Assembly (NCBI GenBank): GCA_025558095.1
Contig: JAIVFI010000012.1
Location: forward strand, 248,001 to 312,000
Length of the DNA stretch: 64,000 bases
Direction: 5' to 3'
Source of the DNA: Hyaloraphidium curvatum SAG 235-1
Taxonomy: Eukaryota > Fungi > Monoblepharomycota
Below, one piece after another: positions 1 to 64,000 of this stretch. The notes under the pieces are model-generated. The model had not been told where the DNA came from, made no database searches, and saw nothing but the letters and a program-made list of their open reading frames with translations. Made by a program: the position numbers and the translations under genes. How positions within the stretch are numbered: the first letter of the stretch is position 1; each line of letters opens with the position of its first letter.

Positions 1-110
1 TCGAAACCCACCTGACGCGGAGTCCGAGCACCCGCCGAAACGGAATTAGAAATCCGCGGCCTTCAATGGCGCAGCGAACGAGATTCCATCCCGTTCGTGT
101 GCCTGGAGGT

Positions 111-548
111 CTATGAGCCGACCGGCCGCTCCCCGAGCGCCTCGGCGAGCCGGAGCAGGTACCCGTCCGGATCCTGCACCAGGAGCTGTCGCTGCCCCCT
201 CTCGACCTTTCCCGTACGGTACCATTTCTCCTCCGGCTCCATGAACAACGGCCAGCCCGCGGCGGCGAGGCGCTCCAGCACCGGCCCGACCGCGGGGACA
301 AAGATCTGCAGGTTGACCCCGCGCCCCAGGGGCGGCTCCAGGGGTCCCGTCACCCAGTTCCTTCTGTCGGAGCTGCGCGCCTCCAGCATCACCTGCGCGC
401 CGGCGAGGTCCAGGAACGCGAAGCCATCCTCGCGGCGGTCGTACAGCACTTCGAAGCCGACCAGGTCGCGCCAGAAGGCGAGGCTGCGCGCCAGGTCCGA
501 CACGAGGAGCTCGGGGACGAGCGGGGCCAGCGCGATGCCCGCGGGCAT
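111..548 (-). CDS. VOC/glyoxalase-bleomycin resistance family protein (145 aa, intronless, bacterial-like)
   Basis: ATG at 548. LVPELLVSDLARSLAFW...GRGVNLQI...EEKWYR...QLLVQDPDGYLLRL is a typical VOC/BLMT-like pattern. Confidence 0.88.
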   Translation of the reverse strand: MPAGIALAPLVPELLVSDLARSLAFWRDLVGFEVLYDRREDGFAFLDLAGAQVMLEARSSDRRNWVTGPLEPPLGRGVNLQIFVPAVGPVLERLAAAGWPLFMEPEEKWYRTGKVERGQRQLLVQDPDGYLLRLAEALGERPVGS

Positions 549-867
549 TGCTCGAGGGAGGCGTTGGAACGAAAGGAATCGCGGGGAGCGCGCGAGGGCC
601 GTCCCGGCTCGAGGCCAATCGCAGCAGTTCGCCGGCGGTGGCTCAACTCGGCCTCGCACGGGTGGCAGGAGGAAACAAAAGACGCGTTCAGCTCGCGCGG
701 CAAGAGGCAGCGGACGCGATGGGGCCGGTCGTCGGGACGGAAGACGGGAACGCGGCCTGCTTCGCCACCAGTCAGCTGCGATGGAATGACCTTCGGATCC
801 CGACGAAAACGCCCCCGAGATCCGCATTCGGCCGTCGACATTCATTCATTGTACAGGAACACGCCCG

Positions 868-1829
868 TTAGTCGTAGGCCCCCTGCTTGTGATCCCCCAG
901 CAGCCTCCTCTGCCTCGGGTTCGCGTGCTCCACGACGTGCGGCGCAAACTGCCACCGCATGTACGGGCTGAACTGCTGCGCGACCACGCGGCGGCCGTAG
1001 TGGTTCTGCAGGAGGTAGCGCACGCCCTCGGAGGTGTTGATGCCGCCGCTGTGCCAGAGCTCGGAGCGGAAGAAGAGCACGTCGCCGGCCTTGACGAGGA
1101 CGGGTTCGAGGCCTGGGGCGGCGGGCGGCGGTCAGTGCCCGCGCATGGGTGGACGGCGGCCCGAGCAGACCAACCTCTGCCCCGCCAGGTGATCGGCTTC
1201 TCGAACCGCTCCCTGACGCGGTAATCCCGCCCCGGAACCAAGGAGCGCCCGCTCTTGTGGGAACCGGGAATGACGTACGTCGGCGCCTGTGCCTCGCTGT
1301 CCACATCCGACAGGTAAAAGTGCGCCGTGCACAGCATCACGGGCAGCTTCACCCTCCCCGCCACGAGCAGCTCCTCCGGCGCCCCCTCCCCCGCCGCGGA
1401 ATCGAAGAACACGCGGTCCGTGTGCGGGTTCGCGCCGTCGTGGCCCTTCCGGCTGCGCCAGGCCGATTGGCCGATGGCGTGGCAGTCGGATCCCATCGCG
1501 GCTTCGGCGAGGGAGACGACGGGCTCGCGGTCGAGGAGGTCGAGGAAGACGCGGTCCCGGTTGAAGACGCACTTGTAGTGGTCCGTCGGGCCGGTGAGAT
1601 GGCGGTCCCAGGCGAAGCCGGAGAGGCGGTCGATGGCGTCGCGCAAATCGGAGCATTCCGCGGGGGTCAGCACGCCGGGGACGAGGGCGAAGCCGTCCGC
1701 GTGGAGGGCGTCCAGCATGGCCGCGACGTCCGAGTGGTCGAATGTGCGCTGGAGGTAGCGGAACTCGCCGCCCGAGACGTGAGAGCGCACCGCGTCGAGG
1801 CGCGAAAGGGCGGGGGGGTCGCGGTCCAT
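868..1829 (-). CDS. Phytanoyl-CoA dioxygenase (PhyH) family Fe(II)/2OG oxygenase, 2 exons
   Basis: DGFALVPGVL, HTD (HxD), TYVIPGSH and KAGDVLFF..LWHSG motifs. GT-AG intron 1113-1174 with CTGAC branch point joins the ORF 846..2018 frame to the ORF 868..1080 frame. Confidence 0.88.
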
Positions 1830-2104
1830 CGTGACCCAGGAAGACAGGAGCGGCCCGGAATCCGAACACCCGCGATTTGGTCGATTCTCTCGCAAGTCTA
1901 GCGACGCGCCGATGAGCGAACTGTGCCTGACACCGGCGGGAGACAGGAAAGCGGGCCAACTCGAGATTCGATTTAGGGATTTCCCGCCCAACGCAAGCGC
2001 GGCTTCTCCTCGGATCAACAGGCGCCGTCGGCTTCTTGGCCCGTCAATCGGCCTTTAAAGTCCTTCTTATCCACTCTGCGCCCCGGTTGACGCGCCTACG
2101 CGGC

Positions 2105-2974
2105 ATGGCGGCGATGGACGACGACACCGCGTGCCCCGCTTGGCCGGCGCACTTCCCCTTCCGGGTCGCGCTCCGCCGCGACACCGAGGCCATGCTGACC
2201 GCGCTCACCGACGCGCTGTCGGCGCACTTTGGCCCGCGCGTGGTGGACGTCTTCGTGAAGGGCTCCGCGGTCAAGCCGTGGCGCTCGCCGGCCGACTACT
2301 GCCCCGCCGTCTCGGACCTCGACGTGCACGTGCTTCTGGACGATGCGGGCCCGCACGGCTTCGCGTCGGCGGAGGAGGCGCTTTCGGCGCAGGCGGCCGC
2401 CGAGCGCGCCTTCTTTGCCGCGGTGCCGGGCCCGGCGCACGTGCCGCGGCCGCAGGTGCTCTTCCTCGACCCGACCGTGCTCGCCGCGCCGGACTTTGTC
2501 GGGTCGCCGCCCGGCTCGGGGCGCTCGCTCAAGGGCACCAAGTATCCCGCGAGGATTCCCGAGGCCGCGGAGCTCCGCAAGATCGACGCCGCGGCGCTGC
2601 TCCTGGGAGCCCAAGTGGAGGCCGCTTTGCAGCTCAACAAGGTGTTTGCGCGCACCGGCCCGCACGCCCTCATCGTGCTCCGAGAGCTCGCATGGCGCGT
2701 CGGCCCGACCCCTTCGCGGGCCGTGTCCGTGCTGGGCGGCGATTTCGCGCTGGCGTGGGGCAGCAACCGGACGCGGCTCCTGGAGGAGCTGGATGCGCGC
2801 GGCGAGGCGGGTCTCGCCTGGGAGATCAGGGAGTTCTACGACCGGTGCTGGGAGTTCCACCTTTCGGGGGATCGGGACGGGGACGCGGGGAGGGCGGCGG
2901 TGCTGGCGGGCGTGCGGGCGATGCGGGCCGGGGCCGAGCTGGCGTCCCGCCTGGGACACCGGACGTCCCCCTGA
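2105..2974 (+). CDS. Pol-beta-superfamily nucleotidyltransferase-like protein (intronless, prokaryote-like)
   Basis: VFVKGS followed by SDLDVHV matches the hG[GS]..DxD catalytic signature; helical C-terminal region. Confidence 0.65.
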   Translation: MAAMDDDTACPAWPAHFPFRVALRRDTEAMLTALTDALSAHFGPRVVDVFVKGSAVKPWRSPADYCPAVSDLDVHVLLDDAGPHGFASAEEALSAQAAAERAFFAAVPGPAHVPRPQVLFLDPTVLAAPDFVGSPPGSGRSLKGTKYPARIPEAAELRKIDAAALLLGAQVEAALQLNKVFARTGPHALIVLRELAWRVGPTPSRAVSVLGGDFALAWGSNRTRLLEELDARGEAGLAWEIREFYDRCWEFHLSGDRDGDAGRAAVLAGVRAMRAGAELASRLGHRTSP

Positions 2975-3053
2975 ACACTGTGTGTACTGCCGGTCGCGAA
3001 ATGCACGCTACGACGGGCACCGCAGAGCGTTCCTGCGAGGTGCCCGCGGCGCG

Positions 3054-4619
3054 TCACCCCACCGTTCCTCCGATCTCGTCCAGGCACCCCACAAACAGCC
3101 GCATCAGCAGCACCGTCTTTGCGCTCGGCTCGCAGTAGTGCGTGCAGTCGTTCCCCCACGCCCCCTTCCCCGGGTAGTACCTGTACGGATGCGCCAGATG
3201 GAGCGAATGCAGCGCGCGCGAGTACCGCATGGTCGGCACCCCCGCCGCGTCGATCCCCGGCTGCGCCGCGGCGTTGCGCCAGTGCCCCTTTGCCAGGTAA
3301 TCCTCCCACGACGCGTAGGGGTGGCACTCGACCTGCGCGTTGCCCGGCTCGGAGAGGAGGCTCCAGGCGAAGGAGCCGTTCTGGAAGTGCTGCGGGGTGG
3401 ATTCGGCCCACGCCACGCGCGGCCAGCGGCCTTCCGACTGCCGGAGGTGCTTCAGCGCGGCGAGGCCGCGGGAGAAGCGGGACATGTCCTCGGCGTAGTG
3501 TTCCGCGGTGAGCGGGGTGAAGCCCGTCGCGTTGCCCGCGCGGATCTTTTTCACGGCGTCGGGGGAGGGCTTGGCGCCCTGGTTGTACCAGATGCCGAAG
3601 TTGACGACGACGTAGTCGTAGGAGCGCGAGTCGAAGATCTCCCCCATGGAGCGGACAAAGTCCTCGCCCGGCTGGTTCTCGCGGATAAAGTCCAGCGTGA
3701 TGTTGAACCCGAACGGCGGCGGCGGGTCGACCATCCGATTGCCTGGGTGGAAGGTCTTCGTCTTGTCCTTGGGTTGCCAGACCGTCCGGGAGAGGGGGAA
3801 GAACTTGGACGTGCCCGTGAGCCACTGCGCGACGAGCGAGTCGCCGACCGCCGCGATCCGCTTGTGGCCAAACAGGGCAAACAGCCGCGGGTCCGCGGCC
3901 AGCGCGGCCGACATGCGCACCGTCTCGTCGGTCGCGCCCTCGGGGATCCGGCCGGGGGGGTAGGGCAGCTCCAGCAGCGCCTTCATATCCAGCGCGCTCG
4001 CTGCTGCGGAGGGCGCCAGTAACGGCGAATTCGACCCAAAGTACGGGTCCGGCAAGCTGCAGGTCCGCGGCCGCCAATCCGTGTGCAGCGCCCGCATGTC
4101 GGACGTGCAGTTGCTGTCCCAGAAGGACGTGTTCCAGTTGTCGAAGGCGCGCAGCAGCGGGTGAGCGGCGACGGCGCCGGCGGGCCGCGGGACCCACTCG
4201 CCGTCGTCTGCGGCGGCCGAGCACCCGCACGGCGGGAGCGCTGTTCGATCCGGGGCACGATCCGGGGCATCGGCGGTGGGAACTCCCGCGGGTGCGGCAG
4301 GCGGGGCAGGCGGGGGTCCCAGCAGCGGCTCAAAGTCGCCGCCGGTCGGGCCGCCGTCCGCCGCGCCGGCCGTGCGGAATCCCCGCGGCGGGCCGTACGC
4401 CAGCGTCGCTATCAAACCGGCAACGACGGCGAACGACGACAGCCGCGCCACCACGCCGCGGTGGCGGTGCGCGAACGCCGCGCACGGCGGCGGCACCGCG
4501 AGCCCCGTCGCGCCCACGAGCGCGGAAACCGTGCGGAACGGCGCCAGCGCGACGGCAATCGCGGAATGCAGCAGCCCCGACGGCGGCGCCGGCTTGGACC
4601 GGCTGCGCGCTCGCGCCAT
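3054..4619 (-). CDS. PC-esterase/TBL-like (SGNH) polysaccharide O-acetyltransferase, type II membrane protein
   Basis: N-terminal TM and Pro-rich stem; motifs AVGDSL, VVVNFGIWY, ESTPQHF and DCTHYC (GDS...DCxH). Confidence 0.8.
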   Translation of the reverse strand: MARARSRSKPAPPSGLLHSAIAVALAPFRTVSALVGATGLAVPPPCAAFAHRHRGVVARLSSFAVVAGLIATLAYGPPRGFRTAGAADGGPTGGDFEPLLGPPPAPPAAPAGVPTADAPDRAPDRTALPPCGCSAAADDGEWVPRPAGAVAAHPLLRAFDNWNTSFWDSNCTSDMRALHTDWRPRTCSLPDPYFGSNSPLLAPSAAASALDMKALLELPYPPGRIPEGATDETVRMSAALAADPRLFALFGHKRIAAVGDSLVAQWLTGTSKFFPLSRTVWQPKDKTKTFHPGNRMVDPPPPFGFNITLDFIRENQPGEDFVRSMGEIFDSRSYDYVVVNFGIWYNQGAKPSPDAVKKIRAGNATGFTPLTAEHYAEDMSRFSRGLAALKHLRQSEGRWPRVAWAESTPQHFQNGSFAWSLLSEPGNAQVECHPYASWEDYLAKGHWRNAAAQPGIDAAGVPTMRYSRALHSLHLAHPYRYYPGKGAWGNDCTHYCEPSAKTVLLMRLFVGCLDEIGGTVG

Positions 4620-4860
4620 CCCGAGGGAGGAGAATGTTGTTTCGGCGGGACGCGCGTCCACCGGCCTACAGTCCACACCGGTCTTTGACCCTCGACGATC
4701 GAAGGCAGGGAAGTGCTCTTATTGTACGGACACGTTACGTTACAGAGAACGTGCTAGTCACCACCTCGGCTGCACCTTTTCCTCCACTAGGATCACCGCA
4801 GGCCGTCCTCGTGCTCCGAGACGTCCATGGCTGTGGGCGATCTCGCCCACAGGCGTCCGC

Positions 4861-6350
4861 TCACCCGTAGCAGTACGACTCGAGCACCACGGTGATCCCC
4901 AGCCCGCGCAGGATGCCCCACAGGGCAAAGACGACCGTCAGCAGCGTGGCCACCAGCGCGCGCAGCGCCCCGTAGGTCACCTCGAACCCGAAGAACCTTG
5001 CCGGCTGCCAGCCCGCCGCGCACGCTTCCAGCCTGGCCGCGTGGCACGCCAGGGCGCCGCGCTCGGCGTCGGATCCGGATCGCAGGGCGATCGCGCGCGC
5101 GGCGTCGGCGCCCGCGCGGAGCACCCCGGCCGCGGCGCCGATCCGCGCGTTGTGCTCGCCGCGTACACGGCCAGGTTGTCCAGGGTGAACCCCAGCCACC
5201 AGGCGCCGGCGAGGAGCTCCCACAGGGGTATGCACGCCCCCGCGGCCAGGTTGAGCGCGACGGCGGGGAGCAGGGCGAGGGCGCTGACGGTCCAGGAGCG
5301 GATGCCGGCCATCAGCGACGTCTGCCAGCCGTGCCAGGTGTGCGCGAGGTGCTCGAGGATGGCGTAGACGGGGGCCCATTCGCACTCGTCCGGCGCGCCG
5401 GCCGCTGCCTGCCTGTAGCCGTCCAGCATGCGGCCGATCTCGACGGCGAGGCAGTGGCAGATGAGCCGCTGCGACAGCTGGGTCATGGGCGCCCTCGAGA
5501 AGCGGAACACCCTCGCGGCGATAAAACCGGCCCAGAACAGGATGATTGCCAGCAGTGCGGCGCCGACCAGGGCGCCCCACCACGAACTCCACAGGACCGC
5601 GGACGACACCGTGGGGGTCCAAAGCGGGCTGAAAAAAACCCCAAAACCTACGAGCACCATGCGGACAACGAAATCCCCGAGCATCCACCACCCGTTGCGG
5701 CGGCCGATGTTCCCCGCGCACGAGGGCAGCGGGCAAGGGCAGTTCGGGTCGCGTTCCTTGTGCGCGACGAGCCTTCCCCCGGTTCCGGATGGAGGTGCCG
5801 GCTGCTCTTCGTCCCCCTGCGCCTTGATGCCGCCGATCTTCCTATCGGGTGCCGGTGTCGGATCGACGAGCACTCTCCACCGCCACAGCAGGCAGAGCTG
5901 GTGCGACCGCAGATCGTTCGACGCGTCCCACGCCCGGAACAGCGCCGGCAGCGGCCAGCAGATCCCCATGCCGAAAAGCGAGACGGCCACCGACCCCACC
6001 GCGATGTTTTTCGCGCCGAAAGGCACGCTGGTCCCCGCCAAAGCGGGGTACGCTGCGAGGACGGCGACGGCGGCGGTCCAAATCGCGGGGCACACGGCGA
6101 CGAGCCAGCGCGTGCGGCCGCGCCGGGTGAGCGGCAGACAAAAGCGTGCAAACGCGCCGAGGAGGCGCGACGAGCGCGACGCGGCGTCGATCACGCCGGC
6201 GGCCGTCGGTGGTTCCGCCGCATCGAGCGACGCGAGCAGCGCGGACAGCGCGGCGTCCGCGGCGGCGTCGTCGAAGGCGCGGGCCGGCGGCGGCGCGGCA
6301 ACAAACGGCAACGCCGTGGAAAGCTCCTCTTCGCTCAGCGCGCCCGGCAT
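4861..6350 (-). pseudogene. 7-TM membrane protein, copy A (Gr/Or-DUF3537-like family); frameshifted near 5150
   Basis: ATG at 6350 (MPGALSEEEL). A 2-bp insertion relative to copy B (GAGCACAACG vs GAGCAACG) moves the C-terminus ...ARFFGFEVTYGAL...SYCYG into another frame. May be an assembly indel. Confidence 0.75.
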
Positions 6351-6767
6351 CGTGTCCGGCGGATCTAATCGATGAAATCGGCGGGAGGGCGCGGTCTTGG
6401 CGCGCGGACCAATCGCGTCCTTCTCGTCCTCTCTTGCTGCACATAAATTCGAGCATGTAATCACCGTGGCGCGACTAGCTACATTACTGGGTACTCCCCT
6501 GCGGATTCAAGGGTGACGAGGCGCCGACGGGCCCGGTCACATGGGATCTAGTCAATCATTTAGCCTCGGTACCACGGAGCAGCAGCGTGGGCCACGTCCG
6601 CGGGAGAACGAGCGCACAGCTCGGACGGGGGATTGTGGCCTTTGGGCCATCCGCATTCCGATCCTAGGCATCGCGGCCGTCCCTGATGGCCGCGGGATAC
6701 ACGCAGAAGGACCCAGCTTCCCCCGCTTGCAAGCGGGTAGCCTCCTCCGGGCCTCCGCGACGAAAAA

Positions 6768-7100
6768 TCACAATATCCGCGCGATCCCCTTGCGGGAGTC
6801 GGAAGCGCGGCGGCGGAGAGCCCGCAGGCCAACGAGGAGCAGCCCGAGCGCGAGCGCCGCGAGCGCGATGGCGACCGGGAGGGATGACCGGGCTTCCGAA
6901 GGCGTGTCCGTCCCCGCCCCAAGTGTACCGTCGCCCGCAGACCGCTCCCCGGGTCCCTCCCGCGGGATCTCGGCGTCCGGGCCGTCCGTTTCGGGCGGGA
7001 CGAGGTGCCGCATCGCGTCCGCCCACACGTCCGCCTGGAGGCCGACGCCCGCGCTGGCCGGCGCCGCGAGGAAGAGGAGGAGAATGAGCGCGGCCTGCAT
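6768..7100 (-). CDS. Small signal-peptide plus single-TM protein (110 aa)
   Basis: MQAALILLLFLAAPASAG signal; LPVAIALAALALGLLLVGL TM followed by basic RALRRR. Confidence 0.55.
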   Translation of the reverse strand: MQAALILLLFLAAPASAGVGLQADVWADAMRHLVPPETDGPDAEIPREGPGERSAGDGTLGAGTDTPSEARSSLPVAIALAALALGLLLVGLRALRRRASDSRKGIARIL

Positions 7101-7209
7101 GGCCGCGGAGGGGGATCGCATCGCGATGGTGCGGGAGACGCGAGCGGGATTTGACCGCCTCCGGCACCCTCAGGTCTCAATCACCAACACGCTTCACGCG
7201 GGCCACGCG

Positions 7210-8705
7210 ATGCGGGCGCGCTGAGCGAAGAGGAGCTTTCCACGGCGTTGCCGTTTGTTGCCGCGCCGCCGCCGGCCCGCGCCTTCGACGACGCCGCCGC
7301 GGACGCCGCGCTGTCCGCGCTGCTCGCGTCGCTCGATGCGGCGGAACCACCGACGGCCGCCGGCGTGATCGATGCCGCGTCGCGCTCGTCCCGCCTCCTC
7401 GGCTGCTTCGCGCGCGTTTATCTGCCGCTCACCCGGCGCGGCCGCATGCGCTGGCTCGTCGCCCTGTGCCCCGCGATGTGGGCCGCCGTCGTCGCCGTGC
7501 TCGCCGCGTGGCCCGCTTTGGCCGGGTCCGGCGCGCCTTTCGGTGCGAAAAACATTGCGGCGGGGTCGTTGGCCGTCGCGCTTTTCGGCATGGGAATATG
7601 CTGGCCCCTGCCGGCGCTGTTCCGGGCGTGGGAGGCGTCGAACGATCTGCGGTCGCACCAGCTCTGCCTGCTGTGGCGGTGGAGAGTGCTCGTCGATCGG
7701 GCGGTCTCCGGAGGGGAGGCCGGTGGCGGGAAACGGCAGGGGGACGAAGAGCAGCCGGCACCTCCGTCCGGAGCCAAGGGTCGGCTCGTCGCCCACAAGG
7801 AACGGGATCCCAACTGCCCATGCTGGCTACCGTCTTGCGCGGGGAACCTCCCCCGCCGAAACGGGTGGTGGATGCTCGGGGATTTCTTGGTCCGGATGGT
7901 GATGCTGGGCTTCGGGGTCCACTTCAGCCCGCTGTGGACGCCCGTGGTTTCGTCCGCGGTCCTGTGGCGGACGTGGTGGGGCGGCCTGATTGGAGCCGCG
8001 GTGCTGGCCACGATCCTGTTCTGGGCCTTCTTTATCGCCGCGAGGGTGTTTCGCTTCTCGAGGGCGCCCATGACCCAGCTGTCGCAGCGGCTGATCTGCC
8101 GCTGCCTGACCATCGAGATCGGCCGCATGCTGGACGGCTACAGGCAGACCCCGGCCAGCCAGACGGACGGCGCACTGGACAAGCACGACTGGGCCTCCGT
8201 CTACGCCATCCTCGAGCACCTCGCGCACGCCTGGCACGGCTGGCAGACCGCGCTGATGGCCAGCACCCGCTCGTGGACCGTCAGCGCCCTCGCCCTTCTC
8301 CCCGCCGTCGCGCTCAACCTCGCCGCGGGGGCGTGCATCCCCCTGTGGGAGCTCCTCGCCGGCGCCTGGTGGCTGGGATTCACCCTGGACAACCTGGCCG
8401 TGTACGCGGCGAGCAACGCACGGATCGGCGCCGCGGCCGCGGTGCTCCGCGCGGGCGCCGACGCCGCGCGCGCGATCGCCCTGCGATCCGGATCCGACGC
8501 CGAGCGCGGCGCCCTGGCGTGCCACGCGGCCCGCCTCGAGGCGTGCGCGGCAGGCTGGCAGCCGGCGAGATTCTTTGGGTTCGAGGTGACATACGGGGCG
8601 CTGCGCGCGCTCGTTGCCACGCTGCTGACGGTCGTCTTTGCACTATGGGGGATCCTGCGCGGGCTGGGGATCACCGTGGTGCTCGAGTCGTACTGCTACG
8701 GGTGA
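7210..8705 (+). pseudogene. 7-TM membrane protein, copy B; 1-bp deletion just after the ATG, remainder intact
   Basis: ATGCGGGCGCGCTGA vs copy A ATGCCGGGCGCGCTGAGC. Long open frame 7248-8705 with seven hydrophobic segments. May be functional if the indel is an error. Confidence 0.75.
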
Positions 8706-8778
8706 CTTGGACGTGGCTCGGCCGCTGCCCGCATGCAAAGCTCAAAATGTAGTTGCTGTCAATGGGTACCTCAAGCAG

Positions 8779-9807
8779 CTAAAGATCCTCGAACTCGGAG
8801 TAGTCTTCGTCCGGATCCGGGCGCTCTTCCCCTGGAGCGCCCAACGCGTCCGCCTCGCGCGGCAGCCGGCTCAACCCGCCCGGCTTGCCCAGCTCGCGCA
8901 CATCGATCGGCACGGGCACGTCGCCGGGCAGGTCGTGGGCAAACTCCTCGCCGAGCGGCACCCGGAACAGGGTCGGGTACAACCTGTCGACCTCGAGCTC
9001 CCGGTGCGACTCGGGCAGGCCGGCCGTAAGGATCATGTCGGAGCGGAGCTCGGCCAGGTGCACGCTCGTCACGGAGGGCAGCTTCTTGAGCGCCTCCATG
9101 CTCTTTTTCCCGATCGGCCCCCCGCCGGTCTTGGCGATCCGCCTGGGGCGGAAGTCGCGCCTGTTGCAGAGCCGCCGGAACGCGGCCTCGTCCGTTATGT
9201 CCCAGGCCGTCACCCGCGGGCGGACCTTGTCCGCGAGGGCGGCAGATTCGTCCAGGGAAACTTCCAGCTCCTCCAGCTCCGGGCGGCCCGCGACCATGTC
9301 CTCGAGCACCTTGCTCCCGCGCCCGAGCCGCTCCCCCCTGCACTTGACCCGGCGCAGCGCAGGCAGCTTGAAGGGCGCCGATGCGCCGGCGATGGGGCAC
9401 CTGTCGACGACCTCGAGCTCCGCGACGGAGGCGGGCAGGCTGCTGAGTACATCCCGCAGCGCCTTTTCCTCGTCGAACTCGAACGACGCCGAGACGAGCC
9501 CGGGGGCTCCGGCCAGGAGGCGCTTCACCGCCGCGACCCCGGCCAGAGCGCCGCAGTCCGTCCTCACGCGCCGCACGTGCCCGAGCCAGCCGTTGCCTTC
9601 CCAAGTGCCCACGCGCTCAGCGAGCGGCACCGACGAGGTGCGGAGGTGCACGAACTCCGCGAAGGCGAGCGGGGCGAGGAGCGCGAGTGTGGCGCGGGAT
9701 GACTGGGCGAGCTCGAGCTGCCACCGGCGCGGGAGGAACCCCGAGATGCGGTAGAGGACTTCGAGGGGGAACACGGGGTCCTCGGCGGCGGGGGCGGGGA
9801 CGGCCAT
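8779..9807 (-). CDS. F-box-like / LRR-like protein
   Basis: FPLEVLYRISGFL F-box-like start; repeated LxxLxV segments (LPALRRV, PELEELEV, LPSVTSVHL). Confidence 0.6.
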   Translation of the reverse strand: MAVPAPAAEDPVFPLEVLYRISGFLPRRWQLELAQSSRATLALLAPLAFAEFVHLRTSSVPLAERVGTWEGNGWLGHVRRVRTDCGALAGVAAVKRLLAGAPGLVSASFEFDEEKALRDVLSSLPASVAELEVVDRCPIAGASAPFKLPALRRVKCRGERLGRGSKVLEDMVAGRPELEELEVSLDESAALADKVRPRVTAWDITDEAAFRRLCNRRDFRPRRIAKTGGGPIGKKSMEALKKLPSVTSVHLAELRSDMILTAGLPESHRELEVDRLYPTLFRVPLGEEFAHDLPGDVPVPIDVRELGKPGGLSRLPREADALGAPGEERPDPDEDYSEFEDL

Positions 9808-10029
9808 TGCTCGTTGGAGCGGAGTTGCGTGTCGGTCGGCCCGTGCGACGGGGAGGCTTCTCCGCGGTGTCACCCGAAGTCTGCGAAGGAGCGCCGGTCG
9901 ATGGAATAGTGGGAACAAATAGATATGTAAATGCTACGGCGGATATCCTAAGATATGCTCGGTATTCCTGTGCAACTCAGCGCGGCCAATTCAAGTCCGG
10001 GGTATCGCATCCCAGCGGCATCTCCAACG

Positions 10030-10053
10030 CCCCCCCCCCCCCCCCCCCCCCCC
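10030..10053. repeat. 24-nt poly-C (poly-G on the transcribed strand) homopolymer
   Basis: Uninterrupted C run starting 10 nt beyond the stop codon of the minus-strand gene that ends at 10064. Confidence 0.9.
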
Positions 10054-10063
10054 TCCCTCCTTC

Positions 10064-11246
10064 TCACGCGGCGCACACCACCACGCTCTTCCACTGCATC
10101 GCCCCCACTCCCTCCTCCACCCACCCAGGCTCGTTCCCCACCGGCAGCGCGATCGCCAGCCCCGCGAACCCCTCGTGCGTCAGCTTGGCCGTCTGCCCCC
10201 ACGCCGCGCCGCCCTCGGGCACCGGAAGCGTGTAGCGCGCGTACGAGTCCGCGTCCGAGTACAGGACCACGTTCGCGGGGGTGCGGAGGGAGACCGAGTG
10301 CAGGGTGACGTTGGCGGGGGGGTCCGAGGGGGAGGCGAGGGAGAGGGTGAGGAGGGTGAGGGAGGAGGAGGAGAGGTCCAGGGTCAGGGGGGGGAGGGAG
10401 AGGGAGGAAAGGGTGGTGCCGTTGCTGGAGAGGCATGGGATGAGGTCTGCGGGTCGCGGGGGGGTGAGCGGGTGCAGCGAGAGGGAGGGCAACGGGCCCA
10501 CCGATGCAGGTCTTGCCGGATAGCTGGAAGGCGGTGCAATTCGGGTTCCTGCAGGGCAGAATCGTCAGTCAGGGAAGCAAGGAGGGGTGCGGCAGGGCGG
10601 CGCACCATGTGCCGTCGTCCGGGCTGCATGCCACCAGGGTGGCCGTCTGCGTCGAAACGGAGGTTGTCGTGGTAGTCGAAGAGAACGTCGTGGTGGTGGA
10701 GAGCACGGCGGTGCTTGTGCTCGTCTCCACGACGGTCGAGGTGGAGAGAAGAGTGTCCGTTGTGGTGCTCAGAACCACCGAAGTCGAAGTGGCGAGGACC
10801 GTCGAGGTCGCGAGGACCGTCGAGGTCAACGGCACGACCGAGGTGATGACGGAGGTTGCCGTCGAAGTGGTGAGCACGGTCTGCGTCGTGGGCACGACCT
10901 TCGTCGAGGTGACGACGCTCGAAACCGTGGTGAAGACGGTCTTCTTCCTCAGGCAGAGGGTCTGCACGACGAGCACCGTCTTCCTGACTGTCTTGGTCGT
11001 CCGCGCCGTGGAGGTGACGGAGGTGGTGGAGGTGGTGAAGCGCGTGACGGTCTTGCGGACCGTCTTTGTGGTGAGGACCGTTCTGGTTTTCGTGGCCAGC
11101 TGCCGCGGGAGCAGCCTGCGGGCGGCCGGGACGTCCGGGGCGGCGTCTGCCGGGCTGACCTCCCCGACGGGGCGGCCGGGCAAGGCGGTGGCGGCGGCCA
11201 GCAGCGCCGAGAGCGCGAGGAGGAGCAGCGCGGTGCGGGGCAACAT
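10064..11246 (-). CDS. Secreted Thr/Val-rich mucin/adhesin-like protein with Cys-containing C-terminal domain, 3 exons
   Basis: Signal peptide MLPRTALLLLALSALLAAATA; long T/V/S tract. Introns 10549-10605 and 10447-10501 give continuous ...ACSPDDGTWNPNCTAFQLSGKTCIDLIPCLSS...VVCAA*. Confidence 0.75.
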
Positions 11247-11757
11247 GGCGGCGCGGATCCGGCGCGGCCGAGGGCGGGGAGGCGGGGAAGCTGCGGTGCC
11301 GGGCGGAGCACGCGGAAGATAACACGGGGCGAGGCTCGCGGTCCGCGTCCGTGGATTTCTTCGAGTTGATTTTGGAATGTGTTAGGATCGGAGGGTCGGG
11401 CTGGGGCGGCTGGGTGGTGCCGCAACGTGACTCGCCGGCACAAACAGAGGCGAATCCCGCCTGCCGCCCGGCGGGCTATCGACCGGAGGGTCCTAAGCAC
11501 GGTCCGACCTTCGGGTTGGGGCTGCCGGCGCCATTCCGGGCGCGGGAAGGCGGATCCTGCGACACAGCCCGCTGAATCACACGAACCGTCGCGTCGGCCA
11601 GTCGGGCATTCCCCTCGCCCTTCCGCACAAACAGAACGTTCCGTTATCGCGGATCTCGCGCGCGCACCGGCTCCATATCAGCCGTCTCTCCTCCAGGCCC
11701 GCTTAAACGGCCGGGCGCTCTCCGCCGACCGAACTGCTGCCCGCGGCCGCCGCCCGA

Positions 11758-14021
11758 ATGCGCGGCCGGTCCTCCTTCCGAACGGCCGTCAGCGGCCGCC
11801 GCCCCCTCCTGCTCGCCCTCGCCGCGCTCCTCGCGCTGTCCGCGCTCGCCGCCGCGCAGGACGCCGAGTGGGTCGACCCGCCCGCGCCCGCCGTGCGCGT
11901 CCTGTACTTCGACGGCTGGGGCACCGCCTCGCCGAACGCGGCGGACAACACCGACATGCTCTCCGACATCGCCTGGAACTGCGCCAACATTCCCACCCCG
12001 CCGGGCCAGCCGTGCAAGGTCATCTTCCAGACCCCCGGCGTGTACAGGTTCAACAAGCCCGTGCCGGGCGTGCTGCTCCAGTTCCTGCAGGACTTTGAGC
12101 TCGACGGCGGGGGTAGCACCTTCCTCTTCGGCCGCGACGCCATTATCCAGCCCAACGGCGGCAGTCCGCCCATGTTCTTCTTTCAGAACTGTCTGAGGTG
12201 CAAGTTCCATAACTTCAAAGTGGATTGGGGTCTGTATTCGCGCGGGGCCTCTTCTTGGCACCTCCTGACCTCGCTCCGGCCTTGCCATTGCAGACTGGGA
12301 CCGCTGGCACCTCGCCTCGGTCGTCACCGTCCGCGCCGCCACCCCCCGCTCCTGGACCCTCTCCTTCGACGATTACCTTGCCGTCAACACGAGCAACCAT
12401 TACGCCTACCAGGTCCTTACGCAGCTCGACCCCGCGACCGGGAGCATGGGCGTGCGCGACGGGAACGAGTACTTCCTCTCGGGCGCGGTGGGCTCGGTGG
12501 GGATGGTGAACGCGACGCTGCCACCCGATGCCGCGGTGCCGGACGTGGGGGACGTCACGGTCGCGCCGGACGGGGAGGACAACGAGCTCGTATTCTCGCT
12601 CAACTGGTGCGAAACGCCGTGGGCTGCACCGCGTCCGACCCGTGCTTACCCGCTCATTCGCAGGGACTTCTACCCCGTCCCCGTGGTCGGCACCAAGTAC
12701 CTCCTCCGCCACCTGACCTACGAAGTTCACGGCTTCTACGGCTTCCGGTGCCGGCACTGCACGTGGTCCGACATCACCTTCCGCGGCGTTCCCGGGAAGG
12801 TCTTCGTCATCGGCGAGGGCTCCGACCACCTCAAGTTCGAGCGCATCAGCGTCGTCCGCCAGCCCTGGACCGGTGCTCCTTCCGCGACGGGCCGCACGCT
12901 CCGCCCCATCTCCTCGACCGCGGACGGCATCTTCGTCTCCATGACGGGCGGCTACATCAACGTCACGGACTACGAGTACGGCTGGGGCGGCGACGACTCG
13001 CTCAACGTGCACAACCCCACGGCGGGCAAGGGCTTCGAGGTCCTGGCCCCGCACAAGCTCCGCATAACGGGAGCTCCCGAGTGGCGCATCAAATTCAAGC
13101 TCAAGGACGAGCTGGCGTTCTACATGCCGGACTTCAGCCCCACCGGCTTCTTCGCGCGCGTCACCGACCTCTCTTTCGACGGATCGGCGAGCTACGACCT
13201 CACCCTGAACCGCGAGCTGCCGCCCAAGCTCGTGCAGCTCGCCTCGCGGATCGTCGTCGCGCCCACCCGGCCCCGCGGGAACAACCTGCTCGTGCAGAGG
13301 GCAAACGTGCACCATTCCCGCGCGAGGGGCATGCTCATACAGACCTCGGACGCCACCATCGTCGACTCGACGTTTTCGCACATCCGGCTCGCATGCATTG
13401 CCGTCCGCAGCTCGGCGTGGTGGTACGTACGCCACCTTTCCCCGCATCGCCCGCGCGCTCATGCGTACTTTTTGCAGGCAAGAGGGCTCCGGAAACTCCC
13501 GCGTGCGAATCGAGAACAATACCTTCGAAGCCTGCGGCAAGCAGGGCACCACGCCGGACTCGGGCGCCGTCCGGGTGGACGGCCAAGGAGCGGACGGCAA
13601 CCTGGGCGCCACCTGGCGCCTCAACACGGACCTCTCCGTGCGCAACAATGCGTTCTACGACGTCTCGGGGAGGCTCTTCGATTTGTCGTCGGCGTGGAGG
13701 GCCGTGTTCGAGGGCAACGCCGTGTCGCCCGGGCCGAAGAACGCGTCGCAGCCCGCGACGCCCCCAGGGGCAGGGGAGCCCCTCGGCCCGGGCCAGTCCC
13801 GCGTGGCGGTGTCCAAGGACGTCGTGTTCAGGAACAACACCTACACCCTGCGCAACGCGAGCTGGACGGAGCCGGTGGTGGTGGAGGCGGGGACGACGAG
13901 CAACGTCGCCGTGCTGGGGAACACGGTCGAGGTTTTGGCGCCGGATGCGAGGAGGGCGGCGGTGCAGACGTGGCCCGGGGCGGGGCACCTGGATGTGGGC
14001 GCGCTGTCCCTGGAGTTCTGA
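11758..14021 (+). CDS. Secreted right-handed beta-helix glycoside hydrolase, GH110 (alpha-galactosidase)-like, 3 exons
   Basis: Signal peptide; motifs ISSTADGIF, GGDDSLNVHN, SRARGMLIQT, WQEGSG. Introns 12230-12293 and 13423-13477. Confidence 0.75.
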
Positions 14022-14310
14022 TGATACTGCTCGGAGTTGGTCACCGCTGAGTTGGATACCTTGCCACCCTTTGCTGATGCATCCGCTAGTTGCTGGAGGA
14101 ATGGAAGATACCGAGCATATCCACTGTACCATCTATTTCTGAATACGTTCTGATTATTGGCTGCCGTCGAAGGCTACCGACTCGCATGCAGGTGACGGCC
14201 GGGCCTAGAGAGTCGACCCAGTTTGTTTCTCCGCCCCGCCGACTACCGCCCGGTTCCCCCCGAAGCTTGGACGCCACTTCTGACTCCCTCCGCTCCGGCC
14301 AATCCCGGCC

Positions 14311-15966
14311 ATGGCTGCATCGGCGATGCGCCCCGCCTTCCGCGCTCTCAAGTGGACCTCGGCCCTGGCGGCCCTCGGCGTCGCCTCGGGCACCGCGGCG
14401 CTGACCGTCGAGTTCGGCCCGGATGTCGTGCCGCGGCTCGCGCGGAGCTATTCGGACGCCGTGCCGGCTTTCCTCGCGTACAGAAAGGCGCAGTTTTCCC
14501 ACGAGGACCTCCCGAAGCTGCTCGGGCGGAGCCCGGACGCCGCCGCGGCCGCCGCCGAGTACGCGCGACTGCACGCGGAATGGGCCCCCCGTATGCTGGC
14601 GGCGGCGTTCTCGCTGCGGGGGTTCTATCTGAAAGGAGCGCAGCTGGTGGCGGCCAACTACGGCAACGCCTTCCCGCCGGAGTGGCAGAAAGCTATGGAG
14701 CCTTCTCTTGACAAGATCCCTCACCGCCCCTTCTCGGAAGTCAAATCCATCGTCGAAGCCGAGCTCGGCGGCCCGCTCGAGCTCTCCTTCTCCTCCTTCG
14801 AGGAAGAGCCGTTTGCCTCGGCCTCCATCGGCCAGGTGCACCGCGCGACCCTCCGCTCCGACGGCCGCCGCGTGGCCGTCAAGGTGCAGGACCCCGCGTC
14901 CGAGGCCCAGTTCCGCGGGGACGTGGCAGTAAGCCGGGCGTTTTTCAAGGCGGCGATGCCCGAGTACGCTTCGCAGTTGGACGAGATCGAGAGGCAGTTC
15001 GCTGGCGAGTTCGACTACCGACGGGAGGCGGCGCAGCTCGACCGGGTGCGGCGTAACCTCGCGGAGGGCGGGTTCGGTCCCGAGATTGCTGTGCCGGAAC
15101 CGGTGATGGAGCTGTGCACCAAGAGGGTGCTGACGATGAAGGAGATTGTCGGGGCCGAGAAGCTCACGACGGCGCTCGAAGCCGACCTTGCGAGCTTCGC
15201 CGCCGAGAGAGGGATCACCCCCGCCCAGCTCATCGAGGAAGAGAGGCGGCTTGATGCCGAGGCGCTCGCCAGGGGGGAGCTCCGCTGCGGGCCGGACGCG
15301 GCGACCATGGACAAGCTGATCACCTATCGCCGTTGGCGCAACCGCCTCGGCTGGCTCGTCGGCCTCGCCCCCGTGCACATCCCGCTCAACCACGCGCGCC
15401 TCGTGAACGAGCTGTTCCGCATCCACGGGCACGAGATCTTCGTCGACGGGTACTTCAACGGCGACCCGCACCCGGGCAACCTCCTCGTCGTCCGCGCCCC
15501 GGACGGCGACTTCCGCCGGCTCGCCCTGGTCGACTACGGCCAGGTCAAGAGCCTTCCCCCGGCGGTGCGCACCGACCTCGCCAAGATCATTTTGGCACTC
15601 GCGCGGGCCCGCACCAAGGAGGAAGAGGACGCGGTGGGCCGGATGTTGTCGACCATGGGCCTCGCGACGGAGCGGAACGACCCCGAGGTCCTTTTTAAGC
15701 TCGCGCAGCTGTCGTTCGACAGGGACGACATGCTGGCCACGGCGGGGCGGAACATCATGGCGGTGATGGCCGACCTGGGTAAAAGAGACCCGACAAAGGC
15801 GATAAATGAGGACATGGTGATGGTCGCGAGGTGCTCGCTGATGCTCCGCGGGCTCGGGCACATGTTGGGGCAGCACCGGTCCGGGGCCAAGATGTGGGAG
15901 CCGTTTGCCGAGAGGGTGCTGCGCGAGCGGGGGGTAGAACCGGAGAAGGGCAGCGGCGGGGCGTAG
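14311..15966 (+). CDS. ABC1/UbiB/ADCK atypical kinase
   Basis: GFYLKGAQ, PFASASIGQVHRA, VAVKVQ, EFDYRREA, GYFNGDPHPGN and LVDYG motifs. Confidence 0.93.
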   Translation: MAASAMRPAFRALKWTSALAALGVASGTAALTVEFGPDVVPRLARSYSDAVPAFLAYRKAQFSHEDLPKLLGRSPDAAAAAAEYARLHAEWAPRMLAAAFSLRGFYLKGAQLVAANYGNAFPPEWQKAMEPSLDKIPHRPFSEVKSIVEAELGGPLELSFSSFEEEPFASASIGQVHRATLRSDGRRVAVKVQDPASEAQFRGDVAVSRAFFKAAMPEYASQLDEIERQFAGEFDYRREAAQLDRVRRNLAEGGFGPEIAVPEPVMELCTKRVLTMKEIVGAEKLTTALEADLASFAAERGITPAQLIEEERRLDAEALARGELRCGPDAATMDKLITYRRWRNRLGWLVGLAPVHIPLNHARLVNELFRIHGHEIFVDGYFNGDPHPGNLLVVRAPDGDFRRLALVDYGQVKSLPPAVRTDLAKIILALARARTKEEEDAVGRMLSTMGLATERNDPEVLFKLAQLSFDRDDMLATAGRNIMAVMADLGKRDPTKAINEDMVMVARCSLMLRGLGHMLGQHRSGAKMWEPFAERVLRERGVEPEKGSGGA

Positions 15967-15970
15967 CGCG

Positions 15971-16496
15971 TCAATCGAGCATCTTGGTGACGTTTGCGGG
16001 CAGGATCCGCCCGTACATCCGCTTGGTCACCTTCCTAAAGTACCTCCCGCGGCCCACGAGCGTGCCGATGGTGAGGAGGATCGTCGTGTCTGCCGGGCGC
16101 GGGGCGTGAGCAAACTAAACGCGAACTGGGAAGGATGAGGAACCCACAGATGGGGAACGTGAGGCAGAGGTACGCGATCCTCCAGGTCCACGGACCGCCA
16201 AAGAACGTGCCCTCGCCGGCGATGTAGTTCACCGCCGGGCGCGTGAACTTGACGGCGGAGCTGCCCGTCACGGCAAACACGGTGAAGATGATCGCCCATT
16301 CCTTCGCCCGGGGTCAGCCGGTGCGCCAATCCGGAACCCGGCCAAAGAAAAGTACCTTCCACCAGTCCGTAGAATACCTCGGGTACTCGTTCGGATCCTT
16401 GGGCCCGCCCTGCGAGCCGGAGCCCGGCTTCTCCTCCTGAAGCGCGGGCTGGCCCTGCGGTTTCGACGACGCGGCGCGGCGTGCGGGGCCCGACAT
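15971..16496 (-). CDS. Small membrane protein, DUF6787-like, 3 exons
   Basis: Spliced product MSGPARR...DWWK|EWAIIFTVFAVTGSSAVKFTRP...AYLCLTFPI|YTTILLTIGTLVGRGRYFRK...KMLD*. Second intron 16090-16147. Confidence 0.7.
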
Positions 16497-16822
16497 TCCC
16501 GGCGGTTTCGAGAGGAAAGATAGGGGGCGGGAATTCGGGGGGTATGCGCGGGATAAGGGCGCGGGAGAGGGTCCGAAACAGGGGACGGCGGGAGCCGCGG
16601 AAGGAGCTCGGAAGGCGGCGGGCGGGGCGCGGAGGCGGCCAAAGGCCGGCGGCTGCGCGCTGTGGAGGCCAAAAGACGCGTTGGAAAGGGCGGTTCGGAG
16701 CGCACCGAGGCCGAGTCGCATTTCCCGGCTCAGCGACAAATGCTGGTCGCAGGGGTTCTGAGACAAACAACCGGGCCGCTCGAAAACAACCGATCAGCGC
16801 GATCATCGGCGTCTTCGCGACG

Positions 16823-17944
16823 ATGGCCGACTCCTCCTCCTCCGGGCTCAAGGTCCTGAGCGAGAACAAGCACTTTGGCGGCGTGGTGCGCAAATATGAG
16901 CACGCGTCCGAGGCCTGCGGGTGCGCGATGAAGTTCAACGTCTTCGTCCCGCCGCAAGCCGCGTCGGGCAAGGTGCCCGTGCTGTGGTTCCTGTCGGGGT
17001 TGACGTGCACGGAGGACAACTTCTTCCAGGTTCGTAGCGGGGAGGCCGCGGAGCCGGAGTCCGTCTTTCGGAGGGCTGACGGCCGGGGCAGAAAGCGGGC
17101 GCGTTCCGCAAGGCCGCGGAGCTCGGCATCGCCATCATCGGGCCCGACACGTCACCGCGCGGCGTCAAGATTGAGGGCGACGACGCGAGCTGGGACTTTG
17201 GCGTCGGTGGGTGGCGGCCGGGTTCAGTTTGACACGTCGGGTAGTTGACACGCCATTCGCCCCCATTGTGGACAGCCGCCGGGTTCTACGTGGACGCGAC
17301 CAACCCGCCGTGGTCGTCCAACTACCGGATGTTCACCTATGTGACCCAGGAGCTCTACTCCCTCGTCTCGACGGCACCCGAGTTTGCGTCGTTCGACACC
17401 AAGAGGATGAGCATCACGGGGCACTCGATGGTCCGCTTCCTGCCTGCCGTGGACGGGCGGGAGCTGACCAATCTACGACAGGGCGGCCACGGCGCGCTGA
17501 TCTGCTACCTGAAGACCAAGGAGGCCGGAAAGTGGAAGAGCGTCAGCGCTTTTGCGGTGGGCCGCGACCCCGACCCCTCCCATCCCCTCTGACGTCGTCC
17601 CCGCGCTCCAGCCGATAGTCAACCCCTGCTCGGTCCCGTGGGGCAATAAAGCCTTCACCGGCTACCTCGGCCCCGACCAATCGGCGTGGGCGCAGTACGA
17701 CGCCACGGAGCTGGTCAAGGCCTCCAAGTCGGCCGCGGACCTGGACATCCTGATCGACCAGGGGAGCAAGGACAGCTTCATGCCCGTGAACCTGCAGCCC
17801 GAGGCGTTGGAAAAGGCGGTGACGGAAAAGGGCGGGAAGTGCACTCTGAGGATGCAGGAGGGCTACGATCACTCGTACTGGTTCATCTCGACGTTCATCG
17901 ATGACCACCTGCAGTTTGCCTACGAGAAGCTGGCAAAGCTGTAG
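16823..17944 (+). CDS. ESD: S-formylglutathione hydrolase (esterase D), multi-exon
   Basis: [38 protein letters not shown]|GGHGAL and [16 protein letters not shown]. Confidence 0.95.
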
Positions 17945-18212
17945 GAGAACCCGGCGAGCGTGGGGTCGATCGCGATGAGTGGAGGTCAGCTGAGCTCGTG
18001 CGGCGGCGCTCCCACCGAATAGACATCCATCCTAGATGCTCGATCCATGCTGCTTCATCCGCGGCCGCGCTTCGGTGCCGGCGGTGAGGCGGACGGTCGT
18101 GATGACCCACCTCGAGGACCCGCGGTGCGATCGCACTGCCACAGGGCTCGGCAAACACGCCTTCTCGGATCGCGGGCCAACGAATCGGGGCCGCCACCGC
18201 GCCGGCGTGGCA

Positions 18213-19946
18213 ATGAATTCCCCGCCAGACGCGGCATCGGGCCCGCGGGTGTCGACCGGCGGGTCCGCGGACACGGAGACGGGCGGGAGTCTGCCCGGTT
18301 CCTCGGCATCGGCCGCGACGCTCGGCCCGTATCCGGGCGGCACGGGACCGCCGCCGCTGCCGCTCAACGGACCGCCGATGGAATCGACGTTCGCCTCGGG
18401 GGACGGTGCCGGCGGGCCGGCGGAGAAGCTTTTCCAGGCGGAGGCAGCCGGCACTGCAGCCAATGGGACGGCAAACGGCCTGGCCGCACCGTTGCTCCCG
18501 GCACCCAAGCCTCCCGACGAGGATGTCGACTTTGTGCAGGAGGTCTACAACATCACCAGTGTTTCGACGGCCCACGGCGTGTGGCGCGTCTTCGACAGGA
18601 AGCGCTCCATGGCGAACCGCCTCTGCTGGGCCGTCCTTTGGCTCACGGCCGCCGGGCTGTTCATCACCTATCTCGTGCTCCAGTCGATGTACCTCGCCGA
18701 GTCACCGACGAGCACCCTCATCACCCAGGAGGTCGTCAGCCCCATGCCCTTCCCCGCCGTCTCGATCTGCCTGAGCAGCCTCAACACCTCGCTGATCCGC
18801 GCCTTCGTGCGGCCCATCCCCCCTGGGCCACCCCAGCAACAGCTGGAGACGCTGCTCAACTCGAGCGGCGTGCTGTGCTACTTTGGCTGGCGCACGCTGC
18901 GGCAGCTCTGGAACTCGGACTACTCACTGGGCACCCAGTCGTGCCGCGAGAACGCGACGCTCACCTGGGCGGACTATCCCTTCGCATCGTCGCCGACGCT
19001 CTGCATCACCACCCCGCCGGGCCTCCTGGCGGAGCAGCCCGGCGTCTCGCTGCGGTTCATCGGCCGCCTTCCCTTCCTCGAACCCTTCGACACCGTCACC
19101 TACTCGCTCCGCACCCCGGAATCGCAGATCGAGCCCCTCCTCTCGAACTTTGTCGTCTTTGGCGCCAACACCCGCGTGCGGTTCCAGACCACCATCAGCA
19201 AATCCCTCAAGGAGTGCGATCCCAACCCGGGCGGCCAGCCCGTGTGTTTCTCGCGGTTCCAGCAGCAGTGCATCGAGCGCGCTTGCGACTGCAAGTACCC
19301 CGTCATCGAGCCCGGCATGGCCGAGGAGGACCTGGCGGCGCAGCTCCCCGGTTCCTGCGCGTCCAAGAACCGCGAAGGGACGTGCACGTACCACGACCCA
19401 ATTTTCCCGTGCCCCGACTCGAAGAAGCACCGCAACTGCACCCTCCAGACCCTGTGCGGCCCCACCGAGAGCAAGAAGGCCTGCCCGCTGCCGTCGTGCG
19501 AGGAGACGGACTACCCGCAGGTCGCCTCGCTGTCGCCCATCTCCGAGACGACGTTCGAGGACGTGGCCAACGGCACCGCGGGGACGCTATTCGTGCTTTC
19601 GGTGCTGCTCGAGACGCAGACCGTGACGCTGATCGAGGAGACCGAGGCGTACACGGTGCTCAGCTACCTCGGCGCCGTGGGCGGCATGATGGGCCTGCTG
19701 CTCGGCTTTTCGGTCCTGACCATCCTGGAGTGGTTTGAGGGCTGCTTCCACATCGGGACGAAGGTGGAGGAGATCATCGAGGAGGCGGCGGAGGACGCGG
19801 GGCTGATTTCCGATTCGGACGACGAGGAGGAGGGCAAGGCCGAGGACGTGTTTGCCGGGGTCGAGATGGCCGAGAGGGCGGCGACCGACGTCCCCAAGGC
19901 CGATGAGCCTGTGACGGTGGCCGACCGAGCGGCCACGGTGGCCTGA
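18213..19946 (+). CDS. DEG/ENaC/ASIC-family amiloride-sensitive ion channel subunit (intronless)
   Basis: Pre-TM1 STAHG, TM1, FPAVSIC, Cys-rich thumb, and TM2 YLGAVGGMMGLLLGFSVLTILEWFE with GxS filter. Start codon uncertain: the frame is open from 18036. Confidence 0.9.
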   Translation: MNSPPDAASGPRVSTGGSADTETGGSLPGSSASAATLGPYPGGTGPPPLPLNGPPMESTFASGDGAGGPAEKLFQAEAAGTAANGTANGLAAPLLPAPKPPDEDVDFVQEVYNITSVSTAHGVWRVFDRKRSMANRLCWAVLWLTAAGLFITYLVLQSMYLAESPTSTLITQEVVSPMPFPAVSICLSSLNTSLIRAFVRPIPPGPPQQQLETLLNSSGVLCYFGWRTLRQLWNSDYSLGTQSCRENATLTWADYPFASSPTLCITTPPGLLAEQPGVSLRFIGRLPFLEPFDTVTYSLRTPESQIEPLLSNFVVFGANTRVRFQTTISKSLKECDPNPGGQPVCFSRFQQQCIERACDCKYPVIEPGMAEEDLAAQLPGSCASKNREGTCTYHDPIFPCPDSKKHRNCTLQTLCGPTESKKACPLPSCEETDYPQVASLSPISETTFEDVANGTAGTLFVLSVLLETQTVTLIEETEAYTVLSYLGAVGGMMGLLLGFSVLTILEWFEGCFHIGTKVEEIIEEAAEDAGLISDSDDEEEGKAEDVFAGVEMAERAATDVPKADEPVTVADRAATVA

Positions 19947-20188
19947 GTTGCGGATCTGGCGACGGCCGATCGGGCGGGCACCGCGGCCTGAAGTGCCATT
20001 TCTTTATGGGGATGATGCAAATGCTATTTCTTTGTCTTTCTTGGCATTCGGTAGTTGTTTTGCGGGCAGATTCGGATTCAGGGGGTTTGTCGGGCTGCCG
20101 CATGCTTGACTCGAACCGTCCGCGGAGCGCCTCAGCAGCCATTCACCGCCCGAGGCAACCGGCACCAGCGCTCGTAGCGGACGAGAGC

Positions 20189-21263
20189 ATGAAGTCCATT
20201 TCGGCTTTCGCGACGTGCCTCCTGTTCTTGGCGTTCTCCGCCACGCTTCTTGGCGCGCCCAAGGCCCAAGCCCAGCAGGACCAGTGCTTCCCGGACCGCT
20301 TTCAATGCCAGTTCCCTCCTTCGGGCCCCAGCGCTACTTGCGTCTGTAACGGAGTGACCCTCACGACCCGCACTCTCGTTCAGGTATGTCTCCGGGCTCG
20401 ACCGACAGCATGCGGCCTGCGCTCAGAGGTGGCTTTCGCAGACCGTCTTCGTCTCCAGCACCGCTACTACCGCCTTTTGTACCCTCGTCGTCCCCGTGAC
20501 ATCTTTTGAGACTTCCATTTCAACCATAACGAGCACCTCGACGGCCGTAGTCGACCCCTCGGGGAGCGCAGTAGTGAGTGAAGTGAACCTGCCCTGAGTC
20601 ATCGGTCGCCGATCTCCTCGCGAACGACGGCATGGCCCGCGGGCACTCCTTTTGCTCACTGCTGATACAATTGCCGCTCCAGGTTGTTTCCACGAGCACG
20701 GTTTACCTCCCGAGCACGATTCCGATCACCACGACGGTCGTCGCCCTCCAGAGCACGCTCGTCTGCAACCCGAGCTACGTCTTCACTGTAAAGTGCCGCT
20801 CGAACTCCTTTTCCTATTGCTGATCCTGGTTTCCGCAGTCCACCATCACCAACACGGCCTCCCTTACCTCGTACACAACGCTTTCCCTCGCGACGCTGCC
20901 CAACCAGCCGCCCGTCCTTGTTTCGGGCACCTTGAGCCTCCTCTACACCTCGATCTCGGTGGTCTACGTCACGCAGACGGTGCGTGCCGGCGCGGCAGCA
21001 ACTTTCAGGGTGGTTTCCGTGCTCACAGCGGTCTGCAGGTCCCCACCAACGCACCGACGGCGACGATCACGGTCCCGACCATCATAACGCAGTACATCAC
21101 GGTGACCTCGGCGACGACAACGACTGCCCCGCCGACCTCGCCGACCGGGACGGCAAGCCGGGCCTTCTTCAAGCGCGATTCCGCCCCCGTGGATGGTGCG
21201 AAGGACGGGAACGGGGAGGAGCCGCTCAAGAAGAAGTTCGTCAGGCTTTTCGGGGTCCATTGA
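20189..21263 (+). CDS. Secreted Cys/Thr-rich cell-surface protein, multi-exon
   Basis: Signal peptide MKSISAFATCLLFLAFSATLLG; Cys-rich start; several short GT-AG introns; T/V-rich exons; KR site near the C-terminus. Confidence 0.65.
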
Positions 21264-21354
21264 TGGCCACATTGCCCGGATCTGCCTAGCACTTTCGTGC
21301 GACTCATGTACTATCTTTCCCGCTGTAATCGACTTGTTTCTTTTGCTTCGGTGG

Positions 21355-22550
21355 CCCGGAGGGGAAGCCGTGGAGGCGGAATATTTCGCGAAGGAAGAGC
21401 CGAGCGGTGTCGTCGGCGGAGAAGTCCTTCCGCGCGCCAGCGAAATGAGCCTGCTTGGTCGACCGATCGGCCACGACGAGCACGGCGTCGAATCCCTCGG
21501 ACTGGGGCAGGTCCGTGACGAAGTCCATACTGATCGAACGCCAAGGTCCGTCCGGAATTGGAAGTGGCTGGAGAAGGCCGTGCGGGGCATGGCGCGGGGC
21601 CTTGGTTCGCGTGCACGTCTCGCAGCTCCGAATGTAGCGGGCGACGGTGTCCCAAACACGCGGCCACCAAAAATCTCGCAATATGAGCTCCACAGTCTTG
21701 CGAATTCCGAAGTGGCCGGCAGTAACGGCATCGTGGCGGGTTCGGAGAAGCTCCGTCCGAGACTTGCCGGCCGGCACGAAGATGAGACTGTTGCGGTAGA
21801 GAACGCCATCGAGAAGATGGAAACGAGAAACGGACGCGTCGTGAGCCTCCAGAAGAGCGATAATGCGACGGGCGAATGGGTCCTTGGCCGTATCGCGACG
21901 GATCATGTCCAGGAAATCCAACGAAGTCGCGTGGAGCGCGGCGACCAGGTGCGGCCCGAGGAGCGTGACGCGCTGTTGCGTAGAGACATCGTCGAAGTTG
22001 CCCGGAACGTAGTCGGAGCGGCGAGAAAGCGCGTCGGCGACGACTTGATCGGTGCCGGGTCGATGCTTCAAAACAAAGTCGTAGCCCGCGAGGGTCATGG
22101 CCCATCGAGCCTGACGGCGATTGAGCATCTGCTGCTTCATGAAGAACTCCAGGTTCTTGTGATCCGTGAAGACGTCGACTTTATGTGGGCTACCCTCGAG
22201 GTATCGCCGCCACGCCTTGAACGCGTCGACAACTGCGAGTAGCTCCTTGTCTTAGATCGGGTAGTTGATCTCCGCCGGCTGGAACTTCCGGGAAAGAAAC
22301 GCCACGGGATGCATAAGCCCGTCGTCGGGGGCGGGCTGCGACAGCACGGCTCCGAGGGCGAAGTCGGAAGCATCTGCCTCGACTGTGTACGGAACGGCTG
22401 GATCGGCGTTACGCAGGAACGGAGCCGAAGTGAAAGCGGATTTGAGCGCATCGAAGGCTGCGCGAGCTTCCGGCGTGAAACGGAACGGATCGCCCGGCTT
22501 GAGCTTAGTGAGGTCCGTGAGCGGAATCGCGGGGTGGCAAAGTTCGCGGC
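21355..22550 (-). mobile_element. Degenerate Ty3/gypsy LTR-retrotransposon pol fragment (RT connection, RNase H, integrase N-terminus)
   Basis: VEADASDFALGAVLSQ, YPI*DKELLAVV (TAA at 22252-22254), TDHKNL, RQARW, HHCC zinc finger H..AGH..CETC, ISMDFVTDLP. Truncated after RLHGFP. Boundaries approximate; no LTR seen. Confidence 0.92.
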
Positions 22551-22700
22551 ACAGCCCGGCCGGCGGGGTTTGGACGGGTGCCGACGGCCGCAACAACCTG
22601 GGCTTGCCGCAGGGAGACACAGCTCGTGCTGTGGGAGCCACCCGCGTGCGAGTGACCACCGGACGCTTCGCCAGGCGCACTAGGGCGCGTTCGGGTTGCG

Positions 22701-24543
22701 ATGGCCCGGCCTTCGCGGGATTCGGCCCGCGCCAGGTCTGCGCGGTCCGCCGGAGTCGCATTGGTCGTCTTTTCCACCTTCTTGAGCCTCCTCGCCTCGC
22801 GCGCGCACGGAAACGAAATCGTTTGCGGGCTGAAGTACAAGCTGACGACAATCAAAGGTCTCGTCGAAGCGGACAAGAGCGTCGCGCTGTTCCCGGACTC
22901 CATGGTCCGCCCGGCGAGGTCGAATCCCCCCAATCCCCTCAACTGGTTCGGCAAGCCGACGACTCTCGGCAGAGGACAGTTCGGGGTCGTGCGCCTCGCC
23001 GCGTTGAAGGGCTCGGTGGCATCGGACTACGACAAAGAGCTGGCCGGACCGGACCAACCTGCGCCAAAAGAGAGGCTGTTCGTGATCAAGCGTTCCTCCT
23101 ACGAGGCAGAAAAGGTCAACATGCCGGCCATGCAGCGGATCGAATGGGAGAGGGTCACGGCACCTCGGATTATTGAGGCGGTCAATGGCGGGCCGTTCAT
23201 CATCAAGACCTGGGCGACGTGGACGTGGCCGGTGAAGCCGAAACAAGGTTTCAAATTCATTGACATCAACTACGAGCTCTACGCGGCCGTAACGCCTGGA
23301 ACCGGAGACTTGGTCGCCGAAATTGAGGGCAAGGGCAAGTGGTTCCAAACCGGCCAGACCCCCGCGATTCCGCTGGCCAAGGCGCGGGAGCTCATCGCCA
23401 AGCTGGCTCTGGCAATCGGCTACATCCACGGGAAGGGCATCGTCCACAGGGACATCAAGCCGGACAACATTATCATGTCGTTGACCGGGGAGCCGATGCT
23501 TGCGGACTTCGGATCTGCCATTCACGGAAGCGTAGGCGGCTTTGGGTGCCCCGGTCCGCCTATCGTAATTGCGGGTTTGCTCCCTCAATAGGACCTTGCC
23601 AAGTGGACTCGCCAGACCATTATGATCGCGGCTGGCGGGGACCGCCGGTTCACGGCCCCAGAGGTCCGCAGATTCGACTGCACGGGAGGGAGCGCAGCGA
23701 CCGAAAGGAAAGCGCCATGTGGGAACACCGATCTCGGTTGTTGAACGAATCTCTTACTGGCGGATGTCTGCTCCAGATGGGCGAGGTAGCGACTGGTGGT
23801 CCCTCGGAAGTACGTTGTTGGGAGATTCGGTGTTGCCACCCACCAATCTGACCACCGGCGTCCCCTTCAGTCGTCGCCTACTTCATCCTCATTGGCGAGG
23901 CCCCGGGCAAGTTTGTGCCCTACGACAACTTCCCGTTTATCGAGGAGATTGTCTCAAACAAGAACGACGTTGGGGGGTCCTTTTGCTCGGTACGTTCTCT
24001 GCTCTCGTGATGCTGCTCGGAATGCTCATGGCCATACACATAGTGGAGTCCCAAGTATCTGGACGAGACCAAGCTGGCCAAGATCGGGAACGCCAACGCA
24101 ATCGATTTCGTCCGGCGGCTGCTCGTTGCTGACCCGAAAAAGCGGCTCGGCCGCTATTCGTCAAACAAGCTTGTAGTTCAGGGTACGTCATTTTGTCAAG
24201 GTGTTCTATGCTCCCTGATTGAGCTAACTGGCCTCCGTTGCATGGTACGACAGGATACCAGCAGGTCCTGTGCCACCCGTTCCTGAAATCCGTCTCCAAG
24301 AAGCTCCTCCTCCAAACCGGCCTGCGGTTCGCGGAAGCCATCAACGAGCCCATCGCATGGCCGAGCTCGGACGCAAGCAACCCGGACGCGGACTGGGACG
24401 AGCTCGGCATCACGCCGCCGCAGCCAAGTCCGCCGAACCAGCAGCCCCCGGTGATGCAGGACAACTCCCAAGCGCAAAAGAAGAAGAACGTCGAGGACTA
24501 CTACACCACGATGCCGCCCATTCCGGGGGTCACCGATGTGTAG
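22701..24543 (+). CDS. Ser/Thr protein kinase (AGC-like) with N-terminal signal peptide/anchor, multi-exon
   Basis: LGRGQFGVV, FVIK, HRDIKPDN, DFG; after splicing FTAPE, DWWSLG, DFVRRLLVADPKKRLG and HPFL. First intron 23532-23591. Confidence 0.85.
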
Positions 24544-24837
24544 TTCTATATCATGCACTTGTATCGTTCAGCTTAAGCGAAAGTCACGTCCGTTTACAGA
24601 TTCGACGACGCTTCACGGGCCCCTCCACCCCACGAACGCGCCGATGATGGCCCCTTCAGCTGCGCCCACATGCCCTCGCCTGCGGGAAGAAGCAGAGAGA
24701 ATGGCACAAGTTAAGAATTGGCGCGACAGGCAAGCACTCCTGCGGATCGCGACTGTCCTGGAACCCACCGGGAAGGCCGATCGCACGCGCAAAGAAAAGT
24801 CTATCTGTGAGTCGAAACCTCTACGGATCCGATCCCT

Positions 24838-26628
24838 CTACCTGGCCTCCCTGTTCAGCAGGCACAGCCTCGCCACGAACTCGTGCAGCCTGTCCACGAA
24901 CTTCATCTCCCTCCCCCGCTCCTCCGTCCCGTCCGGCGCTACAAACACCCTGTCGATCCCCACCCCCCCGATCCCGTCCCCTCTCGCGCGCAGCCTGTCC
25001 AAGCGGCGCATCCACCTTCCCATCGCCTCCAGCGCCCTCCCCGCCTGCGCGAACCCCTCGACCAGCACGAAATCGTGGCACGCCTCGCCGTACACCTCGT
25101 GGCGCACCCATTTGCGGCCGCGGGCTGCGTTGTCGGCCGCGTACCGGTCCGCGAGGAGCACCGAGTCGTCGAGCATCTGCTCGTGCGAGGCCGACTGGAT
25201 GAGGACGGGGGGGAAGAGGGAGAGGTCCGCGGTGCGGACGCCCGAGACGAGGGGGTGGAGGATGAGGGAGAGGAGGGCGATCTCGGCGGAGAGGCGGGTG
25301 GGTTGGTGCGGGGCGGTGGTGGCGGGACCGGCCGGGCCGGCGCTCCGCGAGGGTGTCGGGGGCGGAGAAGGGAAGGAGCCGTCGCGGCCGAGACTGCTGC
25401 GGGCAGCAAGCGAGCCGTCCAAAGAGGCTTTGAGGGAAGAGGCTTCGGCGGGCGATGGGGGTGGTGTCGAAGGCACGTGCATGCTGAAAGACGATGCCCT
25501 CGTGATGAGTGGATGCCTCCTCGCCGGCCGTGGCAGGCCTCTCGTCGTATGCGGCCCCGCAACCTCTGGATCCAGCCGGGCAAGCCGCTCGCCCGCCGCG
25601 TATGCGGTCCCGAGCCTCGTCTGCCTGGGCACGCTGTCGAAGCCGTTGACGTACGCCCAAGCGCAGTTGATGCTGCCGTCGTAGATCCTGTCCAGCATGC
25701 TGTTCATGACGGTCCGCGGGACGGTGTCGATCCAGCCGTTGGTGTCCCACGACTTGTTGCAGTGCGTCAGGTCGAACCAGCCCGAGTGGAGGATCAGGCC
25801 GCCGGGCATGGCAAAGGCGGGCGTGCGGTCGGGGTTGAGGAGGAAGCTGCGGAGGTAGACGGCGGCGGCGAGGGCGATGTTGCCGCCCGCGCTGTCCCCG
25901 AAGAAGACAAGGTCCTCGGGGTCGTACACGGGGAGCTGGTGGCCCATGCCGATCCTGGCCGCCTTGAAGGCCGGGTTCGATGGGTCCGTGAGGTACAAGT
26001 ACGCGGCAAACACGTCGTGGATGGCGGCCGGCCACGGCCTCTCGGGCGGCTTCCTGTACTCGACCGTGAGCACGTCGGCCTCGGTCTCCTTGGCCATCCG
26101 CGCCGCGAACCCGCGGTACATGGAGATGGTGCAAAATGCAAAGGCCCCGCCATGCACGACGATGATGCACTTGCGCCGCTTGCCCTTCTCGACGTCCACG
26201 GCCGTGTACCACTCGGCCGTCAGCCGGTACTCGTGCTCCTCCTTCCTGGGCAGGGACGGCTTCCCCGAATCCAAGTCAAACTCGACCTCCTCGGGCACAA
26301 AGTATCCCTGGAAGCCCTCGGGGAACATGCGGCGCGTTCTCCGCTCGTGCGAAAGTAGGGATGCCACGTCGACAGTCCACTCGATGCCCAGCACGCGCAG
26401 GCCGTCCTTCTCGGCGGCGGCGATCCTGCCCGCGGCGGCGTCGACGAGCCGCTCGATGCGCCGCACCTTCGGCACGGTGTGTTTGCGCTTCACGTCGAGC
26501 GCGCACTTTGTTGCGGCGACGGTGAGCGCGTACGACAGCGTCCACGACGGCAGCGGCGGGCCGCGCACCGCGAACCGGAACAGCGCGCCGAGCACCGTGC
26601 ACGTGAGCGCGTATAGCAGCTCGAGCAT
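24838..26628 (-). CDS. Alpha/beta hydrolase, HSL/GDXG lipase-esterase family
   Basis: VHGGAF, EYRKPPE.PWPAAIHD, GDSAGGN and HDF motifs. Confidence 0.92.
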   Translation of the reverse strand: MLELLYALTCTVLGALFRFAVRGPPLPSWTLSYALTVAATKCALDVKRKHTVPKVRRIERLVDAAAGRIAAAEKDGLRVLGIEWTVDVASLLSHERRTRRMFPEGFQGYFVPEEVEFDLDSGKPSLPRKEEHEYRLTAEWYTAVDVEKGKRRKCIIVVHGGAFAFCTISMYRGFAARMAKETEADVLTVEYRKPPERPWPAAIHDVFAAYLYLTDPSNPAFKAARIGMGHQLPVYDPEDLVFFGDSAGGNIALAAAVYLRSFLLNPDRTPAFAMPGGLILHSGWFDLTHCNKSWDTNGWIDTVPRTVMNSMLDRIYDGSINCAWAYVNGFDSVPRQTRLGTAYAAGERLARLDPEVAGPHTTRGLPRPARRHPLITRASSFSMHVPSTPPPSPAEASSLKASLDGSLAARSSLGRDGSFPSPPPTPSRSAGPAGPATTAPHQPTRLSAEIALLSLILHPLVSGVRTADLSLFPPVLIQSASHEQMLDDSVLLADRYAADNAARGRKWVRHEVYGEACHDFVLVEGFAQAGRALEAMGRWMRRLDRLRARGDGIGGVGIDRVFVAPDGTEERGREMKFVDRLHEFVARLCLLNREAR

Positions 26629-27487
26629 TGCACCGACAGCGGGGCGGGAACGCCGCGGGGAGGCCGCCGCGGTGGCGCCATGGTTCGAGCGCGACGGTGT
26701 TTTGGAGACGCGTCGGTTGCCGTTTCCAAGCCAAACTCCGCCGACGTTTCAGCTAAGGCCTCCCTTTCGTAGCGGTGACCTTCAATAGAAATGCGTTGGC
26801 ACGGTCCTTGTCTTGCGACGGTGTGGATTCCTCGTTGGGGCCCGTCCGTCCCGTCCTCCCGCGAGCCTGATCTCCATCCGGGCGTCGGCCGACACCCCGC
26901 GCTCTGACGGTCTGTCGCTTTCTGTGAATGCACTTGCCTGCACCTTGCGGGTGCACTTGCTACCATCTACGTCGTCCGATCTTGGCTCCGTCCGTCGGTT
27001 TCCGCGACTTGCCGTTTCGGCCAAATGACAGGGGTTCCGTGAGGATCCCCTAGTATGACGACGCCAATTGAGCAATTGAGGGACATCAAACGCTCACCTC
27101 CGCTGTCCCCTTCAGCCAGCCCTGCCCATCGCCTTCTTCTTCGCCGCTTGACGCTCATACTGGTCCGTTCTTTTCCTGTTCCCCGCCCCACGGCCGTGCC
27201 GTGCGGGGGGCTTTCACGTGGCGCGACCTCGCGACCCACCTCGACAGCAGCCGGCTATGACCTCGTAACCAGAAGCCGGACAGAAATGTCCGTAGTTCAT
27301 TTTTGATCCAAGATAAACACTAGGTGAGAGAGGCGAGGAACCCTTCTTGGATGGCCGTACGCAATGCCAGGCCTTCGGGCCACATCCGAGGGCTGGTGCG
27401 TGACCGTGGGACTGCCGCCCGGCCAAGCCTTGTCTTCGGTTTCTTTGACCCGCTGAAGGTGCAACTGCTCAGTCTAGCGGACAGATT

Positions 27488-28666
27488 ATGCCGCGGCCTT
27501 TGTTGCCCATTGCGGGTCCCACGGCGCGGGCCCTAGCGGCAGCCAGTGCGCTGCTGGCAGTCAGTGCCCTGCTGTTATCTTTGGCTTCCTGGGACCTCTT
27601 GTGGCGATGGTCTTTCCGGAGCGACCGCGCCAACGGAGCCGTTTCGCGTGCGTTGCCGTCGCATCAAGCTTCTTCCGCCGCCTCAATCGACGCCGGCCAA
27701 CCGCGCGTCACCCCGCGGTTCGCGTACCTGATCCAGGCCGCACGGAGCAACATCGGCCACGTACCGCGACTGCTGCGGGCCATACACCGGCCGGAACACA
27801 CGTACGCCGTGCACGTGGACCGCAAGGCTACCGACATGCCCGAGTACGCGGCCGTGCTGGACCTGGTTTCGCGGGCCCCGTACCGGGACAACGTGCACCT
27901 CATGCCGTCGACCTTGGTGACATACACGGGCATATCGCAGATCCTCAACACCATTGAAGCGATAGAGTTGCTGCTCGGAAAGTCGGCGGGATGGACACAC
28001 TTTATCAACCTGAGCGGGGCCGACTACCCCCTGATTGCCCAGGAGGACTTTGCCCAGATCCTGCGGAACGAGTCTTTGGACGCGCAGGGCCGTCCGACGA
28101 ACGTCAGCTTCATACAAGTGTGGGCCAATTCCCCATCTGCGAAGAGGTGGCACGTGCTGGCCTCGGACCCCGCTCTCCTCGACCTGGACTCGGATATTGT
28201 CGTCCATCATTCGAGCAGGAACAAGCTCGTCCCCAAGCTCCCGTACCTCGTCGGCCCGGCCTGGGTGATCCTGCACCGCGAGCTTTGCGAAAGCATCGCC
28301 GGCTCGCCGGAGATGCGGAGGCTGCTCCTGGCCATGGCGAGCACGAAGGTCCCGGAGGAGGCCGTCTTTCAGAATTTCATCACTTGGACCGAGACGGGCC
28401 GGCGGTTCGCGGGGAAGGTGGCGGATGACTGCCTGCGGTACGACGAGCCCATTCCGGGGGAATCGCACACGAGGTGGCTCGTGAACGCATCGCAGGTGGA
28501 GCGGGCGGTGAGCAGGGGGGCGGTCTTTGCGCGCAAGTTCACGGCGGAGAGCTCGATGCCGGATTACGTGGATCAGCTGCAGAAAGAGAGCAGAGAGCAG
28601 ATCATGGAAGCCGTCAGACGCCGCGTGGAGAGGGCGGTCAAGCTGATGCAGGGGAAGGATGGTTAG
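27488..28666 (+). CDS. GT14 core-2/I-branching glycosyltransferase (xylosyl/glucuronosyltransferase-like)
   Basis: N-terminal TM; FAYLI, VHVDRK, WTHFINLSGADYPL and FARKF. Confidence 0.9.
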   Translation: MPRPLLPIAGPTARALAAASALLAVSALLLSLASWDLLWRWSFRSDRANGAVSRALPSHQASSAASIDAGQPRVTPRFAYLIQAARSNIGHVPRLLRAIHRPEHTYAVHVDRKATDMPEYAAVLDLVSRAPYRDNVHLMPSTLVTYTGISQILNTIEAIELLLGKSAGWTHFINLSGADYPLIAQEDFAQILRNESLDAQGRPTNVSFIQVWANSPSAKRWHVLASDPALLDLDSDIVVHHSSRNKLVPKLPYLVGPAWVILHRELCESIAGSPEMRRLLLAMASTKVPEEAVFQNFITWTETGRRFAGKVADDCLRYDEPIPGESHTRWLVNASQVERAVSRGAVFARKFTAESSMPDYVDQLQKESREQIMEAVRRRVERAVKLMQGKDG

Positions 28667-29480
28667 GACGTATTCATACGGCGCAGTCAGCGCTACATAC
28701 AAGCATCCATCATCGGAGCTATTCCCCCCCTGGACCTGGCGGAAGAAAGCGAGCAACGTTGCCAGGATCTTCCGCCGACACGATCTTCAACCGCTCCACC
28801 ACCGCCGGTCGACGTCACAGCGACTTCACGTAAGGTGCTCTCCGTGGAGCAAGCAGAACAAAGAGGAATGTGCTTGAGGTGAAGTGTCGGACTCCAGAAA
28901 GATGTGGAAGCACTAGACCATTGTGCACCACATCACAAGGGCAAATAAGCATAGAAGCAACAAATCGGACAATGGATGCAGCTGCGGAGGCCGAGTATGT
29001 ATTCGATAAGGCTGTCGCACCCCCGCCCGTAGCCTGGCCGCGTTCCTCGGGCAGAGGCGGAGTTCCTCCACTTCACCCTCACGAGTAATCGACCAATGCC
29101 GATGGGGAAGTGCTCGGCTGCTGTTGAGTACTGAGTTACTCCGCAGTGGTGCCGGATAGAAGCGATAGCCGGATGTACGTCGTATGTAGGGCTGGAGTTC
29201 TCAGTTGATTTCTGCGGAAACTGTCTCCCACGGCCGCCGCCCCGGTCCATTAACACGATGGCCACTCCTTTTCAGCTACACGTTCCTGATGTCATAGGAC
29301 AGTTTGTTGCTTTCTTGCCGCGGTTTTTGACGGCAGTGCTTCGCCGGCGTGGATACCCCCCCAGTCGACGCCGGCGTAACGGCGTGGCACCGTCTGCTGT
29401 TGGGGCGGACTGTTTCAGCCCGCGCAGACCGGTTGGCGCACTGCAGGATACCTAGTTTGACCATCGGCATCGGCACGGAA

Positions 29481-30911
29481 ATGGCTCCTGATCCGCCATC
29501 GCCGACGCCGTTCCCCTTCACGGACCGCGAATGGGTTACGCTTTTCCCCGTGGCGCCGCCTGCGCTGCCGCTCGCGCCGCCGCTGCTGGACCCGGCGAAG
29601 GAACTGCGCGAAGCCGAAGCGCTGACCGCCGAGGGGCTACTGGCCGCGTTGAACGCCGCGAGCCCGCTGCGGCGCGCAACTCAGCTGCAGCTGCTCGCGG
29701 GCAAGCTGACCCGGTGGCCTCTCGCCGTGTTCTTTGTTTATGCCTGCCTCTCTGCAGCTGCGGTGGGCTGCGTCGCGCCGCTGCTCGCCGATGTCGTGGC
29801 CCCGCAGCAGCTCGCAGTCGGCGTGACCTGCGTTTTGCTTCAGTCGTTTGTCTGGCTGCCCATCGCCGCCCTGTCGGTGCGGTTCCGCGCCCGTATCCAG
29901 CAGGCCGCGAACCCGCACGAGCTTTCCGGCCACCCGCTCGCTATCGTGGCACGCTGGTTGCAGCTCGCGACCCGCCAGGAGCGCGATCTTCTGGCGCACG
30001 ATCCGGCTGACTCGCTCTGCCCGTGTGCAAAATCCGCATGTGCGGGGAACACGCCCACGAATGCGTTCCGTCTCCGCATTTTGGAGCTCGTCGGCCAGTT
30101 TTCTGTGCTTTTGACTGCCCTCATCTTCACCTACTGGACGTCATTTAGCGCCCCGGGAGCGTTTTCTGCGCAATGGTGGGTCGGCTTCACAGGAGTACTG
30201 GCTCTCGTGTGGATGTCGATGCCCATGTTCTCCAACGTTCTCGGCCGCGCGTCGGCAGGTACTCCATCCCTCTTGCTTTCCCTCCGGTTGCACCATCGCG
30301 CCGTGACGATTGTCTTGGGCGGGCTTCTGGACCGGTACCGCACCGCGCTCCAGCACGGGGGGACCGTTCCGGACGAAGCTTCGGAGCCGTATCTGGTGCT
30401 ACTCCCGGCCCTCGCTTCGACGTGGGAAACCCGCTTTCCCATCCCCGTCTCGGGCGGCCCTGCACTCTTTGGCCACGGCGTGGTCCCGCTCATGCTTGCC
30501 CTCGTCAACGCCGCCTCGGGGTCCTGCATCCCTCTCTACACGATCCTCCCCCCTGTGTACGCCTTCATCATGCTGATCCAGGATCTCGTCAACTTTTCCG
30601 TCGCCAACTCTCAGGTATCGGCCGTCGCCCGCCTTGTTTCGGACTGCCGCCGCGAAGTTCGCGCCCTCCTTGTGCTCGCCGGCCCCGATCCTTCCCCTTA
30701 CGCCGCCCGCGCCCTGGAGCGGCACCTCGATCTGCTCGCCTCGTTCGAAAACGCCGAGCCGTACCAGGCCCGATTCCTGGGCTTTCCTGTGGGGTTTGGC
30801 ATGCTCCGAACCGTGCTCGCCACCGTCTTGACGGTGTGCATCGGGATGGGGACGCTGCTGAGGAGCTCGGGGGTGAGGCTCACGACGCTGTTTGCGTGTC
30901 CGGCCGGCTGA
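29481..30911 (+). CDS. 7-TM membrane protein, divergent third paralog of the family at 4861-8705
   Basis: Shares HPL...RW, H.P...CPC....CAGN, G.CIP, AN..V and ARFLGFPVGFGMLRTVLATVLTV with copies A and B; intact and intronless. Confidence 0.85.
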   Translation: MAPDPPSPTPFPFTDREWVTLFPVAPPALPLAPPLLDPAKELREAEALTAEGLLAALNAASPLRRATQLQLLAGKLTRWPLAVFFVYACLSAAAVGCVAPLLADVVAPQQLAVGVTCVLLQSFVWLPIAALSVRFRARIQQAANPHELSGHPLAIVARWLQLATRQERDLLAHDPADSLCPCAKSACAGNTPTNAFRLRILELVGQFSVLLTALIFTYWTSFSAPGAFSAQWWVGFTGVLALVWMSMPMFSNVLGRASAGTPSLLLSLRLHHRAVTIVLGGLLDRYRTALQHGGTVPDEASEPYLVLLPALASTWETRFPIPVSGGPALFGHGVVPLMLALVNAASGSCIPLYTILPPVYAFIMLIQDLVNFSVANSQVSAVARLVSDCRREVRALLVLAGPDPSPYAARALERHLDLLASFENAEPYQARFLGFPVGFGMLRTVLATVLTVCIGMGTLLRSSGVRLTTLFACPAG

Positions 30912-31382
30912 ATGGTTGGGCGGGGTTGTATGGGGCTTGGAAGCGCATTTAGGGACCTGGTGCTTCTCTTGGTATACGTCTAGTTTTGAAGATGCACTAG
31001 TTTGCTGTATGCATCTAAGATGCGAAGATCTGAGCCTCCTAGCTCTTGAACGTCCATCCATCAACGAGCGCATCCATTCCATACACGCGCGAACGAAGAG
31101 CCCAAACAACACCGAGGCTATTCCTCTTCAACTTGAAGGCATTCGTTTGTGCCGGACGTGCGGATGTCGAGGAAAGCGGTTCCGCTCAAGTTCGCATCCT
31201 CACGCAATGCTCTCCATGAAGCAAGCGGAACAAGAGGAGGGCATTTTCGGTGAAGCGCACACTTCGCGCACACCGGCTGTGGCCGCGCCATTCGAACAGA
31301 TCAAAATTCGTCAATTAGATCCCGTTACATGGGATTCCATTCGAGTGATGGACATAGTCTAGATGTTAATAAGGATATTCCC

Positions 31383-33923
31383 TCACCGCTCCCCGCTGAA
31401 CCCGCGCACCTTCACCGTCTTGGTCGCCCTGTCGCTCCTCCCGCACGCGTCGCGCACGACCAGGTCGATCTGGTAGAAGTAGTACTGCTCCGCCGTCGGC
31501 GCATGGTCCCCAACCACGAACGACCCCTGCCGCCCGCGCAGCCCGTCCACCTCCGAGTGCTGGTGGCAAAGGTACCCCTGGCAGTGCACCAGGACCACGT
31601 TCCACTCGAAGCTCGCGGCGGCGGTGATCTCGGTGCCGTCCCAGTTGGTCGCGCGGCCGGAGAACTGCACCGTCTGGCCGATGGCGGCCTCGGGGGCGCC
31701 GGTGGGGGCGGTGATCTGCACGTCCGGGAGGTAGGGCGCCTCGGGCCCGCAGTAGAGCCTCGCCGAGGCCCAGTCCAGGTGCGCGTTGTCGAAATCGAAC
31801 GGGTACCGCGCGGGATCGGGCCGGTTACCCACGAGGCGCAGGCCAGACCACCGCGTCAGGTTGGTGATCGAGATGCGCCACGCCGGGTCGCGCGCACGCA
31901 GCGGGGCCAGGCCCTGAGCCTGCCGCACGTCGGTGGTCGAGTAGAGCAGCCTGAGGCCGTTGCTCTGCCCGGTGCGCACGACGAACTCGGCCCATGCGGC
32001 CTGCTCGCCCCGCCCGATGTGGATCTCGTCGTCGATCCCCACGTCGGCCACAAACTTCCAGCACCGGCCCGCGGCGCCCAGGTTGAGGTCGATCACGCTG
32101 TAAGCCTTGGTTCCGAGCCCGGCTGTAAAGAACTCGCGGCCGACGGAGATGACCCTGCTGCGGCTGTTGGCCGAGTTGGGCGCCGGCCCGACCGAGGTGT
32201 CCATCCCGATGGGGCCCCATCCGCCGTTCATGGCCACGCTCAGGCGGGAGCGGGGGAAGTTGCCCTTGCTCAGCCACATCACCGTCTCCCACTGCTGCCC
32301 GTCGGGCTCCCTGGGCAGCGGCGAGACGCGGATGCGGTTGGGCGGGCTGCACAACGTGTTGACAGGGCCGGCGGCGCGCTTGGTCGTGGTCTGCTTGGGG
32401 CCCGACGTGATGGTCGGCGGGCGATACCCGCGCACCTCCAAGCGGCGGATGCGGCCGTTCGAGCCGCACCCGCGGCACTGCAGGACCATGTAGACATAGC
32501 CGTCAAAGGGCGAGGTGCGGAAGCTGACGATGTTGTCGGCGCCCTCGGCGAACACCTTGACGTCCCCCGGGTTGGCGGGGTTGACGGTCCACATGGTCCC
32601 GCGGGCGTAGTCGGTGAAGATGAAGTGGTTCGCCCACCCTCCCGGGAAGTAGGACGGGAGGATGACGCCGCCGATGCTGGCCGCGCTCGTGCCGTCGTGC
32701 GGGTAGACAAAGAGCACGTCTTCGAGGCGCACGCGCGGGTACCCGACGCTCTCGGCGCCCTCGTTGTAGATTCGCTGGCAGATGGGCATGTCCTGCGCGC
32801 CGTCGAGGGCGCGCGCGCGCGCCTCCCAGCAGGGGAAGCCGAGGTTGGACCCGCGGCGGATGCGCATCACCGATTCCCAAGTGAAGAAGCCGACCGTACC
32901 GCAGATGACCTCGCGCGTGGTGCCGGGCGGGTAGTGGGTGCACCGCCACGGCTGGCGCAGCCCGACGGCCCAGACCATGCTGCGGGCGCGGCGCACGCTG
33001 CCGTCGTAGAAGGGGTTGTCCGGCAGCCCGCGCAGCACGCCGTCGGGGGTGTTGGCCTCCATGCGGAGGATCTTGCCGCCGAGGAAGTTGACGTCCATGG
33101 ACAGGGCGCGGTCGGTGCGGGCGATGCCGCGCCAGTTCTCGCGCCAGTAGCTGCCTTCGAGCATCTGGCCCTCGCCGACCGAGGCCCAGAGCTTGCCGTC
33201 CGAGCCAAACCAGATGTCTCCGAGTGCGTGGGTGGTCCACACCATGGGGCTGCAGTCCTCGCCCCACCACGATTCCCTCATGAGGCTGCGCGTGCAGGCG
33301 CCAAAGACCACCCTCGGGCTGCCGACCACGACGTACGTGTCCTGCGCGGCGTCGTAGGCCAGCTCGTAGCGGTTGATCCGGTTGTACTTGATCTGGCACA
33401 TCTGGCCCAAAGATTGACAGCCCTTGTTGGGGTCGTCGACGTAGGCCACGTAGATGAACCCGCGGGCCGGGTTGCGCAGGAAGTCCGGGTGGACGGCCAT
33501 CGAAGTCAGCCCGCGGTCGCCCATTGCGGGCCGCACGCGCTCGGTGAGGTCGATGAACATGCGCCCGCGCTGGAACTGCCAGTCCCGCAGCAGCCATATG
33601 CGGCCCGACTTTGACGAGACGAGGGCGAAGCGCGGCGATATGAATTCGATGTCGGTGAGCCACGCGCCGAAGCCGGAGGCGACCTCGCGCACGGAGACGC
33701 CGGCCGGCATGCCGTACGGCCAGGCCGCGGAGGGGGCGACGAGGCTGAGCAGCGCGAGGAGCGCCAGCAGCGGCGGCGCCCAGAGGCCGACGGGTGCCGC
33801 ACGCAGGGGCAGCGCTGCCCGCTGCGGCCCATTGCCGCCGCAGGAACCGCCCGTCGGCGCCGTGTGGCAAGGGGACCGCGGGGCCGCCGGCGCCGGCGGG
33901 GCCGCCGCGCCGCCGAAACGCAT
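31383..33923 (-). CDS. Secreted PQQ-dependent glucose/sorbosone dehydrogenase-type beta-propeller + NPCBM/NEW2 domain + PKD-like domain
   Basis: DRGLTSMAVHPDF, FGSDGKLWASVGEG, GKILRM, DNPFY, AVGLRQPWR; NPCBM-like NGGWGPIGMDTSVG, FVADVGIDDE, DWASARL; C-terminal EWNVVLVHC...CHQH. Confidence 0.85.
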   Translation of the reverse strand: MRFGGAAAPPAPAAPRSPCHTAPTGGSCGGNGPQRAALPLRAAPVGLWAPPLLALLALLSLVAPSAAWPYGMPAGVSVREVASGFGAWLTDIEFISPRFALVSSKSGRIWLLRDWQFQRGRMFIDLTERVRPAMGDRGLTSMAVHPDFLRNPARGFIYVAYVDDPNKGCQSLGQMCQIKYNRINRYELAYDAAQDTYVVVGSPRVVFGACTRSLMRESWWGEDCSPMVWTTHALGDIWFGSDGKLWASVGEGQMLEGSYWRENWRGIARTDRALSMDVNFLGGKILRMEANTPDGVLRGLPDNPFYDGSVRRARSMVWAVGLRQPWRCTHYPPGTTREVICGTVGFFTWESVMRIRRGSNLGFPCWEARARALDGAQDMPICQRIYNEGAESVGYPRVRLEDVLFVYPHDGTSAASIGGVILPSYFPGGWANHFIFTDYARGTMWTVNPANPGDVKVFAEGADNIVSFRTSPFDGYVYMVLQCRGCGSNGRIRRLEVRGYRPPTITSGPKQTTTKRAAGPVNTLCSPPNRIRVSPLPREPDGQQWETVMWLSKGNFPRSRLSVAMNGGWGPIGMDTSVGPAPNSANSRSRVISVGREFFTAGLGTKAYSVIDLNLGAAGRCWKFVADVGIDDEIHIGRGEQAAWAEFVVRTGQSNGLRLLYSTTDVRQAQGLAPLRARDPAWRISITNLTRWSGLRLVGNRPDPARYPFDFDNAHLDWASARLYCGPEAPYLPDVQITAPTGAPEAAIGQTVQFSGRATNWDGTEITAAASFEWNVVLVHCQGYLCHQHSEVDGLRGRQGSFVVGDHAPTAEQYYFYQIDLVVRDACGRSDRATKTVKVRGFSGER

Positions 33924-34307
33924 CGCGCCGTCTCGCACAGACGGGGCCCGGCCCGCCCGAGTTTAATGCGCCGGCGGGGGCCGGCTGTCGCGATGAGCGA
34001 GTCACCGGGGGTCCCGCGCCGCCGTTGACTCAAGCCGGGCAGAAACTCGCTGCGGTCGGTGAAGAAACGGGGGTTCAGGCTCGGGCTGGTGGGGGGTTCT
34101 GCGCGTCCCAAAAGAGGCGACCACTGTCACTGCGCACCGCCGGCAGCATCACCCAAGGCCGGGAGGAGCCGAATGGTCTGGACACGCTTCCTGTGACACC
34201 CAGTGTACCGTTCTGTGCATGGCGTCCCATTGAGGTCAAGACATCCGGAATCAACTGACTCATCACCCTCAAGAGCCCGAACCGAAAGAAGCACTCCAAC
34301 CAAAGAC

Positions 34308-34948
34308 TCAATCGTGCATCTCGTGGATCACCAGGAACATGGGCTCGCAGGTCCGTCCGGTGCCGAGCACCCGCTGCTCGACCCTGGGCCTGCTAAGCCT
34401 GTCGGGGCGTCCCATCCGGGCCGGCGCCAGGGCGTCCAGGTGGAGCCGCGCCATGGCGCTCTTGAGCACCTCCTTCTCGGCGTCCGAGATGGTGACCATC
34501 TCGTTCTTGAGCAGCAGCATCGTCGTCGAACCGATGGAAGCCCCCTCGTTGCCCGTGGCGGCACCGCGCTGGTACCGGGCAGCCTCAGGACCCACGTGAA
34601 CCACTGTGTCTGGCCGTCCGGAAGGACCTGCTGAATCTCGTCGTAGACCTCGACGCCGAAGATGTCCTTGAACATGTCGTGCGGGGCGTAGAACACCTCC
34701 TCGAACTCGAGCTCCGCGTCCGGCCGCGAGAGCTCGTCCTTCAGGTACGAAAGGAACAGCCGGTCCAGGATCGCGTCGACCAGCTCGGGCGGGAAGGGGA
34801 ACTCCCAGGGCTTCCTGCGGAGAGAGACCATGCGGAGGACGCCAACTGCGCCTAGGCACTTTTCGTAGGCCGCACAGTGACGCGCTGCCTGTGCGGCGTC
34901 GACACGGAAGCCGTAAACAAGCATTCCGCCGGATGAGAAGCCGCCCAT
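34308..34948 (-). CDS. Hypothetical protein with F-box-like motif; apparent 1-bp frameshift near 34575
   Basis: FPPELVDAILDRL. Similarity to the neighbouring gene continues in the alternative frame (ISDAEKEVLKSAMARLHLDAL...EPMFLV). Confidence 0.6.
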
Positions 34949-35069
34949 TGCGGTGGCGAGGGCCTTTGAACGAGGGGGCGGCGTGGACCGTAGACGGGGG
35001 TGAGTCACACAACACCGACTCAGATCATCTTCCTCCCGCGCCGTTCGGGCCGCCCTCCCCCACGCCGCT

Positions 35070-35888
35070 ATGCAGTTCGCCCCGCACTCCTCCCTCAGCG
35101 TGCTCTACGGCTTCCGCGCCGAGTCACGGCCGCTCTGCGTGCGCCTGAAGCTGCTCTCGGACCTGACCCCGCAAATCGCGGTCCTCCGGCTGGGCCAGCG
35201 CAGCGGCAAGGGCCCCCTGGGCAAGCTGAGCCCGGACATTATCGACAACATCGTGGACCACCTCCTGGACGCGGCGCAGCGAGACGCCTTCCCCGACGAG
35301 TCGGACCTGTGGACCGAGCACCTTCCCAAGAAGTGGGACCCGGACCGCTACGGCTCCGAGGACAAGCTCGACGCCTTCATCGGGTCCCGCTTCGGCGTCG
35401 GCGTCCGCCGCATGTTCAGCGACATCGAGCCCTTCGGCATGTGGCTCGTCACGCTGCCGCGCCACGCCAACTACGGAACATGGGCGGAGGGCACGGGCTA
35501 CTCGGATCCGCAGGCGTACGTCGTGGGGTTTCCCGAGGGGTACTTTGACGTCTCGCCCGAGGAGGAGGCACGGCTGCGAACCTGCGCGAGGAGGCTCCGC
35601 GCTCCGGCGCTCGAGATCGACGGCAACGGAAGGGTGGAGACGAGGCCCGGGTGGGCGGAGCCGGGGTGGTGGATGCTGCTGAGCAACAGCGTCGGGCCGA
35701 TCGACGGGGAGGACGAGGAGGGGGAGGAGGAAGGCGGGCGGGAGGGTGAGTCGGCCGGTGGCGACGGAGATGGGTCGACAGGCGAGGGGACGACGGACGA
35801 CGACGACAGCTGGTACACGACGGATGGATCTGAAGGGGATGAGGTGGAGGAGAGGACGGAAGGGAAGGCTGGCGGCGATCAGGCGTAG
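35070..35888 (+). CDS. Hypothetical protein with F-box-like motif and acidic tail (distant paralog of 34308-34948)
   Basis: VLYGFR, KLSPDIIDNIVDHL and D/E-rich C-terminus; strong GC3 codon bias. Confidence 0.7.
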   Translation: MQFAPHSSLSVLYGFRAESRPLCVRLKLLSDLTPQIAVLRLGQRSGKGPLGKLSPDIIDNIVDHLLDAAQRDAFPDESDLWTEHLPKKWDPDRYGSEDKLDAFIGSRFGVGVRRMFSDIEPFGMWLVTLPRHANYGTWAEGTGYSDPQAYVVGFPEGYFDVSPEEEARLRTCARRLRAPALEIDGNGRVETRPGWAEPGWWMLLSNSVGPIDGEDEEGEEEGGREGESAGGDGDGSTGEGTTDDDDSWYTTDGSEGDEVEERTEGKAGGDQA

Positions 35889-36241
35889 GGCAATCTTGGC
35901 GTGCTGCGTCACTTCACTGTTTCATGCGACGTGGAGATGTCTTTCGAGACTATTGCTCGTACCAACAGATTTGGATTCTGAATGTTACAATAGGCGAACG
36001 CTGGCAACTCCTTCCGATGGTAGCGCTCGCGACGAGTTTGTTCCGGGGGCATTCGGTGCGTCAAGTTCGCCAGGCTTTCGCAGCGTTCCTCTCTCCTACT
36101 CGGTCATTCGCTCCTGCACCGGGCGAGCTCCGCGCGGCGGCAAACCACAACAGATATTCGGCGCGTCGTCCTTCGCCAGCGCGCTCGCGCCGCTCGAAGA
36201 AGCTTGCTGGCTGCCAAAACCCCGTTCGGACATCCGGCGCC

Positions 36242-37200
36242 ATGGCGGAGGGACCGGTCCGCTCCATCCCATGCCTGTCGTTGAACCTGACCGAGTACCG
36301 ACCTGACGGCACCGAGGACATTTCGTCGATAGTGCGTGCGCTCGCCGCCGCAGCGGAGAGCGACCCGGCCGTGCGCGCGGCAGTCCGCAGGTTTCACGAG
36401 CAGCTGGATGGGGCAGAACCGACCTCCGTGAAGTTGTGCCGGGCCGTCCTCGCTCATTGCGTGCGGGCAGGGCTGAAGCCGCACGACTACCGGATCGTGG
36501 CACAGGAGGTCGGAACGTTGGTCCTCTGGCGGACTTGCGACACCAAGGGAAACAACAGACGGTTGAGCAAGGAAGTTCCCGGCATGCCGGATCTGCAGTG
36601 GACGTGCGGTGGAATCCACAAGCTCGCGGGTCCGGTGCTGTCGGAACGTATTCGGCAGCTACGGATTGTCGACCCCAACCTGCCGCCCAGAATGGAGCCG
36701 GAGGACTTCGCCTTCGTGCAGTTCGCGATCCTCGTGCTCGAGAAGCAGGTGGTTCGCTATGTGCTCAGGCAGAGGGTGCTGCCTGAGAGTGATCCCCCGA
36801 CCGATCCGGCGTTGACCGGAGCCCGTGCGTTGCTTGCGGAAAGCGCACAACGAAGCTGCACACGCTCGTTTTCCATTCACCCGGTGTTGACGAAGATCTC
36901 TTTCGTATTCTCTACACCGCGGTCGCACCCGATTGCGGAAGCCCGCGCTGCTCCAAACTCGCTTCGCGGTTCCTCCACAAAGCATTTGCGGCTATATCCG
37001 AGCTGAGCCCCGCCGTCAAGCAGCGCACGTGCCGTGCATGCGCCGCGTTATTGCCAATGTCGGAGCTGCGTCGGTGCAGCAGGTGCAAGGCGGTCGTCTA
37101 CTGCTCGCCCGAGTGCCAGCGCGCGGATTGGGGCAAGCACAAGGTCAATTGTCGCCCGACGAGCAGCGCTGGTGAGCAGAGTGAAGGGAAGGCTGAGTGA
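36242..37200 (+). CDS. MYND zinc-finger protein; apparent 1-bp frameshift near 36822
   Basis: Second frame reads PCVACGK...DCGSPRC...CRACAALLPMSELRRCSRCKAVVYCSPECQRADWGKHKVNC, a canonical MYND finger, with stop at 37200. Missed by the ORF track. Confidence 0.8.
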
Positions 37201-37332
37201 TCATGGCCCTCCTTGCCAACAGGTGAGCGCTAGTGTGACAGTCGGCAGCTCAAACTGACGGATCTGTCGAGACAGGTCGGCACGACAGCGTAAAAGAGAT
37301 CGATATCGATTGCCACCGCGTGTAGTTCACAA

Positions 37333-38109
37333 TCAATCCTCCGTGAGGTTCTCGAGCACCTCGTTCTCTTCCTCGTCGTCCGACAGGTCCAGCTCTCCGA
37401 GCTCCTCCTCGTCGAAGAGCTCCATGTCCACGGCGACGTCGCCAGCCTCCATGAACTGCGAGTCCGAGACCGCGAGGCCCCTATTCTGCTCGAACAGCTG
37501 CTTCCCCGTGAGCTTGGCCGCGACCTTCACTTGCGCCGCGGGGAGCCACACCAAGTCCGACCTCCCTTGCGCCGCCATCTCCTTCTCGAACGCCTTTTTC
37601 CAGGCCGCGAAGGATTCCGAGGTCACCTTGGTCCCCTCCTTCCGCCTCTTCTCCTCCTCCTCCTCCCTCGCAAGCCGCTCGACGCGTTCCTGCTCCGCTG
37701 CCTCTTTCCGCGAGGTGATCAGGCCTTCCAAGCCCTCCTTGGCTGCCTCTGTCACGAAGAACACCAGCGGGGCGCCCAAGTTCTCGTCCGCCGCGGCCCG
37801 CAGCGCCGCCAGCAGCTCTGTCGCCTCGTCCTCGTCAATCCCGTCGGCATCCTCGATTTCCATCGCGGGCGGCTCCTCGGGATACCGCTCCGGGAACTCG
37901 ATCCTCAGCCAATAGTGCGCCGGCCCGTCGCCGGCCTCCTCGGGGTCCTTTGCCCGGCGCGCCTCGAGCGCACGGACGGCATCGTCGAAGCCCTCGGGCG
38001 CGATGCGGATCCGGAAGGCCGGCGGCGCGTCCGAGACGCGTTCGAACGAGTCGTAGTAGATGGACTCGAGGGCCTCGATCTCCTGCGCCTGCTCCTCGGC
38101 GTGGTCCAT
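37333..38109 (-). CDS. GIR2: RWD-domain protein GIR2/RWDD1 (DFRP2)
   Basis: EEQAQEIEALESIY, FPERYPEEPP, ENLG, GTKVTSESFAAWK and KLTGKQLFE. Confidence 0.92.
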   Translation of the reverse strand: MDHAEEQAQEIEALESIYYDSFERVSDAPPAFRIRIAPEGFDDAVRALEARRAKDPEEAGDGPAHYWLRIEFPERYPEEPPAMEIEDADGIDEDEATELLAALRAAADENLGAPLVFFVTEAAKEGLEGLITSRKEAAEQERVERLAREEEEEKRRKEGTKVTSESFAAWKKAFEKEMAAQGRSDLVWLPAAQVKVAAKLTGKQLFEQNRGLAVSDSQFMEAGDVAVDMELFDEEELGELDLSDDEEENEVLENLTED

Positions 38110-38324
38110 CGCGGCGGGCAACTCGTGGGGCCCGTGAGGTCGACGACAAAGAATGCTGCTCAAGCGCGCCTCGACGGCAATTCACTGCCGAGGATGCCGG
38201 CGAATACGCGACGGGAGAGTTGAGGTCGGGCTGTAAACAAAGCGACGCCATTCGCTTGCCGCCTCGAGCAAAGGCTCTATAGTCCACGTTTCCATGCAAA
38301 AGAGCCACTCCGCCACTGCCTGCC

Positions 38325-40053
38325 CTATATCTTCTTTACCAACTTCCAACCCGTCGCCCGCATCCGCAGGATGACGATCATCAGCGAACCCACGAGCTGG
38401 GTGAAGCCGGCGTACATCATCAGAGGGATGTAGTCGAAATGCGTGGTCCCGTCCGGCAGGACGACGGCGGTCGTGGTGAGGATGGCACCAGCAATAGGTG
38501 CGCCGGCAAGGTTACCAGGGAGAGTTGCCGTGAATCTTTACATTATTGGGGAGTGAGTGAGGCTTCGCCTGGAAACCGGAAGATCGACGAGACCCACGTG
38601 GCTCCCATCCGCGCTCCGAGATTGCCCATCCCGAAGAGGGTTGCGACGATGGTCGGGAACAGCGAAATGAACCCGCCGCTGAAGAACCCGTACAGGATGG
38701 AGAAGAGGAGGAGGACGCCGAACGAGGTCGCAAAGGGCCAAATCAGCAGCACGAACAGCGGCGTGAGGGAGAGGCAGATGGTGTAGGAGTTGACGTGGCC
38801 GAGCCGGTCGGCGAATGCGCCGATGAGGATGCGGCCGACGGCGGAGGCGCCGTTGCTCAGGCCGAGGGCCAGTGATCCCTGCGTGCCGGTCATGCCCGCG
38901 TTCGTAGCGTAACTCGGAAGAAATGTGAACGGGGTGAAGAAGCCTAGCTGTTGGAAGAAGAAGGAGGCGTAGAGCTGCGTAGGAGGTGCGGTATTCAGCG
39001 CCGGTACCCAAGGAGTGCGCAAGAGCGAAATCTCACCAAGCAGAACTTGTAGTCCTTGAAGTAGTTGAGATCAAAGAACTTCTGCTTCGACTTGATCGGC
39101 GTGAACCGCGGCTTAAGGAAGAGGGCGCTCGGGAAGATGATCCCGCCCGCCACGATCCCCGTGATCCGGAGCGCCCAGTTCCACCCGTAGCGGTCGACGA
39201 GCGCCTGCGTCATTGGCCCAACCAGAAGCCCTCCGACGCCTCCCCCGGCCACGGCGACGCCAATGGCCAGCCCGCGGTGCTTGTGGAACCACTGCGCCGG
39301 CACCGTGACGACGCTGAAGTAGCAGAAGCCGGCGCCGATGCCGTAGAGCAGCCCCTGGGTGAGGAAGAGCATCCAGAGCTGCGTGGAGAAGCTGGCGAGC
39401 ACGTAGCCGACGGTGATGAAAGAGCCGCCGATGAGGCACGTTATGCGCTGGCCCAGCGTGTCTGCGAGGCGCCCGGTGAAGGGTCCAATCAAAGTCTGCG
39501 TGCCCATGGCCAGTGAGCCGATCCACGAGAGTTGGAACTGCGTGGCGCCCGGGAACACGTTGCCGTAGAAGTAGGTCCTCTGGTAGACGCCAAACCCGTA
39601 CATCAATCCGAGACCCCAGACGAAGATGAGGAAGCACGCCGTGACGACGACCCATCCGAAGTAACCGTCCGGAAAGTCCTCCGGCTTGGCATCGACCATG
39701 GTGACCCCGTGCGGCTTCTCCAGCGACTTTTTCCATGCCGCCGCGAACGACAGCTTCTCCGCAGGCGGCGGCGCTTCCATGGCATCCGCAGCGCCCTTCG
39801 CCTTGTCCGGCCCGGCGTCGTCGCCCAAGTCCACGACCGTGTCCGACTCTTCCTTCGTCGTGCCGCTGCCGCTGTCGGACGCGCCGGAAGGCTGCGGCCG
39901 GTCGGCCTCCGTGGGAGATGGCAGGGCGGCGGCTTCCAGTGTGGTGGGGAAGTCCTGCGGCGCTGCCGGCTCCGGCGCCATCCCCGCCCCAACGGACGCC
40001 CCCTGAGGCAGTTCGGGCGGCGCGGGACCCCGATCCGAGTCCGTCGAGGCCAT
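38325..40053 (-). CDS. MFS monocarboxylate-porter (MCT/MCH) family transporter, 3 exons
   Basis: PDGYFGWVVV, GRLADTLG, QWFHKHRGLAIG, GRILIGAFADRLG; last exon ...GAPIAGAIL...KLVKKI* with stop at 38325. Confidence 0.92.
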
Positions 40054-41421
40054 TTCCGCGGTCGGTTGGGCGCGTGGGGTCGCGGAAACGGTCGTTGGAG
40101 CCGGCGCAACGTTCACCCGGCGGCGTCGAAGATCAAATTTGCCGCCCCCTGCGGCATCACGCAATCGAGTCGACCTGGGGACGGTGTGCGCCTGCGTGAC
40201 GCGGACATGCTATTCTTCGGACGAGATCAACGTTCGATGCGGATGCAATCACAGGGGATCGTTGCGGTGCGCCGCAATGCTCGGGGGATGCAAAGAAGTA
40301 TCTACTTCAAAGATTCCTAGACTACTTCCCAATCGCACAAGTCTTGTGAAGATGATTATCAAACTCTGTGCCACTACTGCTCACGGGGCGGCCTCGTTCG
40401 CCGGCAGCGCCTCCTGACCGGCGGCAGGACCGGGTTGGGCCGCAGTACCGGCGGGCGGGTACGGCAGCACGACGCCCGTGCCTTGGGCGAGGGCAGCCAC
40501 GTTTGCGTTCGTCTGCCGGACGGATCCAGGTGAGTGCCTGCGCTTGAGTCCGATGTCGTGGCGCCGACCTGGCGCAGCTCGCCTTCCAGGCGCTCCACAG
40601 CCTGCTGGAGCCTGTTCATCCAGGGCTCCAAGACCTTTAAGCGGTTTGAGCAAATGGGTTGGGGCCGTAAGCGTTGCAGGCTCACCCGGGCAACCTCGAT
40701 GCCGACCTGCTCCGCCACCTCCCGCCGCATCACCGCGAGGAACTCTTGATGCGAGCCCGCTGCAGTATTCGTGAACTTTAGCTTGAGCTTGGGGCTGGTC
40801 CGGAGGTTGCGACGGGGCGCCGACGACGCACCGCTGCCCGCCGAACCTGCGGAGGACGGCGGCTGCAGGCCCCCGGCGCCGTGAGGGTGACCATTGTGGT
40901 GCTGGCAACCGCTGTGAGCGCGTTTCCTACAGGTTCCAGGGGGCCGCGCTCACTTCGACGTTCTCCATTCTAGTGGAAGGTTGTGCGGGAGGGAGTTGTG
41001 GAGTGATCTGGTGGTGCCGTCCCCCTTGCTGCGCCAGCTGTCCCGGACCGGGGTCCAGCTTCCTTCCCACATGAAAGCAAGACAAGGGAATGAATCCTGG
41101 ATTGTTGCATCGTGCTAATTGGGAATGCCACTGCGGGATGGATGGGGTACAATGTCTTGAAGAGGGATGGGGATGGGGGTTGCGGCCAAACGCAGCCCCG
41201 ATGAGCGGACTGCGGCCAGTATACCAGGCAGACTGCACATCAAAGCTGATTAAGTTCATCCTCCTTCTCATGCTTTTCAGATGATTGGATGCGCCTTTGC
41301 TTAATCCGGCGAAGTTAGGGGCCTGCCGTCCCACGACACCTGGCACTTTGCACCCCCTCCCCCTCCCCTTAGCACCGCCAACTGTGCTCATCCTCCCCGC
41401 ACCACGAACCCATTCGAACCA

Positions 41422-42306
41422 ATGAGCGCGACCAGGCGGCGCGGCGGCGGGTCGCGCACCATCGCGCGGGGCGGCGAGCAGCAGACCCAGACCGCCGTGC
41501 AGGTCCAGACCCCCGCCACGGCGTCGGACGAGCGCGTTTACCTGGACGTGCCTTTCGAGGAAAAAGATCTTGCAAAGAGGCGCGGAGCCAAGTGGGACCC
41601 CGAGCGGCGGCAGTGGTACGTCCCGGCCGGCGTGGACCCGGCGCGGCTGGAGCACTGGTTCCCGGGCGGGCGCGGGAGGAGCCTGCGGGACGGCGACGCG
41701 GCGGACACCAACCAGGGCGGCGGCAGCAGCAGGGGGCGCGGAGGCGGCAGGGGCGGCCGGGGGCGCGGCACAAACACCGAGGGGCAGCGGGCGCCCACGC
41801 GCCGCGGCGGCTCCTCCGGCGGCGGCTCCAACGTGCACGGCTTCTCCTCGCGCGGCCCGCGCCCGCTGTTCCCCTCCTCGTCGGGCAGCGGCCGCCCTGT
41901 AGATGACGCTGAGGCGCTGCGCAACGCACGGCTGGCGCGGTTCGGCGGGCAGCAGGTGCAGCAGGAGGTGCGGGGCGACGCGGAGATGCAGGACGGGTGG
42001 GGCTCGGACGAAGAAGACGACCTCTCGGACGACGGCATGCCGGCGCCCGCGCCGCGCGGCAACCCCTCCCCTCCCTCGGCCCGCCGTCCCGCTCGCGCCG
42101 AAGCGGAGGACGACTCGGACGAGGAGCTCTCGGACGGCGTGCTCGCCCCGCGGCTTCCCCGGGGGCAGCACCCCTCCCCCTCGAGCAAGGCGGCCGACAG
42201 CAAGGGCAAGGGCAAGGGCAAGGCGGAGGAGGCGATCGAGGTCGACGAGGGTTCGGACAGCGACCTCTCCGAATCGGCGCTGGCGCCCAGGCCGAGGAGG
42301 CGTTGA
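41422..42306 (+). CDS. DUF5710-domain protein with RGG-rich and acidic disordered regions
   Basis: RVYLDVPFEEKDLAKRRGAKWDPERRQWYVP matches the DUF5710 pattern; followed by RGRGGGRGGRGRG. Confidence 0.8.
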   Translation: MSATRRRGGGSRTIARGGEQQTQTAVQVQTPATASDERVYLDVPFEEKDLAKRRGAKWDPERRQWYVPAGVDPARLEHWFPGGRGRSLRDGDAADTNQGGGSSRGRGGGRGGRGRGTNTEGQRAPTRRGGSSGGGSNVHGFSSRGPRPLFPSSSGSGRPVDDAEALRNARLARFGGQQVQQEVRGDAEMQDGWGSDEEDDLSDDGMPAPAPRGNPSPPSARRPARAEAEDDSDEELSDGVLAPRLPRGQHPSPSSKAADSKGKGKGKAEEAIEVDEGSDSDLSESALAPRPRRR

Positions 42307-42529
42307 AGGATCTTCGGGGAGCGGACACTTTTGCGGCGAGATCGATCCCGGCATGGTAGCGGGGCATTCATTCATCCTGTAGGCATACATCTTTGGCGAT
42401 TTTCATTGAGCGAGCGAGTCAGCATGTGCGTGGCAAATGGCGGCCAGCGCGTCCCGGAAGTTGGCGCTCCGCCGCACGTCCAACTCTCCACCGCCCGCGC
42501 AGTGAATCCACCGTCCGACCGCCGCAACC

Positions 42530-44049
42530 ATGGCCAAGGAACTGCCCGTCACCGTCCTGCACCTGGAGAAAGGTTCGCGTCCTCTCCGGCCTTCCCCGGC
42601 GCCGCGTCTGACCTGTCTCCCACACCCGCCAAAGGCTTCGAGAAGGTCAAGGACACGTTCCTGAAGAACTTCGAGGACGACGGCGAGCTCGGCGCCGGTC
42701 TGTGCATCTACGTCGAGGGCAAGGTGGGCATCTTGTCGCCCGGTACGGACATACGCTCACCTCCTCTCCCTGGACCGCCGACAGCCGGTCGTGGAGATGT
42801 ACGCCGGCTGGGCCGACGAGGCCAAAACCAAGCCGTACACCAAGGATAACCTCACGATCATTCATTCTTCGGGGAAGGCGATCATGTCCATGACCATCGC
42901 CCACCTGGTCGGCAAGGGCCTTCTCTCCTATTCCGACAAGGTCTCCAAAGTCTGGCCCGAGTTCGCCGCGGGCGGCAAGGGCGACGTCACCCTCGGCGAG
43001 CTGTGCGCGCACTCGGGCGGCGTGTCGTGGGTCGACGAGGAGTACCTGCCGACGATCGAGGAGGCGCAGATGGGCAACGAGGACGCGCTGGAGGCGAAGA
43101 TCGCGGGGCAGCCGCACAACCACGGGGGGGAGCTGACGAAGAGCTATCATGCGATCTCGAGGGGGTGGTACCGTGGGTTGCTCCGCACGGCGCGGTGCGG
43201 ATTGGGGCTGATCCCGGTCCGTGACAGTCAACGCTCTCATCCGTCGCGTGCACCCCGAGAAGAAGACGCACGGGGCGATCTTCCGCGACGTAATCAACAA
43301 GCAGCTCGGCGTGGAGGTGTACTGCGGGCTCCCTAAGGAGCTGCACTCGCGCGTGTCGACGGTGCACGAGGAGCCCATGCTCCAGGCGCAGATGGACGTC
43401 ATGCTGGGGGAAACCTCGCTGCCCATCTACAAGTCGCTCATGACGATACCCAAGGGCGCCAAGAAGCAGTCCGTGGACTCGGCGCTCTCCTCCAACGACC
43501 CCAAGATGTGGACCACCGAGACGTCGGCGGCCTACACCTTCACCAACGCGAGCTCGCTCGGCCGGCTCGCGGCGCTCATGTCCATGGGCGGCTCCCTGGA
43601 CGGGTTCGAGTACATCGCCCCCAAGGCGTGGGAGGAGTCGGTCGCGCTGCACGAGGGGGTCAAGGACCTCGTTGACCTGTGCCTGGGCACCCCGGTCCCG
43701 TACACAAACGGAGGCTGGGCAATCTCGCTGCCCATCGCTTCGGTTCCCCAAGTTCTGTTCGACGCCACTGTGCAGCCTCCCAAGCCGTTGTACACCCCTG
43801 GTATGGGTCCCAAGCCCGGCGTCTCGTGGACCGGATGGTGGGTTCCCCGCCCTCCATTTGCCTGCCATCCTGGTTCTCACCCCTGCCCGATCCAGGTTCG
43901 GATACGGCGGCTCGACGCTGCAGTGGGACGCCGGGCGCAAGGTCGGCGTGGGATACCTTCCTAACAAGCTCCGCGCCGGCGTGCTCGGGGACATGCGGTC
44001 CGCGCTCATCTACGAGGCCCTCAACGAGGCGCTGGAGGCGAAGAAGTGA
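42530..44049 (+). CDS. Beta-lactamase-fold serine hydrolase (EstB-like esterase), multi-exon
   Basis: FLKNFEDDGELGAGLCIY, SSGK (SxxK), WPEFAAGGK, HSGG, YHAIS and GYGGS. Confidence 0.88.
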
Positions 44050-44290
44050 GCACTGCTGGGGAAGGACACGACGGATTGGATTCTGGGCATCGTTGGTTTT
44101 GGATGCGGCGCGGAGCCAGCCTGAAGAGGTTGCTGTTGCGTTATCTTAATGGATTATTCGATTGCATCAACACGTTCGCTGAGTCGTCCTTGGACAGAGC
44201 GGCTCTGTGCACGATTGATGAGTCCCATAAGCTATGTTCGGCCAGCGCATCGCTAAGTATATCGCACTCTCCTCCAACATATGAGCCGCT

Positions 44291-45561
44291 TCAAGGCCTC
44301 GAGCAACCCGACTTGGCCGTCAGCGCCGCCGGGCAGACCACCTGCTGGTACCTCACGTTCGGGTTGTCCGCCCCCATGAACCAGCCGAACCTCCAATGGC
44401 ATCCCGGCTGCAGCACGCTGGGCAGCACCGAGCACTGCGAGTCGGACGACACCCCGCCGTACCGTGCGCCCCAGGTGTTTGCGTCCACGCCGAACTGCGC
44501 CGAGCAGCCGTCGAAGATGCCGAGGCCGCCGCCGGGCATCATGAGGTCGAACTGCCCGCTGCCGACGTCGCCGCCGGAGTTGGTGATCTGCACGACGAGG
44601 GTCTTGCCGACGACGGGGCCGCTCGTGAACTGGGAAGCGGAGGTGTGAGCGACGATCTTTGCGGACAACAAGGTTCATCTCACCGAAAGAGCAAAGCATG
44701 CGCAGCATCCCTGGTTCAAGGGAAACGATGCGGCGGCGAATCCGTACGCCAACGTGTCCGAAACCGCCCACGGCTGCTGATCGATGCAGGTGTACGACTT
44801 GCCATCCTCCGGCCCGACCGAGCCCCCGCCGCCGCAAGCATTGACGACGTTCTGGTCGCTCAGGGTGAAGCCGGACTTGGTGCACGAGCGGGAGCCGATC
44901 CCGAGGCCGGTGTTCCCGGGCCAGGCGCAGCTGGGCTTGCAGCAGTCCCAGTAGCGGGTCGTCCAGCCGTTGCCCGAGAATCCGCCCGGAACCGGGGTCA
45001 GGCCGGCGGGAGGAGGAGGAGTCGGCGGCGGGGCAGGGGCCTTGGTTGTCGTGGTCCTGGTCCTGGTTCGGGTGGTCGTAGGGCTGCGGACGGTGCCCGG
45101 CTTTGTCGTGGTGCGGCCCCTGGTGGTAGTAGAGGTCTTCTTCGCCGCCGTCGCCGAAGTCGTGGTCTTCACGGGGTTCGTCGTAGGCAGGCATTGCGAG
45201 TAGTAGTCATTCGAGACGACGCAGGTGCTTCCGTCCGCGCAGCAGGTCGGGCCCGTCCACCCGGTTCCGCCGCATTGCCCCCAGACCGATGAGCAGCCGG
45301 TCGTCGCGCCCGGAGAAGACGACTGCAGGCACTGGAGGAAGCGGTTAGCAATCACGGACTCCGAGCCTGCAGAGCTGCGGTCACCTGGCTGTAGTACGCG
45401 TTTTGAACCTTGCATGCCCACCCCGACGGGCAGCACGTCGGGCCGGTGAAACCGATGCCTCCGCATTGTCCCCACTGCGCGGCACATTGCGCGCCCACAT
45501 TAGCGGCAAGGGACAGCCACAGGGCAGCCGCGAACAGCACGGACGCAGCGAGAGGAGCCAT
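44291..45561 (-). CDS. GH45 endoglucanase with two N-terminal CBM1 modules, 3 exons
   Basis: Signal peptide; two WGQCGG..GPTCC..YYSQC modules; T/P linker; [29 protein letters not shown]. Confidence 0.95.
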
Positions 45562-46427
45562 GTCGTGTCGAGGGCCTGCCGCACGGGCTGTGTACGTCGC
45601 GAGAGTCGCAGAAGAGCTCGAGGAACCGAAGACTTCCCAGAGTGGGGGTCTGGCACCTCGAGCACATCGAGACGGAGGTATTTAAGCCCCCGTCGGGCGG
45701 GATTTGGCCTCGTGGCGTCGCGAGAGTTTGCCCCTGCACCGCCACGGGGACGCACTGCCCCGGACCCGTCGATGCCCCGAACGACGACCACCAACTCCGC
45801 CCGGCCTCAGCGGGCTCAGCGAAAGCACAGCCTCCGAGCATGCCGAGCGTGCAGCATGGTGCCCAGCACGATTCGCCCCTCGGTTTGCAGCCGACTGTGT
45901 GCGAGGTGCGACTTTGACAACGGTGAGCCCGGCACAGTTATCTCCTGGGGAAGATGACATATTGCTCGTTCCTCCATCCCGCCGATACTCCCTATCCTTC
46001 GTTTGGATCGGTGGATTCTGATTCAGGTGTGGATCGACGCTTCAGGGGAACGACCGGGTATACTAGGGGTGGCATCGGATACCCCAAGAAAGACCCGGCC
46101 ACGTGCTCGGCGGTATACTGTGGTCGACAAGGCACACAACGCGCTCGTGGGGACGAAGAGCCCGCGTGATAGGTGCTCAACCATAGCCGCTGTTGCCGAC
46201 ATTCAAAACTGTCCCCAAGTGCCGCAATCCATCCATGTGCAGATCGGGGTCGTGTTGGCTTTTCTAGTACATTTGTAACTCAACGATTTCGGCCGATCGC
46301 GGTGTGAGCTGGGCGGCGCCTTTGGCGGATAGGCGGTTAGGCGGGAGTACGGGCTTTGCGATTTGCCGCACCCGCCTGCCTTTGCGTTCTCTGTGTCTCC
46401 CCATCCCTCTCGGTCCCCAAGCGAGCG

Positions 46428-48734
46428 ATGGCGCTCCCGATAATCGGCGCTGCCGCCGGCGGTGTGCTTGCGGCGGGCCTTCTGGACCGCCGGATGTCGC
46501 TGTCGCACGACATTAGGACCATCAAGGTCCTGCTCGGCATGATGAAGGAGCTCGCGGCCCGCGCTGAGCAGAACAAGAGCTCCGTCGTCGAGCTGTTCCT
46601 CGACGCCGCCGACGAACAGCCCGACAAGGAGTGCTTCGTCTGGTCTTCGGGCGGGAGGGCAAAGTCGTCGTGGACATTCCGTGAGATGGACGAACGTGGG
46701 TGGCCTTCCCGGAACGAATCGTGGCCGCTGGTGACCCGCTGCCCGGCGGTACAGTCACGAACAAGCTCTCTCGCTGGCTCGCCGAGGAACACGGCGTGGG
46801 CAAGGAAACCGTTGTCGCCCTGCTCTTCGAAAACTCCCCGGAGATCTACTTCCTTGAGATTGCCCTCCTCAAGCTCGGAGCCGTCCCGTGCTACATCAAC
46901 GCCAACCTGCGCTCCACCAGCTTGATCCACTGTGCCAACATCTCCGGGGCCAACCTCTTCATCGTCGAGGGACCGCTGAGCCGCGAGGCCGCCGTGCCGA
47001 TCCTCAATGACCTGCGGCCCGGCATGAAGGTGTATGCTTGGGGCAGTGACACTGGCGACTCGAGGATCAACGTCCTGGGCGAGCACACGTTTGCGCACTT
47101 GGACGGAAAGACGCGCCTGGGGGCCGAGGCGAGGAAGACCGTCACCATGAAAGACCCCGCCGCGATCATCTACACGGTGAGAACCTTGCGGCAACGACAC
47201 TATATCCTGCTCATAGTTGCTCCTTAGTCGGGAACAACTGGTCTTCCCAAGGCTGCTGTTGTATCTCATCAGGCGAGGAAATGGTTCGTCGACGCACGAG
47301 CATCCGTCTGACCTGGCGTCCTTTGGCAGAAAATCGCGGGCTCCGCAACGGCTACGAGGTTCGAGTACAGCCCCGCGGATCGGTACTACCAATGCCTTCC
47401 GCTTTTCCATTCCTCGGGACAGATCGGCGTCACGATCGCGTGGTAGGTGTCGTCGTTGCCTTGGCAAACGAGCAGACGGGCTAAGACAAAGAACAGGTAC
47501 CACAAGACCACCCTCATCGTCTCGCGCAAGTTCTCGGCGTCCAAATTCTTCGTCGAGTGCGCCGCTACCAACGCGACCTGCTTCCAGTATATTGGCGAGC
47601 TGTGCCGCTACCTGCTCACCCCGCCGCCGAACCCCGCGGTCGACCGCGGCCACAAGGCCACAAAGGCCCTCGGAAACGGGCTGAGGCCCGACGTCTGGCT
47701 GGAGTTCAGGAATCGCTTCGGGATCGAAACCATCATCGAATTCTACGGAGCCACGGACACGAACGCCTCTCTCATCAATGTCTCCAAGGACGATAGCGGT
47801 GTCGGTGTCGTTGGTATTCAAGGCCCACTGATGCGACGCTTGCTCGGAAGCCCAGTCATTGTCAAATTCGATGTGGAGACGGAGATGCCGGTTCGCGGGA
47901 AGAATGGCTTCTGCATCGAGGCAGACTACGGTGAACCTGGCGAGATGCTCGGCCGCGTGGTGAGCTCTGCCTTCCTCGGCTCTTTCAGGCACTGCCTGAT
48001 CTTCTCTCGCAGCCCGACTACACGCCCGACGCCAAGGTCTTCCCCGGCTACTTCGAAGGGTACCACGGCGACGAGAAGGCGAACCAGAAAAAGCTCCTTC
48101 GCGACGTGTTCGTCAAGGGCGATCTGTGGGTCCGCACGGGCGATCTCCTCAAGCGGGAGAGGAACGGGTGAGCCGAGCTGCTTGCGCTTCCCTCCACGGA
48201 GGCTGACAGTGCCCATCGCAGAGTTGTTCGGTTTGTCGACCGCATCGGAGACACCTTTCGTTGGAAGGGGTAAGTGGCGCGTTGCTAGAGCAGCCCGAGT
48301 GTTTTCGATGGTCTCGTCTTCACAGGGAGAACGTGGCTACTACCGAGGTTGCGAACGTGGTCGGCGAGCACCCTGCCGTCGCGGAGGCCAATGTCTACGG
48401 CGTCAAGGTCGCGAACCAGGACGGACGGGCCGGAATGGCTGCGATCGTGCTGGAACCCTCGTTCCAGGACAAGCTGGCTGAAACAATGGAGGACATCGGC
48501 AAGTGGACGGCTGAGCGGCTGCCAGCCTACGCGGTGCCCAAGTTCGTCAGGATCACCAAGGAGATGGAGATCACTGCGACCCTCAAGAGTCGCAAAGTCG
48601 AATACCAGAAGGCCGGCTTCGACCCAGCCCAGGTGAATGAGCCCATGTACTTCTTCGACTCCGACAAGGGGACGTACGCTCCATTTGGGGAGAAGGAATA
48701 CCGGAAGGTGATGGCGGGGCAAGCCAGGCTCTGA
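46428..48734 (+). CDS. FAT1: Fatty-acid transport protein / very-long-chain acyl-CoA synthetase (SLC27/FAT1), multi-exon
   Basis: IIYT|SGTTGLPKAA, FQYIGELCRYL, GNGLRPDVW, EFYGAT, DRIGDTFRWK|GENVATTEV; ends in ARL. Confidence 0.93.
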
Positions 48735-48783
48735 GTCCTCGTATAGTTTGTACTATACGATAGCTACCGCGCTCCAATTGGTA

Positions 48784-49569
48784 TTACGATCCCTCTTCCA
48801 GCAGCTTCAGTTGTCGCTCCAAGGCCGCTATCTTCGACTCCGTGCTGGCGTTGGCCAGCTTCGCGTTCGTCTTCAGCTGGACCCTCGGCGGCTCGCGTTC
48901 CCCGGTCCCGCGGAGCGCGCCCCGCCCACGGCCACGGTCCCCAGATCCACCGTAGCCCCTCGGGTTCAAGCCTCTGTAGGAACCGCCGCCGGAACCCGAG
49001 GAAGTGTAGGAGCTGAACCGGGGCTCCTTCCTAGGGCCATCGCCGCGGCCCAGGGCCGATCTGGGACCGTAAGGCGCCGCCCCTATCGATGTCCGAGAAT
49101 TGAAACCGGCAGACAGTGGAATATTGATCTCCGAGACGTCGCCCGAGTCCGCAGTCGCCGAGGGATCAATCGAAAACGACACCACCAACGGCCGGTTGTG
49201 GTGCGGCTTGGTCTGCCCTTTGCCCTGCTTCGGCGGCGGCACGGCGAGCTTCTTGCCGTTCAGCTTGGCAATGGCGTGGACTGCAGACTCGCTGTCCGCG
49301 AATTCCACAAAGGCGTAGCCCTTCGGAAGGCCCACGAGAGGTCCGCTCCGGTGGAAGATGTACTCGAGCTGCGTGATCTTCCCGAACGGCTCGAACAGCT
49401 TCACGAGGGCGTACTCCGAAAGAGTCTGGGGCAGGTTGCCCACAAACAGGCGGTTCGCGTTGGTCCTTGGGCCGGGAGGAGGGCTTCCTCTCCGCGCAGC
49501 AGGCGTGTCCGTCGTCCCCGAACCGGTCCGAGGCGAGTCCTCGGCAACGGCAGGTCCTTCGTCTGCCAT
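48784..49569 (-). CDS. RBM18: RRM RNA-binding protein, RBM18-like
   Basis: RNP2 LFVGNL, FHRSGP..G.PKGYAFVEF (RNP1) and C-terminal KIAALERQLKLLE. Confidence 0.85.
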   Translation of the reverse strand: MADEGPAVAEDSPRTGSGTTDTPAARRGSPPPGPRTNANRLFVGNLPQTLSEYALVKLFEPFGKITQLEYIFHRSGPLVGLPKGYAFVEFADSESAVHAIAKLNGKKLAVPPPKQGKGQTKPHHNRPLVVSFSIDPSATADSGDVSEINIPLSAGFNSRTSIGAAPYGPRSALGRGDGPRKEPRFSSYTSSGSGGGSYRGLNPRGYGGSGDRGRGRGALRGTGEREPPRVQLKTNAKLANASTESKIAALERQLKLLEEGS

Positions 49570-49806
49570 TTCCGCAAACGACAGCGGGAGCGGCCCTTCC
49601 CTGGCCTCGCGAGGACTCGCCCACGAGTCGTGCAGTGTTTGGCGTTTCGTTAGCGCTTTTTCTATCGGCGGCTGCGCGTTCCCGATCGGACTCCGCCCGC
49701 CAATCGACGTGGGAGAAGCTCGCGGAATCGCCCACGACTGGGCTCATTGCGGGCAGTGAACCGCCGCAGACACAGTCATCTGCCCGAGCCGCCCTCCGAA
49801 AACGAG

Positions 49807-51791
49807 ATGGTGTTCAAATCCCGCTTCCCGGCGGTCCAGATTCCGGACCTGCCTATTCCCAACTTTGTCTTCGACGAGAACCCGATCATGGGGTACAATG
49901 ACGTTCCCTCCTTCGTGGACGGCATCTCTGGGCGGGCGATCACGTTCGGACAGCAGAAGAGCTACGTGGAGCAGCTCGGCTCGACCCTGGCGAACCCCTC
50001 CGCCGCCGGTTTCAAGCTCCAGCCCGTGAAGGAGGGCGTCGTCGTCGGCATCGTGTCGCCCAACCACGTTCTCTACCCGACGGCGCTCTGGGGCATCCTC
50101 AGGGCGGGAGGCACTGCGACCACGGCCAACGCGGCCTACACGGTGGACGAGCTGATCCACCAGCTCTCCGACTCGGGGGCCAAGCTGCTCATCACCCACC
50201 CGCAAGTCATCGGGGTCGCGCTCGAGGCCGCAAAGAAAGTCGGGATCCCGGAGAGCTCGGTCATGGTGTTTGAGCACGACGAGGCGACCAAGAAGGCCGG
50301 TTATCCGACCGTCGACGACCTGATTTCGGCCGGAGCCAAGCTGGCCCCCCTGCCCAAGCTCTCCTTCAAGCCCGGCGAAGCCGCGAAGCGCGTGGCCTTC
50401 CTCTGCTACTCTTCTGGCACTACGGGCCGCGCGAAGGGCGTGATGATCTCTCACAAGGTACGGCGAGTTTCTTTGCTCCGTCGTCCCCTGATGTTAACCA
50501 ACTCCTTTCCCAGAACGTGGTCTCGAACGTGTGCCAATTCCGTGGTTTCGATGGTGACAGCCTCCAGCCCGGTATCGACAAGCTGATGGGAGTGCTCCCG
50601 ATGTGAGTTCCGCCTTTTGCCGCTTCGAACCATACTGACAGAGGGCTCCGGTAGGTACCACATCTACGCCTTGATTCTTCTCGTGCACATCGCGACGGTG
50701 TGTTGCCTTCGGACTTTGGCAGTCGTTTGGGCTAACGGGCGCCGCAGTTCTCCAAGGTCACGACGGTCGTGCTGCCCCGGTTCGAGCCGCAGCTCTTCCT
50801 CGACACCATCGAGAAGTACAAGATCACCATCATGCACCTCGTTCCCCCCATCATCGTGGCCCTCGCCAAGATGCCCCTCGTGGAGAACTACACCCTCGCC
50901 TCGGTCAGGGACATCTTCTCCGGCGCCGCGCCCCTCGGCAAGGAAGTCAGCGACGAGCTCGTCGAGCGGCTGATGAAGCTGAGGAAGAAAGTCGGCAGCA
51001 CCGAGCACGTCGTCCTCCGGCAGGGCTGGGGCATGACCGAGACCTCGACCGTCGTCACAGCGAACCCGCTCCAGGGCGGCAAGCCGGGCTCGGTGGGCCT
51101 GCTCCTGCCCAACCTCGAAGCCCGCGTCGTGGACCCCGACACGGGCAAGGACTGCGCCGTGGGCCAGGAGGGCGAGATCTGGGTTCGCGGGCCGAACGTC
51201 GTGATTGGTGGGTTGCCGCGGCCGTCACGCGTGTTTCGGGCCTGATGGCGACACTTTTTCCTAGGATATCTCAACAACGAGAAGGCCAATGCCGAGACCT
51301 TCGACAACGAGGGCTACATCCATACCGGCGACGTCGTGACAGTTGACGAGGACGGCTACTTCACGATCCGCGACCGGATCAAGGAGCTTATCAAGGGTAG
51401 GTTGCCGATCGCGGTCCCCACGTTGTCCCGACGTTGCTGACCATTACGACGCCTTTCAGTCAAGGGCCTGCAGGTCGCTCCCGCAGAGCTCGAGGCCCTG
51501 CTTCTCACGCACCCCCTCGTCGCCGACTCGGCCGTCATCCCCGTGCCCGACGAGCGCGCCGGCGAGCTTCCCAAGGCCTTCTGCGTGCTCAAGACGCCCG
51601 CCAAGGACGCGACCGAGAGGGCCAAGGTCGCCGCCGACATCGCCAAGTTCATCGAGGGCAAGGTCGCCCGGCACAAGTGGCTCGCCGGCGGCATCGACTT
51701 TGTGGACGTGATCCCCAAGAGTCCGTCCGGCAAGATCCTGCGCCGGTTGCTGCGCGACGCCGAGAGGGAGAAGCTCAAGGCCAAGCTCTGA
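49807..51791 (+). CDS. 4-coumarate-CoA-ligase-like acyl-CoA synthetase with PTS1, multi-exon
   Basis: [43 protein letters not shown]; C-terminal AKL. Confidence 0.93.
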
Positions 51792-52082
51792 GTGCTCGCG
51801 ATCGGCGCCGTGCTATCTGCGCGAGCTTCGGGGCTCGCGATCAGTTCCGTTGTTCGATTTCGACCCTGGGCCCCCGGAGGTGTATTGTACGACATAAGAG
51901 AGTCGCTTGCTATTGATCGGAAGCAGTTCCGAGGCCCTGAGGCCATGGAATCGCCATTGTTGATCCCCCAGGCTGCACTCAGTGGCGAAAGGGACCCGCG
52001 CGAGACGTTTTCTCTTCCAAACCCCGTCTCCCTCTTTCCCGCCGCCAATTCCGCCGGTCGGCCCGCTGCAACCCCTGCAGCG

Positions 52083-53094
52083 ATGATGGCTGTTCCGCGG
52101 CTCGCCCAGGCGCCGGCTGACGAGGGCGTCGCAGCGGACGCGGCCGCCCTGGCGGACACGCGGCCTCCCCTGGCCGCGGTGGTTGGAGTCGAGCTCGGCG
52201 CGGCGATAACGGCCTCCGCCGCCATGTCGCCCGTGGTCTACGTGATCGACAAGGCCGTGGTGTCGAACGCTTCGGGCCGCATGAAGCTGCTCGAGTGCCT
52301 GCGGACGGAGATAGCGCAGCTCCTGACGCGGCCGGGCATCTTCTTCCGGAGCCACGGGTTCCGCTGGATCTGGACCGTCTAGTGAGCATTCCCGGGCCCT
52401 CCGGGCCGGCGATCGTGCGCAGGGCGGGCGTCTAACAGGATCCGCCCCGCGGCGCGCAGCGCGGGCACCTACTCGGCCGCCAACGTCGCGCGGGCAATGT
52501 GCGAGCGGTACGGCCGCAACTGGCAGTTCCCGACCTTCGTCGCCGGCAGCGCGGCCAACATGTCCCTGTCGATCCTCAAGGTGCGCCGAAACCGGCCCCG
52601 TTGGAAGTGCGGGCCCTCTGATCCCCTTATCGCCGCAGGACAAGACCTTTGCCCGCCTCTACGGCACCCCCGGCGCCCTCCCCGCGCGCGTGCCCGCAAT
52701 GACCTACCTCCTCTTCACCGCGCGCGACCTGGCCACCGTCGCGTGCTCCTTCAACGCCCCCCCCGTGCTGGCGGACTACATGCGCCATTCCGACGACGGC
52801 CGCATCCCCGCCATCCTGAAGCGCGACCCCGACACGAGCGCGCAGCTGCTCGTCCCGACGCTGCTGCAGTTCTTTTCCACGCCCGTGCACCTTCTCGCGC
52901 TGGACTACTACAACCGGCAGCCGGCGGCGGAGAACCCCGTGCCTTTTGCGTCGCGCGCGGGGAGGGTGGCGGCCGAGTACAGGGTGTCGACGGTGGCGAG
53001 GATGGCGAGGGTGGGGAGCTCCTTCGGGATCGGCGGGGTGCTGAACGCGAGGTTGCGGGCGTGGGGGAGGAGGGTCGGCTTGGGCATGGAGTGA
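52083..53094 (+). CDS. Conserved uncharacterised multi-pass membrane protein, 3 exons
   Basis: SPVVYVIDKAVVSNASG, Y|AGTYSAAN, K|DKTFARLYG, RDLATVACSFN, QFFSTPVHLLALDYYNR, FGIGGVLN. Confidence 0.7.
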
Positions 53095-53791
53095 TGCGGT
53101 GCGGACGGACGGGGATCGCCCGGACGCGGCCTTTTCGGACATTCGGCCGGTGCGGCGACGGGGCTCGGGGGGACTGCGACGGTTCGCTGATGGAACATGG
53201 AGCTGCTGGGTGCGTGGTTGGAGGGTCTAAGGAGCTGGGACTTGAACACTGGGGTGGCCTTGGCGGCCGGGGAAAAAGCGTGGATCCGCGCTGGCGCCGG
53301 CCTGTATGCCGGCGCCCTGCCATATTCTATTGATGTGCTGGCGTCTTGGAATGCACGGATGAGACCTTATGCTACGTGATCCTCGCAAGGTCCACATCGG
53401 CACAGAACGTGAAAGCGGCCCAAGATCGTTGCGGACGAGCCGATCCACTCGAGCGCTCACCTCTGGCGAGCAGGAGGAGCACCGCTCAAAGATTCGACCG
53501 TCGAGACAGGCACGGATGGATGACCCCAAGTCTCGGGCACTTCAGGAAGAAAGCACGTGTCAGGTTGACTCCTCCACTTTTCCTTTCCCAATTCGCGAAG
53601 GGGAGGACAGGGACGGCAGCAGCAGATCAAGGACCCGCGCTCGCGCGGCAATCTATCAACACATCGCCCATGATGACGTCTGTACATCAGATACGTAGAC
53701 CCAGCTACCTCTATAAGATCAACCACCCAGCGCAAGTCCAACGTGTCCACAAGAGTCCGTGCCCATCCGGGCTTTTGGCGCCCGGTGGGGC

Positions 53792-54712
53792 TTACTGCGC
53801 GGCCACGGCCGGGGCAGCCTGCTCGCCGACGATGAACGAGTTGACGTAGGTGGGCACGACCTTCTCGAGGTTGTACTTCTTGTACACGTCGACGGCCTGC
53901 TTCTGCAGCACCGCGGCGCGCTCCTGGACCTTGTAGTCGGTCAGGAGCTTCTGCACGCGCTCCTGGTAGGGCGCGACGTAGGGGGTGAGCTGGTCGAGGA
54001 GCTTCTGGCCGAACTGTGGGAGGGAGGGAGCGGTCATCAGCGACTGATCCGGCGGCGGGGCGGGCGGATCCGTGCGAACCTTGACGAGCTCGGCCGAGTT
54101 GTACTTGGCCAGGTCGATCTTGGGCAGCTCGAAGGCCGGCAGCTTGGGCAGCGACTCGAGGACCTTGCCGATCGAGCCGCGGATGCGCTCGACCTGCTCC
54201 TCGGGCAGCTTGATCTCGGAAAGCGAGGCGGGCAGCGAGGCGCGCAGCTTGGCAACAGCGGCCTTGAGGTTTGCCAGCTGCTCCTCGCCGGCGGCGCGCA
54301 GGCCGGCCAGCGAAGTCGGCACGGCGGGGATGTACGAGCGGCCGGCGGCGACCTTTGCCTTGACGAACTCGTCCGCCTCGGCGACCTTTGCCTTGACGTA
54401 CTCGTCGGCCTCTGCGGCCTTTGCCTTGAGGAAGTCGGGGCTGCGCCGCAGCTGCTCGGCGGCCGTGCGCACGCTCTCGGCCGTGTCGAGGAAGCGCGTC
54501 TGCACGGTGCCGGCGGCGGCGTCGGCGCTCTCGAGCAGCGACGCCGAGAACGACGACGCCTGCGCGGCGGCGCCCTCGAGCCGCTCGACCAGCTCGTGCG
54601 GCAGCCCGGCCTTGGCGCGCTCGACGACCGGCGACACCGCGGAGAGGATCGGCGCAGCGGCCTCGTACGCCTGCTTGGCGACCGTGGAGACGACGTGCTC
54701 GGAGGCGGCCAT
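53792..54712 (-). CDS. Ala-rich amphipathic-helix protein with 11-mer repeats (perilipin/apolipoprotein/LEA-like)
   Basis: KAKAAEADEYV-KAKVAEADEFV-KAKVAAGRSYI; probable in-frame 66-bp intron 54014-54079. Confidence 0.7.
   Translation of the reverse strand: MAASEHVVSTVAKQAYEAAAPILSAVSPVVERAKAGLPHELVERLEGAAAQASSFSASLLESADAAAGTVQTRFLDTAESVRTAAEQLRRSPDFLKAKAAEADEYVKAKVAEADEFVKAKVAAGRSYIPAVPTSLAGLRAAGEEQLANLKAAVAKLRASLPASLSEIKLPEEQVERIRGSIGKVLESLPKLPAFELPKIDLAKYNSAELVKVRTDPPAPPPDQSLMTAPSLPQFGQKLLDQLTPYVAPYQERVQKLLTDYKVQERAAVLQKQAVDVYKKYNLEKVVPTYVNSFIVGEQAAPAVAAQ
54348..54429. repeat. 33-bp coding tandem repeat (about 2.5 units)
   Basis: GCGACCTTTGCCTTGA or a close variant recurs at 54348, 54381 and 54414. 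Confidence 0.8.
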
Positions 54713-56491
54713 TGCGGTTGGGTGCGATGTGGCGGGGGGAGGTTCGAATGAAGTGTGCTTTGCGTGGAGTCGGCGAGGGAAGGGTGGGAGTTGAAATAGT
54801 CGGAGCCGAACGGGGCGGAGTGCCCTTTCACGTGAGACATGTGATACTGGTTCACGTCCGCAGCTTCCCAACTTCTCGCGCCCAGTTCCCCAACGATCTC
54901 AAAATCAGACTGCGTATGACTTGTATCGCTCGATCCGGGATGAAATTTGGGTATCAGCTCCCCGACGACAAGGTCAGTGGCGCCGAGAAGCCGCGACCAG
55001 CACGCCATTCAGCTCGATCGCGCCCCCGGATCCTCCCATCAGATGCCATCAGAGTCTATTCTATCTGCATTTTACGGGGAAGGCACAGTTTTGGGCCTCG
55101 CGGGCGCTTTCGATCGCGCTGGGTTGCGGGCCGCGTTGGCCTGTGACGGCGGCCCAAGTCGCGCCGCTGCCGACCGTCGGCCTCTCCGCCCCGGCGATTT
55201 GGAAATTTCACTGGCTTTCGCAGCGACTTCGCGAGGCCCGGTGAACCCGCGCCTGCCGGGACCGGTTGCCGCGGACCCTGGGCACGCAGACTCCTTGTGG
55301 GGGACGGAAACGAGTCCGATAGACGCGGTGCAGTCAGCCCCTCGTGTTGGCACTCCGGACGGGGAAGCGGCCGGAGGTGCCGACCACCCGCCCTGACTGC
55401 TTCGCTGGTGCCCGGCCCGCAAGCGCTCCCTCTCCCGCACACCGTCCATCTCGCCGCCGTCCGCGCCCCGGGAGACAACCTGCCGCGGTCCTCGGTGCCG
55501 CAGCCGACTGCGATGCGATCATGGTCTGCGCGAGGTCCTTTGTCGCCGAGTCGGTCGGGGGCAGCTTCACGCAGAGGACGTGCACCAGTGAGGGCTTGGT
55601 GGTGGCTTAATCGGCCCGCGAGAGACGTTGCCAGCAGTCTTCATTCAACATGCTTTGTCTGATGTTCATCGTTCAGTTACCATACTTTGTCGTTCTGGGA
55701 GTCTGGGGTCCTTGTTTCGATCGCCATCCTTTGTCGTGCGGGAGCCTTTCGGAAGACACGGTGCTCCGCCCTGGTGGAGCCGGGCAACACCTCGGTAGGC
55801 CCGTGGGCGTCGAGCTTCTTCTTTCATTTCGAGACTCTTCTCTTCTGAAACACAGTGTGCCTCCCTTCCGGCGGGTCCGCCGCGCCGCCGCGCGGATGAA
55901 TACGTCAGCCGCAAGCGCCTCTGAGGCGGCGCAGCGGATGCGCCCGCCTACTATTTGGCGAGGACACGGACGGCTAGGTCCGGAGCGCTCCGCTGTTCTC
56001 GAGGCCCTCGCGGCAGTCCGGTCTGCCCGTCCCTGCCGTCGCCGACGCGGAGCTCGGAGCGCCGGCCGTCCGACGAGCCTGGACCGCTGGACCGGCCGCC
56101 GCTGCGCCCACCGGAGAGACGGATGGATCGGCGCGCCGGGGGCCACGGAGCAGCCGGAAACACGCGCCCTGGGGACGAGGCGGTGCCGAGGATGGACATT
56201 CCGGGCCGCGATCCGCGACGATACGAGAAAAACGCCCGTTTTCTCCACGGCGGTGGGTTTTGATCTGGCTGGGCACAAGCGGCACGCATTCGGCGGACGG
56301 ACATCGACCGCACCATCCCAGCGGCGCGGCTGCTGTGGCGGACGCGTCTTCCGCCGCCGTTGCCGGCATGATCCGGGGCTTCCTTGCGTCTGCGGAGCAC
56401 GGCGGCCCAATTGCTGGACCCACGAAAAAATGCAGGTGGGTGCCGGCGCCCTTCCTGCGCACGAAACTCGCCAAACCACCACGGACCGCCC

Positions 56492-57587
56492 ATGCCCGCC
56501 ACCCGCCGGATCCGCCTCCTCCTCGCCGCCGCGGCGCTTGCGCTCCTCGCCGCGCGGCCCGCATCGTGGGCGCCGCGCCGCCGCCGCCGCGCGGGCACCG
56601 CTGACGCTCAGGCACCGCAGGTCGGCCCCCGCGGGCGCCGCAGGCCAGCTCCAGACAGCCGCGGCCTCGTCGCAGCTCGCCGACAAGGGCGAGAACGTGG
56701 TGTTCCGGAGGTCGTGTGCCGGCTGCCCCGAGGACTCGTACTGTGGGTTCCCGCCTTGCGCGCCCCGCCCCTGGCGCCGCTCAGCCGCGTCGGGCGGCGG
56801 CTCCGCGCGAGGCAAATAGCTGACCTGCGATCCTCGATTGGCTTTTCCTCCCTTGCGACCCGCGCGCCGACGTGCCGCCCTCGGATCCCCCCTCCCATCG
56901 TCGACAGGCGAATATGGCTACGCAGGCAGCGAAGGCGGCGTTGCTTGCGTGTCCTACCAGCTCAAGAACCACCTGTACCGCCGCTACGCGCCCCCAGACG
57001 AGGGTCCGAACTGCCAGAGAAACATCCTTGTCGGACCCGGTATCAATCCGTGCTCGAACGGGGGCACCTGCGTCAACGCCACGGGGACCGGGTTGGGCTT
57101 CACCTGCTCCTGCGCCACGGATTACACAGGGGGCCGTGCGTACCTGACAGCCGCCCCTCCGCCCCGGGAAGCTCAACCAGCCGTGCCATCGCCCCGCAGT
57201 GTGCCAGTCGACGATCAACTACTGCCTGCTCGCCACGTGCAAGAACGGCGCCACGTGCACCGTGCTCATCACCCGCCCCTTCTACTCCTGGTGGGCCTGA
57301 CCTGTACTATACGCCGGAAATACCTCTGACCTGCCCACCGCAGCCAATGCCAGCCTGCCTTCCGGGGCACCAACTGCGAGGAGCAATACTTTGTCCCCCC
57401 TTCCGGGGGAACCGGCAACTATGGCGACGCCGAGGTCTGCGCGAGGTACTTTGTCGTCTCGGCGACCGGAACCTTCGTCCAGAGGGCGTGCACCAAGTTC
57501 GGATCGACTCAATACGTCTACGACACCGTATCGCGGCGGTGCGTGGCTCCATCGATCAATACGGTGACGATGCAGGGATGCAGGTGA
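56492..57587 (+). CDS. Secreted protein with two EGF-like repeats and a C-terminal CBM14/peritrophin-like Cys module, about 5 exons
   Basis: Signal peptide; introns 56566-56620, 56743-56907, 57136-57199 and 57291-57343. EGF1 C..NPCSNGGTC..FTCSCATDYTGGLC; EGF2 NYCLLATCKNGATC..YSCQCQPAFRGTNC. Confidence 0.82.
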
Positions 57588-57789
57588 TCGCACGCGGAGG
57601 AGCGGGGTGTCACTCGGGGGAAACCACGATTCTGGGCCATCATTTCCCCATGCTTTGTCATTGCAGCCTTTGGGAAACACATTGTTGCGCCCCGGCGGGC
57701 CGGGAAAGGCGTGTATGTGCTGCGCGGCAATACACGGGTGTACCATTATGGCTAGCACGTCCGTCGGATGCGGATCGCCAGCGGAAGCA

Positions 57790-59169
57790 TCACAGCTCGC
57801 CGTGTGCGCCGCCATCCAAGCCCGGGAACACCGGATGCCCCAACACGTGGTCCACCGCGTCCCCCAGCAGCCCCAGGAACGCTTTCTCGGAGACCGCGTA
57901 GTTCCAGTACTTTTCCTCCCCCAGCCTCGCCTCGTCCGGCCCGGGCTCCTTCCGCACGATGTTCCCCGGGCCCCCCGCGGCGTACCCCAGCCCCAGCAGC
58001 CGGCTCAGGTCGCGGAAGCACCGGTCCCCGGCGTCGTACAGCTCGACGACGGCGGCCCAGGGGGGCAGGAACAGCGCGTGGGCGAGGCCGGCGCCGTGGA
58101 TGCCCGCGAGCACGTCGGCGGTGCTGGTCAGGCGGACCTGGTCCTCGAACGGCACGCGCTCGCCGAAACCGAAGCGGGCGACGAGCAGTTCCGCGCGGGG
58201 GAAGCGGCGGCGGGCGGCGGCGGCCAGGTCGGCCTCGTTGAGGAGGCGTCGCGTGGGGCCGGAGCGGGAGAGGAGCACGATCTTCAGTTTTGCGCGGGGA
58301 CGGCGGCGTTCGGCTGCGATGCGGTTGCCGAACAGCGCCGCAAGCTGGGCGCGCGAGTACGCCGGCAGGAAGCTGCCCGGGCCCGCGCGGCACCCGGACG
58401 GCACGGGCTGGTTGTAGAAAAAGGTGAACAGCGAGCGCGGCTTGACGGCAAAGACCACACGGTCGAAGCACAGCGTCCGGTTCGCGTGCTCGGAGAGGTG
58501 GATGAGCGGTTCGGTCGTGAAGAGCGCGTGCAGCGCGTCGAACGGCGAGCCCACGTAGAAGGCGTTCGGCTCGTGGTAGAGGACACGCATGGCGTCGGGG
58601 GGCTCGTCCTGCAGGCCGACGGCCCACAGCGACAGGTACAGGTTCGGGAAATCGCACAGCTTGTGGTACACGCTGGCCGGCGAGTCGCCGTGCGTGGCCA
58701 TCACGGTCTTTGAGAACAATGTGTCGCACTTTGGAGGCGGCGTGAGGCGGAACCTGCCGAGCTCCCCGACCCAGTTGCCCAGCTCGAACGGCGACCGCGT
58801 CGGCGGTGGGTAGTCCGGGTCCAGGTTGCACGCCCCGCGGGCGCCGACCGTCCCATCGCCCGAGATCCACACGTGGCGGGCGTCGCAGAGCGTCATGTCG
58901 GCGTTGCAGCGGAGCGATGTGCGGCCCTCGCGGAGGTCCCCTCTGCAGTACTCGCGTACGGCGCCCGCACGGGCCGCGGCGCCCCAGTCGCAGATGTTCC
59001 ACCACCGAGCGCCACTCGCGGGGTCGGAGCAGCGCGCGCCGGCGGCCTCCATGCCGGGCTCGGGGCCGACAAGCGGCGCGGCTGCCTCCGCCGGCAGCGC
59101 CCCCGCCGGCAGTGCCCCCGCCAGCACTGCGGCGCCCGCCAACGCCGCGGCCGCAAGGACCCGCAGCAT
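57790..59169 (-). CDS. EOGT: EGF-domain-specific O-GlcNAc transferase (GT61), EOGT-like
   Basis: Signal peptide; YHKLCDFPNLY, LCFDRVVFAVKPR, FYNQPVPSGC, GIHGAGLAHALFLPPWAAVVELY..DRCFRDLSRLLG, KYWNY, DHVLGHP; C-terminal HGEL (HDEL-like). Confidence 0.85.
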   Translation of the reverse strand: MLRVLAAAALAGAAVLAGALPAGALPAEAAAPLVGPEPGMEAAGARCSDPASGARWWNICDWGAAARAGAVREYCRGDLREGRTSLRCNADMTLCDARHVWISGDGTVGARGACNLDPDYPPPTRSPFELGNWVGELGRFRLTPPPKCDTLFSKTVMATHGDSPASVYHKLCDFPNLYLSLWAVGLQDEPPDAMRVLYHEPNAFYVGSPFDALHALFTTEPLIHLSEHANRTLCFDRVVFAVKPRSLFTFFYNQPVPSGCRAGPGSFLPAYSRAQLAALFGNRIAAERRRPRAKLKIVLLSRSGPTRRLLNEADLAAAARRRFPRAELLVARFGFGERVPFEDQVRLTSTADVLAGIHGAGLAHALFLPPWAAVVELYDAGDRCFRDLSRLLGLGYAAGGPGNIVRKEPGPDEARLGEEKYWNYAVSEKAFLGLLGDAVDHVLGHPVFPGLDGGAHGEL

Positions 59170-59309
59170 CGCGTCCGAACTAGCTTCAAGGGTTCCGACG
59201 ATGACATGCAGGGCTCGAAGGGCCAACCACGCTGCACGGACGCGCGATCGACGTGAGTGATCGACGAGGGCGTCCCATTATTTGCTTGTGCTAGCGGGGC
59301 GGGGCCTCC

Positions 59310-61619
59310 ATGGCGCGGCCCGAGGCGTCGTCGCAGCTGCTGCTTGCGCTGCTGCTGCTGTCCGTGCTGGGGATTCTGGCCGGCGGCCTCCGCGGCGAGC
59401 CGTCGCGGCGCGTGCTCCTTCCCCTCGGCGAGCGCGGGCCGCGGTTCCGCCGTGCCGACGCGTTTCTGAACAAACTGCGCGACGACGTTGCGGCGGCGGG
59501 GGACGCGGACGACGACGGCGGCGATGGCGAAGGGGGGCCGCCCGTGGCCGCGTCGCTGGCGCCCGACGGCTCGGTGGTGCTGCGCGTCGGCGCCGGCCTG
59601 CCGCACCCGCTGTCGGCGGACGCCATTTCGCGCGCCCTGGACGCCGCCAAGGGGGAGATTGCGCGTCTGCTCGCGGGGAAGCCGGGGAACGTGGTGGTGC
59701 GGACAGAGACCAACTTTGCGTCCCAGATGGAGCTCGGCACGCCCACGCTGGAGACCGTGACCGAAGAGTGCCTGGTGTGGGTCAACGGTACGGGCATGGA
59801 AAGTGCGGAATATGTGGCCCAGGACGGCGCAGAGGGGGTGGAACCGGAAGACGGGTCCGGCTTTTGCGCGGTCTACGCGGCCCTGCGAGGTGAGGACGAG
59901 GAGGACGGCCTGCTCTACATTGGCGATTTCGAGGACGGCGCGTCCATGGAGTACGCGCCGCTGCCGGTCGCCGATCCGCCGCTGAGCATCAAGCCGGACC
60001 TGCCGTTCGGCTCGCCCTCGTGGCTGGAGCACTTCCGCGCCAAAATCCGCGAGATGTTCTTCCACGCCTTTGGCGCCTACCTGCAGCACGCCTACCCCAA
60101 GGACGAGCTGCGCCCGCTCTCGTGCGCGGGCGAGGACAACTTTGGCGGCACCCAGGCCACGCTGATCGACTCGCTCGACACCCTCGCGGTGCTCGGCGAG
60201 TGGGACCTGCTGCGCTCGTGCCTCTCGCTCGCCCGCTCGGCGAGCTTCGACGGCGACGCCGACGTCTCGGTCTTCGAAACCAACATCCGCATCCTGGGCG
60301 GCCTCCTCTCGGCGCACCTGGCCGCGCAGCGCGGCGTTCCGGGCTACTCTGGCCACCTGCTTTCCCAAGCTCACGACCTCGGCCGCCGCCTGCTCCGCGC
60401 CTTCGCCTCCAGCAGCACCGGCATGCCCTACGGCACCGTCAACCTGCGCACGGGGATCAAGCGCGGCGAGACCGAGAGCACCTGCACCGCGTGCGTGGGC
60501 ACCTACGCGCTCGAGTTTTCCTGGCTGAGCCTGCTCACGGGGGACGCCTCGTTCGAGCGGGCCTCGCGCCGCGCGGTGCGCGCGCTGGCGAGGTCGGCCA
60601 CGCCGCTGGGGCTGTACGGGGGCCACGTCAACATCACCTCGGGCGAGTGGATCCACGCCGAGGCGTCCGTGGGCGCGGATTCGGACTCGTTCTACGAGTA
60701 CCTCTTCAAGGCGCACTTTGCATTCGCGGACGAGGCCGAGTACGGTCCCATCGCCGCCGCCGCGCTGGAAGGCATCCGGACGCACCTCAAGAAGGGCGTC
60801 TGGCACTTTGACGTGCACGCCTCCAACGGGCAGACCGTCTTTCCCTGGCACCACTCGCTCGCCGCCTTCTTCCCCGGGCTCAAGGTCCTCCGCGGGGACC
60901 TCCTCGAGGCGCAGGACGAGCTCTGGTCCAGCCGCATGATCATGGACCGCTGCGGCGGCTTCCTACCCGAGCAGTTCGACCTCCGCTCCGCCTCCCCGGT
61001 CGCGGGGAGGTCGCACTACCCCCTGCGCCCCGAGTTCGCCGAGAGCGCGTGGGCGCTGCACCGCGCCACGCGCGACCCGTGGCTGCTGGACTGGGCCGCG
61101 CGGTTCGCGGCGGACCTGGACACGCGGACTAGGGTGGGCTGCGGGTTCGCGGGGCTCGCGGACGTCGGCACGGGGGAGCTGGCGGACAGGATGGACAGCT
61201 TCCTGCTCAGCGAGACGCTCAAGTACCTCTACCTGGTCTTCGACGCGGGGAACGAGTACAACGGCCCGCCCAACGGGCGCGACTGGGTGTTCACGACCGA
61301 GGCGCACCCGCTGCCCGTGACGGACAGGCGGGGCTGGCGCGGCGGGCGGTGGGTCGGGGTGGACCGGCGCAGGCGCAAAAGGCGCGCGGGCCCGGAATCC
61401 CCGCCGCCGCCGCCCGCGCCGCCGTTCAGCGACCCGGGCACGCGCACGTTCGAGAGCCCGGCCATGGTCTCGGCGATCCACGCCGAGTCGGTGGGGGCGT
61501 ACAGGGAGCGCAGCCGCGCCGCGTGGGAGGCGGGGGTGTGTTTGTACGACGAGTGGGTGGAGGCGACGCACGGAAGGATATGGGGGCGGACGGTGGGGGG
61601 AATGAGGATCAGGGGGTGA
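59310..61619 (+). CDS. GH47 EDEM/Htm1-type alpha-1,2-mannosidase-like protein
   Basis: EMFFHAFGAYLQHAYPKDELRPLSC, SVFETNIRILGGLLSAH, DSFYEYL, YPLRPEFAES, MDSFLLSETLKYLYL, FTTEAHP. Confidence 0.93.
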   Translation: MARPEASSQLLLALLLLSVLGILAGGLRGEPSRRVLLPLGERGPRFRRADAFLNKLRDDVAAAGDADDDGGDGEGGPPVAASLAPDGSVVLRVGAGLPHPLSADAISRALDAAKGEIARLLAGKPGNVVVRTETNFASQMELGTPTLETVTEECLVWVNGTGMESAEYVAQDGAEGVEPEDGSGFCAVYAALRGEDEEDGLLYIGDFEDGASMEYAPLPVADPPLSIKPDLPFGSPSWLEHFRAKIREMFFHAFGAYLQHAYPKDELRPLSCAGEDNFGGTQATLIDSLDTLAVLGEWDLLRSCLSLARSASFDGDADVSVFETNIRILGGLLSAHLAAQRGVPGYSGHLLSQAHDLGRRLLRAFASSSTGMPYGTVNLRTGIKRGETESTCTACVGTYALEFSWLSLLTGDASFERASRRAVRALARSATPLGLYGGHVNITSGEWIHAEASVGADSDSFYEYLFKAHFAFADEAEYGPIAAAALEGIRTHLKKGVWHFDVHASNGQTVFPWHHSLAAFFPGLKVLRGDLLEAQDELWSSRMIMDRCGGFLPEQFDLRSASPVAGRSHYPLRPEFAESAWALHRATRDPWLLDWAARFAADLDTRTRVGCGFAGLADVGTGELADRMDSFLLSETLKYLYLVFDAGNEYNGPPNGRDWVFTTEAHPLPVTDRRGWRGGRWVGVDRRRRKRRAGPESPPPPPAPPFSDPGTRTFESPAMVSAIHAESVGAYRERSRAAWEAGVCLYDEWVEATHGRIWGRTVGGMRIRG

Positions 61620-61760
61620 GGCGGGGCGGGCGGTCGGGCCGAAGAGGTTGCTTGTAGGGGGAAAGCACGCCACCGTTCGGCTGATACAAGCCCGCTGACT
61701 CGGAGACGATTCCCCGCTTCTCCATGGCTTACATGGAGCAGGGGTAAGACCCACGGATAA

Positions 61761-64000
61761 TCACTCGGCCTTGGCCTCTGCCTTGGCCTCGGACCCGTTC
61801 TCCGCCTTCCGCTTCTTCTTCTTGGCTTTCTTGCCGTGCTTCCCCTTCCTGGCGACCGGCAGCGGGTGCGCCTCGGTGTTGAACACCCACTCGTCCAGCG
61901 GCAGCAGGTCGTCGTCCGCAAAGGTGAGCAGCAGGTACTTCATCGTCTCGGCGATGAAGAAGCTCTCCTGCAGGTCCACGTGCGGCAGCCCGGCGTCCGA
62001 AAAGTCCATCTCCCCCGGATCCTCCAGCTTCGCCCGCTCCTTGGTCCCGATCCGGATCCCGCCGTCGGTACTCACGTCCGACAACCCCGCGTAGCCGTCC
62101 GGGGTTGCGCACCACGTCTGGATGGCGCGCATGATCTGCCACGCCCAGTCGCGGTACCGCTGCTCGTGGGTCAGGCGCCACATGTAGAAGATGCTCTCGA
62201 CGGTCTCGGGGCGGAGGAGGTACTGCCGAGCGTACGATGAGGGGAAGGGGCGCAGATGGGGGCCGGAAAAGTCGATGACTTCCGGTCCGATGCCCGTCGC
62301 TGGCGATTGAGGACGAAATCAGCCCTTCGGAACGGCGAGCAACGGGGGAGGATGCCCACGTTGGTCCGCGTACGAATCCCGGCACGTCTTGGTGAACCCC
62401 TCCCCCCACCGGAACAGCTTCTCCTGCTCCGCCTTCCCCTTTGCGTCCTTGCCCTCCCACGTGCGCGCACCGAGCGCCAACGTCCCCCCCATGAAGCACG
62501 CCAGGTGCTCCAGCGACGAACCCCCGCCCCCTGCGGGCCCGTCGGGGAAATATGTGAGCACGCGGCCGTCCTTAGTCACGTTGCGGCCCAAGTGGGCGAC
62601 GATGGAGACGGCGGCCTCATCCCAAGCCTCGCGGAGGTGCGATTCCGAGGCGTCCTTGCCCGAGAGGAGCCACTGCTTGAGGAGGTACTCGTAGAACGAG
62701 TCGACGCCGCCCCCGATCTTGTAGTTTTCTGCGGAGGAGCGGGGATCAGAGGCAGCCGGCATTCGCACGACGGGAGCACCCACGTTCGTAAACCCACGAC
62801 GGGCTCATCCCCATCGCCGCGCTTATCCCCGGCATGATCTTGAACGGGTACAGCCCCTTGACCTTGAGCTGCTTCCTCAGCTGCATGAGCTGCGAGTTTG
62901 CCCCCTCCACCCTCGCCGAGTACTTGCGCCCCTCCTTGCCGCCCACCGCCCTCGCCAGGTACGTGAACTCGAGCTGGAACGTGCCCACCTCGGCCAGGCC
63001 GAGGCCGCCGCCCATCCACCCCAAGGGGGCCGCGGAGCCGTCGCGGAGGTTGACCTGGCCCATGGGGAGGCCGGCGCCGGACTCGGTGAAGGCGCCCGAG
63101 AGGCGGTCGGCGAGGTCGCGCGCTTTGGAGAGGAGGCCGGGGTCGGAGGTGAGGGCGTAGGCGGAGAGGAGGCCGCCGAGCTGGCGGATGGTGGTCTCGA
63201 AGAAGGAGACCAGGACGGGCTTCAAGGGCGGAATCAGCGAGGGGCAGACATGCGAGCAAAGAGGCGACCCACGGCATTGGGGTCGAAGGTGTCGACGAGT
63301 TTGCGCGCCTCCTCGTACTCGGCCTTGAGCCCGGCCAGCCAGAGCGTGTCGAGCGAGTCGATGGGCGTGTTGAGCAGCGGGTAGTTGCGCGAGTACCAGT
63401 TCCTGGGTCCCTTTTGCATCGGATACAGGTCGTCTGCGCCCTTGGCGTAGCGCATGTACGAGCCCCAGGCGTGCTTGATCATGGTGCGTGCGTAGGTGAG
63501 GTTGGCGGGGTCGCAGAGCGGGGTGTGGCAGCCCGTGGGTCCGGCGAGCTCCGGAAATTCGGAGGTGGGGTAAGGTGGGCCGCCGGCGCGGGGCTCTGTG
63601 CGCCCGGGCGCGGGGCGGGGGCCCGGAGGGGCGAAATGGGGCTGCTGCTTCGAGACCGCGGCGCCCGAGAGCCTGTCCACGATATCCTGCGCGTTCGGCA
63701 GGCCCTCGAAGATGGGCTCGGCCATCTTGATCTTGGGCGGGCCCTTGCCCTCGGCGTCTGCGCCGCCGGCCTCCTCCGCGCCGCCGGCGTGCTCGGACCC
63801 GTCTGCCTTGCCGCCGTCGCCCCCGCCGTACGCGCCGGGCTTCTTCCCCTTGCGCTCCTTCTCCGCGTTTTTCAGCTCGCTGCGGTCCTTCTTGCGGCGC
63901 GCCTCCCACTCCTTGCGCAGCGCGTCGCCCTTTCCCGGCTTTGGCGACAGGATGATGCCGTCGCGCGCGCCCCGCTCGTCGTCGCCTTTATCGGCCTTGC
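61761..64000 (-). CDS. GH47 class I mannosyl-oligosaccharide alpha-1,2-mannosidase, multi-exon, 5' end outside window
   Basis: HAWGSY, IDSLDTL, SFFETTIRQLGGLLSAY, LAEVGTFQLEF, DSFYEYLLK, HLACF, YLLRPETVES, QESFFIAETMKYL, FNTEAHP. Confidence 0.93.

Follow-up and report, generated by a model that had tools for sequence, protein, structure and literature searches.

The unicellular fungus Hyaloraphidium curvatum possesses a family of seven-transmembrane (7-TM) proteins that very probably belongs to the 7TMIC superfamily, which also includes the odorant and gustatory receptors (Or, Orco and Gr) of insects. The superfamily and its chytrid members are already known, and the H. curvatum family represents a heavily expanded variant, of unproven function, with at least 19 genes and probably a hundred or so, if not more.

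The window, that is, the whole 64-kb stretch of DNA analysed here, is GC-rich eukaryotic DNA (61-72% GC) with short GT-AG introns. Both tblastn and a family HMM run on the six reading frames recovered exactly three homologous loci, with no further copy present, in agreement with the three paralogs named in the initial annotation (Table 1). Copies 1 and 2 arose recently by inverted duplication, and their similarity ends at the start and stop codons, while copy 3 is a more diverged relative of copy 2 (E 3e-22, tblastn). All three align collinearly with their relatives without introns, those of the neighbouring genes being 51-109 nt in length. None of the three was found to have an entry of its own in the protein collection searched, so annotated counts probably understate the size of the family. 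The spacer separating copies 1 and 2 contains a 117-aa ORF (6768-7121, minus strand) with a signal-like N-terminus and a single C-terminal hydrophobic stretch.

Table 1. Coordinates of the family loci in the window and of predicted features within copy 2.
Feature	Position	Strand	Basis or remark
Copy 1, head-to-head inverted duplicate of copy 2	4861..6350	-	90% DNA identity
Copy 2, predicted 7TMIC-fold gene	7210..8705	+	tblastn, model, RNA-type contigs
H-x6-C-x-C-x4-C motif in IL1, predicted zinc site (H195, C202, C204, C209)	7794..7838	+	alignment
C375, 7-residue TM5-TM6 outer loop	8334..8336	+	predicted disulfide partner of C495
TM7a, predicted cytoplasmic anchor helix, residues 429-448	8496..8555	+	DSSP of model
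Beta-hairpin ARFFGFEVT, TM7a to TM7b	8565..8591	+	strands 452-453 and 456-457; G456 in 110/113
TM7b, predicted pore helix	8592..8663	+	model, family alignment
C495, near C-terminus, outer side	8694..8696	+	family alignment
Copy 3, intact intronless 476-aa paralog	29481..30911	+	28% protein identity to copy 2

Of the three paralogs, only copy 3 is an intact ORF; copies 1 and 2 carry frame lesions that the initial annotation did not mention. In particular, copy 2 is not the open reading frame it had been taken for: the ATG at 7210 reads ATG CGG GCG CGC TGA, one base being absent directly after it relative to copy 1, which puts this ancestral ATG out of frame by one base with respect to the 497 open codons of frame 7212-8702. 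The first in-frame ATG lies at 7446, immediately 5' of TM1, and a start there would give a protein of 419 aa that keeps TM1-TM7 and lacks the N-terminal helices (49-74), candidates for the re-entrant helix TM0 of 7TMICs, which precede TM1 in the copy 2 model inside the range aligned to Or/Gr N-termini. Copy 1 has two additional bases near 5154, so that the frame changes inside TM6 and the larger part of the TM6 extension and TM7 is encoded in a different frame. Comparison of copies 1 and 2 gives a dN/dS ratio of 0.36 across 489 codons; across the 94 codons beyond the copy 1 shift, the ratio is 0.056 (13 synonymous and 2 non-synonymous changes). Because of these low values the lesions are considered either very recent or assembly errors; copy 2 itself may be damaged.

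Sequencing run X1, which carries no RNA label on record and whose contigs give neither strand nor level, behaves as RNA, since at least 15 GT-AG joints occur in neighbouring genes among those listed. Its contigs cover 5475-5890 of copy 1 and 7615-8228 of copy 2 without differences, and a single contig, the strand of which is not shown, spans copy 3 (29452-31034) with no differences or gaps. At its 5' end, the latter contig carries a minus-strand-type intron (29397-29451), which suggests an antisense or overlapping transcript at the 5' end of copy 3.

The proposal that the family is expanded in this lineage is supported, and the expansion goes far beyond the three genes of the window. A phmmer search that used copy 2 as the query and covered 1.84 billion representatives clustered at 50% identity, a level that hides close paralogs, returned 272 matches at E <=0.001 (150 at E <=1e-10), the best 150 of which form the basis of the family analysis. 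Species labels were checked for 21 of these 150 in a non-random sample: ten matches chosen down the ranking were all from H. curvatum, on ten contigs, while among ten chosen for the least typical composition four were from H. curvatum and six were metagenome or Logan records. In total, 16 members on 14 contigs (P0002 and P0155 included) are labelled H. curvatum, giving at least 19 genes together with the three window loci. All seven looked-up records without this label fall among the 25 matches of lowest GC-codon bias, and each of the eight looked up among the other 125 is from H. curvatum. Extrapolation from this non-random sample suggests that approximately 80-130 of the 150 listed matches are H. 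curvatum genes. The closest relatives of copy 2 (60-65% identity) are from H. curvatum, and the median pairwise identity in the family is 27%. A FastTree phylogeny of 122 rows, obtained with long-branch warnings, is star-like, with H. curvatum members throughout and environmental rows nested among them; the radiation is therefore likely shared with unsampled relatives. Gene birth and death is the likely mode of evolution of the family.

The profile of 113 aligned sequences displays seven hydrophobic segments. The seven segments ascribed to each paralog are borne out by this profile and by copy 3 (7 peaks in single-sequence hydropathy at a cut-off of >=1.3), but copy 2 taken alone yields 6 peaks. 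The first hydrophobic stretch begins only near residue 80, so no signal peptide is present, as had been noted. Inner loops IL1, IL2 and IL3 have median lengths of 79, 73 and 67 aa and outer loops EL1, EL2 and EL3 of 10, 13 and 7 aa, which reproduces the long loops after TM4 and TM6 and the very short TM5-TM6 loop of the initial annotation, together with the shorter outer loops characteristic of 7TMICs. Mean K+R counts are 9.1 at the N-terminus and 9.1, 9.3 and 7.8 in IL1-3, compared with 1.0, 0.5 and 0.1 in EL1-3 and 1.4 at the C-terminus, a positive-inside pattern (96 of 113 rows); combined with the loop lengths, it predicts the N-in/C-out topology of a 7TMIC. Across the 113 members, EL3, TM7b and the C-terminus are the most conserved parts, consistent with the C-terminal maximum described before, and both C-terminal motifs quoted there are present. 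TM7b, the hairpin and the IL1 motif have the lowest entropy (1.7-1.8 bits), whereas TM1-TM5 have the highest (~3.0), the same pattern of conserved pore helix and variable TM1-TM5 that the available text of 10.1101/2023.08.30.555482 describes for Ors.

The interpretation given in the initial annotation finds support at the level of the predicted fold. In the copy 2 model, helices 255-312, 328-373 and 378-425 correspond to the long TM4, TM5 and TM6, which form a cytoplasmic anchor as in other 7TMICs, and the copy 3 model has the same layout. TM7 is split in both into TM7a and TM7b parted by a beta-hairpin, a further 7TMIC feature (DSSP of copy 2: helix 429-448, strands 452-457, helix 461-484; copy 3: helix 406-420, hairpin, helix 439-462). 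In three structure comparisons, the leading 8, 6 and 19 rows are all occupied by insect Or/Gr structures, and in five comparisons Or/Gr chains align almost end to end, above all other folds; the Foldseek alignments have TM-scores of 0.25-0.46, below 0.5, with 6-12% identity and an rmsd of about 5-6.7 Å. The predicted fold is neither GPCR-like nor transporter-like, and the anchor architecture on which the initial proposal depended is present in the models of copies 2 and 3. No sequence link to 7TMICs was found through PDB or, among the families listed, through Pfam. Language-model neighbours include DUF3537 (0.86 and 0.92, a weak link), while the corresponding Pfam model, PF12056, does not match the three copies and is absent from the 25 of 27 Pfam families listed when 98 members were compared with an E cut-off of 1. 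Because the marker tests of both failed, the family is not filed under Gr/GRL or DUF3537.

Two features are particular to this family, namely the HCCC motif in IL1 and an outer cysteine pair. The long IL1 with its conserved motif had gone unmentioned in the initial annotation. All four His/Cys residues of the motif are present in 112 of 113 aligned members, and the site likely represents a structural zinc knot. C375 and C495 occur together in 111 of 113 members, and the copy 2 model places short strands at 375-377 and 488-490; the predicted disulfide would probably hold the pore helix against the TM5-TM6 loop.

The pore helix departs from the animal pattern. The strict TM7 motif (T/S)Yhhhhh(Q/K/E)(F/L/M), which characterises animal GRLs according to the available text of PMC7746228, has no match among the 113 members. 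A provisional pore register was derived from alignment end points and PMC11100771; residue 481 pairs with BmGr9 F444 in 4 of 5 BmGr9 rows and with MhOr5 V468 in 2 of 3 MhOr5 rows, and the copy 3 model is displaced by about three residues. In this register, the four motif positions are filled by T/S in 109, Y/F in 0, Q/K/E in 0 and F/L/M in 25 members. T473 (109/113) would correspond to the pore threonine T436, the gating Gln is replaced by S/G/T in 112/113, the second gate residue I440 is replaced by G/A in 108/113, and 481 is hydrophobic in 106/113, making it the putative gate. Small or polar residues at 466, 470, 473, 477, 480 and 484 form a stripe along TM7b that fits a water-lined pore. 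For comparison, the I440A mutation of BmGr9 raises the resting current (PMC11100771, in part), and gating in Or/Gr channels has been summarised in PMC12635824 (in part).

With insect Or, Orco and Gr proteins (MhOr5 7LIC/7LID, AaegOR10 8V00, AgamOR28 8V3C, DmGr43a 8JM9, BmGr9 8VC1 and Orco 6C70), the family shares the predicted 7-TM packing, long TM4-6 anchor helices, TM7a/beta-hairpin/TM7b, a conserved pore helix with threonine, variable TM1-TM5 and a large multigene repertoire. It differs in that it lacks TYhhhhhQF, has a long IL1 with HCCC, two outer cysteines and, beyond TM7b, a C-terminal strand, and comes from a unicellular fungus. As far as the available text of PMC7746228 (Benton et al. 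2020) goes, known fungal 7TMICs are the candidates SpunGRL1 and SpalGRL1, single genes in two zoospore-forming Spizellomyces species, and that survey lists 17 proteins from unicellular eukaryotes overall, with at most 6 per species. These chytrid proteins share with the H. curvatum family a similar hairpin before TM7 (FQLYGFVV in SpunGRL1) and one of four TM7 motif positions; unlike the expanded family, they show a short IL1 without the HCCC motif in a comparison by eye that covered about 400 residues of each sequence. Plant DUF3537 proteins, of the same fold class, form families of 4-12 members in plants according to the available text of the same source; they and the Class-B/PHTF-like 7TMICs (Himmel et al. 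2023) lack a Pfam match to the family among the families listed, and the IL1 of the present family is ~79 aa long and bears the His/Cys motif. In its available text, 10.1101/2023.08.30.555482 indicates that a 2023 screen did not recover the earlier chytrid members and that functional knowledge of 7TMICs is nearly confined to insects. No literature linking Hyaloraphidium to the 7TMIC family was found in a search of mostly open-access literature, covering main text more than supplements, and the name does not occur in three core 7TMIC papers.

By analogy with insect receptors, we lean towards the interpretation that the proteins assemble as tetramers into ligand-gated cation channels, each paralog having a pocket of its own, and that they serve chemical sensing. 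Four subunits would join via the TM4-6/TM7a anchor, and the variable TM1-TM6 bundle would hold the ligand pocket of each paralog, as in Or/Gr. The ligand would move TM5 and TM7b, the hydrophobic plug at 481 would swap with the small polar residue at 480, and cations would enter and then alter growth, uptake or spore release, so that H. curvatum would detect many small molecules through its paralogs. Alternatively, proteins of 7TMIC fold might not be receptors at all; they could form pores for solutes or ions that are constitutively open or weakly gated, or do something other than act as channels. Such an assignment would suit the absent gating Gln and the G/A at the second gate position (compare BmGr9 I440A, PMC11100771), as well as PHTF, GrlHz and DUF3537, which have no known function; it appears unlikely, as one hydrophobic plug position is kept and approximately a hundred highly diverged TM1-TM5 bundles round a conserved pore helix are more in keeping with ligand diversity than with housekeeping transport.

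If the proteins were instead a lineage-specific set of helical membrane proteins, not homologous to 7TMICs and similar to Or/Gr through convergence or generic helix packing, this would account for the missing profile-level sequence link, the TM-scores below 0.5 and the unique HCCC site and cysteine pair. This is judged highly improbable in view of the nearly end-to-end Or/Gr alignments that top all other folds, the agreement with 7TMIC in the split TM7 with its hairpin, in the pattern of loop lengths and in the pore threonine, and the hairpin similar to that of SpunGRL1, a known unicellular GRL. Birth-and-death recognition families typically show star-like radiation, recent duplications and lesions, as observed here, and the host does not swim; true 7TMICs could thus form a surveillance repertoire that senses bacterial, parasite or non-self signals and leads to defence or cell death rather than serving nutrient or habitat sensing. 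However, chemosensory families evolve in the same way, the dN/dS between copies 1 and 2 gives no sign of positive selection, and no fused effector or death domain was found among the longer proteins, itself a weak test, making surveillance quite an unlikely role compared with the chemical sensing favoured above.

The window also contains a retrotransposon-like fragment (20964-22760), multi-copy in both sequencing runs, which we take to be integrase/RNase H-like. Plant-like glycan genes lie nearby, with Pfam matches to PC-esterase (3054-4619, minus strand, below cut-off), a core-2/I-branching enzyme (27488-28666, plus strand) and a GSDH plus NPCBM protein (31383-33923, minus strand). A DEG/ENaC-type channel gene (18036-19946, plus strand; Pfam ASC, E 5.8e-28) is covered by an RNA-type contig (18147-20380). 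The available text of a DEG/ENaC survey that included Fungi (PMC10507113) reports no candidates beyond those in holozoans, a single alveolate and a single stramenopile, and the fungal member may therefore be unreported.

H. curvatum, an early-diverging fungus without flagella, has a lifestyle given as unknown in the available text of PMC6899921 and PMC8371127. It is possible, as a tentative proposal, that in this non-motile unicellular fungus a repertoire of ionotropic chemoreceptors on the scale of an insect's (100-250 genes) evolved independently, starting from a zinc-knotted 7TMIC lineage that had not been recognised before and that has a gate chemistry of its own. If true, a large sensory family of the Or/Gr type would be known outside animals for the first time, in this case beside an animal-type DEG/ENaC channel, and about a hundred members in a single fungus would show that animals were not alone in expanding ionotropic receptors on a large scale. 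The many natural variants in the family would help to address whether 7TMICs of other organisms than animals are ligand-gated channels and how gating works in a pore that lacks the Gln/Phe pair, and the family would offer a first handle on the ecology of H. curvatum.

Follow-up and report, generated by a model that had tools for sequence, protein, structure and literature searches.

A Single-Exon Gene for a DEG/ENaC-Family Channel Subunit in the Atypical Fungus Hyaloraphidium curvatum

Introduction

Recent phylogenies treat the DEG/ENaC channels as belonging essentially to animals, apart from a few isolated homologues in protists, and leave undecided whether the family arose in animals or came by lateral transfer (PMC10507113, PMC9822975). 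The non-animal homologues described are those of Tunicaraptor unikontum, Cafeteria roenbergensis and Symbiodinium, no fungus being among them, and when Fungi were explicitly searched by BLAST, they yielded none: all candidates came from holozoans and from a single alveolate and a single stramenopile (PMC10507113). The residues H73 and K211 are regarded as the quintessential proton-sensing residues of the ASIC channels, while proton gating is held to have arisen several times in the DEG/ENaC family by differing determinants (PMC10507113). No report of the DEG/ENaC family from fungi was found in the searchable literature, nor any joining Hyaloraphidium with ENaC or the chytrids with the family; the 'ENaC' match in a chytrid paper proved to be the word 'enact' and not a channel. 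The expectation of the original prediction, made from the DNA sequence alone, that such a channel would be a surprise in fungi has therefore held on checking for prior documentation in the lineage.

Hyaloraphidium curvatum, placed by the NCBI taxonomy in Fungi, Monoblepharomycota, is an atypical non-flagellated fungus that was originally described as a colourless alga (PMC8371127). The host is thus a true but atypical fungus, early-branching, of chytrid grade and living in freshwater. Its genome had been called fungus-like from the sequence, and the host is indeed a fungus, but not a typical one. The DNA considered here, referred to below as the window, is a stretch of 64,000 nucleotides of the contig JAIVFI010000012.1 (contig 12, positions 248,001 to 312,000; strain SAG 235-1, assembly GCA_025558095.1), and all positions without a contig name are counted from its first letter.

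Gene Structure and Transcription

The list of open reading frames of the window holds one frame at 18036..19946 on the forward strand, which gives 577 amino acids when started at the ATG at 18213, and this translation is identical to the recorded protein P0001; its parts and motifs are collected in Table 1. The RNA evidence comes from the assembled contigs of one public run, in which seven GT..AG introns of the flanking genes (four in the esterase gene upstream, three in the gene that follows downstream) are missing, and the run is therefore RNA-derived. One of its contigs is colinear with the window from 18147 to 20380 with no joint, so that the channel gene is transcribed and carries no intron; as a single public run available as contigs only, this basis for expression carries no level, strand or condition. 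Since no ATG occurs in any frame within 18147-18212, the ATG at 18213 is the first start codon of the transcript.

The RNA contig of the channel gene runs on into the next gene on the forward strand (19947-21300), from which three GT..AG introns (20380/20439, 20573/20683 and 20787/20839) have been removed and whose product is a signal-peptide protein. The presence of both genes in one RNA contig could be due to read-through, overlapping untranslated regions or an assembly merge. The gene model as such was known before: NCBI already lists the DEG/ENaC proteins of H. curvatum, each named 'hypothetical protein' and automatically assigned an ASC domain match.

Table 1. Features of the channel gene and of its upstream neighbour (positions in the window; aa, residues of the 577-aa protein)
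Feature	Position	Strand	Basis or remark
Upstream neighbour, esterase D / S-formylglutathione-hydrolase-like (Pfam Esterase), 4 GT..AG introns	16847..17944	+	
5' untranslated leader	18147..18212	+	RNA-derived contig starts at 18147, right after an adapter remnant
Complete single-exon CDS, DEG/ENaC (Pfam ASC) subunit, 577 aa + stop (= P0001)	18213..19946	+	
N-terminal ~95 aa, rich in Ala, Gly, Pro, Ser	18213..18497	+	composition; poorly conserved among paralogues; outside the model
STAHG	18564-18578	+	
Pre-TM1 His-Gly gating motif, H121-G122	18573..18578	+	aligns to TLHG of ASIC1
TM1 helix, aa 133-162, core aa 137-159	18609..18698	+	DSSP of AF2 model (H38-67) and hydropathy
Extracellular domain, aa 163-481, 16 Cys, 5 N-glycosylation sequons	18699..19655	+	
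Post-TM1 FPAVSIC, aa 180-186	18750-18770	+	
Cys-rich thumb, C335 to C429	19215..19499	+	model helices H246-263, H286-293
CIERACDC	19269-19292	+	
CPLPSC	19482-19499	+	
EETEAY	19635-19652	+	
TM2, aa 482-528	19656..19796	+	model helices H387-401, H406-433
LGAVGG	19668-19685	+	
Selectivity-filter triplet G498-F499-S500 (GFS)	19704..19712	+	family consensus G/S-x-S
Acidic C-terminal tail, aa 515-577, net charge -15	19755..19943	+	

Family Membership, Fold and Topology

The Pfam search returned one family only, ASC (PF00858), at E 4.2e-28 and with a score of 99 bits, the cut-off being 23.6; it is matched in two stretches on the TM1 side and the TM2 side, and the same match was obtained in the genome scan. 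The sequence search of the PDB led to ASIC1 (E 7e-13), ASIC2, ASIC5 and FaNaC, again in two stretches, near TM1 and near TM2, and the hydropathy profile contains exactly two hydrophobic segments, at aa 137-159 and 481-507. The structure of aa 96-532 was predicted on the basis of a 130-sequence family alignment (A3) with a mean pLDDT of 88.7 and a pTM of 0.82. In the resulting AF2 model, an ectodomain of 320 aa with mixed alpha/beta structure lies between a long helix for TM1 (H38-67, model numbering) and one for TM2 (H387-433). In the structure searches the model matches the ASIC/ENaC ectodomain fold, with human ASIC1a as the top entry of the PDB by Foldseek (E 2e-21) and a match to an ASIC2 cluster in the ESM Atlas (TM 0.68), where 30 of the 30 feature matches were ASC. 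The complex prediction for aa 96-532 scored 0.05, a value that refers to two copies only and weighs neither for nor against a trimer such as that of the solved relatives. The proton-activated chloride channel PAC/TMEM206 was neither a sequence match nor a best-fold match of the 577-aa protein.

The 577-aa protein is a DEG/ENaC-family channel subunit, the family match being far beyond chance. The assignment to the DEG/ENaC/ASIC family in the original prediction agrees with both the Pfam ASC search and the fold comparison, and the family hallmarks that it had listed in order were all recovered, on recomputing, where it had placed them. In the 130-sequence alignment, columns conserved by more than 90% hold the F, P and C of FPAVSIC as well as the G and S of the filter, the middle Phe of which is unusual; the TM2 helix of the model breaks at L497-G498-F499-S500, as the ASIC TM2 does at the GAS belt. 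The ASIC1 ectodomain contains seven disulfides, and 13 of the 16 ectodomain cysteines of the fungal protein fall in family-wide conserved cysteine columns of the 130-sequence sample; by sequence, C353 plausibly matches a 14th family-conserved cysteine, and C400 with C409 make up an extra, clade-specific pair in the thumb. By the topology of the family, the N-terminal ~95 aa would be cytoplasmic. Neither a furin-type site (R-x-K/R-R) nor a PPxY motif occurs in the whole 577-aa protein, C-terminal tail included.

The Fungal-Environmental Clade and the Paralogues

The search of the 31.9-Mb assembly with the clade profile revealed five loci: the window copy, C12:721k, C31:81k, C31:93k and C31:334k. 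In the exhaustive profile search of 1.84 billion representatives, 520 matches were obtained at E <= 0.001; the seven at or below 1e-41 all belong to H. curvatum or to environmental sequences, the next one stands at 6e-17, and there were no close relatives from any other named fungus. The window copy is accompanied in the clade by the paralogues P0002, P0004, P0006 and P0009 and by the environmental proteins P0003 (on the contig L007), P0155, P0008/P0156 and P0157, and three subclades are distinguished by both FastTree and IQ-TREE. Across all three, at 37-55% identity, the 16 ectodomain cysteines and the LLGFS of the filter are invariant, which shows selection on the ectodomain scaffold and the pore. 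At 50% protein identity, synonymous sites are saturated. The HG motif is kept in the window copy, and HD or PP stands instead in the subclades with P0009/P0157 and P0008/P0156.

Among the five ASC loci, the window copy alone gives a match in a single uninterrupted piece, the paralogues being split into 2-4 pieces, presumably by introns (C12:720785-722400, C31:93062-94443 and C31:334063-335504), and P0003 in L007 is a single ORF too. The single-piece window copy and the single-ORF P0003 together point to intron loss or a retrocopy origin before the split from the L007 organism. The paralogue P0006 (C31:80888-81766) matches only the profile positions 30-315, its deposited model diverging past the thumb; either this copy is truncated or in decay, or the gene model may be wrong. 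In the JGI metagenome 3300059473, the contigs of P0156 and P0157 represent two subclades in one sample and carry genes of eukaryotic type (bZIP, kinase, zf-AN1), and this metagenome probably contains an uncultured relative of Hyaloraphidium.

Origin of the Clade

The trees were built with FastTree on 130 rows and with IQ-TREE under LG+C20 (PMSF) on 44 rows and 467 columns, in both cases without the sequences of Tunicaraptor, Cafeteria and Symbiodinium. In the 44-row tree, the fungal-environmental clade has a support of 100/99 and is paired at 97/95 with P0014 from the ichthyosporean Chromosphaera perkinsii, both branches being long. P0014 (EukProt EP01135_P003702) has 647 aa, an ASC domain and a GAS filter but lacks HG; the non-animal holders listed in two recent DEG/ENaC phylogenies include no ichthyosporean. 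In the tree without P0014, the clade, with a stem of 2.05, stands weakly (support 62) beside a gastropod protein. The hhalign scores of the clade are nearly equal for the ichthyosporean (114), the snail (112) and the jellyfish (109) proteins, so that the pairing with P0014 has no backing from excess similarity. In neither FastTree nor IQ-TREE is the clade nested with support in any animal subgroup.

Two readings of the origin are to be weighed. According to the first, to which we would give a little less than an even chance, the family was already present in the fungus-animal ancestor and was kept by Hyaloraphidium with its relatives and by Chromosphaera, the fungal channels being environmental sensors whose G-F-S selectivity or gating may be unlike that of the animal ones. 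An ancient horizontal transfer into the Hyaloraphidium lineage from an animal, a unicellular holozoan or another protist, followed by duplication, has a nearly even probability as well: the distribution is patchy, with close relatives only in H. curvatum and environmental contigs, and the published BLAST search of Fungi gave no candidates (PMC10507113), but the best tree joins the clade to a non-animal opisthokont with a support of 97/95. The similarity of the clade to snail, jellyfish and ichthyosporean proteins, about equal, and its weak placement (62) beside a gastropod protein once the ichthyosporean row is left out would suit a transfer, against which stands the lack of supported nesting in any animal subclade. 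The long stem (about 1-2 substitutions per site), the host-like codon usage, the introns of the paralogues and the conserved synteny also speak against it and mean that any transfer would be old. Retention or transfer was the pair of explanations offered from the sequence alone, and it is kept after the phylogeny with animal and protist sequences, as the trees fit either reading. We lean slightly towards vertical descent, in which the gene would go back to an opisthokont older than the animals and would have been lost widely among the other fungi.

Pore and Ectodomain Residues and the Possible Mode of Gating

The residues were mapped by alignment to chicken ASIC1, counted from GAS = 443-445; the chicken row (P0046, isoform X2) is without part of the finger, and the acidic pocket and K211 lie outside the mapping. 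Both substitutions indicated in the original prediction are seen in this alignment, GFS replacing GAS and Ala replacing the Asp of the ASIC GDIGG, which reads GAVGG in the fungal protein. Thus, G487 aligns to the degenerin position, E506 and E509 in the lower TM2 to E451 and D454 of ASIC1, and G494 to G439, which we take to be the position of the amiloride-site residue of ENaC. A488 stands where ASIC1 has D433 and T481 where it has E426, these being presumably the positions of the acidic pair of the ASIC1 Ca2+ block (rat E425/D432). The post-TM1 His of ASIC1 (YPHVT), assumed here to be the sensor His of ASIC (H73/H74), aligns to a Thr (SPTST). The replacement of these sensor and Ca2+-block residues by Thr, T481 and A488 suggests that the stimulus is not the ASIC proton/Ca2+ mechanism. 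Measured by these residues, the protein lacks the marks of the ASIC subfamily, and it does not group in the ASIC clade either, P0046 being found elsewhere in the tree; of the ENaC subfamily, it has neither the furin sites of the finger (GRIP) nor the C-terminal PPxY.

By analogy with the solved relatives, the protein would act as a trimer in the plasma membrane, homomeric or together with the paralogues, its glycosylated, disulfide-rich ectodomain facing the cell-wall space. An extracellular stimulus would move the ectodomain and let small cations pass through a pore that, judging from the sequence and from residue roles in the ASIC/ENaC mutagenesis literature, would most likely be Na+-preferring and amiloride-blockable and would keep the gating loop of the family. 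The Phe in the middle of the filter could alter the selectivity or the conductance, and the proteolytic and Nedd4 regulation of the ENaC type would be absent. As our best guess, the channel responds to some chemical or ionic signal in the surrounding water and acts as an environmental sensor or a cation-entry pathway.

A proton-gated, ASIC-like acid sensor is unlikely, since the post-TM1 His of ASIC1 (YPHVT) is a Thr (SPTST), the presumed Ca2+-block residues have become T481 and A488, and the protein lies outside the ASIC clade, even though ASIC1a is the best structural match and the best PDB sequence match. The repeated origin of proton gating from different determinants also belongs on the side of an acid sensor (PMC10507113).

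It is also improbable that we are dealing with a relic, either in decay or unable to conduct (a pseudo-channel, for instance, or a protein that serves some other purpose), in which the bulky filter Phe would block conduction. The atypical G-F-S, the paralogue at C31:80.9k (P0006), in which the last third of the profile is unmatched, and the loss of the HG motif in two subclades would be in keeping with such decay; however, the ORF is intact and transcribed, and the invariance of the 16 cysteines and LLGFS over the subclades and at least two organisms indicates purifying selection on the pore itself.

Host Authenticity and Neighbourhood

The paralogue P0002, encoded on the same contig of 786,496 bp, is an NCBI protein of H. 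curvatum. The GC3 of the channel ORF is 0.90 vs 0.91 in the spliced CDS of the neighbouring esterase gene, and the flanks carry ordinary eukaryotic genes: ABC1 kinase, esterase D, protein kinase, alpha/beta hydrolase and a gypsy integrase fragment. The orthologue P0003 lies on an independent Logan contig, L007 (SRR23967301, GC 56%), and is 49% identical to the 577-aa protein over the full length and 53-54% over aa 96-532. On L007, P0003 directly follows DUF6787-like and esterase genes, in the same upstream order as in the window, and the genes downstream of the channel are also common to both, but inverted. This inversion relative to the related L007 organism is bounded by the genes of the secreted protein and of Abhydrolase_3 (window 20225-26630 vs L007 7758-11695); a kinase gene and the gypsy integrase fragment at 21304-22140, both inside the block in the window, are missing in the L007 stretch.

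The argument against contamination drawn earlier from the spliced, host-style flanking genes is joined by the GC3, the RNA contigs, the five loci and the synteny with L007; chimerism of the contig was also checked, and the colinear RNA contigs and the same gene order in L007 show that it is not chimeric. Contaminating animal DNA or a chimeric assembly, suggested by nothing but the overwhelmingly animal character of the family, is hardly conceivable for a gene that lies within a 786-kb contig among spliced host-style genes of equal GC3, is one of five paralogous loci in the genome, has an orthologue flanked by the same neighbours in an independent sample, and whose closest animal protein is only ~25% identical.

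Overall Reading and Significance

Taken as a whole, we consider it likely that the nuclear genome of H. curvatum truly carries and transcribes a gene for a DEG/ENaC subunit, that the subunit forms a trimeric cation channel opened by a non-ASIC stimulus, and that it belongs to a five-locus family. The sequences described add a small new clade to a well-known family of channels, and do so in a kingdom where the family was not expected. An expressed, multi-copy and conserved fungal clade carries the family over into the fungal half of the Opisthokonta, provides a non-animal group for the rooting of the DEG/ENaC tree, and bears on the question of where the channels used by animals for sensing acid, touch and salt first arose. 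With a single-exon gene and, if the strain is culturable, a living host, the role of such a channel in a cell without nerves or epithelia and the ancestral mode of gating would become directly testable. If the pre-animal origin is true, these channels would serve a walled, non-motile and nerve-less cell as sensors of chemical or ionic conditions in the environment.

Comparison with Known Systems

The fungal protein shares with ASIC1 (chicken ASIC1 and human ASIC1a; PDB 2qts, 6vtk, 9e4d) the ASC domain, the two TM helices, the HG and FPAVxxC motifs, the conserved disulfide cysteines and the TM2 broken at G-x-S, as well as the acidic residues at the E451/D454 positions and the Gly at the degenerin and amiloride-site positions. 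However, the identity is only 17-21%, the fungal ectodomain is of ~320 aa, the filter is GFS and not GAS, Ala and Thr occupy the Ca2+-block positions and Thr that of the post-TM1 His, and the fungal protein has in addition the extra thumb cysteine pair, a long low-complexity N-terminus and an acidic C-terminal tail. ENaC (PDB 6bqn, 6wth, 9btu) is an obligate heterotrimer in composition, and the fungal protein differs from it in being without furin sites and without the C-terminal PPxY. The Chromosphaera perkinsii protein P0014 is likewise a non-animal member of the family, with 26% identity over 374 aligned columns, but it has GAS and no HG, whereas the fungal protein has GFS and HG. The closest likeness is to the paralogues and the environmental orthologues, with 37-57% identity, the same 16 cysteines and the same LLGFS.

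Follow-up and report, generated by a model that had tools for sequence, protein, structure and literature searches.

The window, a 64,000-nt stretch of contig JAIVFI010000012.1 of Hyaloraphidium curvatum SAG 235-1 (Monoblepharomycota), contained a GT61 glycosyltransferase gene of the EOGT type and, tail-to-tail with it, a gene for a putatively secreted EGF-repeat protein (Table 1). As had been read in the preliminary description, the stop codons of the two genes (57790–57792 and TGA 57585–57587, respectively) were separated by 202 bp. One RNA contig (56665–58114) joined the EGF gene, the spacer, and the 3′ end of the GT61 gene; because the RNA library was unstranded, overlapping and abutting 3′ UTRs were indistinguishable. 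On its other side, the GT61 gene lay head-to-head with a GH47 EDEM-like gene, with a spacer of 140 bp. Contamination was ruled out: the contig is 786 kb long with matching GC content, spliced genes adjoin the locus, and named H. curvatum proteins are encoded on the same contig.

Table 1. Features of the locus (positions in the window)
Feature	Position	Strand	Details
Putative exon 1 of EGF gene	56492..56565	+	ATG 56492, signal-peptide-like leader; predicted from sequence
Predicted intron 1 of EGF gene	56566–56611	+	46 nt, alternatively 55 nt; would bring the leader into frame with exon 2
Exon 2	56612..56742	+	Cys motif R-R-S-C-x-x-C...Y-C; 3′ end by RNA joint 56742/56908, 5′ end predicted
Exon 3	56908..57135	+	EGF1 C1 (57012–57014) to ...D-Y-T-G-G; RNA joints, Pfam EGF
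Exon 4	57200..57290	+	EGF1 C6 (57202–57204), EGF2 C1–C3 from 57223; RNA joints 57135/57200 and 57290/57344
Exon 5	57344..57587	+	EGF2 C5–C6 (to 57377), Cys-rich module 57378–57584, stop TGA 57585–57587; RNA contig
Convergent intergenic spacer	57588..57789	.	202 bp, wholly within one RNA contig
EOGT-like GT61 glycosyltransferase CDS	57790..59169	−	459 aa, intronless; open ORF, Pfam PF04577
GH47 EDEM-like ER alpha-mannosidase-like gene	59310..61619	+	PF01532, E 5e-105; best PDB match EDEM1 (8zpw), E 6e-67

Both EGF domains of the neighbor are split by introns, and its exons were searched singly; exon 3 by itself matched the Pfam EGF model (PF00008) with 26.5 bits (cut-off 21.5). RNA contigs (run X1) skipped 56743–56907, 57136–57199, and 57291–57343—three introns, all GT..AG, at exactly the junctions predicted earlier. 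C6 of EGF1 was supplied by one of these splices, and the formed domain ended in C5-A-T-D-Y-T-G-G-L-C6, with the Thr codon (ACA) at 57126–57128, as initially described. EGF2, the C4 codon of which straddles the exon 4/5 junction (57289–57290 + 57344), was read by eye. RNA contig coverage was absent at 56517–56664; exon 1 and the first intron were placed from the sequence. Within the frame of exon 2 there was no upstream ATG, and the paralogues, which share the N-terminal Cys motif of this exon, hold the leader and the motif in one frame. Thus, the proposed spliced, secreted two-EGF protein was borne out by RNA for three introns and the EGF1 junction, while its first exon and leader intron are predictions. 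The C-terminal Cys-rich module possibly has a peritrophin-A/CBM14-like fold: the window copy gave no match to Pfam PF01607 (CBM14), and two paralogues scored 16.8 and 17.7 bits, below the cut-off of 22.1. Four paralogues of exon 5 were present in the genome, the neighbor being one of five EGF-EGF-(CBM14-like) paralogues.

Family assignment and phylogenetic position of the GT61 protein

The product of the minus-strand gene matched Pfam PF04577 in a profile search and aligned with mouse EOGT (PDB 9wjk) over residues 55–449, effectively full length, with an E-value of 1.1e-47. This alignment took in the extra N-terminal domain of EOGT, and the animal-EOGT motifs previously noted along the protein were visible in it. 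POMGNT2 matched residues 205–379 only, with an E-value of 3e-10—37 orders of magnitude weaker; this comparison ruled out a plant-type or POMGNT2-type GT61. Judged by its sequence, the gene belongs to the EOGT family. Of the 23 GT61 matches in the H. curvatum genome, it alone was EOGT-like, other GT61 genes reaching at most 30 bits. Unspliced RNA contigs (57790–58114 and 58119–59029) indicated that it is transcribed. An AF2 model (pLDDT 84.4) had the GT61 fold; its best Foldseek match was POMGNT2 (E 5e-19), since the PDB library searched was older than 9wjk and did not contain it.

Homologues were collected by an exhaustive HMMER search. A word-indexed protein search with the whole protein or with residues 150–455 returned only the self match, low-complexity Ala/Arg words having probably swamped the candidates. 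In the phylogenetic tree, animal EOGTs formed one clade (support 99/99), and the H. curvatum protein was placed in its sister clade (99/97), together with one Chromera protein, proteins from eukaryotic metagenomes and transcriptomes, and proteins of Acidobacteriota. Its nearest relative was P0002 (36% identity, support 100/99), and its identity to animal EOGTs was 28–30%. Forcing it together with the animal sequences cost 25 lnL and was rejected (p-AU 0.022). The earlier designation "animal-type EOGT" therefore holds for the family, which the full-length match to 9wjk supports, but not for the animal clade itself. We regard the EOGT enzyme family as a real, pre-animal one.

Acceptor motifs, partner enzymes, and gene linkage

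EOGT adds O-GlcNAc in the ER to the Ser or Thr between C5 and C6 of Notch and Dumpy EGF repeats. The refined consensus for the mammalian enzyme is C5-x-x-G/S/P-Y/F/T-T/S-G-x-x-C6 (bioRxiv 10.1101/2021.11.02.463467). EGF1 of the neighbor fails this consensus by the Asp at the G/S/P position, keeping Y-T-G; the replacement of the usual Gly by Asp had been recognized before, and Asp is also outside the refined set. EGF2, which ends in C5-Q-P-A-F-R-G-T-N-C6, has Arg in place of the acceptor Ser or Thr. At least five EGF domains of H. curvatum fit C5-x-x-[GSP]-[YFT]-[TS]-G-x-x-C6, and those elsewhere in the genome include C-P-S-S-F-T-G-T-N-C, C-A-S-G-F-S-G-P-Y-C, and C-M-P-G-Y-S-G-I-L-C. Paralogues of the neighbor on C46 and C40, which do not adjoin the GT61 gene, carry P-F-T-G and S-F-T-G and fit the consensus better than the neighbor does. 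With one Pfam model, at least 13 EGF loci were found in the genome.

The EGF domains of H. curvatum carry O-Fuc and O-Glc sequons besides those for O-GlcNAc (in EGF1, C2-S-N-G-G-T-C3 is an O-fucose sequon), and homologues of the partner enzymes POFUT1 (E 7e-60) and POGLUT1 (E 4e-26) were encoded in the genome. When enzyme residues 41–459 were modeled in complex with an intact H. curvatum EGF domain encoded by one exon (L008:1169-1294:-), the score was 0.00, which is evidence neither way.

On the contigs of three eukaryote-like relatives (3.4–10 kb), no EGF-like ORF was seen. In nine of eleven loci in Acidobacteriota, the EOGT-like gene and a gene for an EGF-repeat protein shared a strand and were at most a few kb apart, the other two loci being truncated contigs; the acceptor motif was present in 23 of the 24 EGF domains of these loci. 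A search for literature on EOGT with Acidobacteria or chytrids, or on Hyaloraphidium with EGF, yielded nothing relevant.

The reading we favor, and consider probable, is that the H. curvatum protein is an EOGT-family ER EGF O-glycosyltransferase and its neighbor a candidate client. The specific pairing of the two as enzyme and substrate is putative, although plausible, and modification of the neighbor itself is rather doubtful. An equally doubtful alternative is that the enzyme does glycosylate EGF domains but adjoins the EGF gene by coincidence, its clients being the consensus-fitting EGF proteins elsewhere and EGF1 of the neighbor staying unmodified. The Asp in EGF1, the better sites in the C46 and C40 paralogues and in other genes, and the relatives' contigs devoid of an EGF neighbor all agree with coincidence; moreover, enzyme–substrate pairs are not a usual principle of eukaryotic gene order. 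The chance of an EGF neighbor was estimated at roughly 0.2–1%, so that such an arrangement is not very rare, because the genome is rich in EGF genes. This prior is nevertheless low, EGF1 retains Y-T-G at the acceptor position, and, as bacterial clade members demonstrate, linkage between the enzyme and an EGF protein is selectable.

Active site and ER signals

The UDP-contact residues of EOGT and its N-R-R triad were defined for the mouse enzyme (PMC13123520). Mapping of mouse N245, H248, R372, R377, Q412, and H432 onto the H. curvatum protein gave S166, H169, R302, R307, Q344, and H364; five of the six residues were thus kept, and Asn245 was replaced by Ser. The uridine contacts Gln412 and His432 are specific for EOGT and are missing from POMGNT2 (PMC13123520); both equivalents were present here. 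The equivalents of C135, W207, and R377, linked to Adams–Oliver disease, were kept as well, while N263, the invariant metazoan N-glycan site, was absent by residue mapping.

A diverged specificity, for a different donor sugar or for an acceptor other than EGF (for instance a wall polymer or some other secreted glycoprotein), as in POMGNT2 and plant GT61 enzymes, appears improbable. Such divergence would agree with the position outside the clade of characterized EOGTs at 28–30% identity to the animal enzymes, with the altered N-R-R triad, with the large GT61 expansion in the genome, and with a review that ascribes distinct activities to related sequences from protists and plants (PMC8724618). 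However, the whole-length match, N-terminal domain included, is to EOGT and not to other GT61s, the EOGT-specific Gln412/His432 contacts are conserved, and synteny with motif-bearing EGF proteins in the bacteria argues for an EGF-directed clade.

Ser at the Asn245 position was found in 3 of 62 other family sequences, all three being animal-clade representatives (including Hyalella azteca EOGT), which suggests that it is tolerated there. That this change has impaired catalysis, so that the gene is decaying or its product acts as an EGF-binding ER factor without enzymatic activity, is very improbable: N245D and N245Q abolish the activity of mouse EOGT (PMC13123520) and the H. curvatum protein alone among the 13 non-animal clade members has Ser, but the ORF is intact and transcribed with all other site residues retained, Ser recurs in the three animal-clade sequences, and its hydroxyl could still hydrogen-bond the phosphate.

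The protein had an N-terminal hydrophobic leader and ended, as read earlier from the translation, in HGEL. Mammalian EOGT ends in the ER-retention signal HDEL. The likeness drawn between the two tails in the preliminary description stands in part: HGEL is an xxEL-like tail, and KEEL, RDEL, or SEL tails occur in eukaryotic members of the clade, with HDEL also among the relatives; as a retrieval signal, however, it is non-canonical.

Proposed function and comparison with known systems

We infer the donor sugar, the EGF acceptor, and the ER residence of the H. curvatum enzyme from its relatives and its residues. The protein would act in the ER lumen as an EOGT-family glycosyltransferase (GT61, GT-B fold), binding a UDP-sugar, probably UDP-GlcNAc, via Arg302, Arg307, Gln344, and His364, with His169 beside the acceptor. 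In folded EGF domains crossing the ER, it would transfer the sugar to the Ser or Thr that stands before Gly in the Cys5–Cys6 interval. Secreted and receptor-type EGF proteins may be shared substrates of this enzyme and of the POFUT1 and POGLUT1 homologues; the tail-to-tail neighbor is a candidate client, with a predicted site at Thr 57126–57128.

An extracellular O-GlcNAc system outside animals had been proposed from the gene pair. The broader part of this proposal has gained ground: given an EOGT-family gene transcribed in a fungus, sequon-bearing EGF domains, and POFUT1 and POGLUT1 homologues, a non-animal EGF O-glycosylation system can reasonably be inferred, and it is reinforced by the EOGT-like/EGF-protein clusters in Acidobacteriota. 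The pairing itself has fared less well, with Asp in EGF1 and better-fitting paralogues elsewhere.

In the current literature, EOGT is viewed as metazoan, having evolved in step with the EGF expansion in early animals; a 2026 structure paper traced it only to sponges and cnidarians (PMC13123520). Transcription of an EOGT-family gene in a true fungus would mean that extracellular O-GlcNAc and the EGF O-glycan code arose before animals did, and would provide simple, Notch-free systems in which to ask what role these glycans play in EGF folding or in secretion. We tentatively suggest, as a scenario nearly as plausible as its opposite, that Notch-type EGF O-glycosylation (O-GlcNAc by EOGT, O-fucose by POFUT1, and O-glucose by POGLUT) is an older system of the eukaryotic secretory pathway, which survived in a chytrid-grade fungus and some protists and was captured as a cluster with EGF substrates, GT90, and GT8 by Acidobacteriota. 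If so, the bacterial clusters and the fungal pair would be genetically linked enzyme–substrate sets for working out EOGT acceptor recognition. The naturally occurring replacement of Asn245 by Ser is relevant to the N-R-R rule proposed for active GT61 enzymes.

With animal EOGT (mouse 9wjk, Drosophila Eogt, human EOGT/AER61), the H. curvatum protein shares the GT61 GT-B fold with its additional N-terminal domain (alignment over residues 55–449), the equivalents of His248, Arg372, Arg377, Gln412, and His432 and of C135, W207, and R377, the 4-residue spacing between the two Arg, the xxEL-like tail, and the co-occurrence with EGF domains bearing the acceptor motif. It differs in having Ser for Asn245 and HGEL instead of a KDEL-like signal, in lacking the N263 site, and in belonging to a fungus without Notch. 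POMGNT2 and plant GT61 enzymes (XAT/XAX, beta-1,2-XylT) share with it the GT61 fold, the two Arg, and the His; the match to them is confined to the C-terminal half (E 3e-10), and they have neither the Gln412/His432 contacts nor the N-terminal domain.

The closest counterparts are in the non-animal EOGT-like clade, to which Chromera velia A0A0G4F0D5 (automatically named EOGT by UniRef), P0002, P0016, P0029, and P0074 also belong. Unlike the H. curvatum protein, the rest of the clade carries a 6-residue insert, G-T-G-x-T-S, between the two Arg; within the clade, Ser in place of Asn245 is found in H. curvatum only. Acidobacteriota (Thermoanaerobaculia and Holophagales MAGs) are members of the same clade, with 37–39% identity, and likewise have the enzyme gene linked to that of a secreted EGF-repeat protein. 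Their clusters, comprising EGF-protein, GT61, MFS, and GT8–GT90 genes, are operon-like and same-strand, with calcium-binding-type EGF repeats, perfect motifs, and no ER signal, whereas the fungal pair consists of convergent, separate genes, one spliced and one unspliced, with EGF domains of the non-calcium-binding type.

The EOGT-family gene of the fungus and its placement

Hyaloraphidium curvatum is a true fungus (Monoblepharomycota) with an assembly of 31.9 Mb in 55 contigs; the contig bearing the window (C12:248001-312000) is 786,496 bp long. ORFs outside the window, one of them on C12, match GenBank proteins of this species with full identity. In a search of all solved structures, mouse EOGT (9wjk) was the top match of the window protein (E 1.1e-47, residues 55–449); POMGNT2 chains reached only about 3e-10, in the C-terminal half. 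All EOGT motifs quoted in the preliminary description were present in the alignment to 9wjk, and the C-terminus was HGEL, as claimed there. The AlphaFold2 model was confident (pLDDT 84.4) and matched the POMGNT2 GT61 fold in a library older than 9wjk.

The stored protein model (P0001, 368 aa) begins at Met92 and so lacks, in the stretch 58894–59169 on the minus strand, the leader and a portion of the N-terminal domain of EOGT. RNA reaches 59029, in a contig unspliced over 58119–59029, and homology begins at residue 55; both extend upstream of Met92, and therefore the 459-aa reading is better. The EOGT-like gene has an EDEM1-like GH47 gene as its head-to-head neighbour, separated by a spacer of only 140 bp (59170–59309), and these two ER glycoprotein-processing genes may share a promoter. 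The genome contained 23 GT61-domain matches, several grouped on contig C2 (303–332 kb, 441–487 kb). No other GT61 gene exceeded 30 bits against the window protein, so the EOGT-like gene is unique, and the large GT61 expansion is unrelated to it.

HMMER, run exhaustively against 1.84 billion representatives, yielded 36 matches at E up to 1e-30. Those with names were EOGTs of animals (bird, leech, jellyfish, crustaceans, nematode) and a single Chromera velia protein whose EOGT name was assigned automatically by UniRef. A careful IQ-TREE analysis of 41 sequences resolved two sister clades. Every named animal EOGT fell into one (support 99/99); the other (99/97) comprised the window protein with P0002 as its closest relative (36% identity, support 100/99, C-terminus KEEL), Chromera, three further eukaryote-like proteins from metagenomes or transcriptomes, and an Acidobacteriota set. 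Forcing the fungal pair into the animal clade was rejected (p-AU 0.022), for a grouping that was specified only once the tree was known. Thus, the gene proposed earlier as an animal-type EOGT belongs to the EOGT family but not to its animal clade. A review ascribes distinct activities to related protist and plant sequences and goes no further (PMC8724618).

In the 2026 crystal structure, EOGT contacts UDP through N245, H248, R372, R377, Q412 and H432, and N245D/Q, R372K/L and Q412E/N abolish activity (PMC13123520). The equivalents in the window protein are S166, H169, R302, R307, Q344 and H364; five of the six contacts are retained, among them the Gln and His missing from POMGNT2. In the "N-R-R constellation", Ser stands in place of Asn, a change confirmed in RNA by contig 4, which showed no differences. 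All other members of the clade have Asn here; however, three representatives of the animal clade, Hyalella azteca EOGT among them, also have Ser, so the replacement may be tolerated. The N263 glycosylation site, invariant in metazoan EOGT, is absent from the window protein.

The neighbouring EGF gene as a candidate substrate

The tail-to-tail arrangement of this gene with a spliced two-EGF gene was confirmed, with a 202-bp spacer between the stops (TGA 57585–57587 and 57790–57792). RNA came from one public run (X1), an unstranded library kept as contigs, whose depth gives no ranking of expression. The contigs skip three GT..AG introns (56743–56907, 57136–57199 and 57291–57343), which identifies the run as RNA and exactly reproduces the predicted EGF1 and EGF2 junctions. 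EGF1 then reads C5-A-T-D-Y-T-G-G-L-C6 (Thr 57126–57128, C6 57202–57204), and EGF2 reads C5-Q-P-A-F-R-G-T-N-C6. When the spliced protein was searched one exon at a time, exon 3 alone passed Pfam EGF. A single contig (56665–58114) covered the whole EGF gene from that point, the spacer and 325 bases of the GT61 3' end; together with the contig 58119–59029 it demonstrates transcription of both genes, whose 3' ends overlap or abut. An Illumina adapter remnant stood directly ahead of this contig at 56665. RNA contigs leave 56517–56664 uncovered, and exon 1 (ATG 56492, signal-peptide-like leader) with a 46- or 55-nt intron to the frame of exon 2 is therefore only predicted.

Compared with the refined mammalian consensus C5-x-x-G/S/P-Y/F/T-T/S-G-x-x-C6 (bioRxiv 10.1101/2021.11.02.463467), EGF1 keeps Y-T-G but has Asp at the G/S/P position, and in EGF2 the acceptor position is occupied by Arg; the O-fucose sequon C2-x-x-x-x-T-C3 occurs in both domains. 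The Thr of EGF1 is a doubtful glycosylation site. The neighbour is one of five paralogues sharing a leader, an R-R-S-C-x-x-C motif, two EGF domains and a Cys-rich CBM14-like C-terminal module, which gave only sub-threshold CBM14 matches, in two paralogues. The copies on C46 and C40 have P-F-T-G and S-F-T-G, consistent with the consensus, and C1-x-S-x-P-C2 O-glucose sequons; the remaining two have no Ser/Thr at the acceptor site. The last exon match of the C40 copy contains one in-frame TAA. Consensus EGF domains were also present in other genes of the fungus.

One Pfam model detected at least 13 EGF loci, giving a chance of about 0.2% that one lies 1.5 kb or less from any particular gene; because 13 is a lower bound, about 1% is fairer, the adjacency being a post hoc observation. 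No EGF-like ORF was found on the contigs of three eukaryote-like relatives (10, 6.4 and 3.4 kb), thin data in which conserved linkage in eukaryotes was not seen. Only adjacency and the near-consensus site suggest that the enzyme might glycosylate its neighbour, as proposed in the preliminary description.

Bacterial members of the clade

A scan of species-representative genomes revealed ten Acidobacteriota loci (Thermoanaerobaculia, Holophagales; contigs up to 8.4 Mb), and an eleventh bacterial locus was a 111-kb metagenome contig. In nine of the eleven, the gene for an EGF-repeat protein shares the strand of the EOGT-like gene and lies no more than a few kb from it; in the other two, the contigs end 2.1 kb and 0.3 kb past the EOGT-like gene. 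C5-x-x-[GSP]-[YFW]-[ST]-G-x-x-C6 was present in 23 of 24 EGF domains and C1-x-S-x-P-C2 in most. These domains combine perfect O-GlcNAc and O-glucose sequons with calcium-binding motifs of the Asp/Asn-hydroxylation type. Signal-peptide-like leaders were seen on the bacterial EGF protein and GT61 (locus L001 and protein P0003).

All five Pfam-scanned loci (L001, L034, L037, L038, L039) encoded a fused GT8/GT90 protein (xylosyltransferase-like plus POGLUT-like), L001 an additional GT90, and L001, L034 and L037 an MFS transporter, a candidate source of UDP-sugar donor outside the cytoplasm. Since these clusters pair the EOGT-like gene with motif-bearing EGF proteins, gene content ties the non-animal clade to predicted EGF substrates, the strongest indirect support for an EGF-directed activity. 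In the tree, the bacterial proteins branch from within the eukaryotic ones, which suggests transfer from a eukaryote. We failed to find, in the literature searched, any paper tying EOGT to fungi, chytrids or Acidobacteria or describing the Acidobacteriota EGF/GT61 cluster.

Comparison with Notch-type glycosylation

Homologues of POFUT1 and POGLUT1 were found in the fungus, the latter among 13 GT90 matches, and the O-fucose sequon C2-x-N-G-G-T-C3 occurs in almost every EGF domain of this species.

Coordinates of the genes and clusters (C, contigs of the H. curvatum assembly G000; L, loci)
Feature	Location	Strand	Remarks
EOGT-like GT61 ORF	window 57790-59169	minus	459 codons open from first ATG; Pfam PF04577 (Glyco_transf_61)
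EDEM1-like GH47 gene	window 59310-61619	plus	best match 8zpw, E 6e-67
EGF-gene paralogue	C46:109283-109796		common layout
EGF-gene paralogue	C15:738717-739223		common layout
EGF-gene paralogue	C40:417065-417601		common layout
EGF-gene paralogue	C31:82650-83121		common layout
EGF-protein/EOGT-like cluster	L001:8001-16391		same-strand
EGF-protein/EOGT-like cluster	L037:9013-15721		same-strand
EGF-protein/EOGT-like cluster	L038:10001-16763		same-strand
EGF-protein/EOGT-like cluster	L039:6360-11277		same-strand
EGF-protein/EOGT-like cluster	L034:9896-15934		same-strand
Further EGF-protein/EOGT-like clusters	L031, L033, L036, L040		same-strand
POFUT1 homologue	G000:C44:144921-145877 (L018:1456-2649:-)		full-length; PDB 5ux6, E 7e-60
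POGLUT1-like GT90	G000:C21:436941-437945 (L022:1345-2604:+)		PDB 5l0r, E 4e-26

The interpretation in the preliminary description is thus supported in part. The window protein is fairly probably an EGF-directed ER glycosyltransferase, and the existence of an EOGT-family system beyond the animals is well grounded on comparative evidence. With the EOGT-like gene, the fungus possesses each of the three enzyme types, and its EGF domains include examples of every one of the three sequons; EGF1 of the C46 and C40 copies unites the complete Notch-type set (C-x-S-x-P-C, C-x-N-G-G-T-C and [PS]-F-T-G).
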